Shown one piece after another: positions 1 to 64,000 of a stretch of 64,000 nt of DNA; the stretch's first letter is position 1, and the number at the start of each line of letters is the position of its first letter. The position numbers and the translations under genes are program-made. This stretch comes from a virus. Below the pieces are notes generated by a model. The model saw only the letters and a list, made by a program, of their open reading frames with translations, did not search any database and had not been told where the DNA came from. The stretch spans positions 1 to 64,000 of IMG/VR virus record IMGVR_UViG_3300020424_000003; one strand, 5' to 3'.

Positions 1-792
1 GCCAATGTGTTGGCCAGCACGGCAGGTTACAACACAGCCCGTACTCCTAACTATACAGGCACCAGTGAAAGCATAAACCTTACCATGTCCAACAGTGGAA
101 CAAGACTTGACGGCACTATGACCAATACCACTGGTAATGATATACTTCTTTACAAATACACTATGTCAAACTCAACTGGTTTTCCAGCAGGGTCGAACAA
201 CAGATTAATGAGCTTGGCTTGGGCAGACTCAAGCAACGCCTTTACCAATTCACACACAGTAAACAGCACAGGTTGTTTCAACACATTCAGAAGAACGCAC
301 TATGGATACCCAACATGGTTGAGATTACAATTTTATTTTACACCAGCTGGATCAGGCACTGAAGCTGATATAGGATATTTTAATTTTGTGTTTGAAGATG
401 CAGTTAGTCAGGCTGATGCGTTACAGTTTATTAAGACACAGACAGAAGCTTTCTTTCATGATCCACTAGACACAGGCGAAGATTATCCTTACCTAAGAGC
501 TACTGTGAACGCAGACTCAATCGATTTTCATTACTATAGGCAAGGAATATTAAGAGTGGTGCCAACATATTATAGATTCGGCTACAACCAAGGAGGCTCA
601 GGTGGAACTGCATATCCATCAACTGCTGATAGTGCCTTACAGGCCCATTCAAATTATAACTTTGCAACAACCAAATCAAATGAACTGAATACTTTTGCAA
701 AGGGCAACGGAAATGCAAAAGCACAAACACTTAACATGAGTTTGTCAGACTATTATGACGGAAGGGGGAATTTGACTCTTGGATCAGGATAA
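1..792 (+). CDS. C-terminal part of a Thr/Ser/Asn/Gly-rich probable virion/tail protein (probably 5'-truncated)
   Basis: Frame open from the window edge; composition typical of phage structural proteins. Confidence 0.45.
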   Translation, partial: ANVLASTAGYNTARTPNYTGTSESINLTMSNSGTRLDGTMTNTTGNDILLYKYTMSNSTGFPAGSNNRLMSLAWADSSNAFTNSHTVNSTGCFNTFRRTHYGYPTWLRLQFYFTPAGSGTEADIGYFNFVFEDAVSQADALQFIKTQTEAFFHDPLDTGEDYPYLRATVNADSIDFHYYRQGILRVVPTYYRFGYNQGGSGGTAYPSTADSALQAHSNYNFATTKSNELNTFAKGNGNAKAQTLNMSLSDYYDGRGNLTLGSG

Positions 793-893
793 AATCAAGC
801 AACCAGACAATTCAATGCCTACAGGATCACCAGATCCTATGCGTGTGCCTAACAACACAGACCCTTTGCCTAAACCTAATAAAGGAAAAATAA

Positions 894-1250
894 TTAATCC
901 TCGTCCTTCCGATAGTTCAATTCCTTCTCAAAAGGAATAATATTATCACTATTCTGAACGATCTTGTTTCTACGACCCTTGCTGATTTCTTTTTTGAGGT
1001 CAACTATCTCTGTGAGTATTGTTCCAAAATCTTCTCTGCTTTTTGCTAACATTTCAGTGAGATGCTTCACAGCATAAATTACCCACCACCACCATGCGAA
1101 CGCAATGGATCCAAATGAAATAGCTATTGCAATTATGATTATGTCTGTCCAATGATCTGGATCAAAGTATAATGCAAGACACACCGCAAGTAATCCTGCG
1201 ATCGGAGCCAACCTTCCTAGCCACTGCCAGAACTTAACTTGTCTCCGCAT
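894..1250 (-). CDS. Two-TM membrane protein with coiled-coil tail (holin-like topology)
   Basis: Two hydrophobic segments followed by a charged helix. Confidence 0.45.
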   Translation of the reverse strand: MRRQVKFWQWLGRLAPIAGLLAVCLALYFDPDHWTDIIIIAIAISFGSIAFAWWWWVIYAVKHLTEMLAKSREDFGTILTEIVDLKKEISKGRRNKIVQNSDNIIPFEKELNYRKDED

Positions 1251-1251
1251 T

Positions 1252-2364
1252 TTAGGCTCCTATTTGGCCAAATGGTTTCCACTCTCCTGGGGTTCCGTCC
1301 TGTATACAAATCCAACCAACGTATCCAGTTGGTGATGGAAGTGTATTCCAAACAATATCACCTCTCTTGTAGTTTCCACTTGTTGGCACTTCAGACCCAA
1401 CCTCCATCTTTTTGTTTTCAAATTTAATAGGACCATTTGCACTGAAACACACATCAGGATTGTTTACGTTTATTCCTAACTTGCCTTTTACGGTTGTAAT
1501 GCTTTCTGCATCAGTTCCTACTTCTATTCTATTGTTGGCTTTGAGTTTGATTCTTGTTTGATCATCTGTGATCAATTCCATGTCACTGGTAGTAAACGCA
1601 CCAACCTTGATTGTGTCGTATCCTGGATCAACAATAAATTCAACCTCGTTGCCGGCAACACTCAATTGGCCATTTGGTGCATCAATACCAACACCTAAAC
1701 GCATTCCATCGCCATCATAAAAGATAAACTGATCTAGTATGAAGTTTCCTTCAGTTCGTAAATTCTTGATCGTACCTAAAGTGGTAAGACTTGACTTGTT
1801 AATGTCTGGACCAAGTTCATCTTTGGATAACACAGTGATGTTATCAATTCTGTATTCTTGCATCGTGTCGATGATTTCGCTTGACCAAACTCTGTCTGGG
1901 TTACCTTGCATAACCAACTGCTTGGTATGTCCGGAACCTGTCCACATTAAACCTTTGCCATACGGTGATTGTTCAGAACAATCAAAGTTTAAAGGACTTG
2001 TTCTTTCGTTTCGAACGTCAGCTTTAATTTCATCTACTTCTAGTCTTGATGCTTTTATTGTACCAACCACATTAAGGTCTTCTTCAACCTTAACACTATT
2101 TTTCAATAAACCTACTTTAAGTGTGTCAACTGTAACAAGATCATTTTCAACAACTAATTCTAGTTTGTTTGCTCTGTCTTGTATACCCATTGAGCTGAAC
2201 TGTGTGATGGTTCCGCCGTGGACTTTATCTCCACTTATTTCATTGTTTAAGAATTCTTGTTTGGGTACAACTCTGTTGGCAATGGTTTCAATGGCTTGAC
2301 CAAGTGTGTCAAGTCCTTCTTTAACTGCCTTTATTTCAGAATCTTTGATATCATTTGTGCTCAT
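1252..2364 (-). CDS. Probable tail fibre/virion protein
   Basis: C-terminal PTSGNYKRGDIVWN..P..GYVGWIC..GTPGEWKPFG module typical of phage fibres; late promoter upstream. Confidence 0.55.
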   Translation of the reverse strand: MSTNDIKDSEIKAVKEGLDTLGQAIETIANRVVPKQEFLNNEISGDKVHGGTITQFSSMGIQDRANKLELVVENDLVTVDTLKVGLLKNSVKVEEDLNVVGTIKASRLEVDEIKADVRNERTSPLNFDCSEQSPYGKGLMWTGSGHTKQLVMQGNPDRVWSSEIIDTMQEYRIDNITVLSKDELGPDINKSSLTTLGTIKNLRTEGNFILDQFIFYDGDGMRLGVGIDAPNGQLSVAGNEVEFIVDPGYDTIKVGAFTTSDMELITDDQTRIKLKANNRIEVGTDAESITTVKGKLGINVNNPDVCFSANGPIKFENKKMEVGSEVPTSGNYKRGDIVWNTLPSPTGYVGWICIQDGTPGEWKPFGQIGA

Positions 2365-2385
2365 GTAAGTATTTATCTTATGAAC

Positions 2386-2997
2386 TTATCTTTGGTTTAG
2401 ATGGTTTAAAACTGCTTTTACGGATTCTTCGTTGGTATCTACATTAGCAACCAGCATATAGCTTGGATTAAAGCTACTGTTAAACAAATAATGCATCTTA
2501 ACTGTGTCCATGAAGTACATACGTCCATGTTCCCAATGCAACAACTTGTTATCTAACATAAAATTAAAATATGGTGGATTACAGTTCTGTAAAGGCACTA
2601 TCAATCTGAAACTGTTTTGTATCAAACAGTGATCTCTGTGTGGCGGAAAGAATCCACCTGTGCCTAGCTTTAAAATGTGTGTTCTATGTATGTGTTTTAT
2701 CCAAGGTTCTAATATGTCCTTGCACCCTTCAATCACAGGCGTTGGTGTTGCAAAATCTCTTTCAGTGTATTGAGTGTTATTTTCTTTGTTGTATTCACCC
2801 AGGCTGTCTAGATCAGGTATACCACTGACACCACCATCTAAACTTGTAACACTTAGGCCGTATCTGTTAATGGATTTGCGTGGATTGTACTGCACATATT
2901 CAAAGTTTTCTTCTGTCCAGGCAACAAAGCTGGGTGCATCCATTGTTAAATCCAATGAATAAAATGAGCCATATGTGATTAGGGTTTGGTAGTCCAT
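2386..2997 (-). CDS. Aspartyl/asparaginyl beta-hydroxylase-like 2OG-Fe(II) oxygenase
   Basis: GGFFPPHRD, RLIVPL, distal His in MDTVKMHYLFN. Confidence 0.6.
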   Translation of the reverse strand: MDYQTLITYGSFYSLDLTMDAPSFVAWTEENFEYVQYNPRKSINRYGLSVTSLDGGVSGIPDLDSLGEYNKENNTQYTERDFATPTPVIEGCKDILEPWIKHIHRTHILKLGTGGFFPPHRDHCLIQNSFRLIVPLQNCNPPYFNFMLDNKLLHWEHGRMYFMDTVKMHYLFNSSFNPSYMLVANVDTNEESVKAVLNHLNQR

Positions 2998-3008
2998 ACT
3001 ATTACTTA

Positions 3009-4310
3009 TTAATCTATGGTTTTAAGTAATATAGTCTCTGGATTGATTCTTCCGTTAAGTTTGATATCTACTGCATTGATTTCATCAAGAAACTTCTTGA
3101 TCTTGACTTTACCAGCATCTTTGAATTCTTTCAATTTTTCGTCTGGTTTTCTAAGGGTCTTTTGTATTGATTCATCTTCGTTGTAGCTCTGTATTGTTGT
3201 GCCTTTGACACTGAGTCCTGATCCTTCTCTGCGTTGATGTAATGGATCTATTGTTTTTGCAACATACCTACCCAACTTACGTGTCTTGATGTTGAAAACC
3301 CATAATTCAGATGCTCCAATTATTTCTTGTGGATTGATACTTGCCAATTGAAACTTTTCATCATTGACTCTAAATTTAAGTTTAGAAACCATCTTCTCTT
3401 TGTCTCTACGTCTCTTACGTGGTTTCCTGTTTGCCTTGGCTGTGTCAATGATTACATCTAAAGCACCCATTATATTTGTTAGTGCTTCATAATACTTTTT
3501 AATATCGTCTTTGTTGCTTAGGCTGTATCCTTCAATTAATTGTTCAGCCCAGTCTCTTTGATGTTCGTCCATCTTTTCTAGTTGAGATTTGGTAGGAGGA
3601 TTCAGCACTTCCATGATTTCGTCTATTTCAGGTTGATACAGTTCCTTCATCTTACGTGCATGGGCCTGTGTGCATTTCATATCATTGAGATGTTTGGAAA
3701 TTCTAAAACCTTTTGGATCAAACTTCTTGGTGTTTGTTTGCCAACCATCAAGCCAATCTTCTAAACCGCCTCTCATGTGGAAGGTTTGTGCTTGTATGCG
3801 TTCTTGTATTGTAGGCTTACCTACTACAATCTTTTTCTTTTTTAATTCTTTCTCTTTCTCTTTAACTTCTTCTATCACTTTGTTACCAAGTTCAAATAAT
3901 TCATTTAATTGTTTATTTACAAAATCTGATACAGGTTTAACCTTTCCCATGGTTCCTGGTAGGGATTCCCAGTATTCAGAATAAGCCTTGTGAGTGTCAG
4001 GAAAGCCTTTGCTTAATAATCTACAACTTGCGCCTAGTGTTGATCCAAACCTCCAGTCTGGATTCTTTTGTATTGCCTTAGTTTTATCTTTCCATTCGTC
4101 TTTGCTTTTGCAGTAATCAATCACATACCTTTTGCAATCAGCGGACTTGGCTTCCCATCTGTAGTATTCATAACATTGGTCACGTAGTCTGCTAAACTGT
4201 TGTCCGTCTAACTCGTTTGCTTTAGATATGTCTGGCTCAGTTAACTTTGTGCTAACTCTCCTAACAGGTTTTTTCTTTTTCCTGCCGGATAGCAAAATCG
4301 ATTTGGCCAT
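3009..4310 (-). CDS. Jumbo-phage hypothetical protein
   Basis: 433-aa ORF, RBS GAGGAG, TTGAC promoter upstream. Confidence 0.6.
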   Translation of the reverse strand: MAKSILLSGRKKKKPVRRVSTKLTEPDISKANELDGQQFSRLRDQCYEYYRWEAKSADCKRYVIDYCKSKDEWKDKTKAIQKNPDWRFGSTLGASCRLLSKGFPDTHKAYSEYWESLPGTMGKVKPVSDFVNKQLNELFELGNKVIEEVKEKEKELKKKKIVVGKPTIQERIQAQTFHMRGGLEDWLDGWQTNTKKFDPKGFRISKHLNDMKCTQAHARKMKELYQPEIDEIMEVLNPPTKSQLEKMDEHQRDWAEQLIEGYSLSNKDDIKKYYEALTNIMGALDVIIDTAKANRKPRKRRRDKEKMVSKLKFRVNDEKFQLASINPQEIIGASELWVFNIKTRKLGRYVAKTIDPLHQRREGSGLSVKGTTIQSYNEDESIQKTLRKPDEKLKEFKDAGKVKIKKFLDEINAVDIKLNGRINPETILLKTID

Positions 4311-4391
4311 CTACAACTCCTCAAATCTAAATGATATACAGTTACTATATATACAATTTATAAAAAGTCAACTAAAAATGACTAATTTAAA

Positions 4392-5720
4392 TTATATTTT
4401 ATCGCCATTTGAAAGATTTCGAAAAGTTTTGAATCTTGGAAATCTTAGACTGTAAGTGTCAGAGTCTTGTGATTTTGTTCTTGCATCAGCTCGTATTTCT
4501 ACTAAAGAACCAACGACGTTATCACGGTTAGTCCAGAACTGATCACGTTGATCGTCAGTGAAACCACTTCCACAGTTAAGGTGATAAGTGTATCCATCAT
4601 CTTCTCCTTCTACAATGATTGCGCCAAGTCTACCCTCATTTCGTCCAGTTCCTTCTTCAACTGCAACTACTTTCAATGTAACTTCAATAAATGGTTTGGC
4701 TTTTAACCAAGCATGAGATCGTTTACATTCATATACTGCTTTCTGATCTTTGATCATAACCCCTTCATATCCACCGTCTACAGCCGCTTTATTAAGCTCT
4801 ACAAAGCGATCTTGACCTTCAGGGCTACTTAGATCCACATCTTCCCAGTCCAGTGCTTGTACGTGCTCTAAGGCGTCTTTATTAGCGTCTACCCAATGCC
4901 ATACATATTGGCTTCTTTTGGATTGTTCTACTTCATACTTTCCTTCTAAGAACTTGTCTAAAGGAATCATATCAAACAAATGAAGTACTGCGTCTTTGGC
5001 AACACCTCCACTCTTTCTATGAACCTGTTTCATTAGGTCTTGGAAGTTTGCACTCATTACCTCTCCATCTAAAACTAGATCGTATGGAGCAGGTTTGTCT
5101 TTTAATACTGCTTCTATTTCTGCAATGATGTGACCAAAGTTATGAAACTGCTTACCATTCCTGCTAAACATTTCTACTTTACCATCTTTGATTACTGTTA
5201 ATACTCTTACACCATCAAGTTTAATTTCTATCTGTTTAGGACCAACCATTTTCTTTTCATGGTTAGCTGAATCATGTGCAAGTTGACAAGTAAACACAGG
5301 AACTTTGTATTTGTCAAAGCCATTCTTTTTTGCTACATTGTTTACAGTCTTTTCACTTACACCACAACGTAAATCCTTAATAAGGATACGTCTGTAAAAT
5401 CCATTCCATTGTTCTGCTGTCGCTGAACTCATTACAAGATTAATTGCATCTCTGGCCGCATGACCAGTTAATTCTCTTTTGTTAAGTTTTTCTGCAAGTT
5501 CTAAGAATATCTTCCATTCACAGCCTTGCCCTGAAATAACTGTGTCCTTTGTTGGAACTTGCTTAACGCCGAATGTGTATAATGGATCAAGTGCCATTCT
5601 AACACCATCAAAGAACTCGTCAAGTCCTTCGTTCATTGCATCTAATAATATTGATTCTTTAGCTAGACGTGAATTGTCTGCTTCTAATTTTTCTATGATT
5701 GCCTGTGGTTGTGTTCTCAT
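4392..5720 (-). CDS. lig: ATP-dependent DNA ligase
   Basis: KLDGVR motif I, LDGEV, EGVMIK, WLKAKP, GSGFTD, SLRFPRF. Confidence 0.95.
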   Translation of the reverse strand: MRTQPQAIIEKLEADNSRLAKESILLDAMNEGLDEFFDGVRMALDPLYTFGVKQVPTKDTVISGQGCEWKIFLELAEKLNKRELTGHAARDAINLVMSSATAEQWNGFYRRILIKDLRCGVSEKTVNNVAKKNGFDKYKVPVFTCQLAHDSANHEKKMVGPKQIEIKLDGVRVLTVIKDGKVEMFSRNGKQFHNFGHIIAEIEAVLKDKPAPYDLVLDGEVMSANFQDLMKQVHRKSGGVAKDAVLHLFDMIPLDKFLEGKYEVEQSKRSQYVWHWVDANKDALEHVQALDWEDVDLSSPEGQDRFVELNKAAVDGGYEGVMIKDQKAVYECKRSHAWLKAKPFIEVTLKVVAVEEGTGRNEGRLGAIIVEGEDDGYTYHLNCGSGFTDDQRDQFWTNRDNVVGSLVEIRADARTKSQDSDTYSLRFPRFKTFRNLSNGDKI

Positions 5721-5772
5721 TTGTGCCTCTTCCTAATTATTATATACATTATATAATCATTTTGTAATAATG

Positions 5773-6108
5773 TCAACCTCTTTTACGATAATCTCCATTC
5801 AAATGACTCTTGTAGGAATGGCAAACTTTACACAAAGTTTGGATATTTTTTGGTATGTTATTTAATTGGTTACCATCTATGTGATCCAATTCTAAAGCAC
5901 CTGGATACGGAATGTGGGCAGTACACTTGTAACCAAATCTACCATCAATGTTTTCACAGTAATCTTTCTTTGTGAATGACACACCTTCTTCCAAAGGTCG
6001 CTTTCCATAACTAGCTTCATGACATTTCCAACACACAGGTCGCAACTTATACTTTCCGCTCTTGGCGACTTTTCTATTACAGCCTTTGTTAATACATAAC
6101 GTAGTCAT
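5773..6108 (-). CDS. HNH endonuclease (Cys-rich)
   Basis: LELDHIDGNQLNN..NIQTLCKVCH. Confidence 0.8.
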   Translation of the reverse strand: MTTLCINKGCNRKVAKSGKYKLRPVCWKCHEASYGKRPLEEGVSFTKKDYCENIDGRFGYKCTAHIPYPGALELDHIDGNQLNNIPKNIQTLCKVCHSYKSHLNGDYRKRG

Positions 6109-6122
6109 AATGCCTCCTATTA

Positions 6123-6199
6123 TGGCGGACCCAAAGAGATTCGAACTCCTGACCTCCAGTTCCGCAAACTGGCGCTCTATCCAACTGAGCTATGGGTCC
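6123..6199 (-). tRNA. tRNA-Arg (GCG)
   Basis: GGACCCA/TGGGTCC acceptor, anticodon arm CCAGT-TTGCGGA-ACTGG, TTCGAAT T-loop, encoded CCA. Confidence 0.92.
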
Positions 6200-6239
6200 G
6201 TAGTTCTATTATAGTTGATTATTTTGGAATTGTCAAGGT

Positions 6240-6268
6240 AAAAAAAAGGGCGACATAAAGCCGCCCTT
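6240..6268 (-). terminator. Intrinsic terminator
   Basis: AAGGGCG..CGCCCTT hairpin followed by a T-run on the minus strand. Confidence 0.75.
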
Positions 6269-6287
6269 AATCTCAATTAGTGTAGAA

Positions 6288-6533
6288 TTACACTAAATTT
6301 TTTGCCATTGCTTTGTAACCAGCGGCAACAACTGCTCTAGAGGCAGAACCTAATCTGTACTTTCTAGCACCAGTTTTTGTTGTGTTTAAGTATACAGGGT
6401 ATCCTGCAAATCTTAAACTTTGAATAACTGCTTGTGGATTACCAGCTTTGAATTTTGTGGCAATCTGAGCTGAAGTTAATTCAGAACCATTTTTAAGTGC
6501 GGTTAATACACTATCTTGAATTGTATTTTTCAT
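6288..6533 (-). CDS. Small winged-HTH DNA-binding protein
   Basis: VLTALKNGSELTSAQIATKF..PQAVIQSLRFAGYPVY pattern. Confidence 0.6.
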   Translation of the reverse strand: MKNTIQDSVLTALKNGSELTSAQIATKFKAGNPQAVIQSLRFAGYPVYLNTTKTGARKYRLGSASRAVVAAGYKAMAKNLV

Positions 6534-6622
6534 AGTATCTCCTTATATATTAATATCTAAGTTTCAAATACAGTAACTAATATAACAAAAAAATGCAATA
6601 TTGTCAAGCACTTGTTTGCCAA

Positions 6623-7222
6623 TTACACAAAATCGGGGCCATGCACCCAACCTACTAACGATATCCTTGTGCCTTTGGTGACAGGAACAACCTTGTGTGG
6701 CATCCAACTTGGGAAGAAACATATCTCATATTTCTTTAATTGGATAGGATAACCAATCGAGTCAGGCATCAATGTAAGATCTCCTCCTTCAAACTCGCTT
6801 GGATCATTTAGTAAACAACTAAATGAAATCTTTCTACTGTCATTATTAACTCCTTTGAATCCTGCATCTGAGTGCATGGAGTAATGACCTTTCTTGTCTG
6901 CATCATAAACACTATATTGAAGTGTTTCCAAATACGTGATAGAATATTTAAAATGAAAATCATTTGCATGATGTATGACTCCGCCCAATAAGTTATAAAG
7001 TTGAGGATTGGTATTTGTGTCAATCCAACTTATGTCCGTTGAACGTAGTGTATCATCATGTTCGTTTGTACCTTCTTGCACATACCCGGCCTTTTGTAAA
7101 GGATTCTGTTCCTTAACCCATTTGTGTAAGTCGTTTACTATCTCGTCAGTCAATCCCCAGTTTTCTACACGATACTCTGGTAATGGATTGTTTCTGTGTT
7201 GCGGTGGTGTTAGTATGTACAT
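6623..7222 (-). CDS. 2OG-Fe(II) oxygenase (P4H/PKHD-like)
   Basis: YSMHSD, RKISFS, FEGGDL, FPSWMPHKVVPVTKGTRISLVGW; start placed at TAATG overlap. Confidence 0.85.
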   Translation of the reverse strand: MYILTPPQHRNNPLPEYRVENWGLTDEIVNDLHKWVKEQNPLQKAGYVQEGTNEHDDTLRSTDISWIDTNTNPQLYNLLGGVIHHANDFHFKYSITYLETLQYSVYDADKKGHYSMHSDAGFKGVNNDSRKISFSCLLNDPSEFEGGDLTLMPDSIGYPIQLKKYEICFFPSWMPHKVVPVTKGTRISLVGWVHGPDFV

Positions 7223-7731
7223 TATTTGATCCTCACTTGTACTGTGACTCTTGTTTGTTTTGCCCAAGGAGTGATTGCAGTTACACTATGTAATGTAGGA
7301 CTTTGCCTATTATCATTTAAGATCAATCTATTGAACTTAGGTTCTTCTGCTCGAATGGTATCACCGTCCTTCCATAAAAACAAACCACCATCACTTGCGT
7401 CCCAATGTTGATTAAGATATATTGTACCACTAGCAATATAACCTGAGTCATCATGCCAGTCTAACATACTGTTTCTATTCCATAGATAGATGTATGCTTC
7501 AAACTTTAGATCACTGTAAAATGGATTAAGATTTTCAAATGCTTTCTTAACATCAATAACACCATTGCGTAGTATACTCATGTTAGCACTATTAGAACCT
7601 TCTACAACGATACCTTCCCAACTATGGCTAGTTGACCAACAAGCCTCTGTTGACTGTATCTTTTCTTTGATCTCAGTTGCAATAGTATCTATTGTATCCT
7701 GTGCTAGAAAGTTATCTTTAATTGTAATCAT
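7222..7731 (-). CDS. 2OG-Fe(II) oxygenase
   Basis: WHDD, IYLNQHW..DGGLF, PKFNRL, HSVT, RVTVQ. Confidence 0.8.
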   Translation of the reverse strand: MITIKDNFLAQDTIDTIATEIKEKIQSTEACWSTSHSWEGIVVEGSNSANMSILRNGVIDVKKAFENLNPFYSDLKFEAYIYLWNRNSMLDWHDDSGYIASGTIYLNQHWDASDGGLFLWKDGDTIRAEEPKFNRLILNDNRQSPTLHSVTAITPWAKQTRVTVQVRIK

Positions 7732-7973
7732 GTTAGCCAGTTCCAAATACCTCTAATGGCAAGTAACAAATAAAATAGTTCCATCAATGCCCGAGGTAAA
7801 TCCTTATCTTTTAATCCCATGTAAATCCAAATACTACAACTGAAACAAGCGACTGCCCAACCCATCCATTGAACTGCTGGATCACCTCCGCTTAATATAA
7901 AAGCACCAACCATGGCAAGTACAAAACCTAACCATCGCCAGCCGTCTATCTTGTGGTAGTATCTAATTTTCAT
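7728..7973 (-). CDS. Small multi-TM membrane protein
   Basis: Three hydrophobic segments. Confidence 0.55.
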   Translation of the reverse strand: MKIRYYHKIDGWRWLGFVLAMVGAFILSGGDPAVQWMGWAVACFSCSIWIYMGLKDKDLPRALMELFYLLLAIRGIWNWLT

Positions 7974-8706
7974 TATGCTCCATCAAAAACTTGTATCTAA
8001 AATAACTTCTTGTCATCAAATCACAAAAACGTAAAAATTCGTTACCCACTTCAACCGTTGCAAACATTCTAACACTTGGAGTTGATCCTGTGTTTACTAT
8101 TTGTAATTTTTTCTTTGGATTCAACAAATATACCTTGCCCATCTGTATTGGAATCCTACCACAATCTTCAACCACTGTGTGACAGTCAGCACCTGGTTCA
8201 ATTAATGACACCATGTACATCCATGGATAGCTCATCAAGTCCATTGATTCTATTGTGTCAGAAGTTGGTTCTGTGTTCCAGTTATGTGGTGGTATGTAAC
8301 CTTGTGGATCAAGTTTCCAATAATTAACTTTTCTAAGTTTTTCTACTGCTGAACAATTATGCCACCAATCAGCAGTTACAGGAATCTCAATACCTGCATT
8401 CAACCATTTGCCCATGAACATTGTAACGCCACTCAACCCTTTTCCAAGTTGCAATGGTTTGGCTTTTGCAATGACTGAGTCAGTTTCTAGTCTGCCTTTA
8501 AAATGTAATCCAATGTCTTCGTACTTGGGAGGATTTACAGTTGCAAGATCAAGTTCTATGTATCCAATGTCGTTGTCCAGCATCTGTTGAAGATACCATT
8601 TGCCCATTACAACGCCGTCTTTTTCATTCAGGTCGTCAGGTTTAAGCGGAAGTTTGTGTTTAATGTCCTTGTGTTTATTATAAAATAATTCTGTTTCTTT
8701 ATCCAT
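7963..8706 (-). CDS. Divergent Asp-beta-hydroxylase-like/cupin protein
   Basis: KLDPQGYIPPH and GKVYLLN pattern; metal ligands appear degenerate. Confidence 0.4.
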   Translation of the reverse strand: MDKETELFYNKHKDIKHKLPLKPDDLNEKDGVVMGKWYLQQMLDNDIGYIELDLATVNPPKYEDIGLHFKGRLETDSVIAKAKPLQLGKGLSGVTMFMGKWLNAGIEIPVTADWWHNCSAVEKLRKVNYWKLDPQGYIPPHNWNTEPTSDTIESMDLMSYPWMYMVSLIEPGADCHTVVEDCGRIPIQMGKVYLLNPKKKLQIVNTGSTPSVRMFATVEVGNEFLRFCDLMTRSYFRYKFLMEHNEN

Positions 8707-8720
8707 AGTCTTCTCAAAAA

Positions 8721-8796
8721 TGGTGCCGCTTCACGGACTCGAACCGCGGACCTACTGATTACAAATCAGTTGCTCTACCAACTGAGCTAAAGCGGC
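8721..8796 (-). tRNA. tRNA-Thr (TGT)
   Basis: GCCGCTT/AAGCGGC acceptor, loop TTTGTAA, CCA. Confidence 0.93.
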
Positions 8797-8804
8797 TTAT
8801 AAGA

Positions 8805-9011
8805 TTAATCAAACTCTGCTCTGACAATATGTTTTCGTAATGCTCTAACAAGTTCTTCTATCTTATCTATCACTGCAATCAAACTTTTGTCTGTGATGTA
8901 AGATTGTCTTTCACGTAACTTGTCATATTCTTTTAAAGTAATGGTTACCGTACCACCTTCATTTTCGTAACTATCGTCCTGTGATCTAATGTTTTCATCA
9001 GTCTCTGTCAT
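8805..9011 (-). CDS. Hypothetical protein
   Basis: ORF in a tightly packed operon. Confidence 0.5.
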   Translation of the reverse strand: MTETDENIRSQDDSYENEGGTVTITLKEYDKLRERQSYITDKSLIAVIDKIEELVRALRKHIVRAEFD

Positions 9012-9204
9012 AAGTCCCCTTTAGTTCATCGATTCTGTGCTCTAACCAACTAATGGCAGTATGAATGTGTCCGGTGTCGTGTGGTTGAAGTTGACTTTTG
9101 GCGTACTCTATTTCTGATTCAAGAAAATTAATTCTTATCAGGTTCCCTGGAAAGTCCTTGTGCTTCGTCTTCACTGCCTCTTGTTTGATCTTCTGCTTCA
9201 TCAT
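8998..9204 (-). CDS. Hypothetical phage protein
   Basis: LQPHDTGHIHTAISWL motif seen in T4-like marine phages. Confidence 0.55.
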   Translation of the reverse strand: MMKQKIKQEAVKTKHKDFPGNLIRINFLESEIEYAKSQLQPHDTGHIHTAISWLEHRIDELKGTYDRD

Positions 9205-9411
9205 CTTTACTACTTACCTCTGGCATTGTACCATTGACCGCTCTTTCGAGCAAGCCGTCAACGTCTATGTCTTGATGCTCTAACATTTGCAAACCTTCAA
9301 CAGGTGTTTTGCACAATCCTTCTTTGACCATTTGCCTTACAACATAAATGATATTATATTTTGATAAATTTTCAAACTTTTGATATAACCCTTGGCTAAA
9401 GACTCTACCCA

Positions 9412-9684
9412 TTATTGCTCAACTTTCTGCACTCTGTCATAAACAAATGATCTCCAACCTTTGGCATTCATGTCCCAGACAGTGATATTTGTATCGTGTG
9501 CTTTTGGATTTGATTTTGGGTGGTTTTCTTTTGGAATAATATTCAACGATTTTGTACAAGTCATCACCCTTTGATCTCCATTTAGTTTTGTAAATGTAAC
9601 CACTGCTTGTTGTTCGTTTAATATTTTAAGTAAGTTGTCTTTGGTAGGTATGCCTTTTAATTCTGCTATTTTATCTATACTCAT
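9412..9684 (-). CDS. WYL_2/SH3-like phage protein
   Basis: VTFTKLNGDQRVMTCT..VWD..AKGWRSF. Confidence 0.7.
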   Translation of the reverse strand: MSIDKIAELKGIPTKDNLLKILNEQQAVVTFTKLNGDQRVMTCTKSLNIIPKENHPKSNPKAHDTNITVWDMNAKGWRSFVYDRVQKVEQ

Positions 9685-9908
9685 CTACCACGTCCTTGAT
9701 TTACTTCATATATAGCTGGACCTTTGGTAGTAAATTCTAATCCTGATTTGTTTCCAACATACACAGAACCATTCCATAAAAGTTTCAGTCTATTCTGTGC
9801 AATAAAAACTTCGACAAATTTCTTTTCTTCAAATCTATCAACTTCTGCTTCATTAACTATGTCATTATCTGTACAAGTTATTTGACATTTATTATCGTGT
9901 GTATTCAT
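9681..9908 (-). CDS. Hypothetical protein
   Basis: ORF with ATGA overlaps. Confidence 0.55.
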   Translation of the reverse strand: MNTHDNKCQITCTDNDIVNEAEVDRFEEKKFVEVFIAQNRLKLLWNGSVYVGNKSGLEFTTKGPAIYEVNQGRGR

Positions 9909-10156
9909 TCATCTCCCCACATTTCATTTATTTTCTTTTTATACGACAAATATATAAAAAAGTCAACCAGTAAAAAGTTCAATCCAAATCCTGTCACTGT
10001 CAAAACAAATCCGAACAATGCCGGTAGTCCAAACAAACAGAACATTATCTTGAATATGTAATCTGCTACCAAGAACTTAGGAACCACAAATAAAGGCCAT
10101 TCACCCATCTCAGGCTTTGGCGGTGGCTTTCTATAATCGTCAACTTCGTAATTCAT
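9905..10156 (-). CDS. Small membrane protein
   Basis: Hydrophobic C-terminal half. Confidence 0.45.
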   Translation of the reverse strand: MNYEVDDYRKPPPKPEMGEWPLFVVPKFLVADYIFKIMFCLFGLPALFGFVLTVTGFGLNFLLVDFFIYLSYKKKINEMWGDE

Positions 10157-10631
10157 ATTCAAAATTCTGTGTTGTGTCGTTAATGCTGATTTGTTTGGCA
10201 CCATTCCTTATATGGAAATGTGTTGCCATCGGTGTGAGTGGAGATAGTGTTACCACTCTTTCAATGCCTGATTGTTTGGCATGGTCTAATACCTTTTGGA
10301 TTATTTCTCTACCTGCTCCACGTTTGCGAGACCAAACCGTGTATGCAATAGCAATGGTAGGTTTTTCCTCTTTCATGTGTACAAGTTCGCTCATCATGTC
10401 AAGCTCTTTTACACTATGTGGAATTTCGTTGGTGTATGCAATACAAATGATGCCTTCTATTTCATCTTCATACTTGAGTCCGTATATTTTACGTCCTTTG
10501 CTAATACGCCAACCTAATGTTAATTCAGGTCTAACAGGATCTTCCGATACGTCTATGTCATCAAGTTCAACCAACTCCGTGCCCTTGACCCATCTAAAGA
10601 AATCATCTGTTTTGTTTTTAAAAAATTTCAC
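10140..10631 (-). CDS. GNAT-like fold protein
   Basis: AYTVWSRKRGAGREII..VVTLSP..FHIRNGA; GTG start with GAGG RBS. Confidence 0.55.
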   Translation of the reverse strand: MKFFKNKTDDFFRWVKGTELVELDDIDVSEDPVRPELTLGWRISKGRKIYGLKYEDEIEGIICIAYTNEIPHSVKELDMMSELVHMKEEKPTIAIAYTVWSRKRGAGREIIQKVLDHAKQSGIERVVTLSPLTPMATHFHIRNGAKQISINDTTQNFEYELRS

Positions 10632-10647
10632 AGAAACCTCGTAATAG

Positions 10648-10845
10648 TTAATTTTGTCTATCTCTATCTCTTTGCAACTTTTGAGCTCTTTTGATACCAC
10701 GTTTTTTAGCCAAACGTTTTTTCTCACTTGGCTTTTGATAGTATTGTCTCTCTTTTAATTCAATTAGCAGACCAGATTTTTTAATTTTTCTCTTGAGCTG
10801 TCTAAGTGCCTTTTCTACATTGTTGTTTCTTACTTGGACTTCCAT
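10648..10845 (-). CDS. rpsU: 30S ribosomal protein bS21 (copy 1)
   Basis: VQVRNNNVEKALRQLKRK..ELKERQYYQKPSEKKR. Confidence 0.92.
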   Translation of the reverse strand: MEVQVRNNNVEKALRQLKRKIKKSGLLIELKERQYYQKPSEKKRLAKKRGIKRAQKLQRDRDRQN

Positions 10846-10852
10846 TTGCCTC

Positions 10853-11077
10853 CTAGTGTAATGTGGTGTTCGTCAAGTCATCTTTAAATACATCATCGTC
10901 ATTAAAGTCAACGCCAAAGTATCTTTTACAAACTTCGTATATACTTTTAGGCACAACTGACTCCTCTGATCCTCTTGGTATATAAAGACCTTTAAGATCA
11001 CCTTGTTTATCAAAAATCAACGCCCAATCATCATCGTCCAGGGCTTCATTTATCGTAATATACTTGCCTTTTGCCAT
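10853..11077 (-). CDS. Acidic hypothetical protein
   Basis: ORF with GGAG RBS. Confidence 0.5.
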   Translation of the reverse strand: MAKGKYITINEALDDDDWALIFDKQGDLKGLYIPRGSEESVVPKSIYEVCKRYFGVDFNDDDVFKDDLTNTTLH

Positions 11078-11144
11078 TTTTTTATCTCCAACAAGTTTAC
11101 AATAAGTTGACATTGTTTAATAATACATTAGTTAAAAGAATTTG

Positions 11145-11834
11145 TCAACCTATTCTTACGTAGTTTAATATTGTTTCAGGGAATTTGGTAATAAAGTTTT
11201 CACCATGACGCTTAATTTTCCCTTTAATATTGAAAGTAGTTCCTTCTTTTGGTAAATCTTTGGTTTGATCAAAGTTTTTGAAAAAACTTACAAGGTTACC
11301 TTCTACTGCTCCATTCAAAACATGACAGGTATATTTTTCAACAAACCTGATTTCGTTAAGAGTGAACATTCCAGAAAAATTACTTCCAACTGTACTTATG
11401 TGTTTTGAGCCTTTGTATTTTTCTTTAAGGTTAGTCTTTAAAGATTTTTTTCTTTTGCCTTCAAAAAATATTCTAGGTAAAGGTGCAACGATACCAAACT
11501 GTTGTTCAGATAATTCTTTGGTGTTGATACATTCTATAAGTTGTTTCATGTAGTCGGAAAGTGTATCACTTATTATCTGCAAAGCAAATGCCTTGTTCAA
11601 CCAATCAACAGATGCAACTGCATTGGCCATGTCTTCTTCTTTGATGGTCATCTGTTGCCAGTCTTTTGGAATCTTATATTCTTCAGTAGCGAATTGTAAT
11701 CCTATGCAATCTTTGTTAGAAAATTGTGTAGGTACTTCTTCACTGAACCTTCTAGTGTCTCTGTAATAGTCGCCATTGATTCTATGTGCGGCGAATGATG
11801 CTGATAAAACATCTATGAGTGAATACTTTTTCAT
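11145..11834 (-). CDS. Hypothetical early protein, C-terminal OB-fold-like region
   Basis: TTGACA promoter upstream; IKGKIKRH..ETILNYVRI ending. Confidence 0.5.
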   Translation of the reverse strand: MKKYSLIDVLSASFAAHRINGDYYRDTRRFSEEVPTQFSNKDCIGLQFATEEYKIPKDWQQMTIKEEDMANAVASVDWLNKAFALQIISDTLSDYMKQLIECINTKELSEQQFGIVAPLPRIFFEGKRKKSLKTNLKEKYKGSKHISTVGSNFSGMFTLNEIRFVEKYTCHVLNGAVEGNLVSFFKNFDQTKDLPKEGTTFNIKGKIKRHGENFITKFPETILNYVRIG

Positions 11835-11900
11835 ATGTTGCCCTTTATGCCTAATTATGTTAATAATATAGCATCACAAATTGGTTTTGTCAACCAGTAA

Positions 11901-12461
11901 TTATAGTATGTGATCTGCGATTTTTAAATCAATTAATTGTTTGGCTGTAAAATATTGGTCCGATGGATTGTTAAATTTTTTGCGAACATCGGACAAACTG
12001 TAACCTGTTGCATCTCTAAGAATTTGCATACATCTTTGTTCACAGTTTGTATTTTCTTTCATTTGTGCTTTCATGTCATGCATCTTAGATTCCATTGTGT
12101 CAGAGTGTTGGTGATTCATTATGCCAGTGTTTTTACCAACATATCTTTCTCCATGCTTACCACTTGCTAAAATTAAGAATCCTGCACTCATAACTGCACC
12201 AATTCCTATTGTGCTGATATGATGATAACTTGATTTCATGACATCAATCAGTGCGAATGTTTCATACAAATCACCGCCCACTGTGTTTACATAAAGTTTC
12301 AATGTTTTCTTTGGCTTCTTAGACAAGTTTGCAGAAAGAATCCATTTGATACATTTACTGATATTTGCCTCAGATAATTCACCATTCAGATAGTGAATAT
12401 CATTGTCCTGTAGATATACATCTACTCTATCATCTGCGGTATATTGTTCGTATTTTTTCAT
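11901..12461 (-). CDS. clpP: ClpP-family protease subunit
   Basis: LYVNTVGGD, GAVMSAGFLILASG (catalytic Ser), IMNHQ (His), YFTA..IADHIL. Confidence 0.85.
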   Translation of the reverse strand: MKKYEQYTADDRVDVYLQDNDIHYLNGELSEANISKCIKWILSANLSKKPKKTLKLYVNTVGGDLYETFALIDVMKSSYHHISTIGIGAVMSAGFLILASGKHGERYVGKNTGIMNHQHSDTMESKMHDMKAQMKENTNCEQRCMQILRDATGYSLSDVRKKFNNPSDQYFTAKQLIDLKIADHIL

Positions 12462-12479
12462 AGGTAATAATATGTGTAT

Positions 12480-12965
12480 TTATCCACGTTCGTTTTCTTG
12501 GGTCCATTTTAAGTGACCAAGCTGATTTGCTTCTGCCCACCTAACAAATAGCCCTAATTCACGGCCGTGTGCTTCTATTTCCCATGGTCTTTCAAAGTAA
12601 TCGTCCTTGTCTAACTCATACCTTTTACCATTGTAGCTGACTCTTTCAGCACCAGCAAGATCACGCATTTCACCCTTGGCGAACTGCTTCACGTGTACCA
12701 TTTCGTGGCATACACTTTGTAGCACCCTGCGTAGTTTAAGATCTGCGTCAATCTCTAGCAAGAATTCCTTGGGTCTGTAACTATCATCTTCCCACATACA
12801 ATTTCCTGCTTGATTATATTTGTCTAGTAATCCCTTCACAAAGTGAACCTTGATGTTCAAGCTCTTTGCAAGTCTTTTGCTCATCAGTTTTGCACCACAG
12901 AATCTAATGATATCTTTGGCATATTTCTTCTGAGTCTTTGAGCCACCTTTAATTGAAATTTGCAT
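12480..12965 (-). CDS. SprT-like/zincin metalloprotease
   Basis: HEMVH (HExxH) and PWEIEA. Confidence 0.7.
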   Translation of the reverse strand: MQISIKGGSKTQKKYAKDIIRFCGAKLMSKRLAKSLNIKVHFVKGLLDKYNQAGNCMWEDDSYRPKEFLLEIDADLKLRRVLQSVCHEMVHVKQFAKGEMRDLAGAERVSYNGKRYELDKDDYFERPWEIEAHGRELGLFVRWAEANQLGHLKWTQENERG

Positions 12966-13096
12966 AGTTCTAATCCTTGTGATTGTTATTATATTATATA
13001 AAAATTTACGTAAAAAGTCAACCAAATAGGTTTGAGTAAAACCTTGCTTTTTCAACACTTTAAAAATCTATGTTACCAAAAACGATAAGTACTATT

Positions 13097-13501
13097 ATGA
13101 AGGACTTTTATCAAAGTGCCTTTTACGGCGTTGTTAAAGAAACGCAGGAGAGCAGTGGCTACACATTACCCGTAGACATTGAGTCCTACGTAGTCATGCT
13201 TCTTGCTGACCATTTAGACAAACCAAACTTTCTTCCTGAAACTACATTTGCTGAATCATATCTAAGATTAAAGAATTCAAGAGATGCAAAGGCTTTAGGT
13301 GATAGTTGCTTATTTGTTACTGGTGTGTTTCCAGACTATGGCATTGATCAAGAATATTATATTGGAATTGGACAAAGCTCATACCACAGTATATCATATG
13401 GTATGAATAAAGATCTATTCAACGATCTTTCTAAACATTTTAAATTTTTACGTTATTTTATAGAACTTACGACTTCTTCGGGTACTTCTGTTTATCGTTA
13501 G
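13097..13501 (+). CDS. Hypothetical protein
   Basis: ORF; ATAAGTA late promoter 5 nt before ATG 13097. Confidence 0.6.
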   Translation: MKDFYQSAFYGVVKETQESSGYTLPVDIESYVVMLLADHLDKPNFLPETTFAESYLRLKNSRDAKALGDSCLFVTGVFPDYGIDQEYYIGIGQSSYHSISYGMNKDLFNDLSKHFKFLRYFIELTTSSGTSVYR

Positions 13502-13655
13502 CAACCAATAAACAATCAGCTTGTATAGTTTGTATCATATTATCTATTTCACTATCATTAGCTTTGACCTTACCATATTTCATATCTCTTAGTCTGTCAG
13601 ACATAAGTTTAATAGAGTCTATCTTGTCGCAAAATTCTGATATCTTATGTAACAT
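13467..13655 (-). CDS. Hypothetical protein
   Basis: ORF with AAGG RBS. Confidence 0.5.
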   Translation of the reverse strand: MLHKISEFCDKIDSIKLMSDRLRDMKYGKVKANDSEIDNMIQTIQADCLLVANDKQKYPKKS

Positions 13656-13720
13656 TTTTCTACCTTAACCAACTTAATTTACTTTACTATAAATATAGCA
13701 AATAACAAGGTGAATGTCAA

Positions 13721-14074
13721 GTGGAAATTTTTCTCTTTTTAATGATCAAACACGCCTTAATTGATTTGGGTTTACAACCTTTCAATATAGGCCAAAACAA
13801 GCTCCAATATTTTGGAAGGATAGCACACCTCAAACATTATGCACCACACGGGGTCTTAACCGCTGTCATAATGGCCTTTTATTCAAGCATAGAGGTCTGT
13901 ATACTGCTTGGTTTACTGGATTACGTACTACACTGGCACACCGACTATTTAAAGACGCATATACGCAATTACTACGGTTTAATACCAAAACAAAGAGTGT
14001 ATTGGTTGCTCAATACCGCAGACCAAATCTGTCATTTCTTAGGTTATTATTTGATTATTATTTTAGGAACTTGA
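13721..14074 (+). CDS. DUF3307-like membrane protein
   Basis: KHALIDLGLQ, HWHTDYLK, DQICH motifs. Confidence 0.65.
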   Translation: MEIFLFLMIKHALIDLGLQPFNIGQNKLQYFGRIAHLKHYAPHGVLTAVIMAFYSSIEVCILLGLLDYVLHWHTDYLKTHIRNYYGLIPKQRVYWLLNTADQICHFLGYYLIIILGT

Positions 14075-15461
14075 AGCTAAACTTGCCACCAATACGTGTG
14101 CTATAATAATTCTTGCCACCATCCAATCCAATTTTACCTTCAAACTTAGGAGGATAAACTGCATTGTAATTTGTTACCACAACATCGTCACCTTGTAGTT
14201 TTGTTTTGGTGTAAAGCTGGATAATACTTGCATTGTTTAGAAGTGCCAAAGCGGCAGTAGAAAAGTTTGTTTTGTTGTTGACGTGGTTACCAACTTCTTT
14301 TACAAGAGCGGCCGTAATAGCATTACCTACATTGAATCCAATAACTTTTGTATTGAATTTTGTATTACCTACTATCTTAGTTGCTTCGTCACTCATTCCT
14401 TCAAACTCAACCTTGCCTGCTTCTTGATATCTTGTTGCTTCTTCAAACAAAGCTGGAGTACATATTCCAAATTGTACTCCTAATTCAAATGGTCCTTTTT
14501 TAGCAGTATTCTTTTGAATGGTTCTGATCACATCAACTGCAACCTGATTGTCTTTGATAAATTTTTCATGTTCAGGATTCTTACCTTTGTAAGTTCCGTC
14601 AGCACTTTCATCTGCTATTCTTAAAAGACCGTTGTAAAGATTTACAATACTTGCACTTGCACCAACTCCACCTTTTGAACTTATACCAATGGTGTTGCCA
14701 TTAGGTGCAAAGAATTTACTATCTATCAATGGTTCATTCATGCCCTGTGGCCAAATAACTTTACAGTCTTTCCAATCAGCACCACCTGCCAATTCGTTAC
14801 GAGCATCTTCTGCCTGCCCTAGTACTGCACCGCCCATCATTGCTACTGGTCCCATTATCTCACCAAAGTAATCTCTGATAGCAGTTTCTATTTCTTTTTG
14901 TCCAGGGAACACAGCCATCTTACCTTGTGCTGAATCAACAAGTGCCTGTGCTAATACTTCTTTGTCTTCGTCACGTGCATTTGATTTGACTGTGTTAATG
15001 ATGTCTTCTGTGCCACTAAACTGTCTTGGTGTTTTGATTAAAGACTGTGGCTCCAATCCTCTATCCATCTTTGTGGCACCTGATGTTTGTAGTTTCCAAC
15101 CTACAGGAATATCTTTGTTTGCCCAAGCACTTATCATACTGACCTTCATCATTCTAAAATAACGTCCCCAGTATTCTGTTTGGTTTTCGCTTGTTTGGAC
15201 TATCGCAACTGCATAGGCTAAATTGTTGCCTGGAACGTTTGTCCAAGTAATTTTAGCATTATTATTCTTTTCAAATGTTGCTATGTCTTCATCACGTTGC
15301 TCTTTGGATTCAAATTGTCCTCCACCATCTGCTGGATCTGGTCTTGATACTATGCCCTTAAAGATGGCAGTTCTACCATCAGTGTGCAGATACTGGTCTT
15401 TGTCTGGCACTCTTCCGAATATACCTTTAGACTCTGTTATTTTAAATTCAAAGAAACGCAT
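14058..15461 (-). CDS. Large protein with capsid-targeting-like N-terminus and possible PD-(D/E)xK nuclease fold
   Basis: MRFFEFKITE start; DYFGEI..PLIDS..ISSK. Confidence 0.45.
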   Translation of the reverse strand: MRFFEFKITESKGIFGRVPDKDQYLHTDGRTAIFKGIVSRPDPADGGGQFESKEQRDEDIATFEKNNNAKITWTNVPGNNLAYAVAIVQTSENQTEYWGRYFRMMKVSMISAWANKDIPVGWKLQTSGATKMDRGLEPQSLIKTPRQFSGTEDIINTVKSNARDEDKEVLAQALVDSAQGKMAVFPGQKEIETAIRDYFGEIMGPVAMMGGAVLGQAEDARNELAGGADWKDCKVIWPQGMNEPLIDSKFFAPNGNTIGISSKGGVGASASIVNLYNGLLRIADESADGTYKGKNPEHEKFIKDNQVAVDVIRTIQKNTAKKGPFELGVQFGICTPALFEEATRYQEAGKVEFEGMSDEATKIVGNTKFNTKVIGFNVGNAITAALVKEVGNHVNNKTNFSTAALALLNNASIIQLYTKTKLQGDDVVVTNYNAVYPPKFEGKIGLDGGKNYYSTRIGGKFSFKFLK

Positions 15462-15472
15462 AACACTATTAT

Positions 15473-16174
15473 TTATGCTATTTTAGGGAACAGGGCATTA
15501 GTGCAAAATTCATCAACATCTGCTTCTGCAAGTCCTAATGACTTCATTACACGTGGCGTATGTGGATTTTGTTGCTGATTATGGCAGTAGTAATCCTGAC
15601 AACCAGCAGTAAAGTCTACAGTTTGTTCACCAGCATACTCAGGCACTGATTGAAACCATACCCTTAAATTATCAACTGCTAGTTTACATATTGCAACTGC
15701 TTCTTCTTCTGTGCCAACATTACCAGCCGCTATCATACCATCACTGAAAATATTCTTAGCCCATTCAGGTAATTCTCTTTGCTTTGTAGGAATAAAATCT
15801 TTTACTGCATCTAAGTACCATTCACACAGAGGATGATCTTCTCCACCACTTGATGCTGAAAAGTCATGAAAGGCACCAGTCATCTTACGTTTGCCTGCTA
15901 TCACATCAAAGCCATATATAGGTGAACCATTGTCAAGTGTTGGAAAACAACAGACGTGCATCATCCATAGTCCTTTTGATTCTCTTACATCAACAACATC
16001 TATGTGAGCTCTTCTTACATTGTTGTTTGCCCACACTCTATTGATCCAACCATTCTCAGGTTGATTAAACTTATTGAGACCTTTTTCTTCTATCTCATCA
16101 GCATATTCATCAAAGATACCAAGTATTTCATCTTGGCATTTTATAAGTGTGTCCCATATGATTGATTCACTCAT
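15473..16174 (-). CDS. pcyX: Ferredoxin-dependent bilin reductase, PcyX-type
   Basis: RRAHIDVVD, WMMHVCCFP, PIYGFDVIAG, AFHDFS, LPEWA.IFS, QQQNPHT. Confidence 0.85.
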   Translation of the reverse strand: MSESIIWDTLIKCQDEILGIFDEYADEIEEKGLNKFNQPENGWINRVWANNNVRRAHIDVVDVRESKGLWMMHVCCFPTLDNGSPIYGFDVIAGKRKMTGAFHDFSASSGGEDHPLCEWYLDAVKDFIPTKQRELPEWAKNIFSDGMIAAGNVGTEEEAVAICKLAVDNLRVWFQSVPEYAGEQTVDFTAGCQDYYCHNQQQNPHTPRVMKSLGLAEADVDEFCTNALFPKIA

Positions 16175-17667
16175 CTATTTCCCCATTCTCTATTACCTAA
16201 GCTACCAGGATAAGAAACATTTTTGTTTTGCTTTCTCATTTTACTTAAGATATCTTGTGCTTCTTGTGTGTCTAATTTGGCAGTGGCAGTCTTAATACCA
16301 ACTGTGTTTAACCATAGTTTCCAATTTATGTCTTGGAATATCTCTGTATTACGTGGAAAGAACTGCTCATCAACTGTTGGAGTATAATTTCTTGCATAGT
16401 TAGTTGCAATGGTTTCCATTTTTTCTGTTTCTTCAAAATGTTGATCAACGTGTTTCCAAAATTTACTTTGTCTTTTGTTATTGAAATAATGTAATGCCAC
16501 AAAGTTCATACTGTCTTCGTAAACATTAGACATATCAAAATTAAAATTATCAATGTCTTCTTGTGTGTATCCACCCTTGCTCATACATTTAAGACCTGCT
16601 GATCCAATTATAAGCAAAGCAAGTCCTGTTGATTCTAATGGTTCAATGAATCCACTTGCAAGTCCTACACTAAAACAATTACCACGCCAGTTGTTTGCAT
16701 TGTATTCAGGTTTGAAAGGAACATGGTTAAAGTTTCCTGTTCTCAATCTATCCTCACCCCAATGTTGCACAAAGTAATCTTCTGCTTCTTGCTTGGTTGT
16801 GATTTCACTGTTGTAACATAATCCACTGCCTATTCTATCTTTGACAGGAGTTTTCCATATCCAACCATGATCACAAGCCTGGGCAGTCACATAAGGAACC
16901 TGAGGTTCGTGTTCTGTTGCATAATTAATTTGTGAAGCCACTGCGGCATTTGTAAATAACATATGGCTTCTGTCTATCCATTTGCTATCACCCAACGCAT
17001 TTGAAAGAAGTCTTTTGAAACCTGTGCAATCAACAAAGAAGTCTCCAGTTATCATGTCTCCGTTGTCAAGTGTTAAATGTGCAACCTTGCCATCAATGAT
17101 TGTAGGAGTGTCTATGTTTGCTTTAATGTGTCTAAGTCTTGGATATTTTTTATTACAGTATTCACTTAAGAAGTTTGCAAGTTTAATAGCATCAAGATGG
17201 TATCCTACATGAGCATCACCACCTAATGCAGTTGTGTTTCCTGCAACTTTCTTATCAACAACACTAACATCATACCATGCCGTCCATTGTTCAAAGTCTT
17301 TCATTTCTACATTTCCGTCTCTACATAGATCAACAAAATCTACAAAATTATCTTTTGAGGATTTTTCTATTGGAAAGTAAAAAGGTTGCCAAATGTTTAC
17401 ACCATCATCTCGCCAGTTAGGAAAATATGTGCCTAATTTAATTGTTGCGTCACAGGCCTTGGTCCATAACTCCTTGGGTATTCCACACTCGTCTAAAAAA
17501 TGATCAAACCCAAGTATGGTTGCTTCACCTACTCCAACTGTTGGTATGTTAGGACTTTCTATTAAAGTTATTTGTGTATTGGGTAAATTATTAAGTGCAT
17601 AAGCACAGGTCAACCAACCTGCACTACCTCCACCTACTATTACAATTTTATTGACTTTCGACAACAT
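16171..17667 (-). CDS. Flavin-dependent (tryptophan-halogenase family) halogenase
   Basis: GGGSAG, VGVGEAT, ATIKLG (catalytic Lys), GWIWKTP, GFIEPLESTG. Confidence 0.88.
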   Translation of the reverse strand: MLSKVNKIVIVGGGSAGWLTCAYALNNLPNTQITLIESPNIPTVGVGEATILGFDHFLDECGIPKELWTKACDATIKLGTYFPNWRDDGVNIWQPFYFPIEKSSKDNFVDFVDLCRDGNVEMKDFEQWTAWYDVSVVDKKVAGNTTALGGDAHVGYHLDAIKLANFLSEYCNKKYPRLRHIKANIDTPTIIDGKVAHLTLDNGDMITGDFFVDCTGFKRLLSNALGDSKWIDRSHMLFTNAAVASQINYATEHEPQVPYVTAQACDHGWIWKTPVKDRIGSGLCYNSEITTKQEAEDYFVQHWGEDRLRTGNFNHVPFKPEYNANNWRGNCFSVGLASGFIEPLESTGLALLIIGSAGLKCMSKGGYTQEDIDNFNFDMSNVYEDSMNFVALHYFNNKRQSKFWKHVDQHFEETEKMETIATNYARNYTPTVDEQFFPRNTEIFQDINWKLWLNTVGIKTATAKLDTQEAQDILSKMRKQNKNVSYPGSLGNREWGNR

Positions 17668-18196
17668 CCATCATCTCCTGAAATGTTTTAGTTGCAAAAT
17701 CAAAACATATCTTGGCTTCTTCTGCCATACTGTCATCTATTCTTTCACGAATAGCAGTCTTCAGAGCATTTGGATCTTCAAATTGATAAAGTCTTCCTTC
17801 TCCAGGAACACGTTTGTTGATCATCTGTCCACCACTTAGATCTCCCATGTGTCTTGTGTACACATGAGCAAACAATTTATTTTTGTCTGTGCCTATACTC
17901 ATGATATGATCTGTGTATTCTTTTGTAACATTTAAAAGTTTAGGAGGATTGTCTTTGTCCTTCCAAAGTTCTTCATAGTCAGCAAATATGGCTGGTCCTC
18001 TTCTGATGTCACCTAGTCCATCAAAAAGTCCTTGTGCCATTGCATGGACTTCTAAAATATTGTATTGGGGGTGTTGGTTATATAAAAATGTTGCATATAC
18101 TTCAGGAGATATCTTGCCTCCCATAAGTACCTTAACAAATTTTTGTCTTTCTGCGTTTTTGTGATGTTCCCAAGTTAGCTCTTTTAATCTGCTCAT
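17648..18196 (-). CDS. hemO: Heme oxygenase
   Basis: LKELTWEHHKNAE (proximal His), AHVYTRHMGDLSGGQ, EEAKICF. Confidence 0.92.
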   Translation of the reverse strand: MSRLKELTWEHHKNAERQKFVKVLMGGKISPEVYATFLYNQHPQYNILEVHAMAQGLFDGLGDIRRGPAIFADYEELWKDKDNPPKLLNVTKEYTDHIMSIGTDKNKLFAHVYTRHMGDLSGGQMINKRVPGEGRLYQFEDPNALKTAIRERIDDSMAEEAKICFDFATKTFQEMMDVVESQ

Positions 18197-18501
18197 TCCT
18201 TTTCCAATTCGACTTTCAATGGAAATCCACTTGATCGAGCCAAATTGGTAGTCTCTAAGCCTTTTTGTTCTGCTATCTCAAAGGTGTAAACGCCAACTAT
18301 TGCGGAACCTTCTTCATGTATTTTAGTTGTCAAATCTCTTGCAGTGGTCTCACTGTGTTTAAAGATTTGCACGAGTACATCGATCACGAAATCCATAGGT
18401 GTTGCATCATCATTCAACATAATGACTTTATAAAGATTGGGTTCAGCAATCTTTTGCTTTATTTTTTCATCTATTTGAACGTCCATAACATTACTTATCA
18501 T
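18193..18501 (-). CDS. clpS: ClpS N-end-rule adaptor
   Basis: YKVIMLNDDATPMDFV..IHEEG..YTFEIAE..GFPL. Confidence 0.92.
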   Translation of the reverse strand: MISNVMDVQIDEKIKQKIAEPNLYKVIMLNDDATPMDFVIDVLVQIFKHSETTARDLTTKIHEEGSAIVGVYTFEIAEQKGLETTNLARSSGFPLKVELEKE

Positions 18502-18530
18502 CTACTTCTCCGCGATCGATGTTAAAAGGT

Positions 18531-20423
18531 TTATTTGTCTTTACTAACTTCTTCAAAATCAGCATCAACTACATTGTCGTCCTTTGGTTTATCAGACTCT
18601 GTGTTTGCTTTTTGCTCTGATTCTTGTTGTTGCTTATAGATTGCTTCACCAAGTTTCATTGCACTTTGAGTCAATGTTTCAGTTTTTGTTTTTATATCCT
18701 CTACATTTGACCCTTTTAATGCTTCTTTCAAATCATTAATATCAGACTCAACTTTAGTTTTATCTTCAGCTGATAACTTATCTCCGTGTTCTTTAAGTTG
18801 TTTCTCTACATTATGAACCATTGCATCTGCATTGTTTCTTGTATCGATACCTTCACGTTTTTGTTTGTCAGCCTCCTTGTTTGCTTCTGCGTCTTTGACC
18901 ATTTTGTCTATCTCAGACTCAGATAGTCCACCAGATGCTTGTATGGTTATCTTTTGTTCTTTGCCAGTGCCTTTGTCTTTTGCACTTACATTAACAATAC
19001 CATTTGCATCAATATCAAATGTCACTTCAATTTGTGGCATTCCTCTTGGTGCTGGTGCGATTCCATCAAGTGTAAAGTTTCCTAATGGCTTGTTGTCTGC
19101 CGCCATTTCCCTTTCACCTTGTACAACACTAATTGTTACCGCTGGTTGATTATCCTCAGCAGTTGAAAACACCTGACTTTTCTTTGTAGGAATAGTTGTG
19201 TTCTTTTCAATCAGTTTAGTTGCTACACCACCTAGTGTTTCAATACCTAAAGACAAAGGTGTTACATCTAACAACAAGACATCTTTGACATCTCCTTGTA
19301 GTACTCCACCCTGTATAGCGGCACCTATTGCTACAACTTCATCTGGGTTTACACCTTTGTGAGGTTCCTTACCAAAGAAGTCTTGTACCAACTGTTGAAC
19401 TTTAGGCATACGTGTCATACCACCTACTAAAATTACTTCGTCAATACCATTAGCAGATAGTTCTGCATCTTTAAGTGCTGTCTTACAAGGAACCAACGTT
19501 TTTTGAATCAAGTCTTCAACAAGAGATTCAAGTTTTGCTCTTGTCATCTTGATGTTTAAATGTTTAGGTCCACTTGCATCAGCAGTGATGAATGGTAAAC
19601 TTATGTCAGTTTGTACTGCTGACGATAGTTCACACTTGGCCTTTTCAGCAGACTCTCTTACACGTTGTAATGCAAGATTATCTTTTGTTAGGTCAACACC
19701 TTGTTCTTTCTTGAACTCATCACAGATATAATTTACAATGGTGTTGTCAAAGTCTTCACCACCTAGTGAAGTGTCTCCGTTAGTAGACTTAACTTCAAAT
19801 ACACCATCTCCTATTTCAAGAATTGATATATCAAATGTTCCACCACCTAAATCATATACTGCAACTGTGCCTGACTTTTTCTTGTCAAGTCCATAAGCAA
19901 GAGCGGCCGCAGTTGGTTCGTTTACTATACGTTCAACATCAAGTCCTGCAATCTTACCTGCGTCTTTGGTTGCTTGTCTTTGTGAATCATTGAAGTATGC
20001 TGGTACTGTGATTACTGCTTTCTTTACTTCACTGCCTAAATACTTTTCAGCAGTCTCTTTCATTTTTTGTAAAGTAAATGCAGATATCTGACTAGGAGAA
20101 TAATCCTCGTCTTTTGCTTTTACCCAAGCATCTCCATTTGATGATTTAATTATTTTAAAGGGCGAAGTCTTAATATCTTTTTGTACAGACTTGTCCTCAT
20201 ATTTTTTTCCTATTAGTCTTTTGACTGCGAAGATTGTGTTTTCTGGATTTGTCACTGCTTGTCTTTTTGCAGGAACACCCACTAGCCTTTCATCGCCGAA
20301 AGCTACCACTGAAGGTGTTGTTCTTGCACCTTCTGTATTTTCTATTACCTTGGCGCTACCGCCTTCCATTACTGATACGCAAGAATTGGTAGTACCTAAG
20401 TCAATACCGATTATTTTGCTCAT
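18531..20423 (-). CDS. dnaK: Chaperone DnaK
   Basis: [37 protein letters not shown]-terminus. Confidence 0.98.
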
Positions 20424-20428
20424 TGTTC

Positions 20429-20448
20429 TCCTCCTTATTAAGCAAAGA
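20429..20448 (-). promoter_or_regulatory. ROSE-like RNA thermometer hairpin occluding the dnaK SD
   Basis: UCUUU-G-CUU-aau-AAG-GAGGA; UUGCU with bulged G opposite the SD. Confidence 0.55.
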
Positions 20449-20478
20449 GTAGGGTGGGTTTCCCCACCCTATCATTTG

Positions 20479-20925
20479 TTATTTGATTTCGATAGTTCTT
20501 GGTTTTTTAGACTCTGGAATAATTCTTTCCAAAGAAATTGTCAATAAACCATCTTTCAACTCAGCACCCTTGACTTCAACGTCATCAGCGATGCTGAAAG
20601 ATTTAGTAAACATTCTCTTACTAATTCCTTTGTGCAATACGCCAGACTGATCTCCGTCTTGTTTTGCTTCTTGAATTGATTTAACAGTAATTACACCGTC
20701 CTCATAACTTACGTCGATGTCTTTCTTACTGAAACCAGCTAGTGCGATTTCAATGTTGTAAGTGTAGTCACCAGTTTTCATAATGTTATATGGTGGGTAG
20801 TTTTGATGTGTTTGATTGGCAAAAAAGTTGTCATCAAACATTGATTCGAATCTATCAAAGATAGGATCGAAACCTACTGTTACGGGTCTTAGTTGATTAA
20901 AAATTGATAGGTGTGATTTAGTCAT
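20479..20925 (-). CDS. Small heat-shock protein (Hsp20/IbpA-like)
   Basis: NYPPYNI, IEIALAGF, LHKGIS.R.F, AELKDGLL.I.L; start after GGAGG. Confidence 0.93.
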   Translation of the reverse strand: MTKSHLSIFNQLRPVTVGFDPIFDRFESMFDDNFFANQTHQNYPPYNIMKTGDYTYNIEIALAGFSKKDIDVSYEDGVITVKSIQEAKQDGDQSGVLHKGISKRMFTKSFSIADDVEVKGAELKDGLLTISLERIIPESKKPRTIEIK

Positions 20926-20932
20926 TGTCTTG

Positions 20933-20952
20933 TCCTCCTTTATTAAGCAAGT
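20933..20952 (-). promoter_or_regulatory. ROSE-like RNA thermometer hairpin occluding the hsp20 SD
   Basis: CUU-G-CUU-aaua-AAG-GAG. Confidence 0.55.
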
Positions 20953-21059
20953 TAAAGTCAAAGAACCCTATCAGGCATTCTTTAACATATTAGTATTTAT
21001 CATACTACATATAATATAGTGTAAAAGAGGCGATTTTGCAAGTATAAGGTATACCAAAT

Positions 21060-21620
21060 CTATCTAATTTGGACAAAAAAGAAGTGATTTAAGCTAAATC
21101 TACCCTCTCCAATCACTGGTTTTACTTCATGTTGAATAAAACTAGGAAACAATACAAGTGTATTATTATCCATTTTTGGTGTGTATTCATAGTCTGTAAA
21201 CTGCAATTCTCCACCTGTAAATTGTTTTGGTGCTTCGTATAGCAAAGTGACTGCTGATAAAACTGCATGATCAGGGTGTAATCCATAACTGCTGTCTTTG
21301 TCATAACAATTTAGTTGTGTGACATCTAAATTACACATCTGCAAATAGTTTGCAAATACATTGTCTTTCAGTTGTTCTTTTAGTTCAAATATTTTTCTGT
21401 TGTATCTAAGTATACTGCTAACGTGTCTGTCCTGTTTGTAGTGCATATCAAGATGAACTGCATTCATCCTATTGCTTTTAGGATCACCTGTTCTTTTTGT
21501 GTCTTGGGAGTGTTTGTGTAGATATTTTATTTCTGAAAAAACACTTGGAAGTTCTGCATCGTCAAAAAAATTATCTATTATACTATGTGCAAATGGTTCT
21601 TGTAAGTTTTTAACTTGCAT
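21060..21620 (-). CDS. 2OG-Fe(II) oxygenase
   Basis: YGLHPD, FTGGEL, FPSFIQHEVKPV, RFSL. Confidence 0.82.
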   Translation of the reverse strand: MQVKNLQEPFAHSIIDNFFDDAELPSVFSEIKYLHKHSQDTKRTGDPKSNRMNAVHLDMHYKQDRHVSSILRYNRKIFELKEQLKDNVFANYLQMCNLDVTQLNCYDKDSSYGLHPDHAVLSAVTLLYEAPKQFTGGELQFTDYEYTPKMDNNTLVLFPSFIQHEVKPVIGEGRFSLNHFFFVQIR

Positions 21621-22662
21621 TGAATTTATTGAACACTTGATTAACCTGATGTGTACATCTAACAAAGGTTGCACACTTAGGCATATCTTTTAATCTTTTT
21701 GCACCAATGTATGTACAAGCAGATCTTACTCCACCAAGTATTTCAACAACAGTTGCATCAGCTGGTCCTTTGTGTGGTAGTTCTACCACCTTGCCTTCAG
21801 CACCACGATATCCATCTTTTCTACGACCATGTTTTGCCATAGCGGCATCTGAACTCATTCCATAGAACTGTACTTTGCCGTTGACTACTTCGCCTTCGCT
21901 TTCGTCATGTCCTGCTAACATACCACCAAGCATTACAAAGTGAGCACCAGCACCAAATGCCTTAGCAACATCACCTGGATACACACAACCACCATCAGCA
22001 ATCACGTGTCCTCCAATACCATTGGCCGCATCTGCACATTCAATGACTCCTGATAATTGCGGCACACCAACACCAGTCTGCAATCTAGTTGTGCATACTG
22101 ATCCTGGACCAATACCAACCTTGACAATATCAGCACCACGAATGATTAATTCTTCTGTCATCTCTGCGGTTACAACATTACCAGCAATAAGTGTTTTATC
22201 AGGATAGGTATCTCTCATCTGTGCAATAAATTCACCAAAGTTTTCATGATAAGCATTTGCAACATCAACTGTGATAAATTTAATATCTGGAAATGCTTCT
22301 AAAACTTGTTTCATTGTGTTGTAGTCTGCGGCTTCTTTATCCCAAATGAATCCTGTCCCAGTACAAACACTGATGTATTTCATTTTGATTCCATTACCTA
22401 TTGCTTCTTTCCAGTCATCAAACGTATTGTGTTTTCCTATCACGGTTAACATCTTATGACTTTGCAATACCTTTGCCATGCTAAACGTGCCAACTCCGTC
22501 CATGTTACTCGACATGATTGGAACACCTGTCCACTCATTACCACTGTTGTGAAATTTAAATGTTCTCATTAGATCTACGTCTCTACGACTTTCTAATTTA
22601 GATCTTTTAGGCTTAAAAAGTACGTCACTATAATCTAATTTTATATCATGCTCAATTCTCAT
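21610..22662 (-). CDS. guaC: GMP reductase
   Basis: MRIEHDIKLDYSDVL, KVGIGPGSVCTTR, no CBS domains. Confidence 0.92.
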   Translation of the reverse strand: MRIEHDIKLDYSDVLFKPKRSKLESRRDVDLMRTFKFHNSGNEWTGVPIMSSNMDGVGTFSMAKVLQSHKMLTVIGKHNTFDDWKEAIGNGIKMKYISVCTGTGFIWDKEAADYNTMKQVLEAFPDIKFITVDVANAYHENFGEFIAQMRDTYPDKTLIAGNVVTAEMTEELIIRGADIVKVGIGPGSVCTTRLQTGVGVPQLSGVIECADAANGIGGHVIADGGCVYPGDVAKAFGAGAHFVMLGGMLAGHDESEGEVVNGKVQFYGMSSDAAMAKHGRRKDGYRGAEGKVVELPHKGPADATVVEILGGVRSACTYIGAKRLKDMPKCATFVRCTHQVNQVFNKFNAS

Positions 22663-23261
22663 TTTTCAACTCCATAGTTAAAAGAAAGTGCTATTCTATT
22701 TGTTTTTGATCTGTTTTGCTTTACTGCGTGTTTGACCCAAGAAGGAAAAACAACAAGCATTCCAGGTTTAGGTGGATATGTTGCCATGGTGCTTGTAATT
22801 GTATTATACTGATTCAAGTTATCAGGTATGTAATACTGTGCGTCATCGCCACGATAAAACTGCAAGTCACCTTGGTTCTCTTCTGGTACATCAATATAGA
22901 ACACACCACTTAACATTCCATCTTGATGGTTGTGTAAAGTATGATAAGCACCTGGTGGATTAATATTAATCCACAAATTTTGAAATACTAATTTAGGAAA
23001 GCCTGCACTCTTAGAACAATAATCTATGGCTTTGTCTAATTCTATTAGCAATTTATTAAATGTAGGTTGAATGTTAGGAGGTAGAAGGTCAACCTTCTCT
23101 ATGCTTCTGCTATGCCAACCACCTTCGTTGCTATTTCCAGCAAGTTCTGGTTCAGCCTTTTGCCATGCTTCTGCGATAGCCTTTAGATCAGCTCTTGGTA
23201 TGTCGTCATTGATTCCTGCAAATACAATACTAGGAAACCAAAGATCTGCTTTCAACTCCAT
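22659..23261 (-). CDS. Putative 2OG-Fe(II) oxygenase (TIGR02466-like)
   Basis: SNEGGWHS, WININPPG..HNH..SGVFY, FPSWVKHAV, RIALSFN. Confidence 0.82.
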   Translation of the reverse strand: MELKADLWFPSIVFAGINDDIPRADLKAIAEAWQKAEPELAGNSNEGGWHSRSIEKVDLLPPNIQPTFNKLLIELDKAIDYCSKSAGFPKLVFQNLWININPPGAYHTLHNHQDGMLSGVFYIDVPEENQGDLQFYRGDDAQYYIPDNLNQYNTITSTMATYPPKPGMLVVFPSWVKHAVKQNRSKTNRIALSFNYGVEK

Positions 23262-23497
23262 TAATAACCTTCCTCTAACATTCTTTTCTGCATCGCTTTT
23301 TTGTGCCTAGCAATACCGGCCGCTTTTTGTCTGGCCTTCTTTGTGCTTGGCTTTTCAAAATATCTTTTGGATTTGTATTCCATCAAGATACCATCTTGCG
23401 ACACTTTTCTTTTGAATTTTCTCAAAGCCTTGTTAAAGTCACCGTTACGAACTGCAACATATAACCCTTCAGGCTTTTTTGTTTTGAACTTCGGCAA
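23261..23497 (-). CDS. rpsU: 30S ribosomal protein bS21 (copy 2, divergent)
   Basis: VAVRNGDFNKALRKFKRKV..GILMEYKSKRYFEKPS. Confidence 0.85.
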   Translation of the reverse strand: MPKFKTKKPEGLYVAVRNGDFNKALRKFKRKVSQDGILMEYKSKRYFEKPSTKKARQKAAGIARHKKAMQKRMLEEGY

Positions 23498-23870
23498 AGT
23501 CTTCTCCTTCTGCTAATTGTCCAACGTCAAAAATTCTACGATTACATAACATATTATAGTGCATAGACTCGGCACTTGTCAAGTAAAAAGTTTTATCATA
23601 AGATAAAATTTTGCCAATAATCCATTTATGGCTGTCAGCGACATTGTCTATATCTAGTATGATGTAATCAGAAGTATTACAAACGTCAAGTAACCAACCC
23701 AAGTCGTTCGATTCTTCGAACAGATATACATTAAGATTCTTACCCAGTTTCTTTGCCATTTCATTAAACTGTTCTTTTGTAGTTGTGCTAGGATATACAA
23801 GTGTGAAACTTAAATTATTATTATACAATTTATCAGGTGAAGTGATAAGATTGAGTACAGGCTGTTTCAT
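23469..23870 (-). CDS. Hypothetical protein
   Basis: ORF; late promoter 5 nt before ATG. Confidence 0.6.
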   Translation of the reverse strand: MKQPVLNLITSPDKLYNNNLSFTLVYPSTTTKEQFNEMAKKLGKNLNVYLFEESNDLGWLLDVCNTSDYIILDIDNVADSHKWIIGKILSYDKTFYLTSAESMHYNMLCNRRIFDVGQLAEGEDFAEVQNKKA

Positions 23871-23945
23871 ATTACTACTTATTGTTTCTGATTTTTTGCC
23901 AAATAGAGTTCTGATTTTGCTCTTGATTTTGAACGTATACTTCTG

Positions 23946-25676
23946 TTAGGTCTGGTCGGAGTCTTCCGGATTGGTTGTCTGGCGTACTTGCTTGTTGCTT
24001 ACCTTTGTTATGTAATTGGTTCCGCTCACCGTTTTTTTTTGAGCTTCGTCTATTTGTTTTAATTCTTCGCCATAAAAAATTCTATTTTTGGTATCAACAT
24101 ACTCTTTATCTTTATCTTTTTCTTTTTGATCTTCTTTTATTGCTTCTTTTTCTGCGGCATCTACCCATTGGTTCCATTTGTCAACATCTTTTACTTCGTC
24201 TAGTATGTCTTCCTTTTTTTCTTCTTTAGGTTCATAGTTCTTGTTGAATTCTTCATACCCTTCTACTTCAGCTGGATCAAATCCATCATTGACTTCTTTT
24301 ATGATCTTTTCTTCAAGCTCTTCTTTCATATCAAGCTCTTTGTCAACAGTCACAGGCTCTTCGGGTAAAGGTTCAAGTTCGTCCTGCATCGTTTCACTGA
24401 ACGACTTTTCTTCACTGTGATCAAGTCCAGGTTCAACTTTGACTTCTGTTGTGTCTGTGGTTACTGCACCCAGTGAACCTGCCACTGCTACTTCTTTAGT
24501 TGGAGTTGGCTCGGGCTCTGGATCGTTAGGTTCGTCTGGATCTGGATCGGACTTTGGGGGCAACTTCCCGCCCTTGTCCTCTCTTACATATTGAAATGTA
24601 TATTGTGAAGCAATTAATAATAATACCGCAAGTGGATCAAATACAAAAATAATAATTATTATTACCCATCTTACAGCCGATTCTAATAATGATTGATTTG
24701 CTTGTTCACCATAGATAAATTCAGCAATATATTTAATTGGTCCTACTTCAGCTTCTAACTTACGATACTCTTTTTCATAACCAAACTTCTCTTCACGTAC
24801 TTGATCAATTACTAATTGTTCTGCATCAATAAAGTTTTCAAGTTCTGTAACACGAGCATCTATGTCTTCAGTTTTTTCATTGGCTTGATTACGTAGATCC
24901 TGTATTCTATCCTGTATTGCTTTGATATCATTTGCATATTTGGCATCTACGGCCGCAAGTGCTTCATTAAGTTTAGCATTTATGTTTCTAATTTCTCTTT
25001 GTGCCGAACTTGCCACTGACAGTTCGTTTGCCTTTGCTTCTTCTACTGCTTTGTCAAACTTGGCACCGCCACCAAAGGATCCTTCAAACCTATCCTTGGC
25101 CGCTTGTATATCTGCTTCTTTACGTTCTTTTGCTTGTTCAATACGTTTGTTCTGTAATTCTATTTGTTTGTCAAAGTCAACACGGACATCATCTTTTTCA
25201 GCTTTTATAAGTGCATTGATTTTATCTAATTCTTTTTGTTCACGATCAATAAGATTATCTACACGGACATCTTCGCCTTTCATTAGGCGATTCATTTCAT
25301 CTGTCCAACGTTCTATTTTACCCTGTGATCTAATTTCCTTGTCATCAAGTGTTTTAATTAAAGCAACTTGTTCTTGGCTCATAGATGTTTGTTCTATGTG
25401 TGCTTTAGATAAGAAACCAAAGATACCCATTGATGTTATAAACATTAACACAATGACTGCTATTGAAAGATAGGTTTTTAACCACCAGGCGGCTCGTGAC
25501 CAATGTCTGTGTAACCATACTGCGGTAACAAGTTTCCCTATTTCTAAAGAAACACCCATGATAATGATTGGAATCACAGCCGCGGCGAATATAGCCGCCA
25601 ATCCTGCCACCGAATAGTATATAGCTACCGCACTAATAGTTAATGCAGATAGAAATGTTAATATTCCTAATAACAT
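23946..25676 (-). CDS. Membrane protein with long coiled coil and acidic tail; probable -1 frameshift extension to 23875
   Basis: N-terminal TMs, EVGPIKYIA/FDPLAV second TM block; A9 run at 24032-24040. Confidence 0.7.
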   Translation of the reverse strand: MLLGILTFLSALTISAVAIYYSVAGLAAIFAAAVIPIIIMGVSLEIGKLVTAVWLHRHWSRAAWWLKTYLSIAVIVLMFITSMGIFGFLSKAHIEQTSMSQEQVALIKTLDDKEIRSQGKIERWTDEMNRLMKGEDVRVDNLIDREQKELDKINALIKAEKDDVRVDFDKQIELQNKRIEQAKERKEADIQAAKDRFEGSFGGGAKFDKAVEEAKANELSVASSAQREIRNINAKLNEALAAVDAKYANDIKAIQDRIQDLRNQANEKTEDIDARVTELENFIDAEQLVIDQVREEKFGYEKEYRKLEAEVGPIKYIAEFIYGEQANQSLLESAVRWVIIIIIFVFDPLAVLLLIASQYTFQYVREDKGGKLPPKSDPDPDEPNDPEPEPTPTKEVAVAGSLGAVTTDTTEVKVEPGLDHSEEKSFSETMQDELEPLPEEPVTVDKELDMKEELEEKIIKEVNDGFDPAEVEGYEEFNKNYEPKEEKKEDILDEVKDVDKWNQWVDAAEKEAIKEDQKEKDKDKEYVDTKNRIFYGEELKQIDEAQKKTVSGTNYITKVSNKQVRQTTNPEDSDQT

Positions 25677-25719
25677 ACTGCTCCCTCTGTATTCTTTGTA
25701 TAACATATTTATCTTAATT

Positions 25720-26163
25720 TTACCTTACAAACCGCCATCCTTGATGACCAGTTTCCCTACAAGCAACCTCTTTAAAGTGTCGTAGTTTACCTTTGTAATT
25801 TAATTTAGATAAAACTGTTCTACAATAACCACTTCCCATAGGATATGTACTTGCAACAAATACTTCACCATTGGTTCCAGTGTCATTATTATACCAACTT
25901 GTTGCTTGGCCAGTTTCATTGTTATCAAGAGCAAAATATATTGCTTGTTCTTGTTTCATTCTATCTTCAGCCGGTAATCTATACCAATGCCATTTAGTAA
26001 GATTAACAATAATACCTACATAACCACTGCTTGGTTGATATGTTGATTGAACACTTGATGTTGTGGTGTCACTAGTATTGTATGTTTGAACGTTCTTTGT
26101 AGAACTACAAGCCCCTAATATACTAAAAAGGGCTAGTAACAATATACCATTTACTAGTTTCAT
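25720..26163 (-). CDS. Lipoprotein, 17-kDa surface antigen (RT0821/Lpp0805)-like
   Basis: LGAC lipobox; ALD..G..SWYN..TG..G, YCR, ACR..GW. Confidence 0.7.
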   Translation of the reverse strand: MKLVNGILLLALFSILGACSSTKNVQTYNTSDTTTSSVQSTYQPSSGYVGIIVNLTKWHWYRLPAEDRMKQEQAIYFALDNNETGQATSWYNNDTGTNGEVFVASTYPMGSGYCRTVLSKLNYKGKLRHFKEVACRETGHQGWRFVR

Positions 26164-26467
26164 AGTCTTTTCCTTGCATTAGACAGGCATAGCCTTTTCT
26201 TTCGACCATCCTGCCATTAATGTTAACACTATACCAATGTTCGCGACATTCCTTTGCTATGCCCATTTTGGGTGGCAATAGCTTTTTGACAGGATCGTCG
26301 CTACATTCTGTGATTTGTGTGCTGTCAACTACACCGTTTTTTTCAATGATTGTTTTGTTAGTATCACAATACTGATGACCGTTTTCTTCTAGTGTTAGCT
26401 TGTTACCTGTGGCACTACAACCTGTAGCTACCATCATCAGAGCTATTATGTATAGAAGATGTTTCAT
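26123..26467 (-). CDS. Lipoprotein
   Basis: ATGC lipobox, four further Cys. Confidence 0.6.
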   Translation of the reverse strand: MKHLLYIIALMMVATGCSATGNKLTLEENGHQYCDTNKTIIEKNGVVDSTQITECSDDPVKKLLPPKMGIAKECREHWYSVNINGRMVERKGYACLMQGKDYETSKWYIVTSPF

Positions 26468-26476
26468 ACGGCTCTC

Positions 26477-27043
26477 CTAGTCGACTTGTTTAGCTGACTT
26501 GTTAATAGAGTTCGTATCAATCTTTACTTGAGAAGCTCTAATACCTTGTGCTTCTGCTACCAATTGATCAACAATCTCCTTATCAAGTTTCAACATTATG
26601 AAATGATGATACTTGCCATTTCTTTTGTACAAGTAACCTTCATTAGATGAATAATGTCTTACAACTGTATCTGTGATCTTGTTAACAACCAATACTTGAG
26701 ACTGTGTAGAAGAAACCAAATTCTCTTCACTGCCACTATCATTATATTCGATTGTTGTTCGCTTGTTCACTGCACCGTTAATTCTATCAGCAATTTTAGT
26801 TTTTGCTAACTGCAATGATTTATCATAAGCCGCTTCTTTAAAGCCACTTACTGCACTACCACAAGCATAGTAGTAGTCTTTAGACCACCAAAACCAACCT
26901 TCAGTTCCAGTGTCCTTACACTTCATATACCAATTAGGTACTACGTCTTGTTGCTTTTCAACGACAGTAGTCATTGTTGAACAAGCTGACATCATTACCG
27001 CCATTGTTGCGACTAATGTCAGTTTTTTAAATGTGCCTTTCAT
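26477..27043 (-). CDS. LPP20-like lipoprotein
   Basis: MSAC lipobox, VPNWY, GSAVS, AKTKIADRING. Confidence 0.6.
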   Translation of the reverse strand: MKGTFKKLTLVATMAVMMSACSTMTTVVEKQQDVVPNWYMKCKDTGTEGWFWWSKDYYYACGSAVSGFKEAAYDKSLQLAKTKIADRINGAVNKRTTIEYNDSGSEENLVSSTQSQVLVVNKITDTVVRHYSSNEGYLYKRNGKYHHFIMLKLDKEIVDQLVAEAQGIRASQVKIDTNSINKSAKQVD

Positions 27044-27125
27044 TAAAGCCTCCATAAGTTTTTCTTCATTAAGTTTATATAATAGCACCGAAACAATCAA
27101 ATGTCAATGATAATTTTGCCAAAAG

Positions 27126-27575
27126 TTAATTCCTACGCATTGTTGCAATTTCGGTTGCCGCCTTACGTCCTGACTTGTCTTCTTCGTCATCTGCAAAAAT
27201 TGGAACCATGTTTGATTTGTGCATGGTTGCAATACCAATTAACCTACGTTTTCCTGTGTATTGCATAGGCTCTTTTCGTGTCGCAGTACCAAAACTTCTG
27301 TGCGAACTAGCACTTGGAATATTTGGAGTCTCTCTGCGAAAAGTTGATTCTGTGTGATGCCATGGTGTGCTTACCACAGACCTTGTTTTTACTTTGACTT
27401 TGCCGTGAACGTAATCGATGTATTCGGACAATGTCATTGTGTCCAATTTAGCACTTTTCAAAAATTTGTTGTGCTTTCGCCAAGCATCTTCATAGAATGA
27501 AGGATCCTTACGTTTTTTGGGTTTACGTTTCTTTGTGTTTAGTGTGGTAAGACCACGAGCTAGATGCATTGTCAT
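27126..27575 (-). CDS. Conserved T4-like phage hypothetical protein
   Basis: YTG..LIGIATMHKSNMVPIF motif. Confidence 0.65.
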   Translation of the reverse strand: MTMHLARGLTTLNTKKRKPKKRKDPSFYEDAWRKHNKFLKSAKLDTMTLSEYIDYVHGKVKVKTRSVVSTPWHHTESTFRRETPNIPSASSHRSFGTATRKEPMQYTGKRRLIGIATMHKSNMVPIFADDEEDKSGRKAATEIATMRRN

Positions 27576-27633
27576 ATTGAGCCTCTTTCGTTATTATGTA
27601 TATTTTACTATACAATGCTCTATATGTCAAGTC

Positions 27634-27894
27634 TTATATTGATTTTCTTTCTGGTCCATCTGATAATGGAATAAGGTCTGATGGGATTTTGGTACTGTCT
27701 ACACAAAGAATTGATTCGACAGGTCTGAACCCATATGATTGGGCTACTCTTAGCATTACTTCATTTGTGTTTTGTTGAACATATGAAATACACTCTTCTG
27801 TTGTTTTAAAAGTAGGTTCTGTAAAAACAAACAGGTTTCGTTCACCGCCTTGACCGATACCGACCATGACAGCAACAATTAAAATTTTAAGCAT
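27634..27894 (-). CDS. Small exported protein
   Basis: Signal-like N-terminus, F.T.EEC motif. Confidence 0.5.
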   Translation of the reverse strand: MLKILIVAVMVGIGQGGERNLFVFTEPTFKTTEECISYVQQNTNEVMLRVAQSYGFRPVESILCVDSTKIPSDLIPLSDGPERKSI

Positions 27895-28326
27895 TTATAG
27901 GGTTACCTTTCCTTCTTTGATGAGCTTCTTTCTGTTATTTAGATGTGCTTTCTCAACTTGGTCTTTGTTCTGGCCAGTGTACACAACTCCGTAACCCTCT
28001 TTGATCATTGTCTCAGTTAACTTCTTGCCATCAATTAAAAAGTCTCCAAGTATTCTGCCAAACTTTCCTTTTTTGTCTTCACCACTTCTATCAATTTGTG
28101 TTTTCAAAACTTGTTTGGAACCAACTGGCATCATGTCTTTAACAAACTGTTTAGATGCTAAACCAAATTTCTTTTCTACTTTGTCTCTTGTTCTTGATTC
28201 AGGAGTGTCTATGCCCATCATTCGGACACGTTCTTTGTGCATCCACATACCAAAGCCTAAGTCAATATCAACATCAACTGTGTCACCATCGACTACTCTT
28301 AGGATTTTACAGCGGTACTCGTACAT
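27895..28326 (-). CDS. Thermonuclease (SNase-like)
   Basis: RVVDGDTVD, RMMGIDTPESRT, GKFGRILG. Confidence 0.9.
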   Translation of the reverse strand: MYEYRCKILRVVDGDTVDVDIDLGFGMWMHKERVRMMGIDTPESRTRDKVEKKFGLASKQFVKDMMPVGSKQVLKTQIDRSGEDKKGKFGRILGDFLIDGKKLTETMIKEGYGVVYTGQNKDQVEKAHLNNRKKLIKEGKVTL

Positions 28327-28472
28327 TATCTACCTTGACCTCTGTAAAACTTATGGCTTCTTTTTTTGTGTTTGTTCATGGAACTCATCTTGCAAGATCT
28401 TTTACGTCCAGCTTGAGAAGTTGTCTTTGGTTGACTTACATGAACTGATTGTGTTTTGCCCCATGCGGCCAT
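28326..28472 (-). CDS. 48-aa basic protein ending YRGQGR (not in ORF track)
   Basis: MAAWGKTQ...KRSHKFYRGQGR; AAGGAG RBS; TAATG coupling to the nuclease gene. Confidence 0.7.
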   Translation of the reverse strand: MAAWGKTQSVHVSQPKTTSQAGRKRSCKMSSMNKHKKRSHKFYRGQGR

Positions 28473-28510
28473 AACTGCTCCTTGTTAACTATGCAGTTAT
28501 TTATCTTATG

Positions 28511-28587
28511 TGGCGGGAGTGAAGGGACTCGAACCCTCGGCCTTCCGCGTGACAGGCGGACGCTCTAACCAACTGAGCTACACCCCC
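28511..28587 (-). tRNA. tRNA-Asp (GTC)
   Basis: Loop CTGTCAC, TTCGAGT, CCA. Confidence 0.93.
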
Positions 28588-28593
28588 ATATGG

Positions 28594-28669
28594 TGGTGGA
28601 GGATACAGGAGTCGAACCTGCGACCTCCTGAATGCAAATCAGGCGCTCTCCCAACTGAGCTAATCCCCC
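28594..28669 (-). tRNA. tRNA-Ala (TGC)
   Basis: GGGGGAT/ATCCTCC acceptor with G3:U70, loop TTTGCAT, CCA followed by a second CCA. Confidence 0.93.
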
Positions 28670-28675
28670 AAAGTC

Positions 28676-28780
28676 TTAACCGCAACCGGATATACAAATC
28701 ATCCAAGGTTGTCCAAATGCTATCTGATGTGCTACGTCTAAAACAATAGCTACACCCATTATCGTTACAAAAGTCATCAT
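28676..28780 (-). CDS. 34-aa hydrophobic peptide (not in ORF track)
   Basis: MMTFVTIMGVAIVLDVAHQIAFGQPWMICISGCG with AAGGA RBS. Confidence 0.4.
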   Translation of the reverse strand: MMTFVTIMGVAIVLDVAHQIAFGQPWMICISGCG

Positions 28781-28844
28781 GTCACTGTTCCTTGTGTTGT
28801 GATAAAAACTAGCTTTATTATATAGTCATTTAATGAAGATGTCA

Positions 28845-29146
28845 AGTGCAACTTTTCTGTTGCTAGGTAAGTTGCCAACCCCGAGCGATTATGCCGCTAG
28901 GGCAAAATCCTCATTTACAACGGATTTCTGTTTACCGAAGTTAACAAAAGTCACGTTGTTTAGTGCATTATCGTTTGCATCTATACGTTTGTTCGCGTTA
29001 ACCGAGCTTACATCCGGACAGTCTCCTTCAACCTTAACAAGCCAATCGATCCTAATTCCACCCCGTCGGGGGTATATTGAATTGGTGGAGTGGCCGGGAA
29101 TTGCACCCGGGTCTTGCTCTTGTGACATACGTTGCTATCATCAATT
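28845..29146 (-). ncRNA. ssrA: Circularly permuted (two-piece) tmRNA; outer ends approximate
   Basis: T-arm/acceptor piece ...CCACTCCACCA (ends 29083) precedes GGGGTGG 5' end (29064); G3:U pair; tag ORF 28978-28889 ANDN...FALAA. Confidence 0.9.
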
Positions 29147-29215
29147 GCTATGTATTTATAGCCTTATTTGTATAGTATGCACTTAATTGTGATAACTAAT
29201 GTCAAAGGATTAACA

Positions 29216-29419
29216 ATGCCAAAAATGAGAACATTTACATTCTTCGACGGAGATAAGACAGAAACCAAAGAATCAACTAGCTATAAAAAAGCGGTGAAGT
29301 CATATCAAGGTAGTACCAAAAGCAAAATTGTTAGAGTAGAGTGGGAAGCCAAAAAAGGTGGAGTGTATGAAAAAGAACAACTTCTGCCAATGGGAAGAAG
29401 TAAAAAGATAGGAAGATAG
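29216..29419 (+). CDS. Small basic hypothetical protein
   Basis: AAGGA RBS before MPKMRTF. Confidence 0.55.
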   Translation: MPKMRTFTFFDGDKTETKESTSYKKAVKSYQGSTKSKIVRVEWEAKKGGVYEKEQLLPMGRSKKIGR

Positions 29420-29420
29420 A

Positions 29421-29621
29421 ATGGCTGGAATAAAGCAAAGAGGACCAAGATCTGAAAACTACAAAAGAACTGTGATCAGAGATGGTGTTGAAGTAGAAGT
29501 AAAACCTGTAAGATATTATGGTCCAGGAGCCAATGGTCGTATGTGTGGAGCCTATGCTGACACTGGTGATTTGATCATGGGCTCAGACGGAACGCCTAAA
29601 CCTTTTAAAAGCATTAATTAA
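29421..29621 (+). CDS. Hypothetical protein
   Basis: ORF directly downstream. Confidence 0.5.
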   Translation: MAGIKQRGPRSENYKRTVIRDGVEVEVKPVRYYGPGANGRMCGAYADTGDLIMGSDGTPKPFKSIN

Positions 29622-29845
29622 CGATTAAAATTTTCGGGACGAGTCAGGTTACCTGCTATCATTCTTCCCCTGTTGTCAACAAGTTCGAATTCAAGTAACA
29701 TTTTATTAGATATGTTTTTGATCTGAGCCGCTTCAAAGGCACTGATGTGGACAAACACGTCTTGTGAATTGTCGTCAGGGGTGATGAAGCCGTAACCTTT
29801 TTTGGAGTCAAACCATTTTAGTTTGCCTGTGATTCTTTCACTCAT
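29618..29845 (-). CDS. cspA: Cold-shock domain protein
   Basis: GKLKWFD.KKGYGFI (RNP1), DVFVHIS (RNP2). Confidence 0.93.
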   Translation of the reverse strand: MSERITGKLKWFDSKKGYGFITPDDNSQDVFVHISAFEAAQIKNISNKMLLEFELVDNRGRMIAGNLTRPENFNR

Positions 29846-29984
29846 ATTTTTTTTATTTCTTCCTGTTTATAATGTAAAAGTAGTATTTTCCTACCTTAAT
29901 ATTTACCAAAATGTTACGGATAATTATCTGCATATAGATATAGCACGAACATATGGATCATGCTATACCTAATATGAATTGTTT

Positions 29985-30164
29985 TTATAATGAGTTTTTC
30001 TTTTCTTGGATTTCTTTTCTACGTTCTTTGGCAAGTTTACCCATGTTACCTAAGGCTTTTCTTGCTCTTGCCGCCGCCGCTTTTACTGACTTGCTTTCAA
30101 AAGATTCTGATTCTTTTATGTAGCTTTCGTACTCGGCAACTATTTGTTCATGTATACTGGACAT
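29985..30164 (-). CDS. Histone H1-like (Hc1-like) small basic protein (not in ORF track)
   Basis: MSSIHEQIVAEYESY..KAAAARARKALGNMGKLAKERRKEIQEKKNSL; AGGAG RBS. Confidence 0.7.
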   Translation of the reverse strand: MSSIHEQIVAEYESYIKESESFESKSVKAAAARARKALGNMGKLAKERRKEIQEKKNSL

Positions 30165-30251
30165 AATTATTCTCCTATATTCGTATGTAATTATTGTTTT
30201 AGGTGTTTGTAATGTGTATAATCTGGCTTATAGGCACCGTATTTGGCGAAA

Positions 30252-30542
30252 TTACCCTCCAGCAAATACGTTTGGTGAGCCTGCCGCAACCGAAGTACAC
30301 CCAGATATTGCGTCTCCAACCCTGCCCGTTCCTACATTATTGGTTTTGACTGTGGTTGATCCTGTGGCAATTGGTGCCGCGTGTGGTGGACATGGAACAC
30401 CTGGCAATAGGTGTGTGGTGTTGTTGTCACCTTGTCTTGAAACTGGAATGTTGTTTGCAAATACATTTGGAGAGCCCACTGCTCTAGTCATGCCTGTACA
30501 ATGTGTAACATCTGCATCACCTATTCTAGTTACTGCTGGCAT
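30252..30542 (-). CDS. PAAR-domain baseplate spike tip (gp5.4-like)
   Basis: MPAVTRIGD, GSPNVF repeats, RQGD/RVGD, His ligands. Confidence 0.9.
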   Translation of the reverse strand: MPAVTRIGDADVTHCTGMTRAVGSPNVFANNIPVSRQGDNNTTHLLPGVPCPPHAAPIATGSTTVKTNNVGTGRVGDAISGCTSVAAGSPNVFAGG

Positions 30543-30735
30543 AGTATCTCTCCCTTTTCATTAGTTCTTGTAACTTTGTATTCCATTGTTCGATCTCTTC
30601 ATGTTGTTCTTCTGTGTGAGGTTCTGGTGGAACCTCAGGTGCAAACTCTATCACATGATCAAATTCGTTTGGTATTTCATCATACTGTGTGTAGGTGACG
30701 AGTTTACCTTTGTCTTTTATAACAAACTTGTGCAT
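30526..30735 (-). CDS. Small phage protein adjacent to PAAR
   Basis: IPNEFDHVIEF.P..P.EPHT..QH. Confidence 0.6.
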   Translation of the reverse strand: MHKFVIKDKGKLVTYTQYDEIPNEFDHVIEFAPEVPPEPHTEEQHEEIEQWNTKLQELMKRERYYASSN

Positions 30736-30753
30736 ATTAATATTTATGTAAGA

Positions 30754-31074
30754 TTATTTACGAACAACGTCAGCCATGCCGGCTGGTGCTTGTACAATAC
30801 TGCTTGTCTGATTTGTGTATGCGTCTGCAAATTGTTTTGCTGTTTTGTGTATTAAAGTGATTGCACTATGCTTAATACTGTATGACAAAGCCATGTCGGC
30901 AGTAAATAAAAACTGTTGTAATCCTATACCTTTTTGGCCTGCGACTAATGTCAAAGGTTTGTTTACCTTGATCTTGGTGTCATCATCTGCTTCAAACTTT
31001 CCAACAAGCTCTTCGCCAGATGTAAGTTTAATAGTTATAACGTCTCCAACTTTATAAGGTGTTTCAATTAACAT
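30754..31074 (-). CDS. Sm-like fold phage protein
   Basis: GDVITIKLTSGEELVGK..VNKPL. Confidence 0.55.
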   Translation of the reverse strand: MLIETPYKVGDVITIKLTSGEELVGKFEADDDTKIKVNKPLTLVAGQKGIGLQQFLFTADMALSYSIKHSAITLIHKTAKQFADAYTNQTSSIVQAPAGMADVVRK

Positions 31075-31082
31075 TTAATCTC

Positions 31083-31367
31083 CTAGTGTGCATGGTTCAT
31101 TCCGTGTTGTTCCATGTGTTCTACTAATTGTTCATACCCTCCTACATACTTACCGTGCAGTATTATCTGTGGAGCAGTTCTTGGCATAGGTAATCCGTTC
31201 ACTTCAAACTCTTTCATAAGTGTTTCTACTTGGATATCCTTTCCAATAATGCTTTCCTGATATGGAATGTTCTTGCTTTGCAATAATGCTTTTGCTTTTA
31301 CACAAGAAGGACAGTTAGGTTTACTATAGACGACGGTAGTGCTAGGAGTAGCTTGTCTAGTTTCCAT
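31083..31367 (-). CDS. Glutaredoxin
   Basis: YSKPNCPSC, RTAPQI, YVGGY. Confidence 0.9.
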   Translation of the reverse strand: METRQATPSTTVVYSKPNCPSCVKAKALLQSKNIPYQESIIGKDIQVETLMKEFEVNGLPMPRTAPQIILHGKYVGGYEQLVEHMEQHGMNHAH

Positions 31368-32470
31368 TATAATTTAAATCCTTTTAATTTATCTTTGTTT
31401 ACGTCTTGTTTGATTCCGCCAACGATGTAGCTTTCAACTTCAGTTTCTTGTGGTGCAACCTGAAGTCCTGCTGAACTCAACCAATGTTGTGTCCATGGTA
31501 AAGGGTTTTGTGTGGTTGGTGTATCAAAGATTGGTTTGTAACCTAATGCTTTTAATCTTCTATTGGCAATATATTCTACATAACTGCCTAACAGTCTTTC
31601 ATTCAATCCAATGATTGATCCGTCTTTCATTAAGTATTTTGCCCAAGCCTTTTCTTCTTCAACACAGGCTTTCCACATTTCATAAACTTCATCTTCACAC
31701 TCTTTGGCAATCTTTGCCATGTCTGGATCATCTTCTCCACGCATCCAGTTCTTTAATACGTGTGAACTTAATGCAAGATGTTGTGCTTCATCTCTTGCAA
31801 TCAAAGAAATAATCTTAGCTGAACCTTCCATAAGTTTCAGTTCGCCAAATGCAAAGGTACAAGCAAATGAAACATAAAATCTTAAACCTTCTAAGATGTT
31901 TACGTTCATCATTGCTAGATACATTTTCTTTTTAACATCTAACATTGTGCCTTTTTTCAAATGTGTAAACTTGTCTGCGGCTTCTGTAAACGCATCATAG
32001 TTTTTGGTTACAGAAATAGCTCTTTCAATAATTTTGTCATCATCTAAAATAGTATCTAATACTTCACTTGGATCAGCATAGACATTTTTCATGATGTGTG
32101 TGTATGAACGTGAATGGATTGTTTCAAAGAAATCCCAAGTAACAATACAACCTTCTAGTTCTGGAATACTTACGTGTGGTAGAAAAGCCAAGCATGGACC
32201 TCTACCCTGTACACTATCTAATAGTGTTTGATATTTTAAGTTTGATGTGAATATATGTTTCTGTTCAGGACGAAAGTTCGCATAGTCTGATCTGTCTTTT
32301 TGCAGACTTACTTCTTCAGGTCTCCAAAAATAACCTAACATAGTTTGATTAAGTTTGTCAAACACAGGGAACTTGAATACATCATATCTCTGTGTGTTCT
32401 GGTCTGCTCCAAAAAACATATATTGCTTTGTGAAGTCAATTTTTTCTCTATTAAAAACTGTCTTTGCCAT
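31367..32470 (-). CDS. nrdB: Ribonucleotide reductase class Ia beta subunit
   Basis: FWRPEEV, ETIHSRSY, LEGLRFYVSF, RDEAQH, VAPQETE. Confidence 0.97.
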   Translation of the reverse strand: MAKTVFNREKIDFTKQYMFFGADQNTQRYDVFKFPVFDKLNQTMLGYFWRPEEVSLQKDRSDYANFRPEQKHIFTSNLKYQTLLDSVQGRGPCLAFLPHVSIPELEGCIVTWDFFETIHSRSYTHIMKNVYADPSEVLDTILDDDKIIERAISVTKNYDAFTEAADKFTHLKKGTMLDVKKKMYLAMMNVNILEGLRFYVSFACTFAFGELKLMEGSAKIISLIARDEAQHLALSSHVLKNWMRGEDDPDMAKIAKECEDEVYEMWKACVEEEKAWAKYLMKDGSIIGLNERLLGSYVEYIANRRLKALGYKPIFDTPTTQNPLPWTQHWLSSAGLQVAPQETEVESYIVGGIKQDVNKDKLKGFKL

Positions 32471-32532
32471 CTTTTTCTCTTTCTACTCTTCTACTCTCTT
32501 TAAATTAACATCACTTTGCAAATACGTCAACC

Positions 32533-34878
32533 TTAAATTGCACATGATTCACAAACTTCATCCTCATCTTCAGCCTTTACTTGACTGTCTGTTAAACCAA
32601 CTTGTGGTTCAAATGGTTTTTCTTTATAAGCGATCTCAGTTTTGATTTCATCTTCACTAGGATCAGTCTTAAAGTCATATGTGTTTTGGTAATAAGAAGT
32701 TTTCCAACCATACTTATAAGTGGTTAGCATATCTTGTAGCATAACACTCATTGGCACTTCATTGTTTTCGAAGTGTGTAGGATTGTAACTCCAGTTACCT
32801 GAAATTGCCTGATCAAAAAACTTTTGCATCACTGCAACAATTTTTATATAACCCTCATTACTTGGCATATCCCATAATAACGTATAGTTATTCTTTAACG
32901 TTTGATACTGTGGAACAATCTGCTTAAGAGGCCCTTTTTTTGACTTCTTAATGGACAAGAACCCTCTAGGTGGTTCGATTCCGTTTGTTGCGTTCGACAC
33001 AATGGAACTGCTCTCCGAAGGCATCTGTGCGGACAATGTTGAGTGCCGTAGACCGTGAAGTCCAATGCTCTTGCGAAGATCATCCCAGTCATATTTTAAC
33101 GTGATCGAACAAACTTCGTCCAGTTCCTTTTTGTATGTATCAATTGGTAATATACCATCACTGTATTTAGTACGATCAAAATATTCACACTTGCCTTTTT
33201 CCTGTGCTAATTTATTACTTGCTACCAATAGATAGTATTGAAATGCTTCTGTTAGCTCATGCACTTTAGTAAGTGCTTTTTTATCATTATACTTAACACC
33301 ATTCTTTGCAAGGTAATGTGCAAGTCCAATATATCCAACACCAAGACTTCTTCTTGCTTTGGTTGAAACTTCTGCGGCTTTCACAGGATAACGTTGGTAG
33401 TCAATAACTTCGTCTAATGCTCTAACTGCCAAGTCACATAAATCTTCTAACTCCTCAAGATCTTTTAATACACCAACATTGATTGCAGATAAAATACAAA
33501 GTGCTATCTCACCGTCAGGATCATCAATGTGTTGCAATGGTTTAGTTGGCAAAGTAATCTCTTGGCAAAGGTTGCTCATGTAAACAGGATCTTTGAAAGA
33601 GCTGTGTGTGTTTGCATGATCAACATTCATGATATATATTCTTCCTGTTTCTGCACGTTCTTTTATTAATGCAGAAAACAATTCCATTGCTTTGATCTTC
33701 TTTTTCTTAATTGAAGTTTTGCGTTCATATTTTTCATACAGTTCTTGGAACTTTTCTTGATCTGCATAAAATGAATCATATAACTCTGGAACATCATGTG
33801 GAGAAAATAAAGTTATCTCTTCGTCATTTAAAAGTCTTTCATACATGACTTTGTTTAATTGAATTGAATAATCTAATCTTCTTACTCTGTTATCTTCTGT
33901 TCCTTTGTTATTCTTTAGCACTAGGATATCTTCTATCTCATAATGCCAAAAAGGAAAGTGTGTTGTTGCATTACCACCACGTACTCCATTCTGTGTGCAA
34001 CATCTTACAGTTGATTCGAATTTTTTAAGAAAAGGAATTACTCCTGTGTGTGCAACCTCACCACCTCTAATTTTAGAATTGATGGCTCTGATTCTTCCTG
34101 CATTGATTCCAATACCTGCTCTCTGTGCCGTGTATCTTCCTATGGCCATATCGCTAGAAAAAATGCTGTCAAGTGTATCATCTATGTCCACTAATACGCA
34201 AGAAGCAAATTGTCTCAACGGTGTTCTCACACCTGCCATAATGGGAGTAGGAATATTAATTTTAAATAATGATGTTGCGTCATAGTATCTTTTTACTATA
34301 GACATTCTTTTATCTTTAGGATAATCTGCAAATAGTGTTGCCGCAATCATCATGTACATCACTTGTGGTGATTCATGTATGTCACCTGTGCTTCTATCTT
34401 GCACAAGATATTTGTCAACAATTTGTCTCAGTCCTGCATAGGTAAAATTTTCATCTCTACTATGTTTGATCCAACTATTCAACTTCTTTAATTCTGTTTG
34501 TGTATATTTTTCTTTGATAGCAGGGTCGTATACGCCTCTATCAATATTTCTATCTATTATTTTTGTAAGCGGAATAGGAGTGTATTGTCCAAACGTTTCT
34601 TTGTAAATCGGATATAACAACAATCGTGCCGCAACATATTGATAATTGGGGTTATCCAATGTGATCAAATCGTTAGATGATTTAATTAATATTTCTTGTA
34701 TTTCTTCTGTTGACATTCCATCATAAAATTGTATGTTCGCAGTCATCTCAACTTGCGAAGCACTAACATTTGATAGTCCTTCACAGGCTTCTTCTACTAC
34801 AAAATGAATTTTATTGATGTCTAATGGTACACTTGTTCCGTCACGTTTAATGATATGAATTCCGACGCCGTTTGACAT
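32533..34878 (-). CDS. nrdA: Ribonucleotide reductase class Ia alpha subunit
   Basis: ATP-cone, QFASCVL, SNLCQEI, C-terminal CESC. Confidence 0.97.
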   Translation of the reverse strand: MSNGVGIHIIKRDGTSVPLDINKIHFVVEEACEGLSNVSASQVEMTANIQFYDGMSTEEIQEILIKSSNDLITLDNPNYQYVAARLLLYPIYKETFGQYTPIPLTKIIDRNIDRGVYDPAIKEKYTQTELKKLNSWIKHSRDENFTYAGLRQIVDKYLVQDRSTGDIHESPQVMYMMIAATLFADYPKDKRMSIVKRYYDATSLFKINIPTPIMAGVRTPLRQFASCVLVDIDDTLDSIFSSDMAIGRYTAQRAGIGINAGRIRAINSKIRGGEVAHTGVIPFLKKFESTVRCCTQNGVRGGNATTHFPFWHYEIEDILVLKNNKGTEDNRVRRLDYSIQLNKVMYERLLNDEEITLFSPHDVPELYDSFYADQEKFQELYEKYERKTSIKKKKIKAMELFSALIKERAETGRIYIMNVDHANTHSSFKDPVYMSNLCQEITLPTKPLQHIDDPDGEIALCILSAINVGVLKDLEELEDLCDLAVRALDEVIDYQRYPVKAAEVSTKARRSLGVGYIGLAHYLAKNGVKYNDKKALTKVHELTEAFQYYLLVASNKLAQEKGKCEYFDRTKYSDGILPIDTYKKELDEVCSITLKYDWDDLRKSIGLHGLRHSTLSAQMPSESSSIVSNATNGIEPPRGFLSIKKSKKGPLKQIVPQYQTLKNNYTLLWDMPSNEGYIKIVAVMQKFFDQAISGNWSYNPTHFENNEVPMSVMLQDMLTTYKYGWKTSYYQNTYDFKTDPSEDEIKTEIAYKEKPFEPQVGLTDSQVKAEDEDEVCESCAI

Positions 34879-34927
34879 TCTCAATAACTCCTGTTAATTT
34901 TTAATCTACTACGTGATGATATTGTAT

Positions 34928-35353
34928 TTATTGTAATGCTGGCATCGTGTAAATGCGTTGTGAAACAAAATTTGTGGGTAAGTCACTCTTTTGAACAACT
35001 TCATTGTACTTGTAACACAAAACGTAATTTCCAATACAAACAGGATAACATAATTCATCTTCTTCGTAGTCCTTAACTATATGTATCTCGAATTTGTCTC
35101 GAGAAAACCTATTAGTTAATTGTAAAGTGTAACATACTCCAAGGCTGTTTGTCAAGTCGCAAATGCTGTTTTGAGCGAGAAGTTCCCATGGAGTGGGCCA
35201 AGTGTCCATATTCCACGGATCTACACTCAGTTTACTCCTTGCCAACTTGTTGTAATAGTTTATTACGTCCTGAAAAGGATTGAGACTTACCTCTAGTTGT
35301 TTTCTAAATTGTGTCCAGTTAACGAGTTTAAGCTCGTAATTGTTGTGGGGCAT
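34928..35353 (-). CDS. Hypothetical protein
   Basis: WPTPWELL motif; follows the tail gene. Confidence 0.55.
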   Translation of the reverse strand: MPHNNYELKLVNWTQFRKQLEVSLNPFQDVINYYNKLARSKLSVDPWNMDTWPTPWELLAQNSICDLTNSLGVCYTLQLTNRFSRDKFEIHIVKDYEEDELCYPVCIGNYVLCYKYNEVVQKSDLPTNFVSQRIYTMPALQ

Positions 35354-35354
35354 A

Positions 35355-36983
35355 TTAAGTTTTGTATCTTAATTTAAATAATATGTCACCTGTGTCAGAC
35401 GTTGTCGTGTTCTTCATTGAAATTACAACTGTGTCGTTAGTTGCATCACTGTTTTCATCTGCAAGTGCAACGGAAAATTCTATATTGGTAGCATAACTGC
35501 TACTTCCAAGATATGTGTAGTCATCTGTAACAGATGCAGTACCATCAGCTAGGTTAACCAATATGTCTAGTTTACCTTCTCTGACTGCATTTACTTGACT
35601 TGATTTGTAAATGTATTCTACTTCTACATTTCTTGTAGCATAACCTGGACATCTTAAAACTCTTACTGCTGAGTTTTGTTGTGTCACCGGAAATCTATAA
35701 CTGTATGAATTATCAAACACTCCAGGGCCTTCTACTTCCGGAATGTATCTGTATCCTGAAATAAAGTTTTGATTAAAACTAAGGTCGCTTGTTCTTGTAA
35801 AAAAGTCATCAGTTGAATAATTGCTAAGAGCAGTACCATCTGTAAATTTTATAATGCTGTGTGATGCGTTTCCTTCATTACCACCATTGTTTCCTACACT
35901 TGTAAACCTGTTGTTGTTTGAACTGTTGAAGTTTCCTTTGTGTATGAAAATTCCTTGTTGGTCAATGTCATGAAACTCACAGTTTGTAAATGCGTTTCTT
36001 TGTGGACCTGTTGCCATACCTTGTTGTCCAATGGTTGTGTTGGCTCCAAAGTATACTCCGTAACTTAACGTGTCAAACTCACACTTGTCAAATGTATTTT
36101 CTACCACATCAAAATCTGAAACAACACCTGTACCAAATCCTTTTATCTTAACATTCTTAAATTTGTTTCTATTACAACTTACCGCAGTTGATAAACTGTT
36201 CATTCTAATTGCATTCTGATTGGCACCTGCGGCTGTACCACTTGTCCAACCACCTTGAATAATAAGATCTTCAAAGGTACTTTCTTTACATGAAACCAAA
36301 CTAATTCCTAAGTTTGTTGTATTCTGTATGATAGTAAATCCTTTTAATAAAATTTTCTGTGCTTGATTAAGTGTTGTGCTTGAACTGTCTTGTGCATAAC
36401 TTCCTGGTGTTGAACCTGAATTTACAGTTTCAAACACAGGTGCATTTCCACCTTGTGTAATTTTTACTTTGTCTTGTCCTGCACCAACGATAGTTGTATA
36501 AGGTGGCAGTTTTAAACTTGCAGACAATAAGTATTCACCTGCTGGTATTTCTAATGTAACTCTACTTGCAGTTGATCCTTTGGTTGCACTATTTAAATAA
36601 AGCTGGTCAATGGCTCTTTGCATAACCACTGTTTGATCTGAACCATCACCTGATGCTCCAAATGATTTAACACTTACTTTTTCATCTAATCTTTCTTGTA
36701 GTGTTCTTGCCACAGGTAACATTGAAGTTGTGCCTGTTTGCATTGTAGCAACGTTCTTTTGAAATGTGTATTGATCTGCGAAACTGAACAAGTTATCATG
36801 TTCTGTTAGTATCTTGCTATTACCTACTGCTGGAGATCCTTCTGAAACTGAACCATTACCTATGTACAGTTCACGTGTGTCTACTGCCCAACCAAACTCA
36901 CCACCTGCTAGTTGTGGAATGCCTGAGCCAACATTTTTTTGACCTCTACGTACTTGAATTCTTGATATTTGTACTATTGCCAC
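35355..36983 (-). CDS. Tail fibre/spike with Mtd-N-like N-terminus and pectate-lyase-like beta-helix
   Basis: ISRIQVRRG..QLAGGEFGWAVDTRELYIGNG; VSVKSFGASGDG.D. Confidence 0.75.
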   Translation of the reverse strand: MAIVQISRIQVRRGQKNVGSGIPQLAGGEFGWAVDTRELYIGNGSVSEGSPAVGNSKILTEHDNLFSFADQYTFQKNVATMQTGTTSMLPVARTLQERLDEKVSVKSFGASGDGSDQTVVMQRAIDQLYLNSATKGSTASRVTLEIPAGEYLLSASLKLPPYTTIVGAGQDKVKITQGGNAPVFETVNSGSTPGSYAQDSSSTTLNQAQKILLKGFTIIQNTTNLGISLVSCKESTFEDLIIQGGWTSGTAAGANQNAIRMNSLSTAVSCNRNKFKNVKIKGFGTGVVSDFDVVENTFDKCEFDTLSYGVYFGANTTIGQQGMATGPQRNAFTNCEFHDIDQQGIFIHKGNFNSSNNNRFTSVGNNGGNEGNASHSIIKFTDGTALSNYSTDDFFTRTSDLSFNQNFISGYRYIPEVEGPGVFDNSYSYRFPVTQQNSAVRVLRCPGYATRNVEVEYIYKSSQVNAVREGKLDILVNLADGTASVTDDYTYLGSSSYATNIEFSVALADENSDATNDTVVISMKNTTTSDTGDILFKLRYKT

Positions 36984-37006
36984 TGCATAACTCCTTATAG
37001 TTATAT

Positions 37007-37687
37007 TTATGCAAACTGGTCATAGTATAGATACACCCTATCCCACCATTTAGACTCCCATGATTTAAATTCATCTGGGTATATGTCAAATTGTTGATAT
37101 TCATTGTTTCTACTGCACATAAACACATGGCCTTCCTGTATATTAGTGCCATATATTTCGTTGTGTGCTAGGGCATAGGCAGTGAGCTGAAGTTTGTAAT
37201 CTTCTACCCATTCTTCTTTCTTAGGCTTGTTTGTTTGTTTAAAGTCCATGATGCTTTCCGCACCGTTAAAGACGCCTACGAGGTCTGTAGTGCCGGCGTA
37301 AATCTTAGGATGGTATAATTGTACCTCAGACCCCCATATTTCGTCTATTTTACTTAATGCTTTGTCTTTTATGGTCGTTGCCATCTTGTTTGCTTGTTGG
37401 CTGTAAGGGTTTGATCCAGCAGATGGCCAGTTGCCTGTTTCAACATAATCTTCAAGAAATTTGTGCATACGTGTTCCTATACTAGCGGCCTCTGTTGCTA
37501 TTTCGTTTGCCTTTGTTTCACCAACCCTTTTACGCCATTCTATCAAAGAAGTTTTGTCCTTTGTTTTATCTAGTATGGTTGTAACACTTGCAACACTATT
37601 GCCATCTGGACAAGCATAAAGTCTTTTGCCATTGACACTTTCTTTTTTAATTTCTTCGTAGTTGAACTTTTTAATTAGTAGTGTCAT
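37007..37687 (-). CDS. PD-(D/E)xK exonuclease
   Basis: SVTTIL, GTRMH, YAGTTD, IMDFKQ, QLTAYALA. Confidence 0.85.
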   Translation of the reverse strand: MTLLIKKFNYEEIKKESVNGKRLYACPDGNSVASVTTILDKTKDKTSLIEWRKRVGETKANEIATEAASIGTRMHKFLEDYVETGNWPSAGSNPYSQQANKMATTIKDKALSKIDEIWGSEVQLYHPKIYAGTTDLVGVFNGAESIMDFKQTNKPKKEEWVEDYKLQLTAYALAHNEIYGTNIQEGHVFMCSRNNEYQQFDIYPDEFKSWESKWWDRVYLYYDQFA

Positions 37688-38189
37688 CTGCTTTCCATTT
37701 CGCTTTAAAATTAATAACCAACACACTTCTATCATTTGCACTAGGATAAGTTAAATGGTTTACATTGCCATTCAATATAACAAGTTTGCCTGGTGCGGGT
37801 TTGATTTCTATGTGTTGTACTTCTGTGTTTGGATGTCCTAATAAAGTTACAAGACTGCCATCTGATTCAGCAAAATACATCACTGTGCTAATTAATGATT
37901 CTTCATTTGTATGGTTATGTACTTTTTGATATCCGTGTGGTTTGTAATCTATGTACCAACTGTGTACTGCATTAATTTCTTCAATTGGAATATTATTTTC
38001 TTGTAGTTTCTTTAATGTAAAATCATAGAATCCTAAAGATATGTTATTAATATCACAGGTGTTTTGTGTTCTGTCATCATAGTCTGTGGTTTCCACAAAA
38101 CTTCTAATCATTACGTGTTTGATGTTTTCCCAATCAGGATACTTTGTTTCTATGACAAATTGTCCAGGTGCAAAATAACTATTTTCCAT
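37671..38189 (-). CDS. Putative 2OG-Fe(II)/cupin oxygenase
   Basis: W..DY..GYQ.VHNH, PGKLVIL..H..YP, R.VLV. Confidence 0.7.
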   Translation of the reverse strand: MENSYFAPGQFVIETKYPDWENIKHVMIRSFVETTDYDDRTQNTCDINNISLGFYDFTLKKLQENNIPIEEINAVHSWYIDYKPHGYQKVHNHTNEESLISTVMYFAESDGSLVTLLGHPNTEVQHIEIKPAPGKLVILNGNVNHLTYPSANDRSVLVINFKAKWKADDTTN

Positions 38190-39039
38190 CTTTCATCCAG
38201 TCATGTCTATCAGGGTCTAATTTATGCACCATGCCTGGAATAGGCTCATCAGGAGCAAAGTATTCAAAGTCAAAGTCAACAACAAATGTTCTACGTGGTT
38301 TCTTTGCAGGATATACACCATGCCATACTCTGCCGTCAAGTATTACAGTTCTACCTGGATAAGGACCAAACTGTGTCATTAACTGTGAACCATCTGGATT
38401 AGGCATCAAAGTATAAAGCATACCATTGTCTGCAGATTGTTCATTGGTTCCTGTTGTAGGTTGGGCATCCATTGCCATTACCATACTAATACACATTGGA
38501 CCGTGATTGTGTATTGCTTGATAACCTCCATCGTTATAATCAACACACCAACACTTGCTTACCTTTATTGATTTAATAGGAACACGATTACGTCTAATTT
38601 GTGACATGACCCATTTCAATAGTTTGTCCCAATTGATATTGTCAAACTTGTTTTGATCAATGGGTGGAAAGTTAGATCCAGGATTAGCAGGGTTAACTTC
38701 AAATTCTGTTTCGTTCAGTGTTTGTGAACTTGGAAATCCTACTTGCTCTGGCGTGTCTGGATTCATCTTATCCGAACGCACTACATTGCCTCCCCATTCA
38801 GGTAAGTTCTTAGGAGTCACATCATATTGATATCCTCTGAAAGTAGTTTTAATTTTGCTTTCGTCTTCGCCTCTGTATTCTTCGTTCTCAAATAACTTTA
38901 AAAAATCTTCATAGAATGGACACTTGACATCAATTATCCATTGGTTCATTGCACTATGAAATTCTGTGTTTGAATTAGGATTTACGTTTGGAGTACCTTC
39001 ATATGGATCCGGAGCCATGTGTTCTGTCTTCTCAACCAT
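38179..39039 (-). CDS. Putative 2OG-Fe(II)/cupin oxygenase
   Basis: WCVDYNDGGYQAIHNH, PGRTVILDGRVWHGVYP, RRTFV. Confidence 0.7.
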   Translation of the reverse strand: MVEKTEHMAPDPYEGTPNVNPNSNTEFHSAMNQWIIDVKCPFYEDFLKLFENEEYRGEDESKIKTTFRGYQYDVTPKNLPEWGGNVVRSDKMNPDTPEQVGFPSSQTLNETEFEVNPANPGSNFPPIDQNKFDNINWDKLLKWVMSQIRRNRVPIKSIKVSKCWCVDYNDGGYQAIHNHGPMCISMVMAMDAQPTTGTNEQSADNGMLYTLMPNPDGSQLMTQFGPYPGRTVILDGRVWHGVYPAKKPRRTFVVDFDFEYFAPDEPIPGMVHKLDPDRHDWMKDGK

Positions 39040-39712
39040 TTACTACCTTTCTCAGTTGTGATTTAGGAACATCAATGTGTCTTTTATCACACTCTGTATC
39101 TATCACACAAATGTTGCACTTGGGCTTTTTACTTTTGCACACTCTTTTTGCATGAGTTATAAGTTGCATATGAGCGGCGTACTTGTACTTATCGGGTGTA
39201 GATTCGTTGACAACAATACTTGACTTGCCTTCATCTAAACTATCTGTCCAACCCAATCTCCACAACAATCTAAACACATGAGTATCAACTGCTATGTAAG
39301 GTTTATTAAACACAAACCTCATTACAATGTCAGATGACTTTTTACCTACACCTGGTAACTTCATTAGTTCTTTTTGTGTGTCAGGAACACGACCATCGTA
39401 CTCCTCTAATAATTTTTTACTTGTTGCAAGAATGTTTTTGCTTTTTGCATTATATAATCCTGCAGGCTTGATTGCTTCTATCACTTGTTCCTGTGTGAGC
39501 TTTATCATTTCTTGTGGAGTTTCAGCTAATGCAAATAATTGTTTACAAGCCACAGCCGTTCTTGCATCTTGGCTTTGTGCTGACAACATAACTCCTATTA
39601 AACTTTGATAAGCTCTGCTATGAATCTTTGCGGCAGGCTTGGCGTTCCTATACTTAGGCCAATAGTCAGAAAGTCTTTCGTAAATTGTTTCAATCTGTTT
39701 TTGTGTTTTCAT
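39032..39712 (-). CDS. nth: Endonuclease III (HhH-GPD, 4Fe-4S)
   Basis: LSAQSQD, LPGVGKK, VDTHVFR, C-x6-C-x2-C-x5-C. Confidence 0.92.
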   Translation of the reverse strand: MKTQKQIETIYERLSDYWPKYRNAKPAAKIHSRAYQSLIGVMLSAQSQDARTAVACKQLFALAETPQEMIKLTQEQVIEAIKPAGLYNAKSKNILATSKKLLEEYDGRVPDTQKELMKLPGVGKKSSDIVMRFVFNKPYIAVDTHVFRLLWRLGWTDSLDEGKSSIVVNESTPDKYKYAAHMQLITHAKRVCKSKKPKCNICVIDTECDKRHIDVPKSQLRKVVNG

Positions 39713-40079
39713 CTGTGGTTGGCTCTTGTTCTAGTTCATCTAACATTTCATCATATGACTTGCCTGGATTTTCCCAACTGCTATACATATTAGGTTCTTG
39801 TGTATAGTAAGGATCATTAAAGTTGGGATCATCAACTCCTTCTACTGCATTAACTTCAGGTATGTAATGCTTCAACATATTTTCTACACCAAGTTTCAAT
39901 GTTACTGAACTACTAGCACAACCAGAACAAGCACCTGACATAAGCATCAATGCAACGCCTGTGTCCATATCAAAGTCTTGTAACTTAACAACACCACCGT
40001 GCATCTCTACACTAGGTTGTATGTTCTTTTCAACTATTGAATTTATCTCTTCAACTATTTGTTCTTTTGTTCTACTCAT
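39690..40079 (-). CDS. NifU C-terminal/Nfu Fe-S carrier
   Basis: IQPSVEMHGG, GACSGC..S..TLK.GVE..L. Confidence 0.88.
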   Translation of the reverse strand: MSRTKEQIVEEINSIVEKNIQPSVEMHGGVVKLQDFDMDTGVALMLMSGACSGCASSSVTLKLGVENMLKHYIPEVNAVEGVDDPNFNDPYYTQEPNMYSSWENPGKSYDEMLDELEQEPTTDENTKTD

Positions 40080-40669
40080 AATGGTATGTAGTTCCTATCT
40101 CTTCCGTCTGTGTTAATTGTAAATGTAATTCTATCGCCTGTGCTTTTACTTGCCTGTGTCTTGTGAGTCATCCATCCTGGGAACAATAACACGTCGTTGG
40201 TCTTCACATGAACTTCTTTCCAGTAATCATGAATTGTGTTTTCTGGTATTCTTGAATAGTGTGTCCAGTTAGTTCTCAACAACTGTTCAAACATAAGATT
40301 ACCGCTATCTTCAGGTACCTGCACATAGGCTGATACCACCACATTGGTTGAACCATGATCATGAGGTAATGTATGAGCATTTATATTGTGTATATTGGTC
40401 CAACTTCCTGTGGCTACAATGTCTGTAAACTGAATGTCCCATTCACGTAAACAGATGTCTATTTTTGGTTTTAACCAAATCATAAATTCTCTATTGCACT
40501 CCCACTCGTGTGGTGGGTTTGGATGTCCTGCCGTGGACTTTCCGCCATCAGCTTCTGTCTGATGAAACTCAGCTTCTTTGGCTTGGTAGTCTAAGAATGC
40601 CTGTACATCAAAGCCAGGTTCATAATTATATTTCCAAACTAGGTTAGGTAGTATTTTTACTTCGCTCAT
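40076..40669 (-). CDS. Putative 2OG-Fe(II) oxygenase (TIGR02466-like)
   Basis: SWTN..HDH, FPGWMTH, RITFTIN. Confidence 0.78.
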   Translation of the reverse strand: MSEVKILPNLVWKYNYEPGFDVQAFLDYQAKEAEFHQTEADGGKSTAGHPNPPHEWECNREFMIWLKPKIDICLREWDIQFTDIVATGSWTNIHNINAHTLPHDHGSTNVVVSAYVQVPEDSGNLMFEQLLRTNWTHYSRIPENTIHDYWKEVHVKTNDVLLFPGWMTHKTQASKSTGDRITFTINTDGRDRNYIPL

Positions 40670-40720
40670 TATTATACCTCATTTACACAAAGTATATAAC
40701 AAAAAATAGATTATGTCAAG

Positions 40721-41008
40721 TTAAAGAGCGGCGTTGGTTGCTCTTTTTGCCATTTGGTCGACTGTTGCATCTGCTGGATCAGTAGTTTTAGTCATTGGCT
40801 CTTCACTGTCAGCTTCTTGTTTTGTGGTTAATGTTACACCTTTGTCATCAAAATTTTTGACAAGTTTTTGAACGTCTGGATTGGCATCATATATTTGTTT
40901 GAAGCCATCATAGTCAAACTGTTGTAGATCCATGTTGGTCATTATTTGATTGAGTGCTTCAAAAGACAGATAGGCAGACTGACCTTTACTGTCAGCACTA
41001 CCTATCAT
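40721..41008 (-). CDS. Hypothetical protein; probably the -1 frameshift extension of the upstream gene
   Basis: Frame is open upstream of the ATG to the A9 run at 41078-41086; no clear SD. Confidence 0.55.
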   Translation of the reverse strand: MIGSADSKGQSAYLSFEALNQIMTNMDLQQFDYDGFKQIYDANPDVQKLVKNFDDKGVTLTTKQEADSEEPMTKTTDPADATVDQMAKRATNAAL

Positions 41009-41055
41009 ATTTCTAAATGTTGAGATTAACGCCTCTTTTGAATTTGACGCTTCAG

Positions 41056-42189
41056 TTACTTTGGTTCTTGTGGAGCCTTTTTTTTTGAGTCAGTTAATAA
41101 CTGACCTAATCTTCTGCTACGTTCAACGGATTCTCGTTTTTCCCTGTCCGCTACCTCTTCGCCTCCTGTTGCTGGTTCACTTGCTCCGAACTCATCATCA
41201 GTTGCTACTGGTTCAGCACCGGCCTCCTGGTCAACTGTTGGTTCCATTGGTTCCTCAGCTGGAGCTTCTGGATCTGCACCCATTGGCTCTGGAGCACCTT
41301 CGCCTGTTACGATGGCTACGCCACCTGTTAGTGCTTCTCTTGTAGTTTCAAAAACTGTATATAAATTTTCAAGTGCTGGTTTTACAGTATTGATGAACTC
41401 TTCGCTTTTCTCTGATCCTAATTCATCTCTGATCTTATCGCCTAGTTCAAGCATTGATTCAGTTTGCATTTCTGCTGTATCTTCCATCCAGCCTGTGAGT
41501 CTATCCACCATGTCCTTTGCGGCCATAACTAATGTTGCTTTATCTTCTTCACCCTCTATTAATTTAATGTAGCCTTCTAATGCTTCATTCATTTCTTTCT
41601 TGCAATCTTTGATTAACTGCTTTAATTTGTCTTTGTCTGCATCTGGGTGCATTTTCAACATTTCTGCTTCGGACATTCCATCCTTGCACATTTTCATTAC
41701 GTGTGCTTTTGATGGCATTTTACCTTTTTCTTCTTTTTCTTTGATGTCTTTAGCTTCGTCGTCTTTACCTTGCTTTTTAAGTATTGCTTTCTTTAAGCCT
41801 GCTGGTAATTTTTCTTGACCTTTTGTTAAATCTTCATCAGCTACATCTTCTTTTTTAGCTTCTTTATCCTTAACAGCCTTTTTCATTGGCTCTTTCTTAT
41901 CGCCATCACCATCTATATCGATATAGTCTGGTTTAGCTTTAGCTCTTTCTTCAATTTCTCTGTTGATTACGTCTAGGAACATTTTGCCTTTTTGGTAGGC
42001 ATCGCTTGTATGAACTGTTTCGAAACTTTCGTTGGTTTCAACTTGACTTAATTGTGTTCTAAGTTTGTTACGAGCATCTTCAAGTTGCTCATTAGTGAAA
42101 TCGTTCAAACGAAGTTTGGTTCCGAATGTTTTTGCCAATGACTCATTTAAGTCTTCAGCTGATGTTATTTTAAGTTCATTTAGTTTCAT
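41056..42189 (-). CDS. Acidic probable internal head/scaffold-like protein
   Basis: MKLNEL start, several L/I-x-E sites, DIDGDGD motif, charged helical composition. Confidence 0.5.
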   Translation of the reverse strand: MKLNELKITSAEDLNESLAKTFGTKLRLNDFTNEQLEDARNKLRTQLSQVETNESFETVHTSDAYQKGKMFLDVINREIEERAKAKPDYIDIDGDGDKKEPMKKAVKDKEAKKEDVADEDLTKGQEKLPAGLKKAILKKQGKDDEAKDIKEKEEKGKMPSKAHVMKMCKDGMSEAEMLKMHPDADKDKLKQLIKDCKKEMNEALEGYIKLIEGEEDKATLVMAAKDMVDRLTGWMEDTAEMQTESMLELGDKIRDELGSEKSEEFINTVKPALENLYTVFETTREALTGGVAIVTGEGAPEPMGADPEAPAEEPMEPTVDQEAGAEPVATDDEFGASEPATGGEEVADREKRESVERSRRLGQLLTDSKKKAPQEPK

Positions 42190-42222
42190 AGCACCGTTCC
42201 TATATGTTATTATTATTTATCA

Positions 42223-42660
42223 TCAATCATCAAATATGTATTCGTCTAATTGGCAGATATAGTCGTATGTATGGTCTTTTGCAAGTTCAAACCGCATATA
42301 AGCCATCTCTTTGCGTGTTTCGTCCTGGGTTTGCTCTATGGTATTCTTGTGAAATATGCTGTCCATGTAGTGTTTATTAAGTTTTGAGTCCAAATGTAGG
42401 ACTGTGTTCAATGTTTGCTTGTCTGATCTAGCTCTTGCTTTAGCATAAGCAATGGCTCCACGTTTACTAAAGGTTGTGCCTACTCGTTTATGGGTACCAA
42501 CATCAAACAACAGATATCCACCATCTTTTTTGGATTCTCTGAATATTGTGTTCTTGATTCTTACTGATTTGCCTTTGCCCTTCACATAAGGCATATGGAC
42601 CTTTTGAAGGCCATTTTCCATGATTTCATCTAGGGCTTTTTGTAATTTAGTAGGATTCAT
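42223..42660 (-). CDS. Hypothetical protein
   Basis: ORF in late operon. Confidence 0.55.
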   Translation of the reverse strand: MNPTKLQKALDEIMENGLQKVHMPYVKGKGKSVRIKNTIFRESKKDGGYLLFDVGTHKRVGTTFSKRGAIAYAKARARSDKQTLNTVLHLDSKLNKHYMDSIFHKNTIEQTQDETRKEMAYMRFELAKDHTYDYICQLDEYIFDD

Positions 42661-42856
42661 TTGCAATTACCATTACACTTCCATTATTGGTAATTTTACT
42701 TACCAGAGCTTTTCTAATAAGCCCTTCAATAACGAAACGTTCGCGTTCAGGAAAACTAATTAGGGGCATTGGATAATCCTGCATTCTAGCAAGAACTTCC
42801 TTCTCTTCATTAGTTGTTTGTATACTGAATTCACCTACCAGTTCATTAAGTTTCAT
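42647..42856 (-). CDS. Small protein, MKLNEL N-terminus
   Basis: TAATG coupling. Confidence 0.55.
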   Translation of the reverse strand: MKLNELVGEFSIQTTNEEKEVLARMQDYPMPLISFPERERFVIEGLIRKALVSKITNNGSVMVIANESY

Positions 42857-43308
42857 TAGACTACCTTACCAGCCATTGAATTACCTGCGGCTTGGTCTGC
42901 TTTCTTTTTTACTATAGAATCTAGTTCTTTTTTATTATAAACAAATGCTTGTGGCTCTCCAGGTTTTGCTTCTGGATTTTTAAGTGTTACCATATCACCC
43001 TTTACATCGTCAATATCAAATTCAGTTTCTTTTCCACTTTGCGTTGGCATTGCGATTGAACTACCTTTCTTTAAGATAGCATTCGAAACTTTACTCTGTG
43101 CTTTTTGTACGGCTTTCACTGCCGCTTGGCCAATACCTTTGGCTTTATTGGCTCCTACTTTTCCAAGTTGAGCTCCCATTCTTACACCAGCCTTCGCCGC
43201 CGCGGATCCCATTTTAGCACCTACACGACCTATGGCCGCTCCTATTGCCGGTACTACCTCTACAACCTTGCCGTCTTCCTTGGGCTTGATGAATTCGTTT
43301 GCTCTCAT
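42856..43308 (-). CDS. Probable virion-internal protein
   Basis: MRANEF start; Ala/Gly/Lys-rich segment. Confidence 0.5.
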   Translation of the reverse strand: MRANEFIKPKEDGKVVEVVPAIGAAIGRVGAKMGSAAAKAGVRMGAQLGKVGANKAKGIGQAAVKAVQKAQSKVSNAILKKGSSIAMPTQSGKETEFDIDDVKGDMVTLKNPEAKPGEPQAFVYNKKELDSIVKKKADQAAGNSMAGKVV

Positions 43309-43664
43309 TACTTGCTTCTTCTTCCTGGTTTAAACTTGCGGGCCTTTTTTGCTTTCACAGGTTTATACCTTCTTTGTGTATTCTGTACGTTTGCTTTTGT
43401 TAAACGTTTTGTTAAACCACCAGCTCTTTTAATACGAGCTGATTTAACTTTCATAACACTTGAACGTCTAGCCTTTGCTCTTTTTAAATTAATAGCACTT
43501 CCTACTTTCTTCTGTGCATTACAGGTACTAGGTTGTGCAACAATTCTACCTTTACGTGTTCCTGAGGTACATCTATATTTACGTACAAGTTTGCCTTTGT
43601 TTCTACCCCAAATTTGAACTACGCCTTCCTTAATAGATTCTGTCATTATTTCTTTTATCAACAT
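43308..43664 (-). CDS. Highly basic protein (paralog B)
   Basis: QIWGR..KLVRKYRCTSG.RKGRIV....C. Confidence 0.65.
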   Translation of the reverse strand: MLIKEIMTESIKEGVVQIWGRNKGKLVRKYRCTSGTRKGRIVAQPSTCNAQKKVGSAINLKRAKARRSSVMKVKSARIKRAGGLTKRLTKANVQNTQRRYKPVKAKKARKFKPGRRSK

Positions 43665-43948
43665 TATCTTCTACCGGCCTTGTTTAATGCTTGTACTCTA
43701 CGACTTGCAGGATTTACTCTTTTAGTTCTGCGAGCCTTTCTCATCATTTTAGCCCCAATCCTTGCTCTTGTACGTTTCATTGTTATTCTAGCTTTCATGT
43801 TGGGGGAGGCAAAACATTGACTCATCTGTTTTACAATACGTCCTTTGCGTCTACCAGCTGTGCAACGATACTTTCGCACGACCTTCTTACCAGATCTTGC
43901 CCATATCTGCTTCTCAGTTAATGATTCATATATTTCACGTACTAGCAT
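43664..43948 (-). CDS. Highly basic protein (paralog A)
   Basis: QIWAR..KVVRKYRCTAG.RKGRIV....C. Confidence 0.65.
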   Translation of the reverse strand: MLVREIYESLTEKQIWARSGKKVVRKYRCTAGRRKGRIVKQMSQCFASPNMKARITMKRTRARIGAKMMRKARRTKRVNPASRRVQALNKAGRR

Positions 43949-43991
43949 ACGTGTATTTATGTTGTTAAAGATGTAAAGTAATTAGGTTGGA

Positions 43992-44228
43992 TTATGTAAA
44001 GTTGATAAGGACTACGACTACTGTTGAAAGCAAACCAGCTATAATTGTGCCTGTTGCACCTATAATAACTTTTACCATTGACTTATTACCATGTGTGATA
44101 TCGGCGTGAACGTGTTCAACTTTGGCTTCGATCTTGCTGAGGCGAAGCTCTAAATTGTTATATCTCTGTTCGCACAAATCAACGTGTGCTTCTAAGTTTT
44201 CTCTTTCTAAACTAGTGGCTCTTGCCAT
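43992..44228 (-). CDS. Coiled-coil protein with C-terminal TM
   Basis: LEAHVDLCEQRY heptads then hydrophobic tail; GGAG RBS. Confidence 0.6.
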   Translation of the reverse strand: MARATSLERENLEAHVDLCEQRYNNLELRLSKIEAKVEHVHADITHGNKSMVKVIIGATGTIIAGLLSTVVVVLINFT

Positions 44229-44322
44229 CTTTTTCTCTCCGTTCCTTATTCTATCGTGGAAGGGGCCTATAATCAAATCGCCTAAAGTAAGTTTGCCTAA
44301 TACTTATATATTTACCGTGTGC

Positions 44323-44733
44323 CTACTGCTTTTTATCTGCTAACTTAAAAATGATGTTTTTACTAGCATCATCTTTTGTTCTGAAAGCATTATTATTTAT
44401 CGTAACAGATTCAGTAAGCCCTGCAATAACAGGCACCAAATCAAAGTCATCTACCAATGCATCAACGGTCAAAGCACCTTCCTGCTCAATGTTAAACTTG
44501 AAGTGCCATACATTGTGTTTGCCTTTAAATGATTGACCAAACTCACTATCAGTGATGTCCAATCCACTAACCATAATAGGTTTTTCGTTGAAGTAAGGGT
44601 TTGCTCTAAGTCCTATGACTTGTAAAAATGTGTTCCAATTTGCTTGTTGGTTGATTGCCAAACGATCTTCACTACGGAATTTGGTTTGTCCTGTGTTTGT
44701 TATGTCAATCAATGTTGCGACTTCGAAGTTCAT
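44323..44733 (-). CDS. Jumbo-phage hypothetical protein
   Basis: TLIDITNTG, NQQANW.T..Q...LR; late promoter 5 nt upstream. Confidence 0.6.
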   Translation of the reverse strand: MNFEVATLIDITNTGQTKFRSEDRLAINQQANWNTFLQVIGLRANPYFNEKPIMVSGLDITDSEFGQSFKGKHNVWHFKFNIEQEGALTVDALVDDFDLVPVIAGLTESVTINNNAFRTKDDASKNIIFKLADKKQ

Positions 44734-44751
44734 ATTACTACTTATAGCCAT

Positions 44752-44783
44752 AAAAAAAGGGCTCGAATAAATCCGAGCCCTTT
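44752..44783 (-). terminator. Intrinsic terminator
   Basis: AAAGGGCTCG-gatttatt-CGAGCCCTTTTTTT. Confidence 0.85.
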
Positions 44784-44822
44784 AGTGTGTTTAGTTTTGC
44801 TAAACTTCTTACTAACTTAGAC

Positions 44823-45185
44823 TTACGCCGCTGTTAATGTAGAAGCCGCAACAACAGTTGATCCAGAAACGTCAATGTCGTTTGGTCCTACTGCTGTACC
44901 TAAGTGTCTGATAGCCGCTTGTAAAGAAGCCGCGTCCCACTGTGAACTATCAACTAAGATAGTTGCCGTTCCTGCGTTGGAATCAGTGAAAGATGCACCT
45001 AGTGTGTTAGTTGCCATCATAATTGCTTCAACAACTTCGTTAGCCGCGTCATCTTCTGCTCTGATGTCTTGTGCTGAGTTTGAAGCATTTTTTACTGTTA
45101 CTAAGAAAGCGCCGATGTTAGCACTTGTTCTGTAAGATCCTACAACATAGTTGCCGAATCCTGATACTCTACTTGGTCCTGCCAT
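44823..45185 (-). CDS. Small Ala/Ser-rich probable virion (decoration-like) protein
   Basis: TATAAATA promoter, AGGAG RBS and own terminator. Confidence 0.55.
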   Translation of the reverse strand: MAGPSRVSGFGNYVVGSYRTSANIGAFLVTVKNASNSAQDIRAEDDAANEVVEAIMMATNTLGASFTDSNAGTATILVDSSQWDAASLQAAIRHLGTAVGPNDIDVSGSTVVAASTLTAA

Positions 45186-45271
45186 TTTATTTCTCCTATT
45201 TTCTAATGGCCTTAGAGCGTTCTCTTGCTCTTTGGTTACAAGTATTTATATTATTTTGGAAAAAAGTATGA

Positions 45272-46138
45272 TTATCGGTTCTTTTTGGCTCTATTTTCTA
45301 AACTTCTAAGCATTTGCACATATCCGGGGCCTGCTTTTACTATGTTATCTACTATTAGAATTGCAGGCAAATAACTTTTTACAAACTGTGATGGAATGCT
45401 TTTGCCGTCTTTGGCCATTTCTAAGAACTTCTTTGTACCAACTAAATTTTTAGATCCAACAAGATATCTATACAAAGACAAGTCTCTTGCAGTGACTGAT
45501 ATGTCAGGCATACTTACTGTTGGTTCATTGTCTTTAACTGTGCTTGTTTCTAAATCTCTCTGTGCAACAAGTTCTTCAAGATGTACAATTAAATCACTTG
45601 ATCTAAGTTTTGCTCTTGCGGCAATGGACAATCTTGTTGCTAATCTTTTCTTGTCCATTGTTGTTAATGATTGAAAACTCATTAACGATCTTCTAATTGA
45701 TTTGTAATCTGCGTTGGATATTCTTAATGCAGATTCTAATCCTATAAATGTTTCACTTGTTCGTGATGCTTGACCGTTGCCAAGTGTGGTTAGATATCTA
45801 TTCAAACCATTAAGTGGCACACTGGTACGCCTTGCCACTAGTCTAGCACTATCGGGATCTTTAAGTTTGGAAAGAGCTTCATCATCTCCATTTGCGAAGT
45901 AGATGAAATTATGCAAGTCTGTGCCATGTATCTGAAAACGTCTATAGGAAGTATCGTGTGTTTTCTTTGCATAAGCCATAGCAATAGGCACATACCTTGG
46001 ATATTTTCTCAATAGTTCTAGAACTAGTAAAGACAAGTACAATCTCTCGCAACAATCATTGTAAGTGAGTTTTAAAACATCACTTGAGTTACGAGTCATT
46101 CTTGCTTCATAGAGTTCCTCTATAAAATCAAGTTGCAT
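45272..46138 (-). CDS. Hypothetical, probably virion-associated protein
   Basis: 288-aa ORF in late block; LYE site near the N-terminus. Confidence 0.55.
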   Translation of the reverse strand: MQLDFIEELYEARMTRNSSDVLKLTYNDCCERLYLSLLVLELLRKYPRYVPIAMAYAKKTHDTSYRRFQIHGTDLHNFIYFANGDDEALSKLKDPDSARLVARRTSVPLNGLNRYLTTLGNGQASRTSETFIGLESALRISNADYKSIRRSLMSFQSLTTMDKKRLATRLSIAARAKLRSSDLIVHLEELVAQRDLETSTVKDNEPTVSMPDISVTARDLSLYRYLVGSKNLVGTKKFLEMAKDGKSIPSQFVKSYLPAILIVDNIVKAGPGYVQMLRSLENRAKKNR

Positions 46139-46141
46139 TAG

Positions 46142-47680
46142 TTAGGCTCCTTGTGCGTAACTTGTAGCCATTCTATCGATTTCGTCATCGCTAGGCTCTC
46201 TTCTATCATCATCGTCGTCATCATCTGCAGATGGTTCAGGATCTTTTACAGAACCAATAGCAGGATCAGGCATCTTTTGTCCAACTGCCATTGCTTGTTT
46301 GATAGTTTTCACATCAAGCTCACTTACTTTTTGTAAGTCGCCAAAGCTAGTTGGTCCGCCTGGTGTGCCGAAACGTGTCAATGCATCACCTAACTTCGAT
46401 AATTTATTTCCTAGTGCGATAGCTTCATCGTCTTTGTTCATCTTCATGCCCATGTCCATTATGACTCTACCAATCTTTGCCATTTTGTTTTCTTGTGATT
46501 GGCCTCCTGTCATTCTTGGATCTTCAGGAATAAATTCATTCGCTTTCATGTTTGCTCCTTCCCTTTTGATTGCTCTATTAGCCGCACTAAATCCAGCACG
46601 ATTAACAAATTTTAAATCTCCACCTTGTCGTGACATAACATAACCTTCGCCACCTGGAGTATCACCTATTGATGCTTTGACATCAGTTGACTGTGCGTCA
46701 AGCTGTTTGATAATGTTATCCTTAACATTCATTATGCCGGATACCACTTGCCATAAAGCACCAAAGGCTTTCATGTTTTCATTTATGTAGTTGATTATTT
46801 TTTCTTGTTTAGGTTTACTGACAACACTACTTTGTAACCAACGTACAAAATCTCTGCCTAAATTGTTTAAGCCTGTATCTACCTTGCTGTTTGTATAACT
46901 GTAAAGTATGTTTGAAAAGTCTGAGACTTTCATTTGTTTTAATTTATTTTTGTCCAATAAAGAATCTAATGCACTTGCGTTTGCATTAATGGTTGCACTT
47001 AATTTGTTTATGCCACTCATATCTATTTTTGGTGGCTGTTGTACAGTGACAGGAGGCAACACTAATAATTTGTTACCTTGAAATATATCATAATCTGTTA
47101 AAGGCTTTTCAGTTCCATCAGGGTCAACTATTCTATGAATCACTACCCCAGCATCCGATTGGGCAATTCGTTTTCCTATGTCACTGTCAGCTTGTACCGA
47201 ATAGGAAACCAATTGCGGTTTAAAATTAAATGTGCCATTTTTTTCTTCGGGCCTGTTAAAATATAACAAGTCGCCTTTGAAGTAGCCTCTATAATCTTCA
47301 GGTATTGCCTTTTCAAACACAGGAAAAACATTTTTCATATTATTTGCAAATGCCTTGTAACTGTCTGGCTTCTCGCCACCTTTACCTCTGCCTAATAACA
47401 TTTTCTCAACGTCATCTCCTGATTTACTTTTTCCATCATAACCTTTTGCAACAAAGCCTGACTTGTCAGTGAAAATAAAATCACCCTTGTCATCTCTGCC
47501 AAATATCACTGCTGGACTTCCGTCCCATTTAATTGTTGTGGATTGTGTGTCACCTGCCGCCAAGTCTTTGAAAGCTTCTAAAACTCTGATAGCACCTTTA
47601 CTACCTTCAAAGAAGATTACATCTTCTGCATGGTCAATACGAGCACCTTCATTTACTATTTTAAATTCTTCAAATTTCAT
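46142..47680 (-). CDS. Conserved T4-like phage protein (KWDGSPA family) with appended C-terminal module
   Basis: RIDHAED, TIKWDGSPAVIFG, GEGYV, KFVNR..FS..N; internal SD+ATG at 46549. Confidence 0.6.
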   Translation of the reverse strand: MKFEEFKIVNEGARIDHAEDVIFFEGSKGAIRVLEAFKDLAAGDTQSTTIKWDGSPAVIFGRDDKGDFIFTDKSGFVAKGYDGKSKSGDDVEKMLLGRGKGGEKPDSYKAFANNMKNVFPVFEKAIPEDYRGYFKGDLLYFNRPEEKNGTFNFKPQLVSYSVQADSDIGKRIAQSDAGVVIHRIVDPDGTEKPLTDYDIFQGNKLLVLPPVTVQQPPKIDMSGINKLSATINANASALDSLLDKNKLKQMKVSDFSNILYSYTNSKVDTGLNNLGRDFVRWLQSSVVSKPKQEKIINYINENMKAFGALWQVVSGIMNVKDNIIKQLDAQSTDVKASIGDTPGGEGYVMSRQGGDLKFVNRAGFSAANRAIKREGANMKANEFIPEDPRMTGGQSQENKMAKIGRVIMDMGMKMNKDDEAIALGNKLSKLGDALTRFGTPGGPTSFGDLQKVSELDVKTIKQAMAVGQKMPDPAIGSVKDPEPSADDDDDDDRREPSDDEIDRMATSYAQGA

Positions 47681-48375
47681 TACGGTAACTTCAAGCCTTC
47701 TTTGTCAAAGTAATCCTTTGCGTCTTTAACTAGATTTTCATAGTTGGGATCTGTTTTAATTTTAGCATTGATAGTTTCAACACTTCTCATATCGTCAGCA
47801 CTTGCTCCATCTCCTAGCAATACTTTTGCTACCTCATTTGGATCTTTGGTTACTGGCTCGTTAGTGATTCTATCTACCAACCCATTTGTTGGTGACCATT
47901 TGTAACCCTGTGCTTTTGCAACAGAGGCAATCATGATCATTCTGTGTTGTCCTTTGAATTCACTATCTGCCGCACCACGCAAGGCAAACTTCATAAACTT
48001 GGGATCACCAAACATAAGATCAGTTTGTACAAATCCGTTCTTGGCATCACCTTTGATTGGAGTCTTAAAATGTACACTTACACCAGACTTGGCTATCCAA
48101 GATCTATCATCGTCCTTTGGAGCATTTGAATCTTTCCAGGCTTTAAGTTTTCCTACAAGAGCATCTTTGTTGACCTTCTCTTTGTCAACTGCAACATCTA
48201 AGTCACCACTGGTAGGTTTGATACCTGTGCTACCTAGCATGAAGTTTACATGATCAAGTCCTGTGATCTTCTCCAACCATTTAAGTGTTGGCTCTACGTC
48301 AGCTTGGTTAATTCTCTGTGTTGCGTCCTGTCCGTCTGGTGTTTTGAATACGTTACCGCCTTCATTTAGTATCAT
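47680..48375 (-). CDS. Nucleotidyltransferase-like protein
   Basis: LGSTG..SGDLDVAVD and VQTDLM (Pol-beta-like GS..DxD). Confidence 0.6.
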   Translation of the reverse strand: MILNEGGNVFKTPDGQDATQRINQADVEPTLKWLEKITGLDHVNFMLGSTGIKPTSGDLDVAVDKEKVNKDALVGKLKAWKDSNAPKDDDRSWIAKSGVSVHFKTPIKGDAKNGFVQTDLMFGDPKFMKFALRGAADSEFKGQHRMIMIASVAKAQGYKWSPTNGLVDRITNEPVTKDPNEVAKVLLGDGASADDMRSVETINAKIKTDPNYENLVKDAKDYFDKEGLKLP

Positions 48376-48634
48376 GGCCCTGATCCTTTTTGTCTTCAAT
48401 TATCTTGTCAATTCCGCGTTTGAACTTTCTAGGATCGCCACTTCTGATACTGTTAATAAAACGTCTTTCCATTTCTTGTGCAACCTCAGGACTATATGAT
48501 TCTGTAATACGATTCAACAGATTGATACTGCTTTCTATCAGATTATTACCTGTAGACTGTATTAAGGCATCGTTATTGCTAGTTCTGTTGATAGAACTCA
48601 ATTCCTGTAATATTGATCTAGTACGTTTTCTCAT
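48362..48634 (-). CDS. Hypothetical protein
   Basis: TRSILQEL..ERRFINSIR..DPRKF. Confidence 0.6.
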   Translation of the reverse strand: MRKRTRSILQELSSINRTSNNDALIQSTGNNLIESSINLLNRITESYSPEVAQEMERRFINSIRSGDPRKFKRGIDKIIEDKKDQGHDTK

Positions 48635-48734
48635 GGCTTATATTCCCTATAACTGTATTTAGTGTTATCAAAATAAATATTTCGCCGTATTCGGTTGACA
48701 AAATTGCTAATACTATTATATACTAGTTGCAAAT

Positions 48735-48808
48735 GCGGGTGTCGTATAGTGGTAATACCTCAGCCTTCCAAGCTGATGCTAGGAGTTCGATTCTCCTCAC
48801 CCGCTCCA
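48735..48808 (+). tRNA. tRNA-Gly (TCC)
   Basis: GCGGGTG/CACCCGC, loop CTTCCAA, CCA; TTGACA promoter upstream. Confidence 0.93.
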
Positions 48809-48871
48809 TACCCAATTACATTTAAATTATATAAGCAGATAAATATACTTGAATAAGGAGATAGCAAGTAT

Positions 48872-49357
48872 ATGGGAAAATTTAATAGTAAAATTATGGC
48901 AGAGTTTAATCCACCAAGGAAGTGGGTGCTAGGTAGAGATCTATCCTACACCACATCTGATTTGTCTGTTGAAGATATCAAGTCATTGCAGGCAGTTGGT
49001 GTTAAGGTTAAACGTGAAACTAACAAAACAGAAACTATCACGGTACCAAAAGGATTTGTTACAGATTTAGCATCAGTGCCAAGAGCTATGTGGGCCTTTA
49101 TTGCTCCATTTGATGTAGCCAGAGCGGCAATAGTACACGATTTGCTATACAAAACAATTAGACAGTATCGCTGGAAGATGAAAGATAAAGAAGATAAGGA
49201 ACTAGTCAAGAAAGCCAAGATAGCATCAGACAAAGTTTTCTTACTTGGTATGCACGATGCAGATCCTAAGATTCCAGGGTGGAAAAGTTATTCATCATGG
49301 AAGGCTGTTGACTTGTTTGGAAATGGTTCAATAGTTCCAAACAAAGACAACATCTAA
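48872..49357 (+). CDS. DUF1353-like protein
   Basis: ITVPKGFVTDLASVPR, AAIVHDLLY. Confidence 0.8.
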   Translation: MGKFNSKIMAEFNPPRKWVLGRDLSYTTSDLSVEDIKSLQAVGVKVKRETNKTETITVPKGFVTDLASVPRAMWAFIAPFDVARAAIVHDLLYKTIRQYRWKMKDKEDKELVKKAKIASDKVFLLGMHDADPKIPGWKSYSSWKAVDLFGNGSIVPNKDNI

Positions 49358-49358
49358 T

Positions 49359-49547
49359 TTACCAACGTAAAATAAAAAACTTATTCTTATCCCAATGTTC
49401 CTTGGTAAAGCAACCAAAGGCTTTGTGATTAGGTTGTAGTTCTCTTGCTATTTCTTTTCCCTTATCGCAGTCAGGCACTTGCCCAACTAACACTGGTTGT
49501 TCATAATTATATCCCAACCAAACAATTACCATAAATTTAGTCAACAT
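49359..49547 (-). CDS. Small hypothetical protein
   Basis: ORF overlapping its neighbour. Confidence 0.4.
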   Translation of the reverse strand: MLTKFMVIVWLGYNYEQPVLVGQVPDCDKGKEIARELQPNHKAFGCFTKEHWDKNKFFILRW

Positions 49548-49740
49548 TGGCTTGTATGTGTAAAGGTTTTGCTATTGGTTCAGGTGCTTCTACTTCTGAA
49601 TGTTGCTCATTGTCTTCAAATGATTCAGCTACCCAATCATGTATTTCAACAAAGATGTTGTATGCCAACCATCCAAATAAAACTAATTCTAAACTATATA
49701 ATTTCATTATAGTAAACTCCCAGGTAAAGGTTCCTTCCAT
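49537..49740 (-). CDS. Small membrane protein
   Basis: Single TM; start uncertain. Confidence 0.4.
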   Translation of the reverse strand: MEGTFTWEFTIMKLYSLELVLFGWLAYNIFVEIHDWVAESFEDNEQHSEVEAPEPIAKPLHIQANVD

Positions 49741-49907
49741 GTTCCATGTTTCTCATATTGTTTTTTGATGTTTCTCATGTTTGCTCCATGATGATTTTGC
49801 ATTTCAAAAAACTTCTTGAGCATTTTATTATTAGGATCTAACCTTAGAACTTCACAGGTTAGAACTTCTTGAATATGCCAGTCCATTGCTTGTTTAGTAC
49901 TTTGCAT
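49707..49907 (-). CDS. Hypothetical protein
   Basis: AAGGAG RBS before MQSTK. Confidence 0.5.
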   Translation of the reverse strand: MQSTKQAMDWHIQEVLTCEVLRLDPNNKMLKKFFEMQNHHGANMRNIKKQYEKHGTWKEPLPGSLL

Positions 49908-49920
49908 ACCAACTCCTTTC

Positions 49921-49953
49921 AAAAAAAATGGAGCCTTCCCTAAGGTTGGCTCC
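49921..49953 (-). terminator. Intrinsic terminator downstream of pqqA
   Basis: GGAGCC..GGCTCC hairpin followed by T8. Confidence 0.6.
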
Positions 49954-49996
49954 TAGTTAAAATTATAATATACTACAATATTATTATAATGTCAAC

Positions 49997-50074
49997 CTAT
50001 TTTTCTGCACAGGCATATGAATTAATTTCTAATCCAACTGATACCTCTACGATTTGTGGTTTAGTCCATTGCAT
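49997..50074 (-). CDS. pqqA: PQQ precursor peptide PqqA (25 aa; not in ORF track)
   Basis: MQWTKPQIVEVSVGLEINSYACAEK: W-x-K-P leader and G-x-E-x3-Y core; AGGAG RBS. Confidence 0.85.
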   Translation of the reverse strand: MQWTKPQIVEVSVGLEINSYACAEK

Positions 50075-50191
50075 CGTACGTCTCCTAAATAAAGGTTACG
50101 TGCCGGTTGTCTACTGACCGCGGTCCACAGTAGAATTAATTCTACTAATAATATATAGCATATCCGATATGAACGTGCAATGAACAAATGA

Positions 50192-50440
50192 TTATGGCTT
50201 TAGCCATTTCTTAGATAGTTCGTACCAATACTGTCCACCTTCACGTAGAAGTTCATTGTCAGTACGTAACCTTTCAAGCCTACGAACTATTACATCGTGT
50301 TGGTATTGTGATATAACTTTATTCTTATTTTGATGTTTTTCTAAACGTGCTATTATATCGTCAATGATGGGGCAAGTTATGTCAGGCACCTTAGGTGACT
50401 TACGTTTTAATTTTAGCCAGTGTTTTTTCTCTAGTGCCAT
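50192..50440 (-). CDS. Hypothetical protein
   Basis: PKVPDITCP.ID..LE.LR..N..LR..G.YWY. Confidence 0.55.
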   Translation of the reverse strand: MALEKKHWLKLKRKSPKVPDITCPIIDDIIARLEKHQNKNKVISQYQHDVIVRRLERLRTDNELLREGGQYWYELSKKWLKP

Positions 50441-50490
50441 ATAAATTATTTAAATGTAACGACACTAGAGTTCTAAAGGTGTTTAAAAGA

Positions 50491-51450
50491 TTACCAACCG
50501 TTTGGAACGATTACGTAATGAATTGCTAAAACTACTCCTACTGATGCTCCTAATCCTACGATCATCTTAAAGAAGTCTCTTCCTATCAAAGGAAAAACAG
50601 TTTTAAACTTTTCCTTACCTGTGATAGTTGCCATAGCAAGTTCTCTACCACAAAGTAATCCTACGAATACCCAAGTGGTTGACATTGGCACATCATTAAG
50701 TTCTTTAAAGAAGAATAAGATCAACCAATACACAAAGTCAATGATAGTCGCTGACCTAACATATCTTGTATTGTGTTTCTCCAATACAATCTTTTGTATC
50801 TTACCTCCGCCTTCTCTAAACATAAAGCCAAGTCCTGCTATGAATACAGTTGATATGATTATCATTAGTTCCCAGGGTATCTGTCTTGGTAGGAACACGG
50901 CAATATTTGCCATGTCATGACTTAACCAAGTAAACCAAAGGAAGCCTGTTGTAACCCATTGACCTATACGCCAATAAAGTTTATGTTCTTCCTTGACTGG
51001 TTTTGCTTCGTCAAGTATTTTGCTAACAACAATCCAAATACAATATGCCGCCACAGCCGCGACTGCATATCCCATCATAGATTTCATTAACATTTTCTCT
51101 AATACAAACGTACTAGCAAATGCACTTAACACTAGGAACGAAGTACTAACTGGTACTCCTATCCTTGTCAACACTAATAGTAGTGCTGGTGCCATTGCAT
51201 GATACCATTGTATCTCTTGAAAAGGTATCCTGTTCAATCGACCATAACTGATGTCTCCACCATTTGTGGTCCACCCATACCATAGGGTGTATAGCAGAAC
51301 TGCCGAAGCGGCTCCCCACATGATCTTCCAGTTTACTTTTTCGTTATTTGATGCGATCCAAGTACCAAGAGTCTGTACTGAATCGTTTGCTATAACGGCA
51401 TAGCCGGCAAATAAAAAGCCAACTGCCATCCATAGAGTGACTGCATCCAT
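50491..51450 (-). CDS. PiT/PHO4-like inorganic phosphate transporter (divergent)
   Basis: Multi-TM with internal duplication: IANDSVQTLG / SHDMANIA and PVSTS / PMSTT signatures. Confidence 0.6.
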   Translation of the reverse strand: MDAVTLWMAVGFLFAGYAVIANDSVQTLGTWIASNNEKVNWKIMWGAASAVLLYTLWYGWTTNGGDISYGRLNRIPFQEIQWYHAMAPALLLVLTRIGVPVSTSFLVLSAFASTFVLEKMLMKSMMGYAVAAVAAYCIWIVVSKILDEAKPVKEEHKLYWRIGQWVTTGFLWFTWLSHDMANIAVFLPRQIPWELMIIISTVFIAGLGFMFREGGGKIQKIVLEKHNTRYVRSATIIDFVYWLILFFFKELNDVPMSTTWVFVGLLCGRELAMATITGKEKFKTVFPLIGRDFFKMIVGLGASVGVVLAIHYVIVPNGW

Positions 51451-51577
51451 TTTTTATCTCCTTTCAGTGTCCGCTTTTACCACGTAACACCAGTAAAGTG
51501 AGAGCAGGCTCGATAGCCTTGCCTGCCCGGTATTATAATTAATACACTCTTATTTACAAAATGTCAAGACAAGTTTT

Positions 51578-51595
51578 GTTACAGTTTGATTACAA
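51578..51595 (-). promoter_or_regulatory. Pho-box-like 11-bp tandem repeat next to a TTGACA -35 box
   Basis: TTGTAAT-CAAA-CTGTAAC versus consensus CTGTCAT-N4-CTGTCAT. Confidence 0.5.
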
Positions 51596-51853
51596 AGCAT
51601 TTATAACAAAACAGCAAGACACCCATGCAAAAAAAATACGTCATTTAAGAGGAGAGTTTTGTGCGTATTTTATAAATACGAATGTCGACGCAAAGACTTC
51701 TCAAGTTTTTCCGATGACACACATACACACTGGGATTGACCAGGGAGTTGAGAGCACTCCTTAAATAGCAAATGACGGTAGCAAAGACTACTGACGCCTA
51801 GAAAAGACTAGGGGTATTGCTTTCCTTAAGCATCCAAAACATAGGAGAAAATA

Positions 51854-52054
51854 ATGACACACTTTTGGAGTGGTCTTGTGTCTTGGATGAATCGCGGGTC
51901 AGGTGCTTACACAGACCGACGCCGTGCTGAGTTTGAGATATGGGCCAAAACTGAATACAAAGATGATTGGCAGTATGCGTATAATCATATGCTGAATCAC
52001 AATGGTACACCGCCAAAAACACAGTATAATCCACTGAAGAAGGAGGCGGCCTAA
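51854..52054 (+). CDS. Small hypothetical protein
   Basis: AGGAG RBS; WAKTEYKDDWQYAY. Confidence 0.6.
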   Translation: MTHFWSGLVSWMNRGSGAYTDRRRAEFEIWAKTEYKDDWQYAYNHMLNHNGTPPKTQYNPLKKEAA

Positions 52055-52243
52055 ATGCAACTTCTTAAAAAGATTTTATCAAAACTTAATACATTCATGT
52101 TTAACGATCAACGTAGATGGGAAGAAGATTATCTGTCTCAGTCTGTCGATCATGTTGATCTCGAGCGCCGTATTAAACAACTCGACCGCGGCACGGTCGA
52201 GGTTGGGCCTTTTGGTTCAAGAGTCAAAGCGAGTAGATATTAG
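52055..52243 (+). CDS. DUF3563-like small protein
   Basis: EEDYLSQSVDHVDLERRIKQLDR. Confidence 0.6.
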   Translation: MQLLKKILSKLNTFMFNDQRRWEEDYLSQSVDHVDLERRIKQLDRGTVEVGPFGSRVKASRY

Positions 52244-52258
52244 GAAAGGATCAGAACA

Positions 52259-52519
52259 ATGCTTATTATTAAACGTTTATTAAACTGGTGTGAGATTGTG
52301 GGCTATGCGAAAGCATCAGCAGAACTATCACGTCAGGGCTTTCATGCTGAAGCAAAGGCTTTGATGCTGGAGAAGACAAAACTTCAAGGCAGAAAAGAAA
52401 GAGCTCTAGTAAGATTAGAAGCCAAAAAAAAATTTAAAGCAGGGTATGATCCTGCCAATCACTACATGAGAGGCAAGTCCGTTGCAACCTGGAGTGGCAA
52501 GAAAGGTATGGTAGCTTAA
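52259..52519 (+). CDS. Small hypothetical protein
   Basis: GYAKASAELSRQGFH.EAKALM; contains an A9 run. Confidence 0.6.
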   Translation: MLIIKRLLNWCEIVGYAKASAELSRQGFHAEAKALMLEKTKLQGRKERALVRLEAKKKFKAGYDPANHYMRGKSVATWSGKKGMVA

Positions 52520-52520
52520 G

Positions 52521-52574
52521 ATGTGGCCATATACTAACGAAGAAAACGATTATCTATCAGGTAGGAAAAAATAA
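52521..52574 (+). CDS. 17-aa peptide MWPYTNEENDYLSGRKK
   Basis: Fills the gap between the previous stop and the terminator. Confidence 0.4.
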   Translation: MWPYTNEENDYLSGRKK

Positions 52575-52581
52575 TTGAAAC

Positions 52582-52612
52582 TAGGGCGATGGAAACACCG
52601 CCCTATTTTTTT
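52582..52612 (+). terminator. Intrinsic terminator
   Basis: TAGGGCG..CGCCCTA followed by T7. Confidence 0.8.
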
Positions 52613-52619
52613 GGTTAAT

Positions 52620-52730
52620 TTATTTTGCTTCAATTGGTGCAGGTTGCCCTGTGTACCACCAATAGCCGGCCGCAATAATAATGACTGCTATTGCGATCCA
52701 TAGTTTTTTGTTTTTAAAAAACTTCTTCAT
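52620..52730 (-). CDS. 36-aa single-TM peptide
   Basis: MKKFFKNKKLWIAIAVIIIAAGYWWY..; AAGGAG RBS. Confidence 0.55.
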   Translation of the reverse strand: MKKFFKNKKLWIAIAVIIIAAGYWWYTGQPAPIEAK

Positions 52731-52924
52731 AGGAAATCTCCTTCTGTCAATCCAACTCGTGTAGTTGGTGTAATATTTAAATACCTAATCTGTCCAATTA
52801 TATTAGCATATATGGTTGTAGGCACCGTTTTTGGCTATGTAAATCATTGATTTTACTAAATAAAAGTGCTATTATATAAAATAGCGTCATAAACACACAC
52901 AACAGACACACAAAGGAGTAAATT

Positions 52925-53203
52925 ATGACAAACACAAAAGACGGGGCTTTCAAGGCCCAATTCAATAAGAACGGTTACGAAATTAGAACAGACGTATTAG
53001 AAATGGCTAAAGGATTCACAGAGTTTGAATTTTCAAACAAGTGGATGGGTTGGGAACAAACAACTAAACGTGATAAAGAAACAGGACAACTGATCTTGGA
53101 CGTTAAGATGCCAACTGTACCAGGAATAGACGAAGTTCTAAAGAACGCAGAAAGGTTCTACGAGTTCGTAAACGGAACTTCCAAACAAGAAACAAAAGAA
53201 TAA
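52925..53203 (+). CDS. Jumbo-phage hypothetical protein
   Basis: NKNGYEIRTDVLEMAK..AERFYEFV; CA-rich leader and AAGGAG. Confidence 0.65.
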   Translation: MTNTKDGAFKAQFNKNGYEIRTDVLEMAKGFTEFEFSNKWMGWEQTTKRDKETGQLILDVKMPTVPGIDEVLKNAERFYEFVNGTSKQETKE

Positions 53204-53501
53204 TATGAAATAACACAATGACTAAAACAATGAGTGCATAGCACCCAGTATAACGCAATATACATAGAGAGCGGGAGCCCGGGTATTTTACATAGTGTAC
53301 GTGACATCATTATGTTTAGCCCGGGCTTTAAAGTCTAATAAGTATCTACAATGAAAGACCTTAGAGAAATTAATTCCAATCTAAACAACAATTATCCAAA
53401 ATTGTTAGAAGCAGTCAGTTCCAATATACCAGAAAAGAAAAAGATAGCAATAGTTTATAAGTTTATAGAATCATTAGAAGATCTAGCAGAGGCACTAGAC
53501 A

Positions 53502-54302
53502 ATGACAAGTAAACTTACACAAAAACAACAAGACGAATTGTTTGCAACCTTGCAATCAGCAACAAAGAAAACACAAGACATCAGAGCTGAAAAAACAAAA
53601 TTAAACAATCCTGCAATAAACCTTTCAAACGATGAACTGTTTAACGATCATGTCAAGTGGCTTGATTGGAAACCGTTACAAAATCATGGCCTATATGATT
53701 CTAGTATTACACTTAACAAAGAAGACATGGACTGGCCAATGCAAATCAAAGCATACCTTAACCTATTGAAAGATGTGGATATAGAAAACAAAACCATTGC
53801 TGATGTAGGTTGTGGGTGGGGTCGTGGTGTTGATACAATAGCAAAATATCTAAATGCAGATATCACTGGCATAGACAACAACAGATATTATATACAATAT
53901 GCAAATGCTCATTATCCAAACAATAAGTTTATTTGTAAGGACAAGGTTGAAAATGATTATGACATAGTCATCAGCAACTGTTCTGCTCATTTGCTCATGG
54001 AAGGTGACTTCTTTTACAGAAGATATAGGACAGTGATACTTACTGACTTCTTTACTAGAACGTCAATTAATGAATTCAAAGACAGAGTACTAGCCAATGG
54101 CTTCTGTAAAATAGTTAACGAAGTTGACTTATCTGAACAAACAATTCAAGCAATGATGTATGACATAGACACAATAGACAAACGTTTCCCACATATTAGT
54201 CAACATTCAAGGAACATATTCAAAGACATTGCCATAAGTAGACTGCATCTATTTAGAATGGGTGCAAATAGGCAATATAAATACACTATACAATATGATT
54301 AA
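53502..54302 (+). CDS. Class I SAM-dependent methyltransferase
   Basis: IADVGCGWGRG, ITGID. Confidence 0.8.
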   Translation: MTSKLTQKQQDELFATLQSATKKTQDIRAEKTKLNNPAINLSNDELFNDHVKWLDWKPLQNHGLYDSSITLNKEDMDWPMQIKAYLNLLKDVDIENKTIADVGCGWGRGVDTIAKYLNADITGIDNNRYYIQYANAHYPNNKFICKDKVENDYDIVISNCSAHLLMEGDFFYRRYRTVILTDFFTRTSINEFKDRVLANGFCKIVNEVDLSEQTIQAMMYDIDTIDKRFPHISQHSRNIFKDIAISRLHLFRMGANRQYKYTIQYD

Positions 54303-54498
54303 ATGGATAAAGAACTTTATTAAGGATTGCGTCAAAATAGAAAAAGAAGTCCGAGACGCCGGATATATCTATCATTATGCTCCAGGATACAATGAAGTCA
54401 TAGTTCAAAAGGTGCAAAAAACAGCCAAACCCAAGGTAAATAAAAAATATGATAGACTTAAAGCCGTTCAAACAAAAGATACAGGAACTAAAGGATAA
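54295..54498 (+). CDS. Small hypothetical protein
   Basis: ORF bridging the methyltransferase and hemA. Confidence 0.4.
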   Translation: MIKWIKNFIKDCVKIEKEVRDAGYIYHYAPGYNEVIVQKVQKTAKPKVNKKYDRLKAVQTKDTGTKG

Positions 54499-55636
54499 CG
54501 GAAACTACCGTGTCTTCAATGATATTCTCCGCGAGAGGGGAGACTATCCCAATGCAATTTGGTATGGCAAATATGCTATAAAAAATATCGTCAACTGGTG
54601 TTCAAATGATTATCTCGGAATGGGACAGCACAAGGTGGTACTCGATGCCATGCACACCGCTCTTGATCAAACCGGAGCAGGTTCGGGTGGAACTAGAAAT
54701 ATTGCCGGAACAAGTCACTATCATGTAGCACTAGAGCATGAGTTGGCTAAACTGCATAGCAAACAGTCAGCTCTGCTCTTTACATCAGCCTATGTGGCAA
54801 ACGAATGGACACTAATTGCTCTCAAACGTATCATTCCCGACATTGTTTTTGTAAGTGATTCAAAGAATCATGCTTCACTAATTCAAGGAATTAGAAACAG
54901 TGGTGCTGAAAAGAAAATCTTTAAGCACAATGATCTAGAACAGTTAGAACAACTACTGCGAGACGTCAAAGGCACTCCTTGCATAGTCTTTGAGTCCGTG
55001 TATAGCATGGATGGATACGTCAGTAAGATTCCTGAGATTGTTGCATTGGCAAAAAAATACAACGCCATAACTTATATCGATGAGGTCCACGCCGTTGGCC
55101 TGTATGGTGAAACAGGTGCAGGATATTCTGCAAAGCTGAGATCACAGGACCAAATCGATATTGTTAACGGTACACTTGGTAAAGCCTTTGGAGTTCAGGG
55201 TGGATACATAGCAGGGAAGTCAGATGTAATTGACGCAATTCGTTCTGTGTCCTCAGGCTTTATCTTTACAACTTCAATGAGTCCTGTGATTTGTGCAGGT
55301 GCTCTAGCCAGTGTAAAGTATCTAAGAGATCACAACGAGCTTAGAGTAAAACATCAAGAAAGAGCAAAAAGGCTTAAGACATTATTAAGAAATAGAGATA
55401 TTCCTATCTTTGAAAATGAAACACATATTGTTCCAGTCAGGATAGGAGATGCTAAAAAGTGTAAGGCGATCAGTGATGAACTGATCAATGAGTATGGAAT
55501 TTATTGTCAAGCTATAAATTACCCAACTGTAGACGTAGGAACAGAGCGACTGCGTTTTGCACCAACACCATTTCATTCAAACGCAATGATGCATAGTTTG
55601 TGTGACGCTCTTGAGAAAGTAATAAAATATGTTTGA
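54449..55636 (+). CDS. hemA: 5-aminolevulinate synthase (Shemin/C4 pathway)
   Basis: WCSNDYLGMG, GAGSGGTRNIAG, DEVHAVGLYG, GTLGKAFG (PLP Lys), FIFTTS, ERLR. Confidence 0.93.
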   Translation: MIDLKPFKQKIQELKDNGNYRVFNDILRERGDYPNAIWYGKYAIKNIVNWCSNDYLGMGQHKVVLDAMHTALDQTGAGSGGTRNIAGTSHYHVALEHELAKLHSKQSALLFTSAYVANEWTLIALKRIIPDIVFVSDSKNHASLIQGIRNSGAEKKIFKHNDLEQLEQLLRDVKGTPCIVFESVYSMDGYVSKIPEIVALAKKYNAITYIDEVHAVGLYGETGAGYSAKLRSQDQIDIVNGTLGKAFGVQGGYIAGKSDVIDAIRSVSSGFIFTTSMSPVICAGALASVKYLRDHNELRVKHQERAKRLKTLLRNRDIPIFENETHIVPVRIGDAKKCKAISDELINEYGIYCQAINYPTVDVGTERLRFAPTPFHSNAMMHSLCDALEKVIKYV

Positions 55637-56048
55637 TATAAAACGTAACTTATACAGAGGCTTAGGCTTTCTGTGTGTGGGTATCGCCTATATAGGATTC
55701 ATTACTCCGGGCATACCTTTTTCAATATTTTTAGTGATAGCCGCTTGGGCCTTTGCTAAAAGTTCACCTAAGATGGAGAAGTGGTTGTACAATCACCCAT
55801 GGTTTGGACCTTTCCTAACCAACTGGGTAAAGAAAAGAGTATTTCCACAAAAGGGCAAATATGCAATGATACTTGTGATGTCCTCAACATTAATCATCAC
55901 TTGGTTTGCAACTGAAAACATCAAAGCAATACTATGGAGCGGAGGTTTCATGGCACTTGTGGCAATATGGGCTTGGAGATACCCAAGCACGGTGGCAGAA
56001 CATGACAAAAGAATCAAACTCGGCCAAAAGATAGGCTGGATCAAATAA
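55629..56048 (+). CDS. ybaN: YbaN/DUF454 membrane protein
   Basis: IG...PG.P...F...AAWAFAKSSP....WL.NHPWFGP. Confidence 0.85.
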   Translation: MFDIKRNLYRGLGFLCVGIAYIGFITPGIPFSIFLVIAAWAFAKSSPKMEKWLYNHPWFGPFLTNWVKKRVFPQKGKYAMILVMSSTLIITWFATENIKAILWSGGFMALVAIWAWRYPSTVAEHDKRIKLGQKIGWIK

Positions 56049-56088
56049 TACAAGGCGTCTCTAAGGCGCCTTAAACCTACATTTCTGG

Positions 56089-56174
56089 TACAAAAAATTG
56101 ACGGTGTTAAAAATTTGACGGTGCCAACCTTACAAATTATTTTTCACTGAAAACCAGTACAAAAATTTGACGGT
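56089..56174 (+). repeat. Three direct repeats AAAAWTTGACGGT
   Basis: TTGACGGT copies at about 56098, 56116 and 56167. Confidence 0.75.
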
Positions 56175-56213
56175 TGATAAATATATGTACAGGGCACAAC
56201 TTTACCAGGAGTA

Positions 56214-56786
56214 ATGAATTATATGAAATCTTTGAACAAGTGGCTACTTATTTTAGCAACAGCTTCTTGCGTGGCGCTTTTTAGCACAAATGCAAATGCT
56301 GAAACCAACACAGTGACAAGCACAGTCACGGGGACAACTACGGTTGACAAAACCCCTCCTACTGCATCAGCACCAAACGTCATGATCAACAATCAAGATG
56401 TTTGTTCAACTGGTACTAGTGCCGCAGTACAAACTCAGGTGTTTGGTATTGCAGGTGGAACCACTATCAGAGATAGAAACTGTGAAAGACTTAAATTATC
56501 CAGAGCATTATATGGAATGGGTATGAAGGTCGCGGCAGTTTCCCTACTTTGCCAAGATCCAAGAGTATTTGAAGCCATGGAGATGGCAGGAACACCTTGT
56601 CCTTACAAAGGCAAGATTGGTATTGAAGCCGCGAAAGCATGGGCTGACAATCCAGAAAAACGTCCTGACTACGATAAATGGTTGAAAGAAAATGATCTTG
56701 AAGATACTGAAAAAGAATGGAAGAATAAAGCAACTACTTGGGGCTTCGGTCTTGGTAGCCTTGGTTTGCTTTTATTCCTCTTATAG
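56214..56786 (+). CDS. Exported Cys-containing phage protein with C-terminal TM
   Basis: Signal peptide; PPTASAP, NCERLKLSR.L..MGMKVAAV.LLCQD.RV, GTPCP. Confidence 0.7.
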   Translation: MNYMKSLNKWLLILATASCVALFSTNANAETNTVTSTVTGTTTVDKTPPTASAPNVMINNQDVCSTGTSAAVQTQVFGIAGGTTIRDRNCERLKLSRALYGMGMKVAAVSLLCQDPRVFEAMEMAGTPCPYKGKIGIEAAKAWADNPEKRPDYDKWLKENDLEDTEKEWKNKATTWGFGLGSLGLLLFLL

Positions 56787-58842
56787 TCTAGCATACACTC
56801 AACAATATAACGTTGGCGACACAGGACCTAACGGTGGTACCGTGCAATCTGTCACGGTGACATCTACTGTTACAGGCACTGAGGTTGCTCTTAATGGTGG
56901 CTTCGAAGAAACAACTACAACAACTCAATACACAGAAACAGTAATAGAACAGATTTCAACAACACAAACAGTAACCAATACCACAACAACCTCAGTAGAA
57001 ACCACAACTACAAATACTTTACCAGCCATAGAAGCTGGTGATTGGTCAGCGGCAGGAACAGCAGGTGGAGTAAATTCTAATTCTTGTAGTTACAGTGGAG
57101 GTATAGCGGCCGGTGAAGCCTGTATGGGTAAGATGAAAAACGTCAACAATAATCTTGTTACCACAGACAACTATAATGTAAACACACTAGGAGGTGGACA
57201 GGTTACTTCAGAGTATATAGAACTAGGATCTAATCTTACTGAAGCTGAAATACAAGCAGGATTCACACTTAACTTTGGTGTACGTGTACAATCACATGGT
57301 TCAAACGCAAATGTACCATATTGTTCTGCAACAAGTGGTGACTGTAAAGATGTATTTAGAGTCACAACCAATTTGTATAAAGCAGATCCAAATGGCGGTA
57401 ACCTCAGCAGTATATTAATTGGTACCTTCAATAGATATGAAACACTAACGTTTTCTAATTTTAGAAATTACAGTTACACAGAAGACATAGGTTCAAACAA
57501 CTACACAGAAATATGGGGTAACATGGAACTATGGGGTGTTGATGCAGGATATCATAAGAACGTATATGGTCCTATATTTTCACAACCATTCATGACTTTG
57601 ACTTATGACGTTCTTACAACTGTAACAGAAACTATAACACAATTAGTTTTAAGCACACAAGAAACAGTTTACAACACATCAGAAGAAACTATTACAAGTA
57701 TTTTCATAGGAGATACTACAACAGACACATCTATACCAGAAATAGACTTTACAGAAGTAGATTCATTTGAAATAGAAATCATTAACGAAGACACTGGCAA
57801 CGGTATTGAAATGGAGTTTAGTGTTGAAGTAGATGAAACAACCAACGTTGCAACAGTTGAAATGGAATCAACAAACATGGGCACAGGTGTAGTTACAGTA
57901 GAAACTATTGCAGAAATAGATCTTAACATTGACTTTGGAAGTCTTGACACAGGCCCAATGGATGTTAATATGCCAAGTGTTGAATCAATTGAAGCAGACA
58001 TTGGTTCACAGATTGATACTGCGGTTGCTGATGCTGTTGCAGAAATAGAAATAGACTTGCCTGATATGTCTACAGATACAACACAGATGGCAGATGCAGG
58101 GCCAGTGGTAGAGATGGCTCCACCAAGTGATGCAGGTCCTAATTCAGAACCAACTGTTGAAGTTGAAGTAAATACTACTGAGACAAGCAATGAGACGAAC
58201 ACGCAAGAGACAGTTTCCGAAACAGAAAGCACAGAGAGTCCAGAAGCGGTTGAGCCAACAAGCGAGACCGTACAAGAGTCCAGTCAAGATGTGGAACAGC
58301 CAGTGGAAGAGAGTGCGAGTGAGCCGGAAGGGTCAGACAGTGGAGACACTGAGTCTGGAGAGGATACCAGTGGGACAGAAACCGAATCCGACTCCAGTGA
58401 TAGCGGAGATGCAGAGTCAAGTGATGGAGAAAGCAACGACTCTTCTTCCAGGGGAGAAAAGTCTGACGGAAAAAGCGGAAATGATAGCAAAAGCAAAAGC
58501 AAGTCAAAACAAAAAGAAAAGTCCAATTCTGAGAAGAAGAAGGAATACGTAGAGAAGAAAGTAGCAGAAGCCAAGCAGAAGATTGCTACAAAAATATTGA
58601 GTGCTATGGCAGATACTTACAATGCTATCAATGAAACCACAAAGATTGCACTTATATCAAGTTTAGCTGACACAAAGAACTTCCAAGCATACCTAGACAA
58701 GCAAAATGCTTTGCCACAGGATTGGTACACTTCAGAACAAGTGTATCAGGATATGCCACAGTTATTAGACCCAGCTTCAGTGCTATACAACATGGCACAA
58801 GACAAAATCATGGACGAAATGATCATGATGCAATATGAATAG
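56692..58842 (+). CDS. Large exported protein with Thr-rich and very acidic low-complexity stalk
   Basis: N-terminal signal/TM, T/E/S/D-rich tracts; start uncertain. Confidence 0.65.
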   Translation: MILKILKKNGRIKQLLGASVLVALVCFYSSYSLAYTQQYNVGDTGPNGGTVQSVTVTSTVTGTEVALNGGFEETTTTTQYTETVIEQISTTQTVTNTTTTSVETTTTNTLPAIEAGDWSAAGTAGGVNSNSCSYSGGIAAGEACMGKMKNVNNNLVTTDNYNVNTLGGGQVTSEYIELGSNLTEAEIQAGFTLNFGVRVQSHGSNANVPYCSATSGDCKDVFRVTTNLYKADPNGGNLSSILIGTFNRYETLTFSNFRNYSYTEDIGSNNYTEIWGNMELWGVDAGYHKNVYGPIFSQPFMTLTYDVLTTVTETITQLVLSTQETVYNTSEETITSIFIGDTTTDTSIPEIDFTEVDSFEIEIINEDTGNGIEMEFSVEVDETTNVATVEMESTNMGTGVVTVETIAEIDLNIDFGSLDTGPMDVNMPSVESIEADIGSQIDTAVADAVAEIEIDLPDMSTDTTQMADAGPVVEMAPPSDAGPNSEPTVEVEVNTTETSNETNTQETVSETESTESPEAVEPTSETVQESSQDVEQPVEESASEPEGSDSGDTESGEDTSGTETESDSSDSGDAESSDGESNDSSSRGEKSDGKSGNDSKSKSKSKQKEKSNSEKKKEYVEKKVAEAKQKIATKILSAMADTYNAINETTKIALISSLADTKNFQAYLDKQNALPQDWYTSEQVYQDMPQLLDPASVLYNMAQDKIMDEMIMMQYE

Positions 58843-58863
58843 ATAAATACACAAGGAGTTATT

Positions 58864-59334
58864 ATGGCAGAAATAGAATATAAAGGTATTAAAGTAGGGG
58901 GCAGTAAGCTATTGCTTGTGATCCCTTTAATAGGTACAATCATAGGTGGTCTTTGGGGAGGCTTTGAGCTTTTCAATAGATATCAAATGATGGAACAAAA
59001 GATCGACAGCTATGTTGCACCAGACCTTAGTGGCTTTGACAAAAAGTTAGCACTTGTACAATCCGAACTTGACATGGTGCTTGAAGAAGTAACCCTTGTT
59101 GCTGATGTGGCCAAAGAACTCAAGAACGACTTACGTGGTGATGTAAGACGTATCGAAAAGATCGTTGAAGACGTTGAAACAAGAGTCAAAAATGACAGTA
59201 GAGAACTTAACACAGACATCAGCGAAGCTATCAAAGATATCAAACAAGAAATGGCTGACCTTGAAGCGAAGATCGAAAAGCAAATTAAAACTGCTTTAGA
59301 AAATCCTTTAAGTAATATGGCAACTACGAAGTAG
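58864..59334 (+). CDS. Single-TM coiled-coil protein
   Basis: MAEIEYKGIKVGG..TM..coiled coil..LENPL. Confidence 0.7.
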   Translation: MAEIEYKGIKVGGSKLLLVIPLIGTIIGGLWGGFELFNRYQMMEQKIDSYVAPDLSGFDKKLALVQSELDMVLEEVTLVADVAKELKNDLRGDVRRIEKIVEDVETRVKNDSRELNTDISEAIKDIKQEMADLEAKIEKQIKTALENPLSNMATTK

Positions 59335-59336
59335 TA

Positions 59337-59738
59337 TTATTCAACAACCTTTACGTGTTTACTTGGTTTAAATCCGTTAGCAGGATTTAACTCTAAGCCA
59401 GTCAATACAATACAAGCAGAGTTTGTTTCAGGAAACAATGCTATGACGCTCCAAGTCTTTGACACTGGATTCATTGCCATAACTCCTGGTTGTTGTAGCA
59501 CTCTTCCATCTGGTATAGGAACAAAAACAATCATGTTTGCTAATGGTTGCTCTTGATACTTTGTAATGGTTTCCATGACTGCATCCATACTTCCGCAATC
59601 TGTTAAAATAGGTAACTTCATAAACGCACTTGGGTTTTGTTCTTGTTCTGGTGCTGGTGTCGGTGTGCTTTCATGCTCTGCCATGGCAGTAACAGAAAGG
59701 AATGACAACAGAATTGCTATTAATAATGTTTTAATCAT
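59337..59738 (-). CDS. Exported protein
   Basis: Signal peptide, two Cys. Confidence 0.6.
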   Translation of the reverse strand: MIKTLLIAILLSFLSVTAMAEHESTPTPAPEQEQNPSAFMKLPILTDCGSMDAVMETITKYQEQPLANMIVFVPIPDGRVLQQPGVMAMNPVSKTWSVIALFPETNSACIVLTGLELNPANGFKPSKHVKVVE

Positions 59739-59761
59739 GATGCATACCTCCTAGTATGCTC

Positions 59762-60304
59762 TTACAAGTATTTAGAAAACGTTTGTTTACTACAAAGGTC
59801 TACAGCTTTTAAATACTGTTCGTCTCCGTTGTAATCAAATATCGAATGATTACTTGGCTTGTCTAATACTAACCAAGCACGTTCCTTTATCTCTCGAGCT
59901 AGTTGTTGTTCAGTCCAGATACTCATACCAGCAAACATTCTCCAACCTTTTGGTGTGTTGCCTGTGGATAACTTTTCAATCATTAACATATCACTTGTCA
60001 TTGCAAGTGACTCTCCACTTTGTAAAGTATTTGTACTTTGCCACTCATTGGTGTGTAATAATAGCACAGAGGTCTCACTCACTGGTCCACCTTTGTGAAC
60101 AAAGGTCTCATCCAGTGCCGGATCAAAAGGAATGTCTTTTAATAATCCTAGGCTACTGCATTTAAATTCAGACGGCTTGTTAAGAATGACACCAATCACA
60201 GATCCATCATCACGTTGTTCATAAATGTAAACAACAGCTCTGGTGAACACAGGATTAGCATTCAGTATAGGTCCTGCTACTAACAGTTTGCCTCTAAACG
60301 ACAT
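59762..60304 (-). CDS. YqgE/AlgH (DUF179) family protein
   Basis: GKLLVA, F.RAVVY, GVILNKP, GGPV, FAG.S.W...QL..EI...AW. Confidence 0.88.
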   Translation of the reverse strand: MSFRGKLLVAGPILNANPVFTRAVVYIYEQRDDGSVIGVILNKPSEFKCSSLGLLKDIPFDPALDETFVHKGGPVSETSVLLLHTNEWQSTNTLQSGESLAMTSDMLMIEKLSTGNTPKGWRMFAGMSIWTEQQLAREIKERAWLVLDKPSNHSIFDYNGDEQYLKAVDLCSKQTFSKYL

Positions 60305-60305
60305 T

Positions 60306-60545
60306 TTAACTCCAGTCTGGTAGTGGTCCGCCATATTTTTTCCCTTTTATTTTCTTTCCGCCTACCGTTACACGCTTCTTGCCAACTTTATGGCTCTTTT
60401 TTCCTGATCGTGTTCGTAGACCTTGTGATTTGCATGAAGCAAGGTTAGAGGCACCGAGAGCAGAATCTGGTCTCGATGATCTACATAACTTCTTAGATGC
60501 CTGTGCTTCAAGCTCAGCATTCGTGTCTAAATCAACTATTCTCAT
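60306..60545 (-). CDS. Small basic protein
   Basis: K/R-rich; TAAATA late-type promoter upstream. Confidence 0.55.
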   Translation of the reverse strand: MRIVDLDTNAELEAQASKKLCRSSRPDSALGASNLASCKSQGLRTRSGKKSHKVGKKRVTVGGKKIKGKKYGGPLPDWS

Positions 60546-60556
60546 TGCAATAGTAT

Positions 60557-60769
60557 TTACCTATATTTGTCTGCAGGGTTTTCATAATTGTCTTTTTCAT
60601 TACATAATCTAAATGTTAGCACTTTTCTCGGTCCTTTCGTTGTATTAACAGAGATGTCACCTGATTTGTCGAAGTATTCTATCTTTGTTATCTTTGCTCG
60701 TTCGTGTTTACCTATCAGAATCTCTTGCCCAACCTGTAAGTTGAGGTTAAGTTGTTTAATATGTGCCAT
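60557..60769 (-). CDS. Small SH3/KOW-like hypothetical protein
   Basis: GGAG RBS; LQVGQEILIGK. Confidence 0.5.
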   Translation of the reverse strand: MAHIKQLNLNLQVGQEILIGKHERAKITKIEYFDKSGDISVNTTKGPRKVLTFRLCNEKDNYENPADKYR

Positions 60770-60911
60770 TGGAGTCTCCTTTCGGACCATTGAACATGGT
60801 CATCGAGATTGTACTAGTATTTATTATAGGCCCCGCTGTAACATTTTCAAATAAATTGGTTTAGTCTATTTGTATCATACCTATAAGGCGATTACATAAG
60901 TAATTTTGCAT

Positions 60912-61505
60912 ATGAACATTTATACACAATTAAATGAACCAAAAGATCTAGATGCAGGTAGTAAATGGTTACCATGCCTACAAACAACGCCGGTTAAACA
61001 CAGGCAGGCGTGGCCAGAAGCATTGTTAATTACACACATTGATGCAATTAAACACTATGATTATGATATAGTGCCTTTGCTTAACCAAACTGTGCATTGT
61101 ATTGGACCAAAGACCTATGACAGACTAAAAGACATGGGCTTTGCCAACGTAAATTTGCATGGCTTGTATGCAGAAGATATTAAGATATCATCAATGCCTA
61201 TTACACCATGCACTTGGTTACATGGAGATCGTTATAGCAAAGACTTTGCAACCTTCACTGGCGTCACTGCTATCCAAACCTACAAGACGTCACTGCTTGA
61301 AGCTTCACTGTCCGAAATAAAAAAAATGGTCACTGACGGTAACCCACCAGAAAAAATTTATGTCTATTCAAACCTTGTATGTGAGGGGTTGCAGGACATA
61401 GACTGGCCACAGACTGAATTGGTTCATGTTGAATCTTGCAAATCGGTTGATCCTGATAAGTGGTTGAAAACAAAGAGTTTTTATCCAGGTCAAGAAACTA
61501 ATTAA
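60912..61505 (+). CDS. Uroporphyrinogen-III synthase (HemD)-like protein, divergent
   Basis: LLITH..AI, VHCIGPKTYDRLKDMGF, AEDI, .Y.T, YVYS pattern. Confidence 0.55.
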   Translation: MNIYTQLNEPKDLDAGSKWLPCLQTTPVKHRQAWPEALLITHIDAIKHYDYDIVPLLNQTVHCIGPKTYDRLKDMGFANVNLHGLYAEDIKISSMPITPCTWLHGDRYSKDFATFTGVTAIQTYKTSLLEASLSEIKKMVTDGNPPEKIYVYSNLVCEGLQDIDWPQTELVHVESCKSVDPDKWLKTKSFYPGQETN

Positions 61506-61659
61506 CCAAAAGGCCCCGCTGTAAGGTCCACCACCAATCCAAAGAAACCTTCCATTTTATGGGCGGTTAAGACCTTCATGAGGCCTTCCACGGTCTGTCG
61601 AAAAATATTTTCCAAAAGAGGTTGACTTTTCTATACTCAGGCCTTATATTAAAAAGTAT

Positions 61660-61887
61660 ATGAAGAACACAACGACAATTATATGGATTGCCTGTGTAGT
61701 TTTTTTGGTAGCAATAACCACCAAAGCAATGGCACACGATTCATTCAACGATAAGGTTAATAATTGGGTTGCTAAAGAGAAAGAAAAGACTATTCAATTC
61801 CAGAAAGAGAGTTGGGCTGAAAGTAAAGAACAATTAGGCAGAACTTGGAATTCAATTAAGAATCTTTTTCAAAAAAAGGCTCAATAG
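61660..61887 (+). CDS. Small exported protein
   Basis: Signal peptide ending AMA; TTGACT promoter. Confidence 0.55.
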   Translation: MKNTTTIIWIACVVFLVAITTKAMAHDSFNDKVNNWVAKEKEKTIQFQKESWAESKEQLGRTWNSIKNLFQKKAQ

Positions 61888-61919
61888 ATAACAATTAAAA
61901 AGGCGGAAGGAGGCCTAGC

Positions 61920-62171
61920 ATGATTAAGAAACTTTCACTTATTATTATATTAGGCCTCGTCACTACGGGTTGCTCGGTGTCTTCACTGACAAAGAATCCG
62001 AAATACGAATGGCTCACTGGCGGACAGGCCGCCTATGGTGATAAGCCAGGTGATGTATGTTATACCTGCGGTGAGAATTTTATTTTCATCAAGAACGAAC
62101 CACTAGGTGCCCAAAGAGAAGCATGGCGAAATGGCTTTTATTGGGGTGGCGATCAAAATCCCAAATATTAA
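61920..62171 (+). CDS. Small lipoprotein
   Basis: TTGC lipobox, CxxC; GGAGG RBS. Confidence 0.6.
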   Translation: MIKKLSLIIILGLVTTGCSVSSLTKNPKYEWLTGGQAAYGDKPGDVCYTCGENFIFIKNEPLGAQREAWRNGFYWGGDQNPKY

Positions 62172-62179
62172 AAAAATAA

Positions 62180-62253
62180 GGGGGAGTGGTATAATGGTAT
62201 TACACGGGTCTCCAAAACCTTAGATCGAGGTTCGATTCCTCGCTCCTCTGCCA
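62180..62253 (+). tRNA. tRNA-Trp (CCA)
   Basis: Loop CTCCAAA, GGTTCGATTCC, CCA end; weak top of anticodon stem. Confidence 0.85.
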
Positions 62254-62383
62254 AAACTTTTTTTCATCTTTTTTCCAAAAGCCAATAAAATCAATGGTTT
62301 ACAAGGCCAAAAAAAGGTTGACCTTTTGAGCATTAGGCCTTATACTATAAACATAATAAGGAATTAGGCAGAGGGCAAAAAAT

Positions 62384-62929
62384 ATGTTAGAACTTATCAA
62401 AGAAATCAAATCCAGAAACATTAAAACAAAGGCTTGGATCGCAGAAGATCCTAAGAACCGTTGGGCAGGTTTATACCCAGAGGACGAAGCCCATTGGGTT
62501 GAAAGGGGTATCACTACCCTTGCTGATCTCGAAAGAGATGAGTTGGCCACTTATATCTATGAAGGCCACAAGGATGCCTTTGGCACAAAAGGTCGTCACT
62601 ACGACTTTGACAGCATGACTCTTCAGGAGTTGAAAGATGAGGCCGACTATATTAGTAAGGCCGCGAACGAAACTTATGAGCGAGAAGAAGCTCATAAGAA
62701 AGAGTGCCTTAATGAGTTCAAGGCTCTCGTTCAAAAGACGATTGCCAATGGTGCTGGCGATGAGGAAACTGCCTTAAGGTGGTTAAGCCAAGGCGAAAAA
62801 TTTTATCACATCCAGGACATTGAATCTTGGGTTTGGGATTACGGTATTCTTTTTACCGACTACGGTAGAGAGCTTGTTAAAAAACTCGAAGGCATAGTGA
62901 CCTTCGAAGAATGGAAGGAGGCTGTATAA
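62384..62929 (+). CDS. Early hypothetical protein
   Basis: TTGACC..TATACT promoter; HKDAFGTKGRHY motif. Confidence 0.65.
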   Translation: MLELIKEIKSRNIKTKAWIAEDPKNRWAGLYPEDEAHWVERGITTLADLERDELATYIYEGHKDAFGTKGRHYDFDSMTLQELKDEADYISKAANETYEREEAHKKECLNEFKALVQKTIANGAGDEETALRWLSQGEKFYHIQDIESWVWDYGILFTDYGRELVKKLEGIVTFEEWKEAV

Positions 62930-63207
62930 TGGGGTTAGAAACTCATGCGATAGTTGAAATCAAAGAAAGGTTTCACAAAGAAGGAAATGCCATGCCACAT
63001 ATGAATTGGGAGTATGGTACATTATATATTGATACCAATAGGCAGGAGGACTTGGATACCATCAAAGATGTTATGTTAAATGAAGTCCTAGTACCTGGCT
63101 GTGATGTTCAGTTTAATTGCCTAAAGGCTACGAAAACTGAGCCTTGGGACCAATGGGCAATGGATATTATCCATAAAAATAGCGACTTCTTAGAGGTTGA
63201 CAAATAA
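62929..63207 (+). CDS. Hypothetical protein
   Basis: GGAGG RBS, TAATG coupling. Confidence 0.55.
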   Translation: MGLETHAIVEIKERFHKEGNAMPHMNWEYGTLYIDTNRQEDLDTIKDVMLNEVLVPGCDVQFNCLKATKTEPWDQWAMDIIHKNSDFLEVDK

Positions 63208-63263
63208 TTAGGCAGGCATTATATTAGTATTATAGGCAATTAAAAATGGAGGCTAGAAAACAA

Positions 63264-63638
63264 ATGATAGGGCAAAAAACAATTAATAAATTAGATATGA
63301 TAGATATCCAACAAAAGGCAAAAATGGCAGGAAAGACAGCCATTCATGATTTCCTAAATGATTGGAATGAGAAGACAGGTGGCAATGAATACGGTGAACC
63401 AATGTATTGTGGTTTTGCCTGGGTTGATGTTTATGTCACAAGAACAAATTCAAAAGAAGCGAAATTATTAGAGTCAGTGGGCTTTAAGAAATCCTACAGA
63501 GCAAAGACAATGACTATGTGGAATCCTGCAGATTACAATGGTCAGTCAATGGATTGTAGAGAAGTAGGTGCTCAGGCCTATGCTGATGTTTTAAGAGCAT
63601 ATGGTTTTAGAGCTTCAATGGGATCGAGGGCAGACTAA
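63264..63638 (+). CDS. Conserved phage hypothetical protein
   Basis: CGFAWV..QSMD..E.GA.AYA.VL..G....SR.D. Confidence 0.65.
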   Translation: MIGQKTINKLDMIDIQQKAKMAGKTAIHDFLNDWNEKTGGNEYGEPMYCGFAWVDVYVTRTNSKEAKLLESVGFKKSYRAKTMTMWNPADYNGQSMDCREVGAQAYADVLRAYGFRASMGSRAD

Positions 63639-64000
63639 TGACAAAGACTACAGAAATATATCCAATGAGAGAAGACCTAGGTAAGAATCTTTATAGGAAG
63701 AAGACTTACTATACGGTCTGCATAGAACAAGATGTTTTGGCCAAAGACAAGGACGAAGCAGAACAGAAGTTCTTAGACGGTGGTGGCATAAACTACGATA
63801 ATGTCAACACGGACTTGACGACAGAAAACGAAGGTGTTGAAACTTATATCTGTGATGCCAATTATACTGAATCAGAAGATACTGAATATCTTGGTAAGGT
63901 TGTATATGAAGATACCGATTATGCAGAAGAAGACGGTTTCGTAGAGATTGATTATTATGCTGAGGAGCATGAAGAATCACCTATGAAGGATTTCAAAGAA
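63638..64000 (+). CDS. Acidic hypothetical protein (3'-truncated)
   Basis: ATG overlaps the previous stop; frame open to the window end. Confidence 0.55.
   Translation, partial: MTKTTEIYPMREDLGKNLYRKKTYYTVCIEQDVLAKDKDEAEQKFLDGGGINYDNVNTDLTTENEGVETYICDANYTESEDTEYLGKVVYEDTDYAEEDGFVEIDYYAEEHEESPMKDFKE

Follow-up and report, generated by a model that had tools for sequence, protein, structure and literature searches.

A run of nine adenines near the 3' end of a phage membrane-protein gene is, judging by comparison with related sequences, very probably a genuine programmed recoding site that provides this protein with alternative C-terminal tails. The run (A9) lies on the minus strand of a 64,000-nt window, the stretch of DNA analysed here, which comprises positions 1 to 64,000 of IMG/VR record IMGVR_UViG_3300020424_000003 and to which all coordinates refer. 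The complete viral record measures 80.7 kb and is rated as about 22% complete by CheckV, and is therefore a piece of a large phage. In the proposed mechanism most expression would read frame 0 and end at 23946, yielding a protein with an N-Y-I-T-K...K-Q-V-R tail, and a set fraction would leave frame 0 at A9 and read 52 codons in the -1 frame, so that the shifted product would exchange the frame-0 tail for a loose linker followed by a terminal motif of the form L-T-E-V..Y-x-Q-N-x-E-Q..S-I-W. In this manner one gene would supply two isoforms, both anchored in the membrane and each ending in an interaction motif that the other lacks, and we infer that both are made, at a ratio that the rate of slippage would fix. 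Features of the site and of the other A9 runs are collected in Table 1.

Table 1. Recoding site, surrounding reading frames and further A9 runs (window coordinates).
Feature	Position	Strand	Detail
Frame-0 gene, membrane protein, 586 aa	23946..25706	minus	from the ORF list
A9 shift site	24032..24040	minus	nine A's (24040-24032); frame-0 codons GCT CAA AAA AAA ACG
Frame-0 stop TAA	23948-23946	minus	
Overlap segment, A9 to frame-0 stop	23949..24031	minus	codes for the conserved frame-0 tail; -1 frame open
-1-frame tail, 52 codons + TAG	23875..24033	minus	from translation
-1-frame first stop TAG	23877-23875	minus	
-1-frame second in-frame stop TAA	23872..23874	minus	1 nt ahead of the next gene's ATG
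Downstream gene, 133 aa	23469..23870	minus	ATG at 23870
Conserved C-terminal motif of the -1 product	23878..23949	minus	first codon overlaps the frame-0 stop
Second A9	41086-41078	minus	TCA AAA AAA AAG; in 377-aa gene 41056..42189; -1 frame stretch 40721-41089
Third and last A9	52424-52432	plus	in 86-aa ORF 52259..52519; 87 nt before the stop

The arrangement set out in the earlier note is borne out by the sequence: A9 at 24040-24032 stands within the codons GCT CAA AAA AAA ACG, frame 0 closes with a stop ending at 23946, and the -1 frame, encoding the peptide that the note had read there, runs to the double stop TAG TAA (23877-23872) directly ahead of the ATG at 23870. Within A9 a slippery heptamer, A_AAA_AAA (24039-24033), is in phase with frame 0 in the X_XXY_YYZ manner. 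The -1-frame tail (23875..24033) is devoid of the start codons ATG, GTG and TTG, and the +1 frame closes at once after A9. The calculated trans-frame product comprises 558 + 52 = 610 aa; tryptic peptides expected from its -1-frame part include QQASTPDNQSGR and one extending from L-R-P-D-L-T-E-V to the S-I-W-Q-K motif, and the frame-0 protein ends in a 28-residue tail 3' of A9. All relatives align from the second methionine (M-L-L-G-I-L-T-F...) and not from the ORF start at 25706 (alignment A1); translation probably begins at the ATG at 25676, in which case the isoforms would measure 576 and 600 aa. As a sequence feature A9 is not over-represented, with three runs observed in the window against 7.9 +/- 3.9 in shuffled sequences and only three in the whole 80.7-kb record. 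It is the position and conservation of A9, and not the number of such runs, that lie far beyond chance.

Relatives were collected from IMG/VR by scans that used the protein and alignments A1, A3 and A4 as queries and gave more than 570 matches, and 83 unique complete loci were examined. A run of exactly nine A's is present in about 28 of these 83, with differing flanks and codon phases, or in 28 of about 40 loci of the shift type, where it occurs family-wide in codon phases 0, 1 and 2. In the close subfamily, whose most distant members are about 58% identical in protein, every one of the 20 loci has A9 unchanged; the run sits 59-95 nt before the frame-0 stop and occupies two codon phases, and it is framed by variable sequence both 5' (ctc, ttc, atc, tcc, att) and 3' (cgg, ctc, gag, ggg, gac, ccc, gaa, gga). 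This invariance extends to the first and ninth A and is found despite a synonymous divergence of about 0.6, and within one subfamily it is partly inherited, not wholly independent. Codon choice at the site is equally rigid: Gln-Lys-Lys is always written CAA AAA AAA, and elsewhere in the same genes, in which AAA accounts for 66% of lysine codons, Lys-Lys appears as AAA-AAA in only 13 of 51 cases. The earlier note had named the joint conservation of the A-run and the -1-frame peptide as a check of its proposal, and homologues indeed keep both the A-run and a peptide of the form Y.QN.EQ..S.W.

Selection acting on the individual frames was followed by Nei-Gojobori proportions on codon alignments, taken frame by frame. 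Between A9 and the frame-0 stop, pN/pS is 0.38-0.48 in frame 0, about 0.9-1.1 in the -1 frame and about 1.0-1.1 in the +1 frame; from the frame-0 stop to the -1 stop the corresponding values are about 1, 0.30-0.36 and 1.0-1.6. A -1-frame ratio of 0.30-0.36 against about 1 otherwise establishes that the gap before the next gene codes for protein in the -1 frame. The frame-0 tail, of the N-Y-I-T-K..N-K-Q-V-R type, is likewise conserved and appears to be functional; since it is conserved in its own right, the two tails are mutually exclusive alternatives. Thus the earlier suggestion of a slip-made second C-terminus filling the gap draws support from both pN/pS and conservation, with the refinement that the conserved -1 peptide lies 3' of the frame-0 stop and that the overlap is selected in frame 0 only. 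There, the -1 reading appears to be a poorly conserved linker that must merely be free of stops. None of the A9 loci has the -1 frame interrupted between A9 and its terminal stop, which lies at the next gene or shortly before it. No ATG, GTG or TTG precedes the motif in this frame in 16 of 20 loci, and in six loci the frame opens just 5-17 nt upstream of A9. Without its own start codon and with so late an opening, the -1 frame is therefore entered only from frame 0, and the point of entry is bracketed onto A9.

The motif reads L-T-E-V ... Y-x-Q-N-x-E-Q ... S-[ILV]-[WF]-x-[KR]-[ILV], and in close-subfamily loci the -1 frame ends in Y-x-Q-N-x-E-Q-(3-4 residues)-S/T-[ILV]-[WF], often after L-T-E-V. 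Four loci lacking A9 at this position (L003, L005, L079, L085) carry the same motif in frame 0, and in L003 it directly follows a frame-0-type tail within one polypeptide. A sister subfamily has a different extension of 100 residues ('G-D-L-F-V-R-V-D' type), which eight unique loci carry in frame 0 and ten place behind a shift site. In several loci the gene contains an extra A9, located 280-700 nt 5' of its stop (4311-4319 in L001/L002, 4438-4446 in L005, 4410-4418 in L079, 4457-4465 in L085); the alternative frames close quickly in L005 and L085, and a slip at this upstream run would give truncated forms. In the window itself an in-phase A_AAA_AAG (GAA GAA AAA AAG) occurs at 24214-24220 on the minus strand, 272 nt before the stop of the membrane-protein gene, and is probably incidental, because the 83%-identical locus L008 has not kept it.

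It could be argued that the true run is A10 or A8, by sequencing or assembly error or by a recent frameshift mutation, and that only one protein is made. Homopolymers are prone to error, and in two relatives (L071, L078) the run is indeed A10 and frame 0 encodes the motif, but about 28 unique IMG/VR assemblies, drawn from many samples, contain A9, as do Logan contigs of other studies, and the purifying selection on the frame-0 tail 3' of A9 (pN/pS 0.38-0.48) is unexpected for an error or a pseudogene, leaving this explanation scarcely credible. Specifically, sixteen Logan runs from 13 studies contained at least half of the sampled words, and contigs of four were compared. One DNA run covers the stretch from end to end, free of indels and differing at one base; two RNA-library runs contain a variant at about 98% in which A9 is intact and the only indels, all multiples of 3, are of 6, 6 and 15 nt; and the contigs of run X13 break around 23938-24061 and are uninformative at the site. 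As independent DNA and RNA-library contigs read A9, an assembly error is excluded; the run length of ten that the earlier note had feared is not what independent assemblies contain at the contig level. A reading of A9 in RNA-library contigs also means that any slipped form is in the minority, or that DNA was carried over, and contigs hide minority A10 transcripts. Another possibility is that the stretch 3' of the frame-0 stop is not reached from A9, and represents a separate small ORF, a nucleotide element serving the next gene, or the outcome of a shift at the frame-0 stop that would place both motifs in one protein. It would accommodate the -1 frame being free of amino-acid constraint between A9 and the frame-0 stop, as well as the single polypeptide of L003 with both motifs. 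However, a separate ORF would have to do without a start codon in 16 of the 20 loci, and a non-coding element is contradicted by a pN/pS of 0.3 in one frame only; the gap has no Rfam, promoter or terminator match, slippery sequence is absent near the frame-0 stop, L-T-E-V begins upstream of that stop, and every locus has the -1 frame open from A9 on, often with a stop closely preceding the run. Taken with these observations, an origin other than A9 is highly improbable. A shift at the frame-0 stop had been suspected, since the window and L008 differ 3' of A9 mostly by frame-0-synonymous changes, and was dropped after the wider comparison yielded the pN/pS, start-codon and opening data.

Given recoding at A9, the molecular event itself can be assigned with less assurance, and for the A9 subfamily slippage of the RNA polymerase is modestly favoured as the main route. 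A nine-A run would fill the entire RNA-DNA hybrid and the polymerase would add one A, after which normal reading of the A10 mRNA would follow what in the DNA is the -1 frame; the ribosome, by a tandem slip of -1 on the in-phase A_AAA_AAA, would yield an identical protein and may contribute. Several lines of evidence underlie the preference for the polymerase: the strict length of nine in all three phases, the absence of RNA structure, a lineage in which A10 goes with exchanged frames, the second A9 gene, and the statement in the review PMC5009743 that nine A/T in a row are enough for efficient slippage by bacterial RNA polymerase. The nine A's at 24032-24040 reach the homopolymer length (about nine or more A/T) associated with transcriptional slippage, and this length is conserved regardless of phase and flanks, A9 being found in phases 0, 1 and 2; the threshold is the one given in PMC5009743. 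A search for conserved RNA structure 3' of A9 by RNAalifold on 17 loci returned 0 pairs, an unusually stable structure 3' of A9 is also absent in the window (fold z = -0.59), and neither was an SD-like sequence seen upstream of A9 in the window, leaving the site with no recognizable stimulatory element. Such elements are common but not obligatory at -1 frameshift sites. The independently assembled loci L071 (A10 at 4834-4843) and L078 (4822-4831) have the motif tail in frame 0 and retain a frame-0-type tail (..F-I-M-R..Q-T-R-I-K..) in the +1 frame, so that both tails are encoded. To pass from one tail to the other, such swapped frames require -1 nt or +2 nt, which a ribosomal slip of -1 does not provide, and by its sequence their A10 would be a swapped-polarity form of the same dual coding. 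In L052 the run is A8 with the extension in the +1 frame.

A purely ribosomal -1 frameshift, in which the P- and A-site Lys-tRNAs slip one base on 24039-24033, the mRNA stays A9 and the same two isoforms result, is less probable but retains a considerable share of our expectation. The heptamer is in X_XXY_YYZ phase, any A9 contains an in-phase A_AAA_AAA, and the RNA-library contigs read A9. Further support comes from the sister 'GDLF' subfamily, where all nine unique loci have an in-phase X_XXY_YYZ heptamer 8-19 nt ahead of the stop (A_AAA_AAG in four, A_AAA_AAA in two, and A_AAA_AAC, A_AAA_AAT and C_CCA_AAG in one each); the non-homopolymeric in-phase C_CCA_AAG is beyond polymerase slippage to explain and therefore points to ribosomal -1 frameshifting in the distant subfamilies. 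For the A9 loci, in contrast, seven bases would suffice the ribosome, yet the first and ninth A are invariant and AAG is never the third heptamer codon in phase-1 loci. The missing stimulatory structure 3' of A9 likewise speaks against a ribosomal event, the swapped frames of the L071/L078 A10 and the A8/+1 arrangement of L052 do not match a -1 slip, and the exact length of nine recurs in a second gene.

Recoding of this type is known in kind, and the gene family provides a new, well-supported example outside tail chaperones, dnaX and IS elements; no description of this A9 site or of recoding in this gene family was found in the literature. In E. coli, the tau and gamma products of dnaX arise by -1 ribosomal frameshifting at A_AAA_AAG. 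Transcriptional slippage at a 9-nt A/T run serves the dnaX gene of Thermus thermophilus (PMC5009743). The phage gene shares with dnaX the production of two products differing at the C-terminus from one gene, the use of the same signals (A9 or A_AAA_AAR), and homologous genes of different lineages that appear to rely on either mechanism, as PMC5009743 describes for dnaX. It differs in that the phage membrane coiled-coil protein is unrelated to dnaX, its shifted product is the longer one, conserved motifs exist on both tails, and no internal SD or stem-loop stimulators were found. The lambda G/GT system is similar in that a phage gene shifts to -1 close to its 3' end, the shift being conserved and presumably leading to a minor product with an added C-terminal binding module, and in the retention of recoding across very divergent sequences. 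Unlike G/GT, the frame-0 product here has its own conserved tail, making the two tails alternative modules and not a base form and its extension. G/GT is a small chaperone gene located between the tail tube and tape-measure genes, whereas the gene described here, which in position, size and sequence is no tail chaperone, encodes a 586-aa multi-pass membrane protein without PHROG or Pfam chaperone match, and is neighboured by lipoprotein genes, the 133-aa ORF and bS21. A third relevant system is that of the Shigella flexneri mxiE and spa genes, in which transcriptional slippage occurs at runs of 8-10 A or T. Slippage in S. flexneri is also mentioned in PMC5009743. The resemblance is in homopolymer-length-dependent slippage in several genes of one system, A9 being found here in at least two genes, but the Shigella runs join two ORFs into a sole functional product, while here both products seem functional.

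The membrane protein is composed of N-terminal transmembrane helices, about 230 aa of coiled coil, a single further transmembrane helix and an acidic tail. Its only family match is a weak, sub-threshold one to Tetraspanin, mirroring the four-helix topology; PHROGs and NCBIfam gave no match, and the ESM Atlas only viral entries labelled 'hypothetical protein'. Neither the 133-aa neighbour nor the -1 extensions have a match in Pfam, PHROGs, NCBIfam or the ESM Atlas, and a mediocre AlphaFold2 model of the sister-subfamily -1 extension (pLDDT 68; four strands and three helices) is without a PDB match at E <= 0.001. The positive-inside rule predicts a cytoplasmic location for the H-R-H-W-S-R loop and for the stretch R-E-D-K-G-G-K that follows the last helix. 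On this prediction the coiled coil would lie in the periplasm, the C-terminal region would be cytoplasmic, and the protein would span the envelope and offer one or the other tail as a docking motif on the cytoplasmic side. An obvious first candidate for a partner of the tails is the syntenic 133-aa neighbour, a homologue of which ('..I[TS]PPD.L.N..') follows in nearly all loci, with the -1 frame ending at or just before its start.

Directly upstream of the membrane-protein gene are three ORFs with lipoprotein-like signal peptides (147, 114 and 207 aa; 25720-27100, minus strand), and in Pelagibacter phage Mosig the homologue adjoins a putative glucosaminidase, a context that suggests a cell-envelope module. 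Mosig is the nearest named relative, and its homologue is short and without the recoding region; a tblastn search of cultured phages with the 53-residue -1 stretch (window:23878-24036) gave no match. Two genes downstream of the recoding site lies a phage bS21 gene (23261-23497, minus strand; Pfam PF01165, E = 5.7e-16). ARAGORN further identified a permuted tmRNA at 28798-29179 (minus strand) with a long tag ending in L-A-A, as well as genes for tRNA-Arg, Thr, Asp, Ala, Gly and Trp, and no tRNA-Lys gene in the window.

On a broader view, it is conceivable, and offered here tentatively, that A9 recoding is a general expression strategy of an abundant uncultured marine giant-phage clade, used in at least two unrelated genes, and that the membrane-protein homologues switch among A9 slippage, ribosomal heptamers (A_AAA_AAG, C_CCA_AAG), fixed in-frame fusions and the swapped-polarity A10. 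If this is true, the family would form a natural series, with more variety than dnaX, in which to study the replacement of one mechanism by another and the setting of isoform ratios, and translation and transcription factors of the phage itself might tune the ratio. The family does hold lineages with A9, with classic heptamers and with no shift side by side. Two exclusive conserved tails imply one membrane-anchored rod coupled to two different partners in a fixed ratio. The 52-residue tail here, like extensions of 70-125 residues in relatives, escapes gene callers, and a conserved part of a widespread marine-phage protein is consequently missing from protein databases. Peptides from the tails offer a concrete handle on a protein conserved in hundreds of marine viral contigs.

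The second A9 of the record belongs to a gene unrelated to the membrane protein, a scaffold-like head gene, in which the run lies seven codons before the stop and the -1 frame continues for about 110 codons. Among 60 unique IMG/VR relatives of this gene, 49 have A9 and four A10, and each of these carries a -1 extension of 97 codons or more; in the 49 the run precedes a -1 extension of 100-128 codons. At the third A9 the -1 frame closes, by reading of the sequence, after about 13 codons.

Follow-up and report, generated by a model that had tools for sequence, protein, structure and literature searches.

A stand-alone pqqA gene of the alphaproteobacterial type in an uncultured large marine phage lineage and its probable role in PQQ supply during infection

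The pqqA locus and its phage context

The stretch of DNA analyzed here (the window) comprises positions 1 to 64,000 of an 80,675-b IMG/VR virus record with a CheckV completeness of ~22%, and carries, on the minus strand at 49997..50074, a 25-codon pqqA gene of the alphaproteobacterial type. The encoded peptide has 25 aa with its own start and stop in an open frame of only 32 codons, begins with the leader M-Q-W-T-K-P (W-x-x-P) and contains the core ...SVGLEINSYACAEK, in which Glu16 and Tyr20 are the residues that become PQQ. The ORF scores 35 bits against PF08042 in a Pfam profile search (cut-off 21.1, E 1.4e-8) and 37.9 bits against the NCBIfam equivalog model TIGR02107 (cut-off 20). Moreover, a six-frame search for PqqA across the entire 80,675-b record yields a single match, at E 9.5e-9, and the gene is therefore not a chance ORF. 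With both profile scores above the curated cut-offs, and with the pN/pS values discussed below, the identification as PqqA proposed in the initial annotation of this DNA is confirmed: the ORF is a genuine member of the pqqA family.

The gene is framed by its own expression signals. A Shine-Dalgarno sequence, AGGAG, can be read at 50082..50086 (minus strand), 7 nt ahead of the ATG at 50074, and a GGAG-type site is found at equal spacing in most of the 14 viral alpha-type copies. Downstream, sequence and predicted folding reveal an intrinsic-terminator-like element (49921..49953, minus strand) that consists of a GGAGCC...GGCUCC hairpin at 49930-49953 followed by U8 at 49921-49928. The hairpin starts 43 nt past the pqqA stop and has a folding energy of -14.5 kcal/mol (z = -2.1 vs shuffles); most viral copies, as well as host copies, have a G+C-rich hairpin after the stop codon. 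The 25-codon frame originally described at this locus was thus recovered with exactly the same coordinates and peptide, as were the AGGAG site and the downstream terminator. Between the stop codon of pqqA and the stem-loop of the terminator is a near-consensus sigma-70-like site (TTGACA-17-TATATT, 49967-49995, minus strand, 11/12 matches). Transcription initiated there would begin at the terminator, which is hard to reconcile with a promoter function, and this site may be a chance match in A+T-rich sequence, as which it is treated here.

The genomic surroundings of pqqA are those of a bona fide phage, with phage genes on its flanks. The record carries six tRNAs and a permuted (two-piece) alpha-type tmRNA (28845-29199, minus strand; RF01849, 96 bits; RF04321, 89.5 bits), for which ARAGORN predicts a tag of 29 residues with an ANDN start and an LAA end, together with genes for a full-length Hsp70/DnaK (18531-20423, minus strand; PF00012, 921 bits), both ribonucleotide reductase subunits, an ATP-dependent DNA ligase and tail-fibre-like proteins. 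Several genes are host-like, namely those for a tryptophan halogenase (16171-17667, minus strand; 310 bits), an IMP dehydrogenase/GMP reductase-family protein (21610-22662, minus strand; 230 bits) and an HhH-GPD base-excision glycosylase (39032-39712, minus strand). In the vicinity of pqqA, at 50491-51450 (minus strand), lies a gene for a 319-aa multi-pass membrane protein that belongs to no Pfam family. It is probably a transporter-like gene of host origin, and IMG/VR contains 422 relatives of the protein, the best 80 with 86-98% identity to it.

A 356,312-b viral record, which is 96% complete, bears pqqA itself and was found by pattern search, has matches to 41 ORFs of the contig, at identities of 26-69%, and the two share a long syntenic block (their DnaK proteins are 63% identical). 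Accordingly, the window is part of the genome of a marine phage from an uncultured lineage, in which genomes measure ~360 kb, a size judged from the CheckV completeness estimates of related records. Megablast of the 10 kb around pqqA against the GenBank phages (50,697 records) gave no match, and neither did tblastn of the 319-aa membrane protein against the same phages, so that the lineage is without a cultured or deposited relative in this set. The "moraphage" jumbo phages (PMC12619734) were considered as a possible identity of the lineage and set aside: their predicted hosts are Bacteroidota, the paper names neither PQQ nor tmRNA, and no link was established. The 6 kb around pqqA is near-identical in 14 marine DNA runs from six studies spanning 2014-2024. 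The pqqA region is also reached by RNA-library contigs from at least two studies, and single contigs in X15 and X16 span the gene; their cover is flat over the whole 6 kb, so that carry-over of DNA may account for it. In contigs of four RNA-library runs, a 21-nt insertion relative to the window follows position 51772, a population variant in an intergenic/early region beside the membrane-protein gene.

With respect to the remainder of the PQQ pathway, the PqqB, PqqC, PqqD and PqqE models find no match at E <= 1 in the 80.7-kb contig, which extends to the whole contig the absence of pqqBCDE that had been reported for the window. The contig makes up only ~22% of the genome, and hence the absence of pqqB-E from the entire phage rests on the related 96%-complete record; in principle, the phage could have pqqB-E of its own in the missing part. 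The pqqA-bearing viruses of 356 kb (96% complete) and 66 kb (100% complete) were both found to be without PqqD, PqqE, a significant TENA/PqqC-family match or PQQ-repeat enzymes, such that pqqA stands alone in near-complete viral genomes as well. A PQQ-dependent dehydrogenase was found neither in the 80.7-kb contig nor in the 356-kb record, and no PQQ methanol/ethanol dehydrogenase in 50 further pqqA-bearing viral records, two of which are at least 98% complete. In five related records (up to 204 kb), the PqqD and PqqC models detect nothing and there is no PQQ_2 repeat enzyme; the matches to the PqqE model in these records are generic radical-SAM proteins, at 12-33 bits against a cut-off of 381. 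The gene, furthermore, does not occupy the head of a pqqABCDE operon. Its position outside such an operon is not disqualifying for a PqqA, given that genomes of TMED127 marine alphaproteobacteria, to which we return below, have two to five dispersed pqqA copies, most of them away from pqqC.

The occurrence of radical-SAM proteins in this lineage bears on an alternative under which the phage peptide is not a precursor of PQQ at all. It could instead be a substrate or ligand of another radical-SAM maturase, encoded by phage or host and producing some other modified peptide, or it could have a role in phage-host conflict. Several radical-SAM proteins are encoded in the related large phage records, and a PqqA-annotated peptide family has been found to be co-expressed with defense systems in one metagenomic study (PMC11118758). 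However, there is no radical-SAM match in the 80.7-kb contig, such genes are located far from pqqA in the relatives, and the viral peptide type tracks the type of PQQ-using host, both in the Methylophilaceae phages and in the TMED127-type peptide of the window. We therefore consider a role outside PQQ synthesis to be quite unlikely.

A 5' hairpin and a variable 486-bp segment

Upstream of the ribosome site, alignments A1 and A2 define a 31-nt hairpin with 10 pairs in two helices (50099..50129, minus strand) in the 5' leader of pqqA. All 99 of 99 alignment cells pair and four of the 10 pairs show compensatory changes; the score was reached by none of 500 shuffles, and controls with slid partners collapse. 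One pair is C-G in five and U-A in seven of the 12 motif-bearing viral leaders, and a mismatch never occurs. Taken in full, the 111-nt leader shows no unusual stability (z = -0.13); what is supported, by covariation, is only the 31-nt hairpin within it. The motif occurs once in the window, matches no Rfam family and precedes 12 of the 20 distinct alpha-type copies from viruses, in differing genomic contexts, as opposed to one of 124 bacterial-genome loci, that one with phage-like composition and a phage-like peptide; the hairpin is absent from the pqqA copies of TMED127. As supported by covariation, the hairpin is predicted to be a conserved 5' element specific to the phage cassettes that carry pqqA of the alpha type.

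A contig labelled as part of the Maricaulis sp. MAG IN14 (L305, NZMJ01000006.1; 13.8 kb, 36% G+C) contains a pqqA of viral type, preceded by the phage leader hairpin. No PqqC match was found in the 4.1-Mb genome to which this contig is assigned, and the contig looks like phage DNA that was binned into a bacterial MAG.

Directly upstream of this hairpin, an A+T-rich box at 50131..50165 (minus strand), with partly conserved A/T columns in alignment A1, is a candidate promoter that would place the 5' end of the transcript at the hairpin. No consensus sigma-70 site is called on the minus strand within this interval.

Comparison with relatives by blastn shows that nearly all of pqqA, along with an 82-aa ORF, belongs to a discrete 486-bp segment (50005..50490, minus strand). 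In a close relative (L004, L086 and L087), the flanks of which are 81-93% identical at the nucleotide level, window position 50491 joins directly to 50004. In L003, the closest relative, the pqqA block (85% identity) is displaced 2.2 kb further from the membrane-protein gene. Since this relative is without it, the segment behaves like accessory DNA inserted at a variable site. The 82-aa ORF (50192..50440, minus strand; taken from the ORF list) lies directly upstream of pqqA and belongs to no Pfam family; a partial homologue of it is found elsewhere in L004.

Viral spread, selection and peptide types

To survey the gene among viruses, IMG/VR contigs were scanned with a degenerate DNA pattern for W-x-K-P-x7-G-x-E-[VI]-[TN]-x-Y, which gave matches in at least 120 viral contigs, drawn from many phage lineages. 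All 80 viral loci examined contain a frame of 23-27 codons with a Met just ahead of the Trp and a stop few codons past the Tyr. The neighbours at these loci are varied and typical of phages; they include a YqaJ exonuclease, the Sak annealing protein, RegA, Hsp20, endolysin, holin, capsid, portal and ribonucleotide reductase, and no neighbour family is common to more than 16 of the 80; thus, pqqA is present in many distinct phage lineages. Within the lineage of the window, by comparison, the gene is found in five of 50 related records.

Cultured phages carry the gene as well. A tblastn search of the GenBank phages with the commonest viral peptide recovered nine phages with Methylophilales or Methylophilaceae as their recorded isolation hosts (Venkman, P19250A, MEP301, MEP401, MEP402 and four Melnitz strains), at 77-96% identity, and every Methylophilales-isolated GenBank phage among the matches listed has pqqA. 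The prediction that a gene this small would escape ordinary gene calling proved correct, in that pqqA is unannotated in these phages, and the search for viral homologues, envisaged at the outset as a check, produced them in numbers. In Melnitz-1 (L416, MZ577095.1), pqqA at 2995-3069 (+) is covered solely by an annotated antisense "hypothetical protein"; in Venkman (L417, MT375522.1), pqqA at 2501-2572 (+) lies in a stretch devoid of annotation, at the point where gp28 is left out of the gene numbering. The Melnitz paper leaves the pqqA gene unmentioned, and PQQ appears in it only as a medium ingredient.

The viral gene is under purifying selection. The pN/pS ratio is 0.22 in both viral groups, which comprise 14 distinct alpha-type and 67 distinct Methylophilaceae-type DNA sequences, with synonymous sites near saturation; furthermore, positions not dictated by the search pattern show no amino-acid variation, although several codons are used for them. 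This bears directly on whether pqqA might be a neutral passenger, that is, a scrap of host DNA with no part in infection. The variable presence of the gene, with few carriers among the related records and a close relative that dispenses with the entire 486-bp segment, is what such a passenger would be expected to show. Nevertheless, the low pN/pS across 81 distinct viral DNA variants, the recurrence of the gene in many unrelated phage lineages including the phages isolated on Methylophilales, and the conserved phage-specific leader hairpin that host copies lack make neutrality highly improbable. The same data address the possibility that the locus functions mainly as a small RNA, with a fortuitous open frame. 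A very short frame is indeed flanked by conserved hairpins on its 5' and 3' sides; however, codon conservation is protein-like, with fixed amino acids despite the near-saturated synonymous sites, and a strong ribosome site stands at the right spacing in most copies, such that a small RNA locus is an exceedingly improbable explanation.

The two residues that give rise to PQQ deserve particular attention. The first search pattern required Glu and Tyr; a second pattern left both positions free, and the two residues were kept in 120 of the 120 listed matches, which are viral copies of the Methylophilaceae type. Loss of this conservation among phage homologues had been named as an observation that would count against the gene, and the pair has instead turned out to be fixed in this set. 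The initial annotation had also raised the alternative of a decoy. In such a role, as a decoy or competitor, the phage peptide would occupy the host PqqD/PqqE and lower or redirect PQQ synthesis, resulting, for example, in dehydrogenase shutdown or interference with a competitor. Carriage of the peptide alone, never of the enzymes, would suit a decoy, as would the few positions at which the phage leader peptide differs from those of host copies. A decoy would be expected, however, to retain the leader and to lose Glu or Tyr, both of which are kept, whereas the core ...SVGLEINSYACAEK of the window is identical to that of host copies, and an intact substrate would simply become PQQ. A decoy is accordingly not favoured and seems to us very unlikely.

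The viral PqqA peptides fall into two types, a Methylophilaceae type (...RFGFEVTMY...) and an alphaproteobacterial type (...SVGLEINSYACAEK). Phages isolated on Methylophilales have the former, as do five relatives of the window lineage (G021, G022, G043, G045 and G051); the latter is that of the window and L003. The presence of the Methylophilaceae-type peptide in relatives of a single phage lineage implies either that hosts differ within the lineage or that the gene moves between phages.

To place the alphaproteobacterial type, one genome per prokaryote species was scanned for GLEINxYACA, with at least 120 matches, nearly all of them in Alphaproteobacteria among those listed. Among the cellular matches listed, the exact ...SYACAEK end and the closest peptides are confined to low-GC (26-36%) genomes of ~1.2-2.6 Mb obtained from marine single cells and metagenomes, and this end is common, among the matches listed, only to low-GC marine alphaproteobacterial genomes and viral copies. 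PqqC scores above its curated cut-off in 23 of the 26 low-GC marine genomes tested, and a PQQ methanol/ethanol dehydrogenase does so in 19; in several of them, the dehydrogenase gene is located a few kb from pqqC. The prediction of a pqq-positive host made for this phage is borne out insofar as the closest cellular PqqAs reside in these genomes.

The GTDB order of the genomes with the closest peptides includes the MAG MED657, which has been placed in TMED127/Methylaequorales, also termed "Clade X" (PMC12542740); in surface seawater, xoxF5 accounts for 16-57% of TMED127 transcripts (PMC12542740). In this order, PqqA is found in 39 of 42 genomes, most of which have two to five dispersed single-gene copies, suggesting that peptide supply matters to these cells. 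In the TMED127/Methylaequorales genomes (G056-G162, ~1-2 Mb), a ribosome site and a terminator accompany each dispersed copy. The TMED127 paper (PMC12542740) makes no mention of pqqA.

Comparison of these cellular mini-cistrons with the window gene reveals an identical core and C-terminus and, likewise, a strong ribosome site and a terminator of their own. In contrast, the TMED127 copies start with MAW... and are without the phage 5' hairpin, and one of them adjoins pqqC and xoxF in a methylotrophy island. The peptide leaders WTKP and WNTP both occur in host copies as well as in phage copies. The G+C content is 37% in the phage vs ~31% in the TMED127 loci.

Other genes of the record were considered as host markers and set aside. 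The DnaK is 70-74% identical to that of every alphaproteobacterial group tested. For the tmRNA, blastn against 401 alphaproteobacterial genomes gave one 34-nt match only, and an alpha-type tmRNA can also be carried by an OM43 phage (Melnitz paper), which makes it an unsafe host marker. Homologues of the 319-aa membrane protein with 62-65% identity are found in two genomes of marine Alphaproteobacteria that do not belong to TMED127; they lie ~10 kb from dnaK there and look like ordinary chromosomal genes rather than mis-binned phage contigs. Our literature search found no paper describing a TMED127 phage. The peptide and genome comparisons described above point, at roughly even odds, to TMED127/Methylaequorales, a PQQ-producing alphaproteobacterial methylotroph, as the likely donor of the gene and the probable host of the phage, an assignment that rests on one 25-residue peptide.

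A probable role in PQQ supply and its implications

PqqA is consumed one-for-one with each PQQ made, its Glu and Tyr being cross-linked and excised, whereas the enzymes of PQQ synthesis are catalytic. Across the phages of PQQ-dependent methylotrophs, a common pattern is apparent: the consumable part alone is kept, in the peptide type of the host and with strong expression signals. Given this pattern, the intact Glu/Tyr pair and the purifying selection, we consider it likely that the phage gene is a functional, host-derived pqqA that acts as an auxiliary metabolic gene, sustaining the supply of PQQ for XoxF-type methanol oxidation during infection.

Under this proposal, the phage would encode only the precursor peptide, one molecule of which is spent per PQQ, while the chemistry would be left to PqqD/E, PqqB/C and a peptidase of the host. 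Transcription would start at or just before the 5' hairpin, and the self-contained cassette, consisting of the A+T-rich box, the 5' hairpin, the ribosome site, the 25 codons and the terminator, might yield a short, stable and highly translated mRNA. The resulting PQQ would then load a periplasmic methanol dehydrogenase of the XoxF type, and possibly glucose dehydrogenase, such that respiration could go on as transcription of the host pqqA fades. PQQ is a stable cofactor, and hence it is not obvious that its new synthesis limits an infection.

A parallel is offered by the psbA gene (D1) of cyanophages, where the phage carries just the component that is turned over or consumed fastest and the host supplies the remaining machinery. 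The logic of pqqA carriage would, by analogy, be the same; psbA, however, encodes a protein subunit, the expression of which during infection has been measured, whereas PqqA is the stoichiometric substrate of a cofactor.

Closer precedents exist among the phages of methylotrophs. Venkman, P19250A, MEP301, MEP401/402 and Melnitz resemble the window in having a stand-alone pqqA (of 23-24 codons in their case) with an intact Glu-x3-Tyr and its own ribosome site and without pqq enzymes; they differ from it in the ...RFGFEVTMY... core and in that their hosts are known, whereas the host of the window phage is inferred from the ...SVGLEINSYACAEK core. Moreover, viral PqqA has already been published in phages of methylotrophs from Lake Baikal (population VP_266; Coutinho et al., 2020, Microbiome 8:163, PMC7678222), and the novelty that the initial annotation implied for a phage pqqA was therefore overstated. 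As in the window, a lone PQQ precursor gene was found there in an uncultured phage with a predicted methylotroph host, and was read as an auxiliary gene supporting methanol oxidation (PMC7678222). The Baikal phages, in contrast, are from freshwater and were assigned to Methylophilaceae as hosts, and a viral methanol dehydrogenase was reported in these populations (PMC7678222), whereas the window represents a marine phage of ~360 kb with a peptide of the alphaproteobacterial type, and no dehydrogenase was found in its contig, in the five related records or in the 50 other pqqA-bearing records. What is specific to the window is the combination of the alphaproteobacterial type on a ~360 kb phage lineage, a clean 486-bp presence/absence polymorphism and a covarying leader that is confined to phages.

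These findings have several practical consequences. Because pqqA falls below the length limits commonly set in gene callers, and because the GenBank entries of the cultured methylotroph phages do not annotate it, surveys of viral metabolic genes undercount it. Since the peptide type tracks the host class, the PqqA type could be used as a marker for host prediction in uncultured phages. The medium used for OM43 phage-host cultures contains 1 nM PQQ (Melnitz paper), which could mask a pqqA phenotype.

More broadly, it is conceivable, although we put the chance somewhat below even, that phages of the two main methanol oxidizers of the ocean, Methylophilaceae (OM43) and TMED127/Methylaequorales, have each captured a pqqA of the host type, and that the alpha version has become a phage-specific mobile cassette, with its covarying 5' hairpin and terminator, that moves between unrelated phage genomes. 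If this is the case, the supply of PqqA would limit XoxF-based energy metabolism during infection, and the cassette would be the first sequence marker for phages of TMED127, including phages of ~360 kb with host cells whose genomes measure 1.5 Mb. Among the PQQ-dehydrogenase transcripts of the surface ocean, those of PQQ-dependent methanol dehydrogenases that use lanthanides predominate (PMC11996626, PMC12542740). Thus, if the phage gene feeds the PQQ pathway, viral infection would directly shape the marine cycling of methanol and lanthanides.
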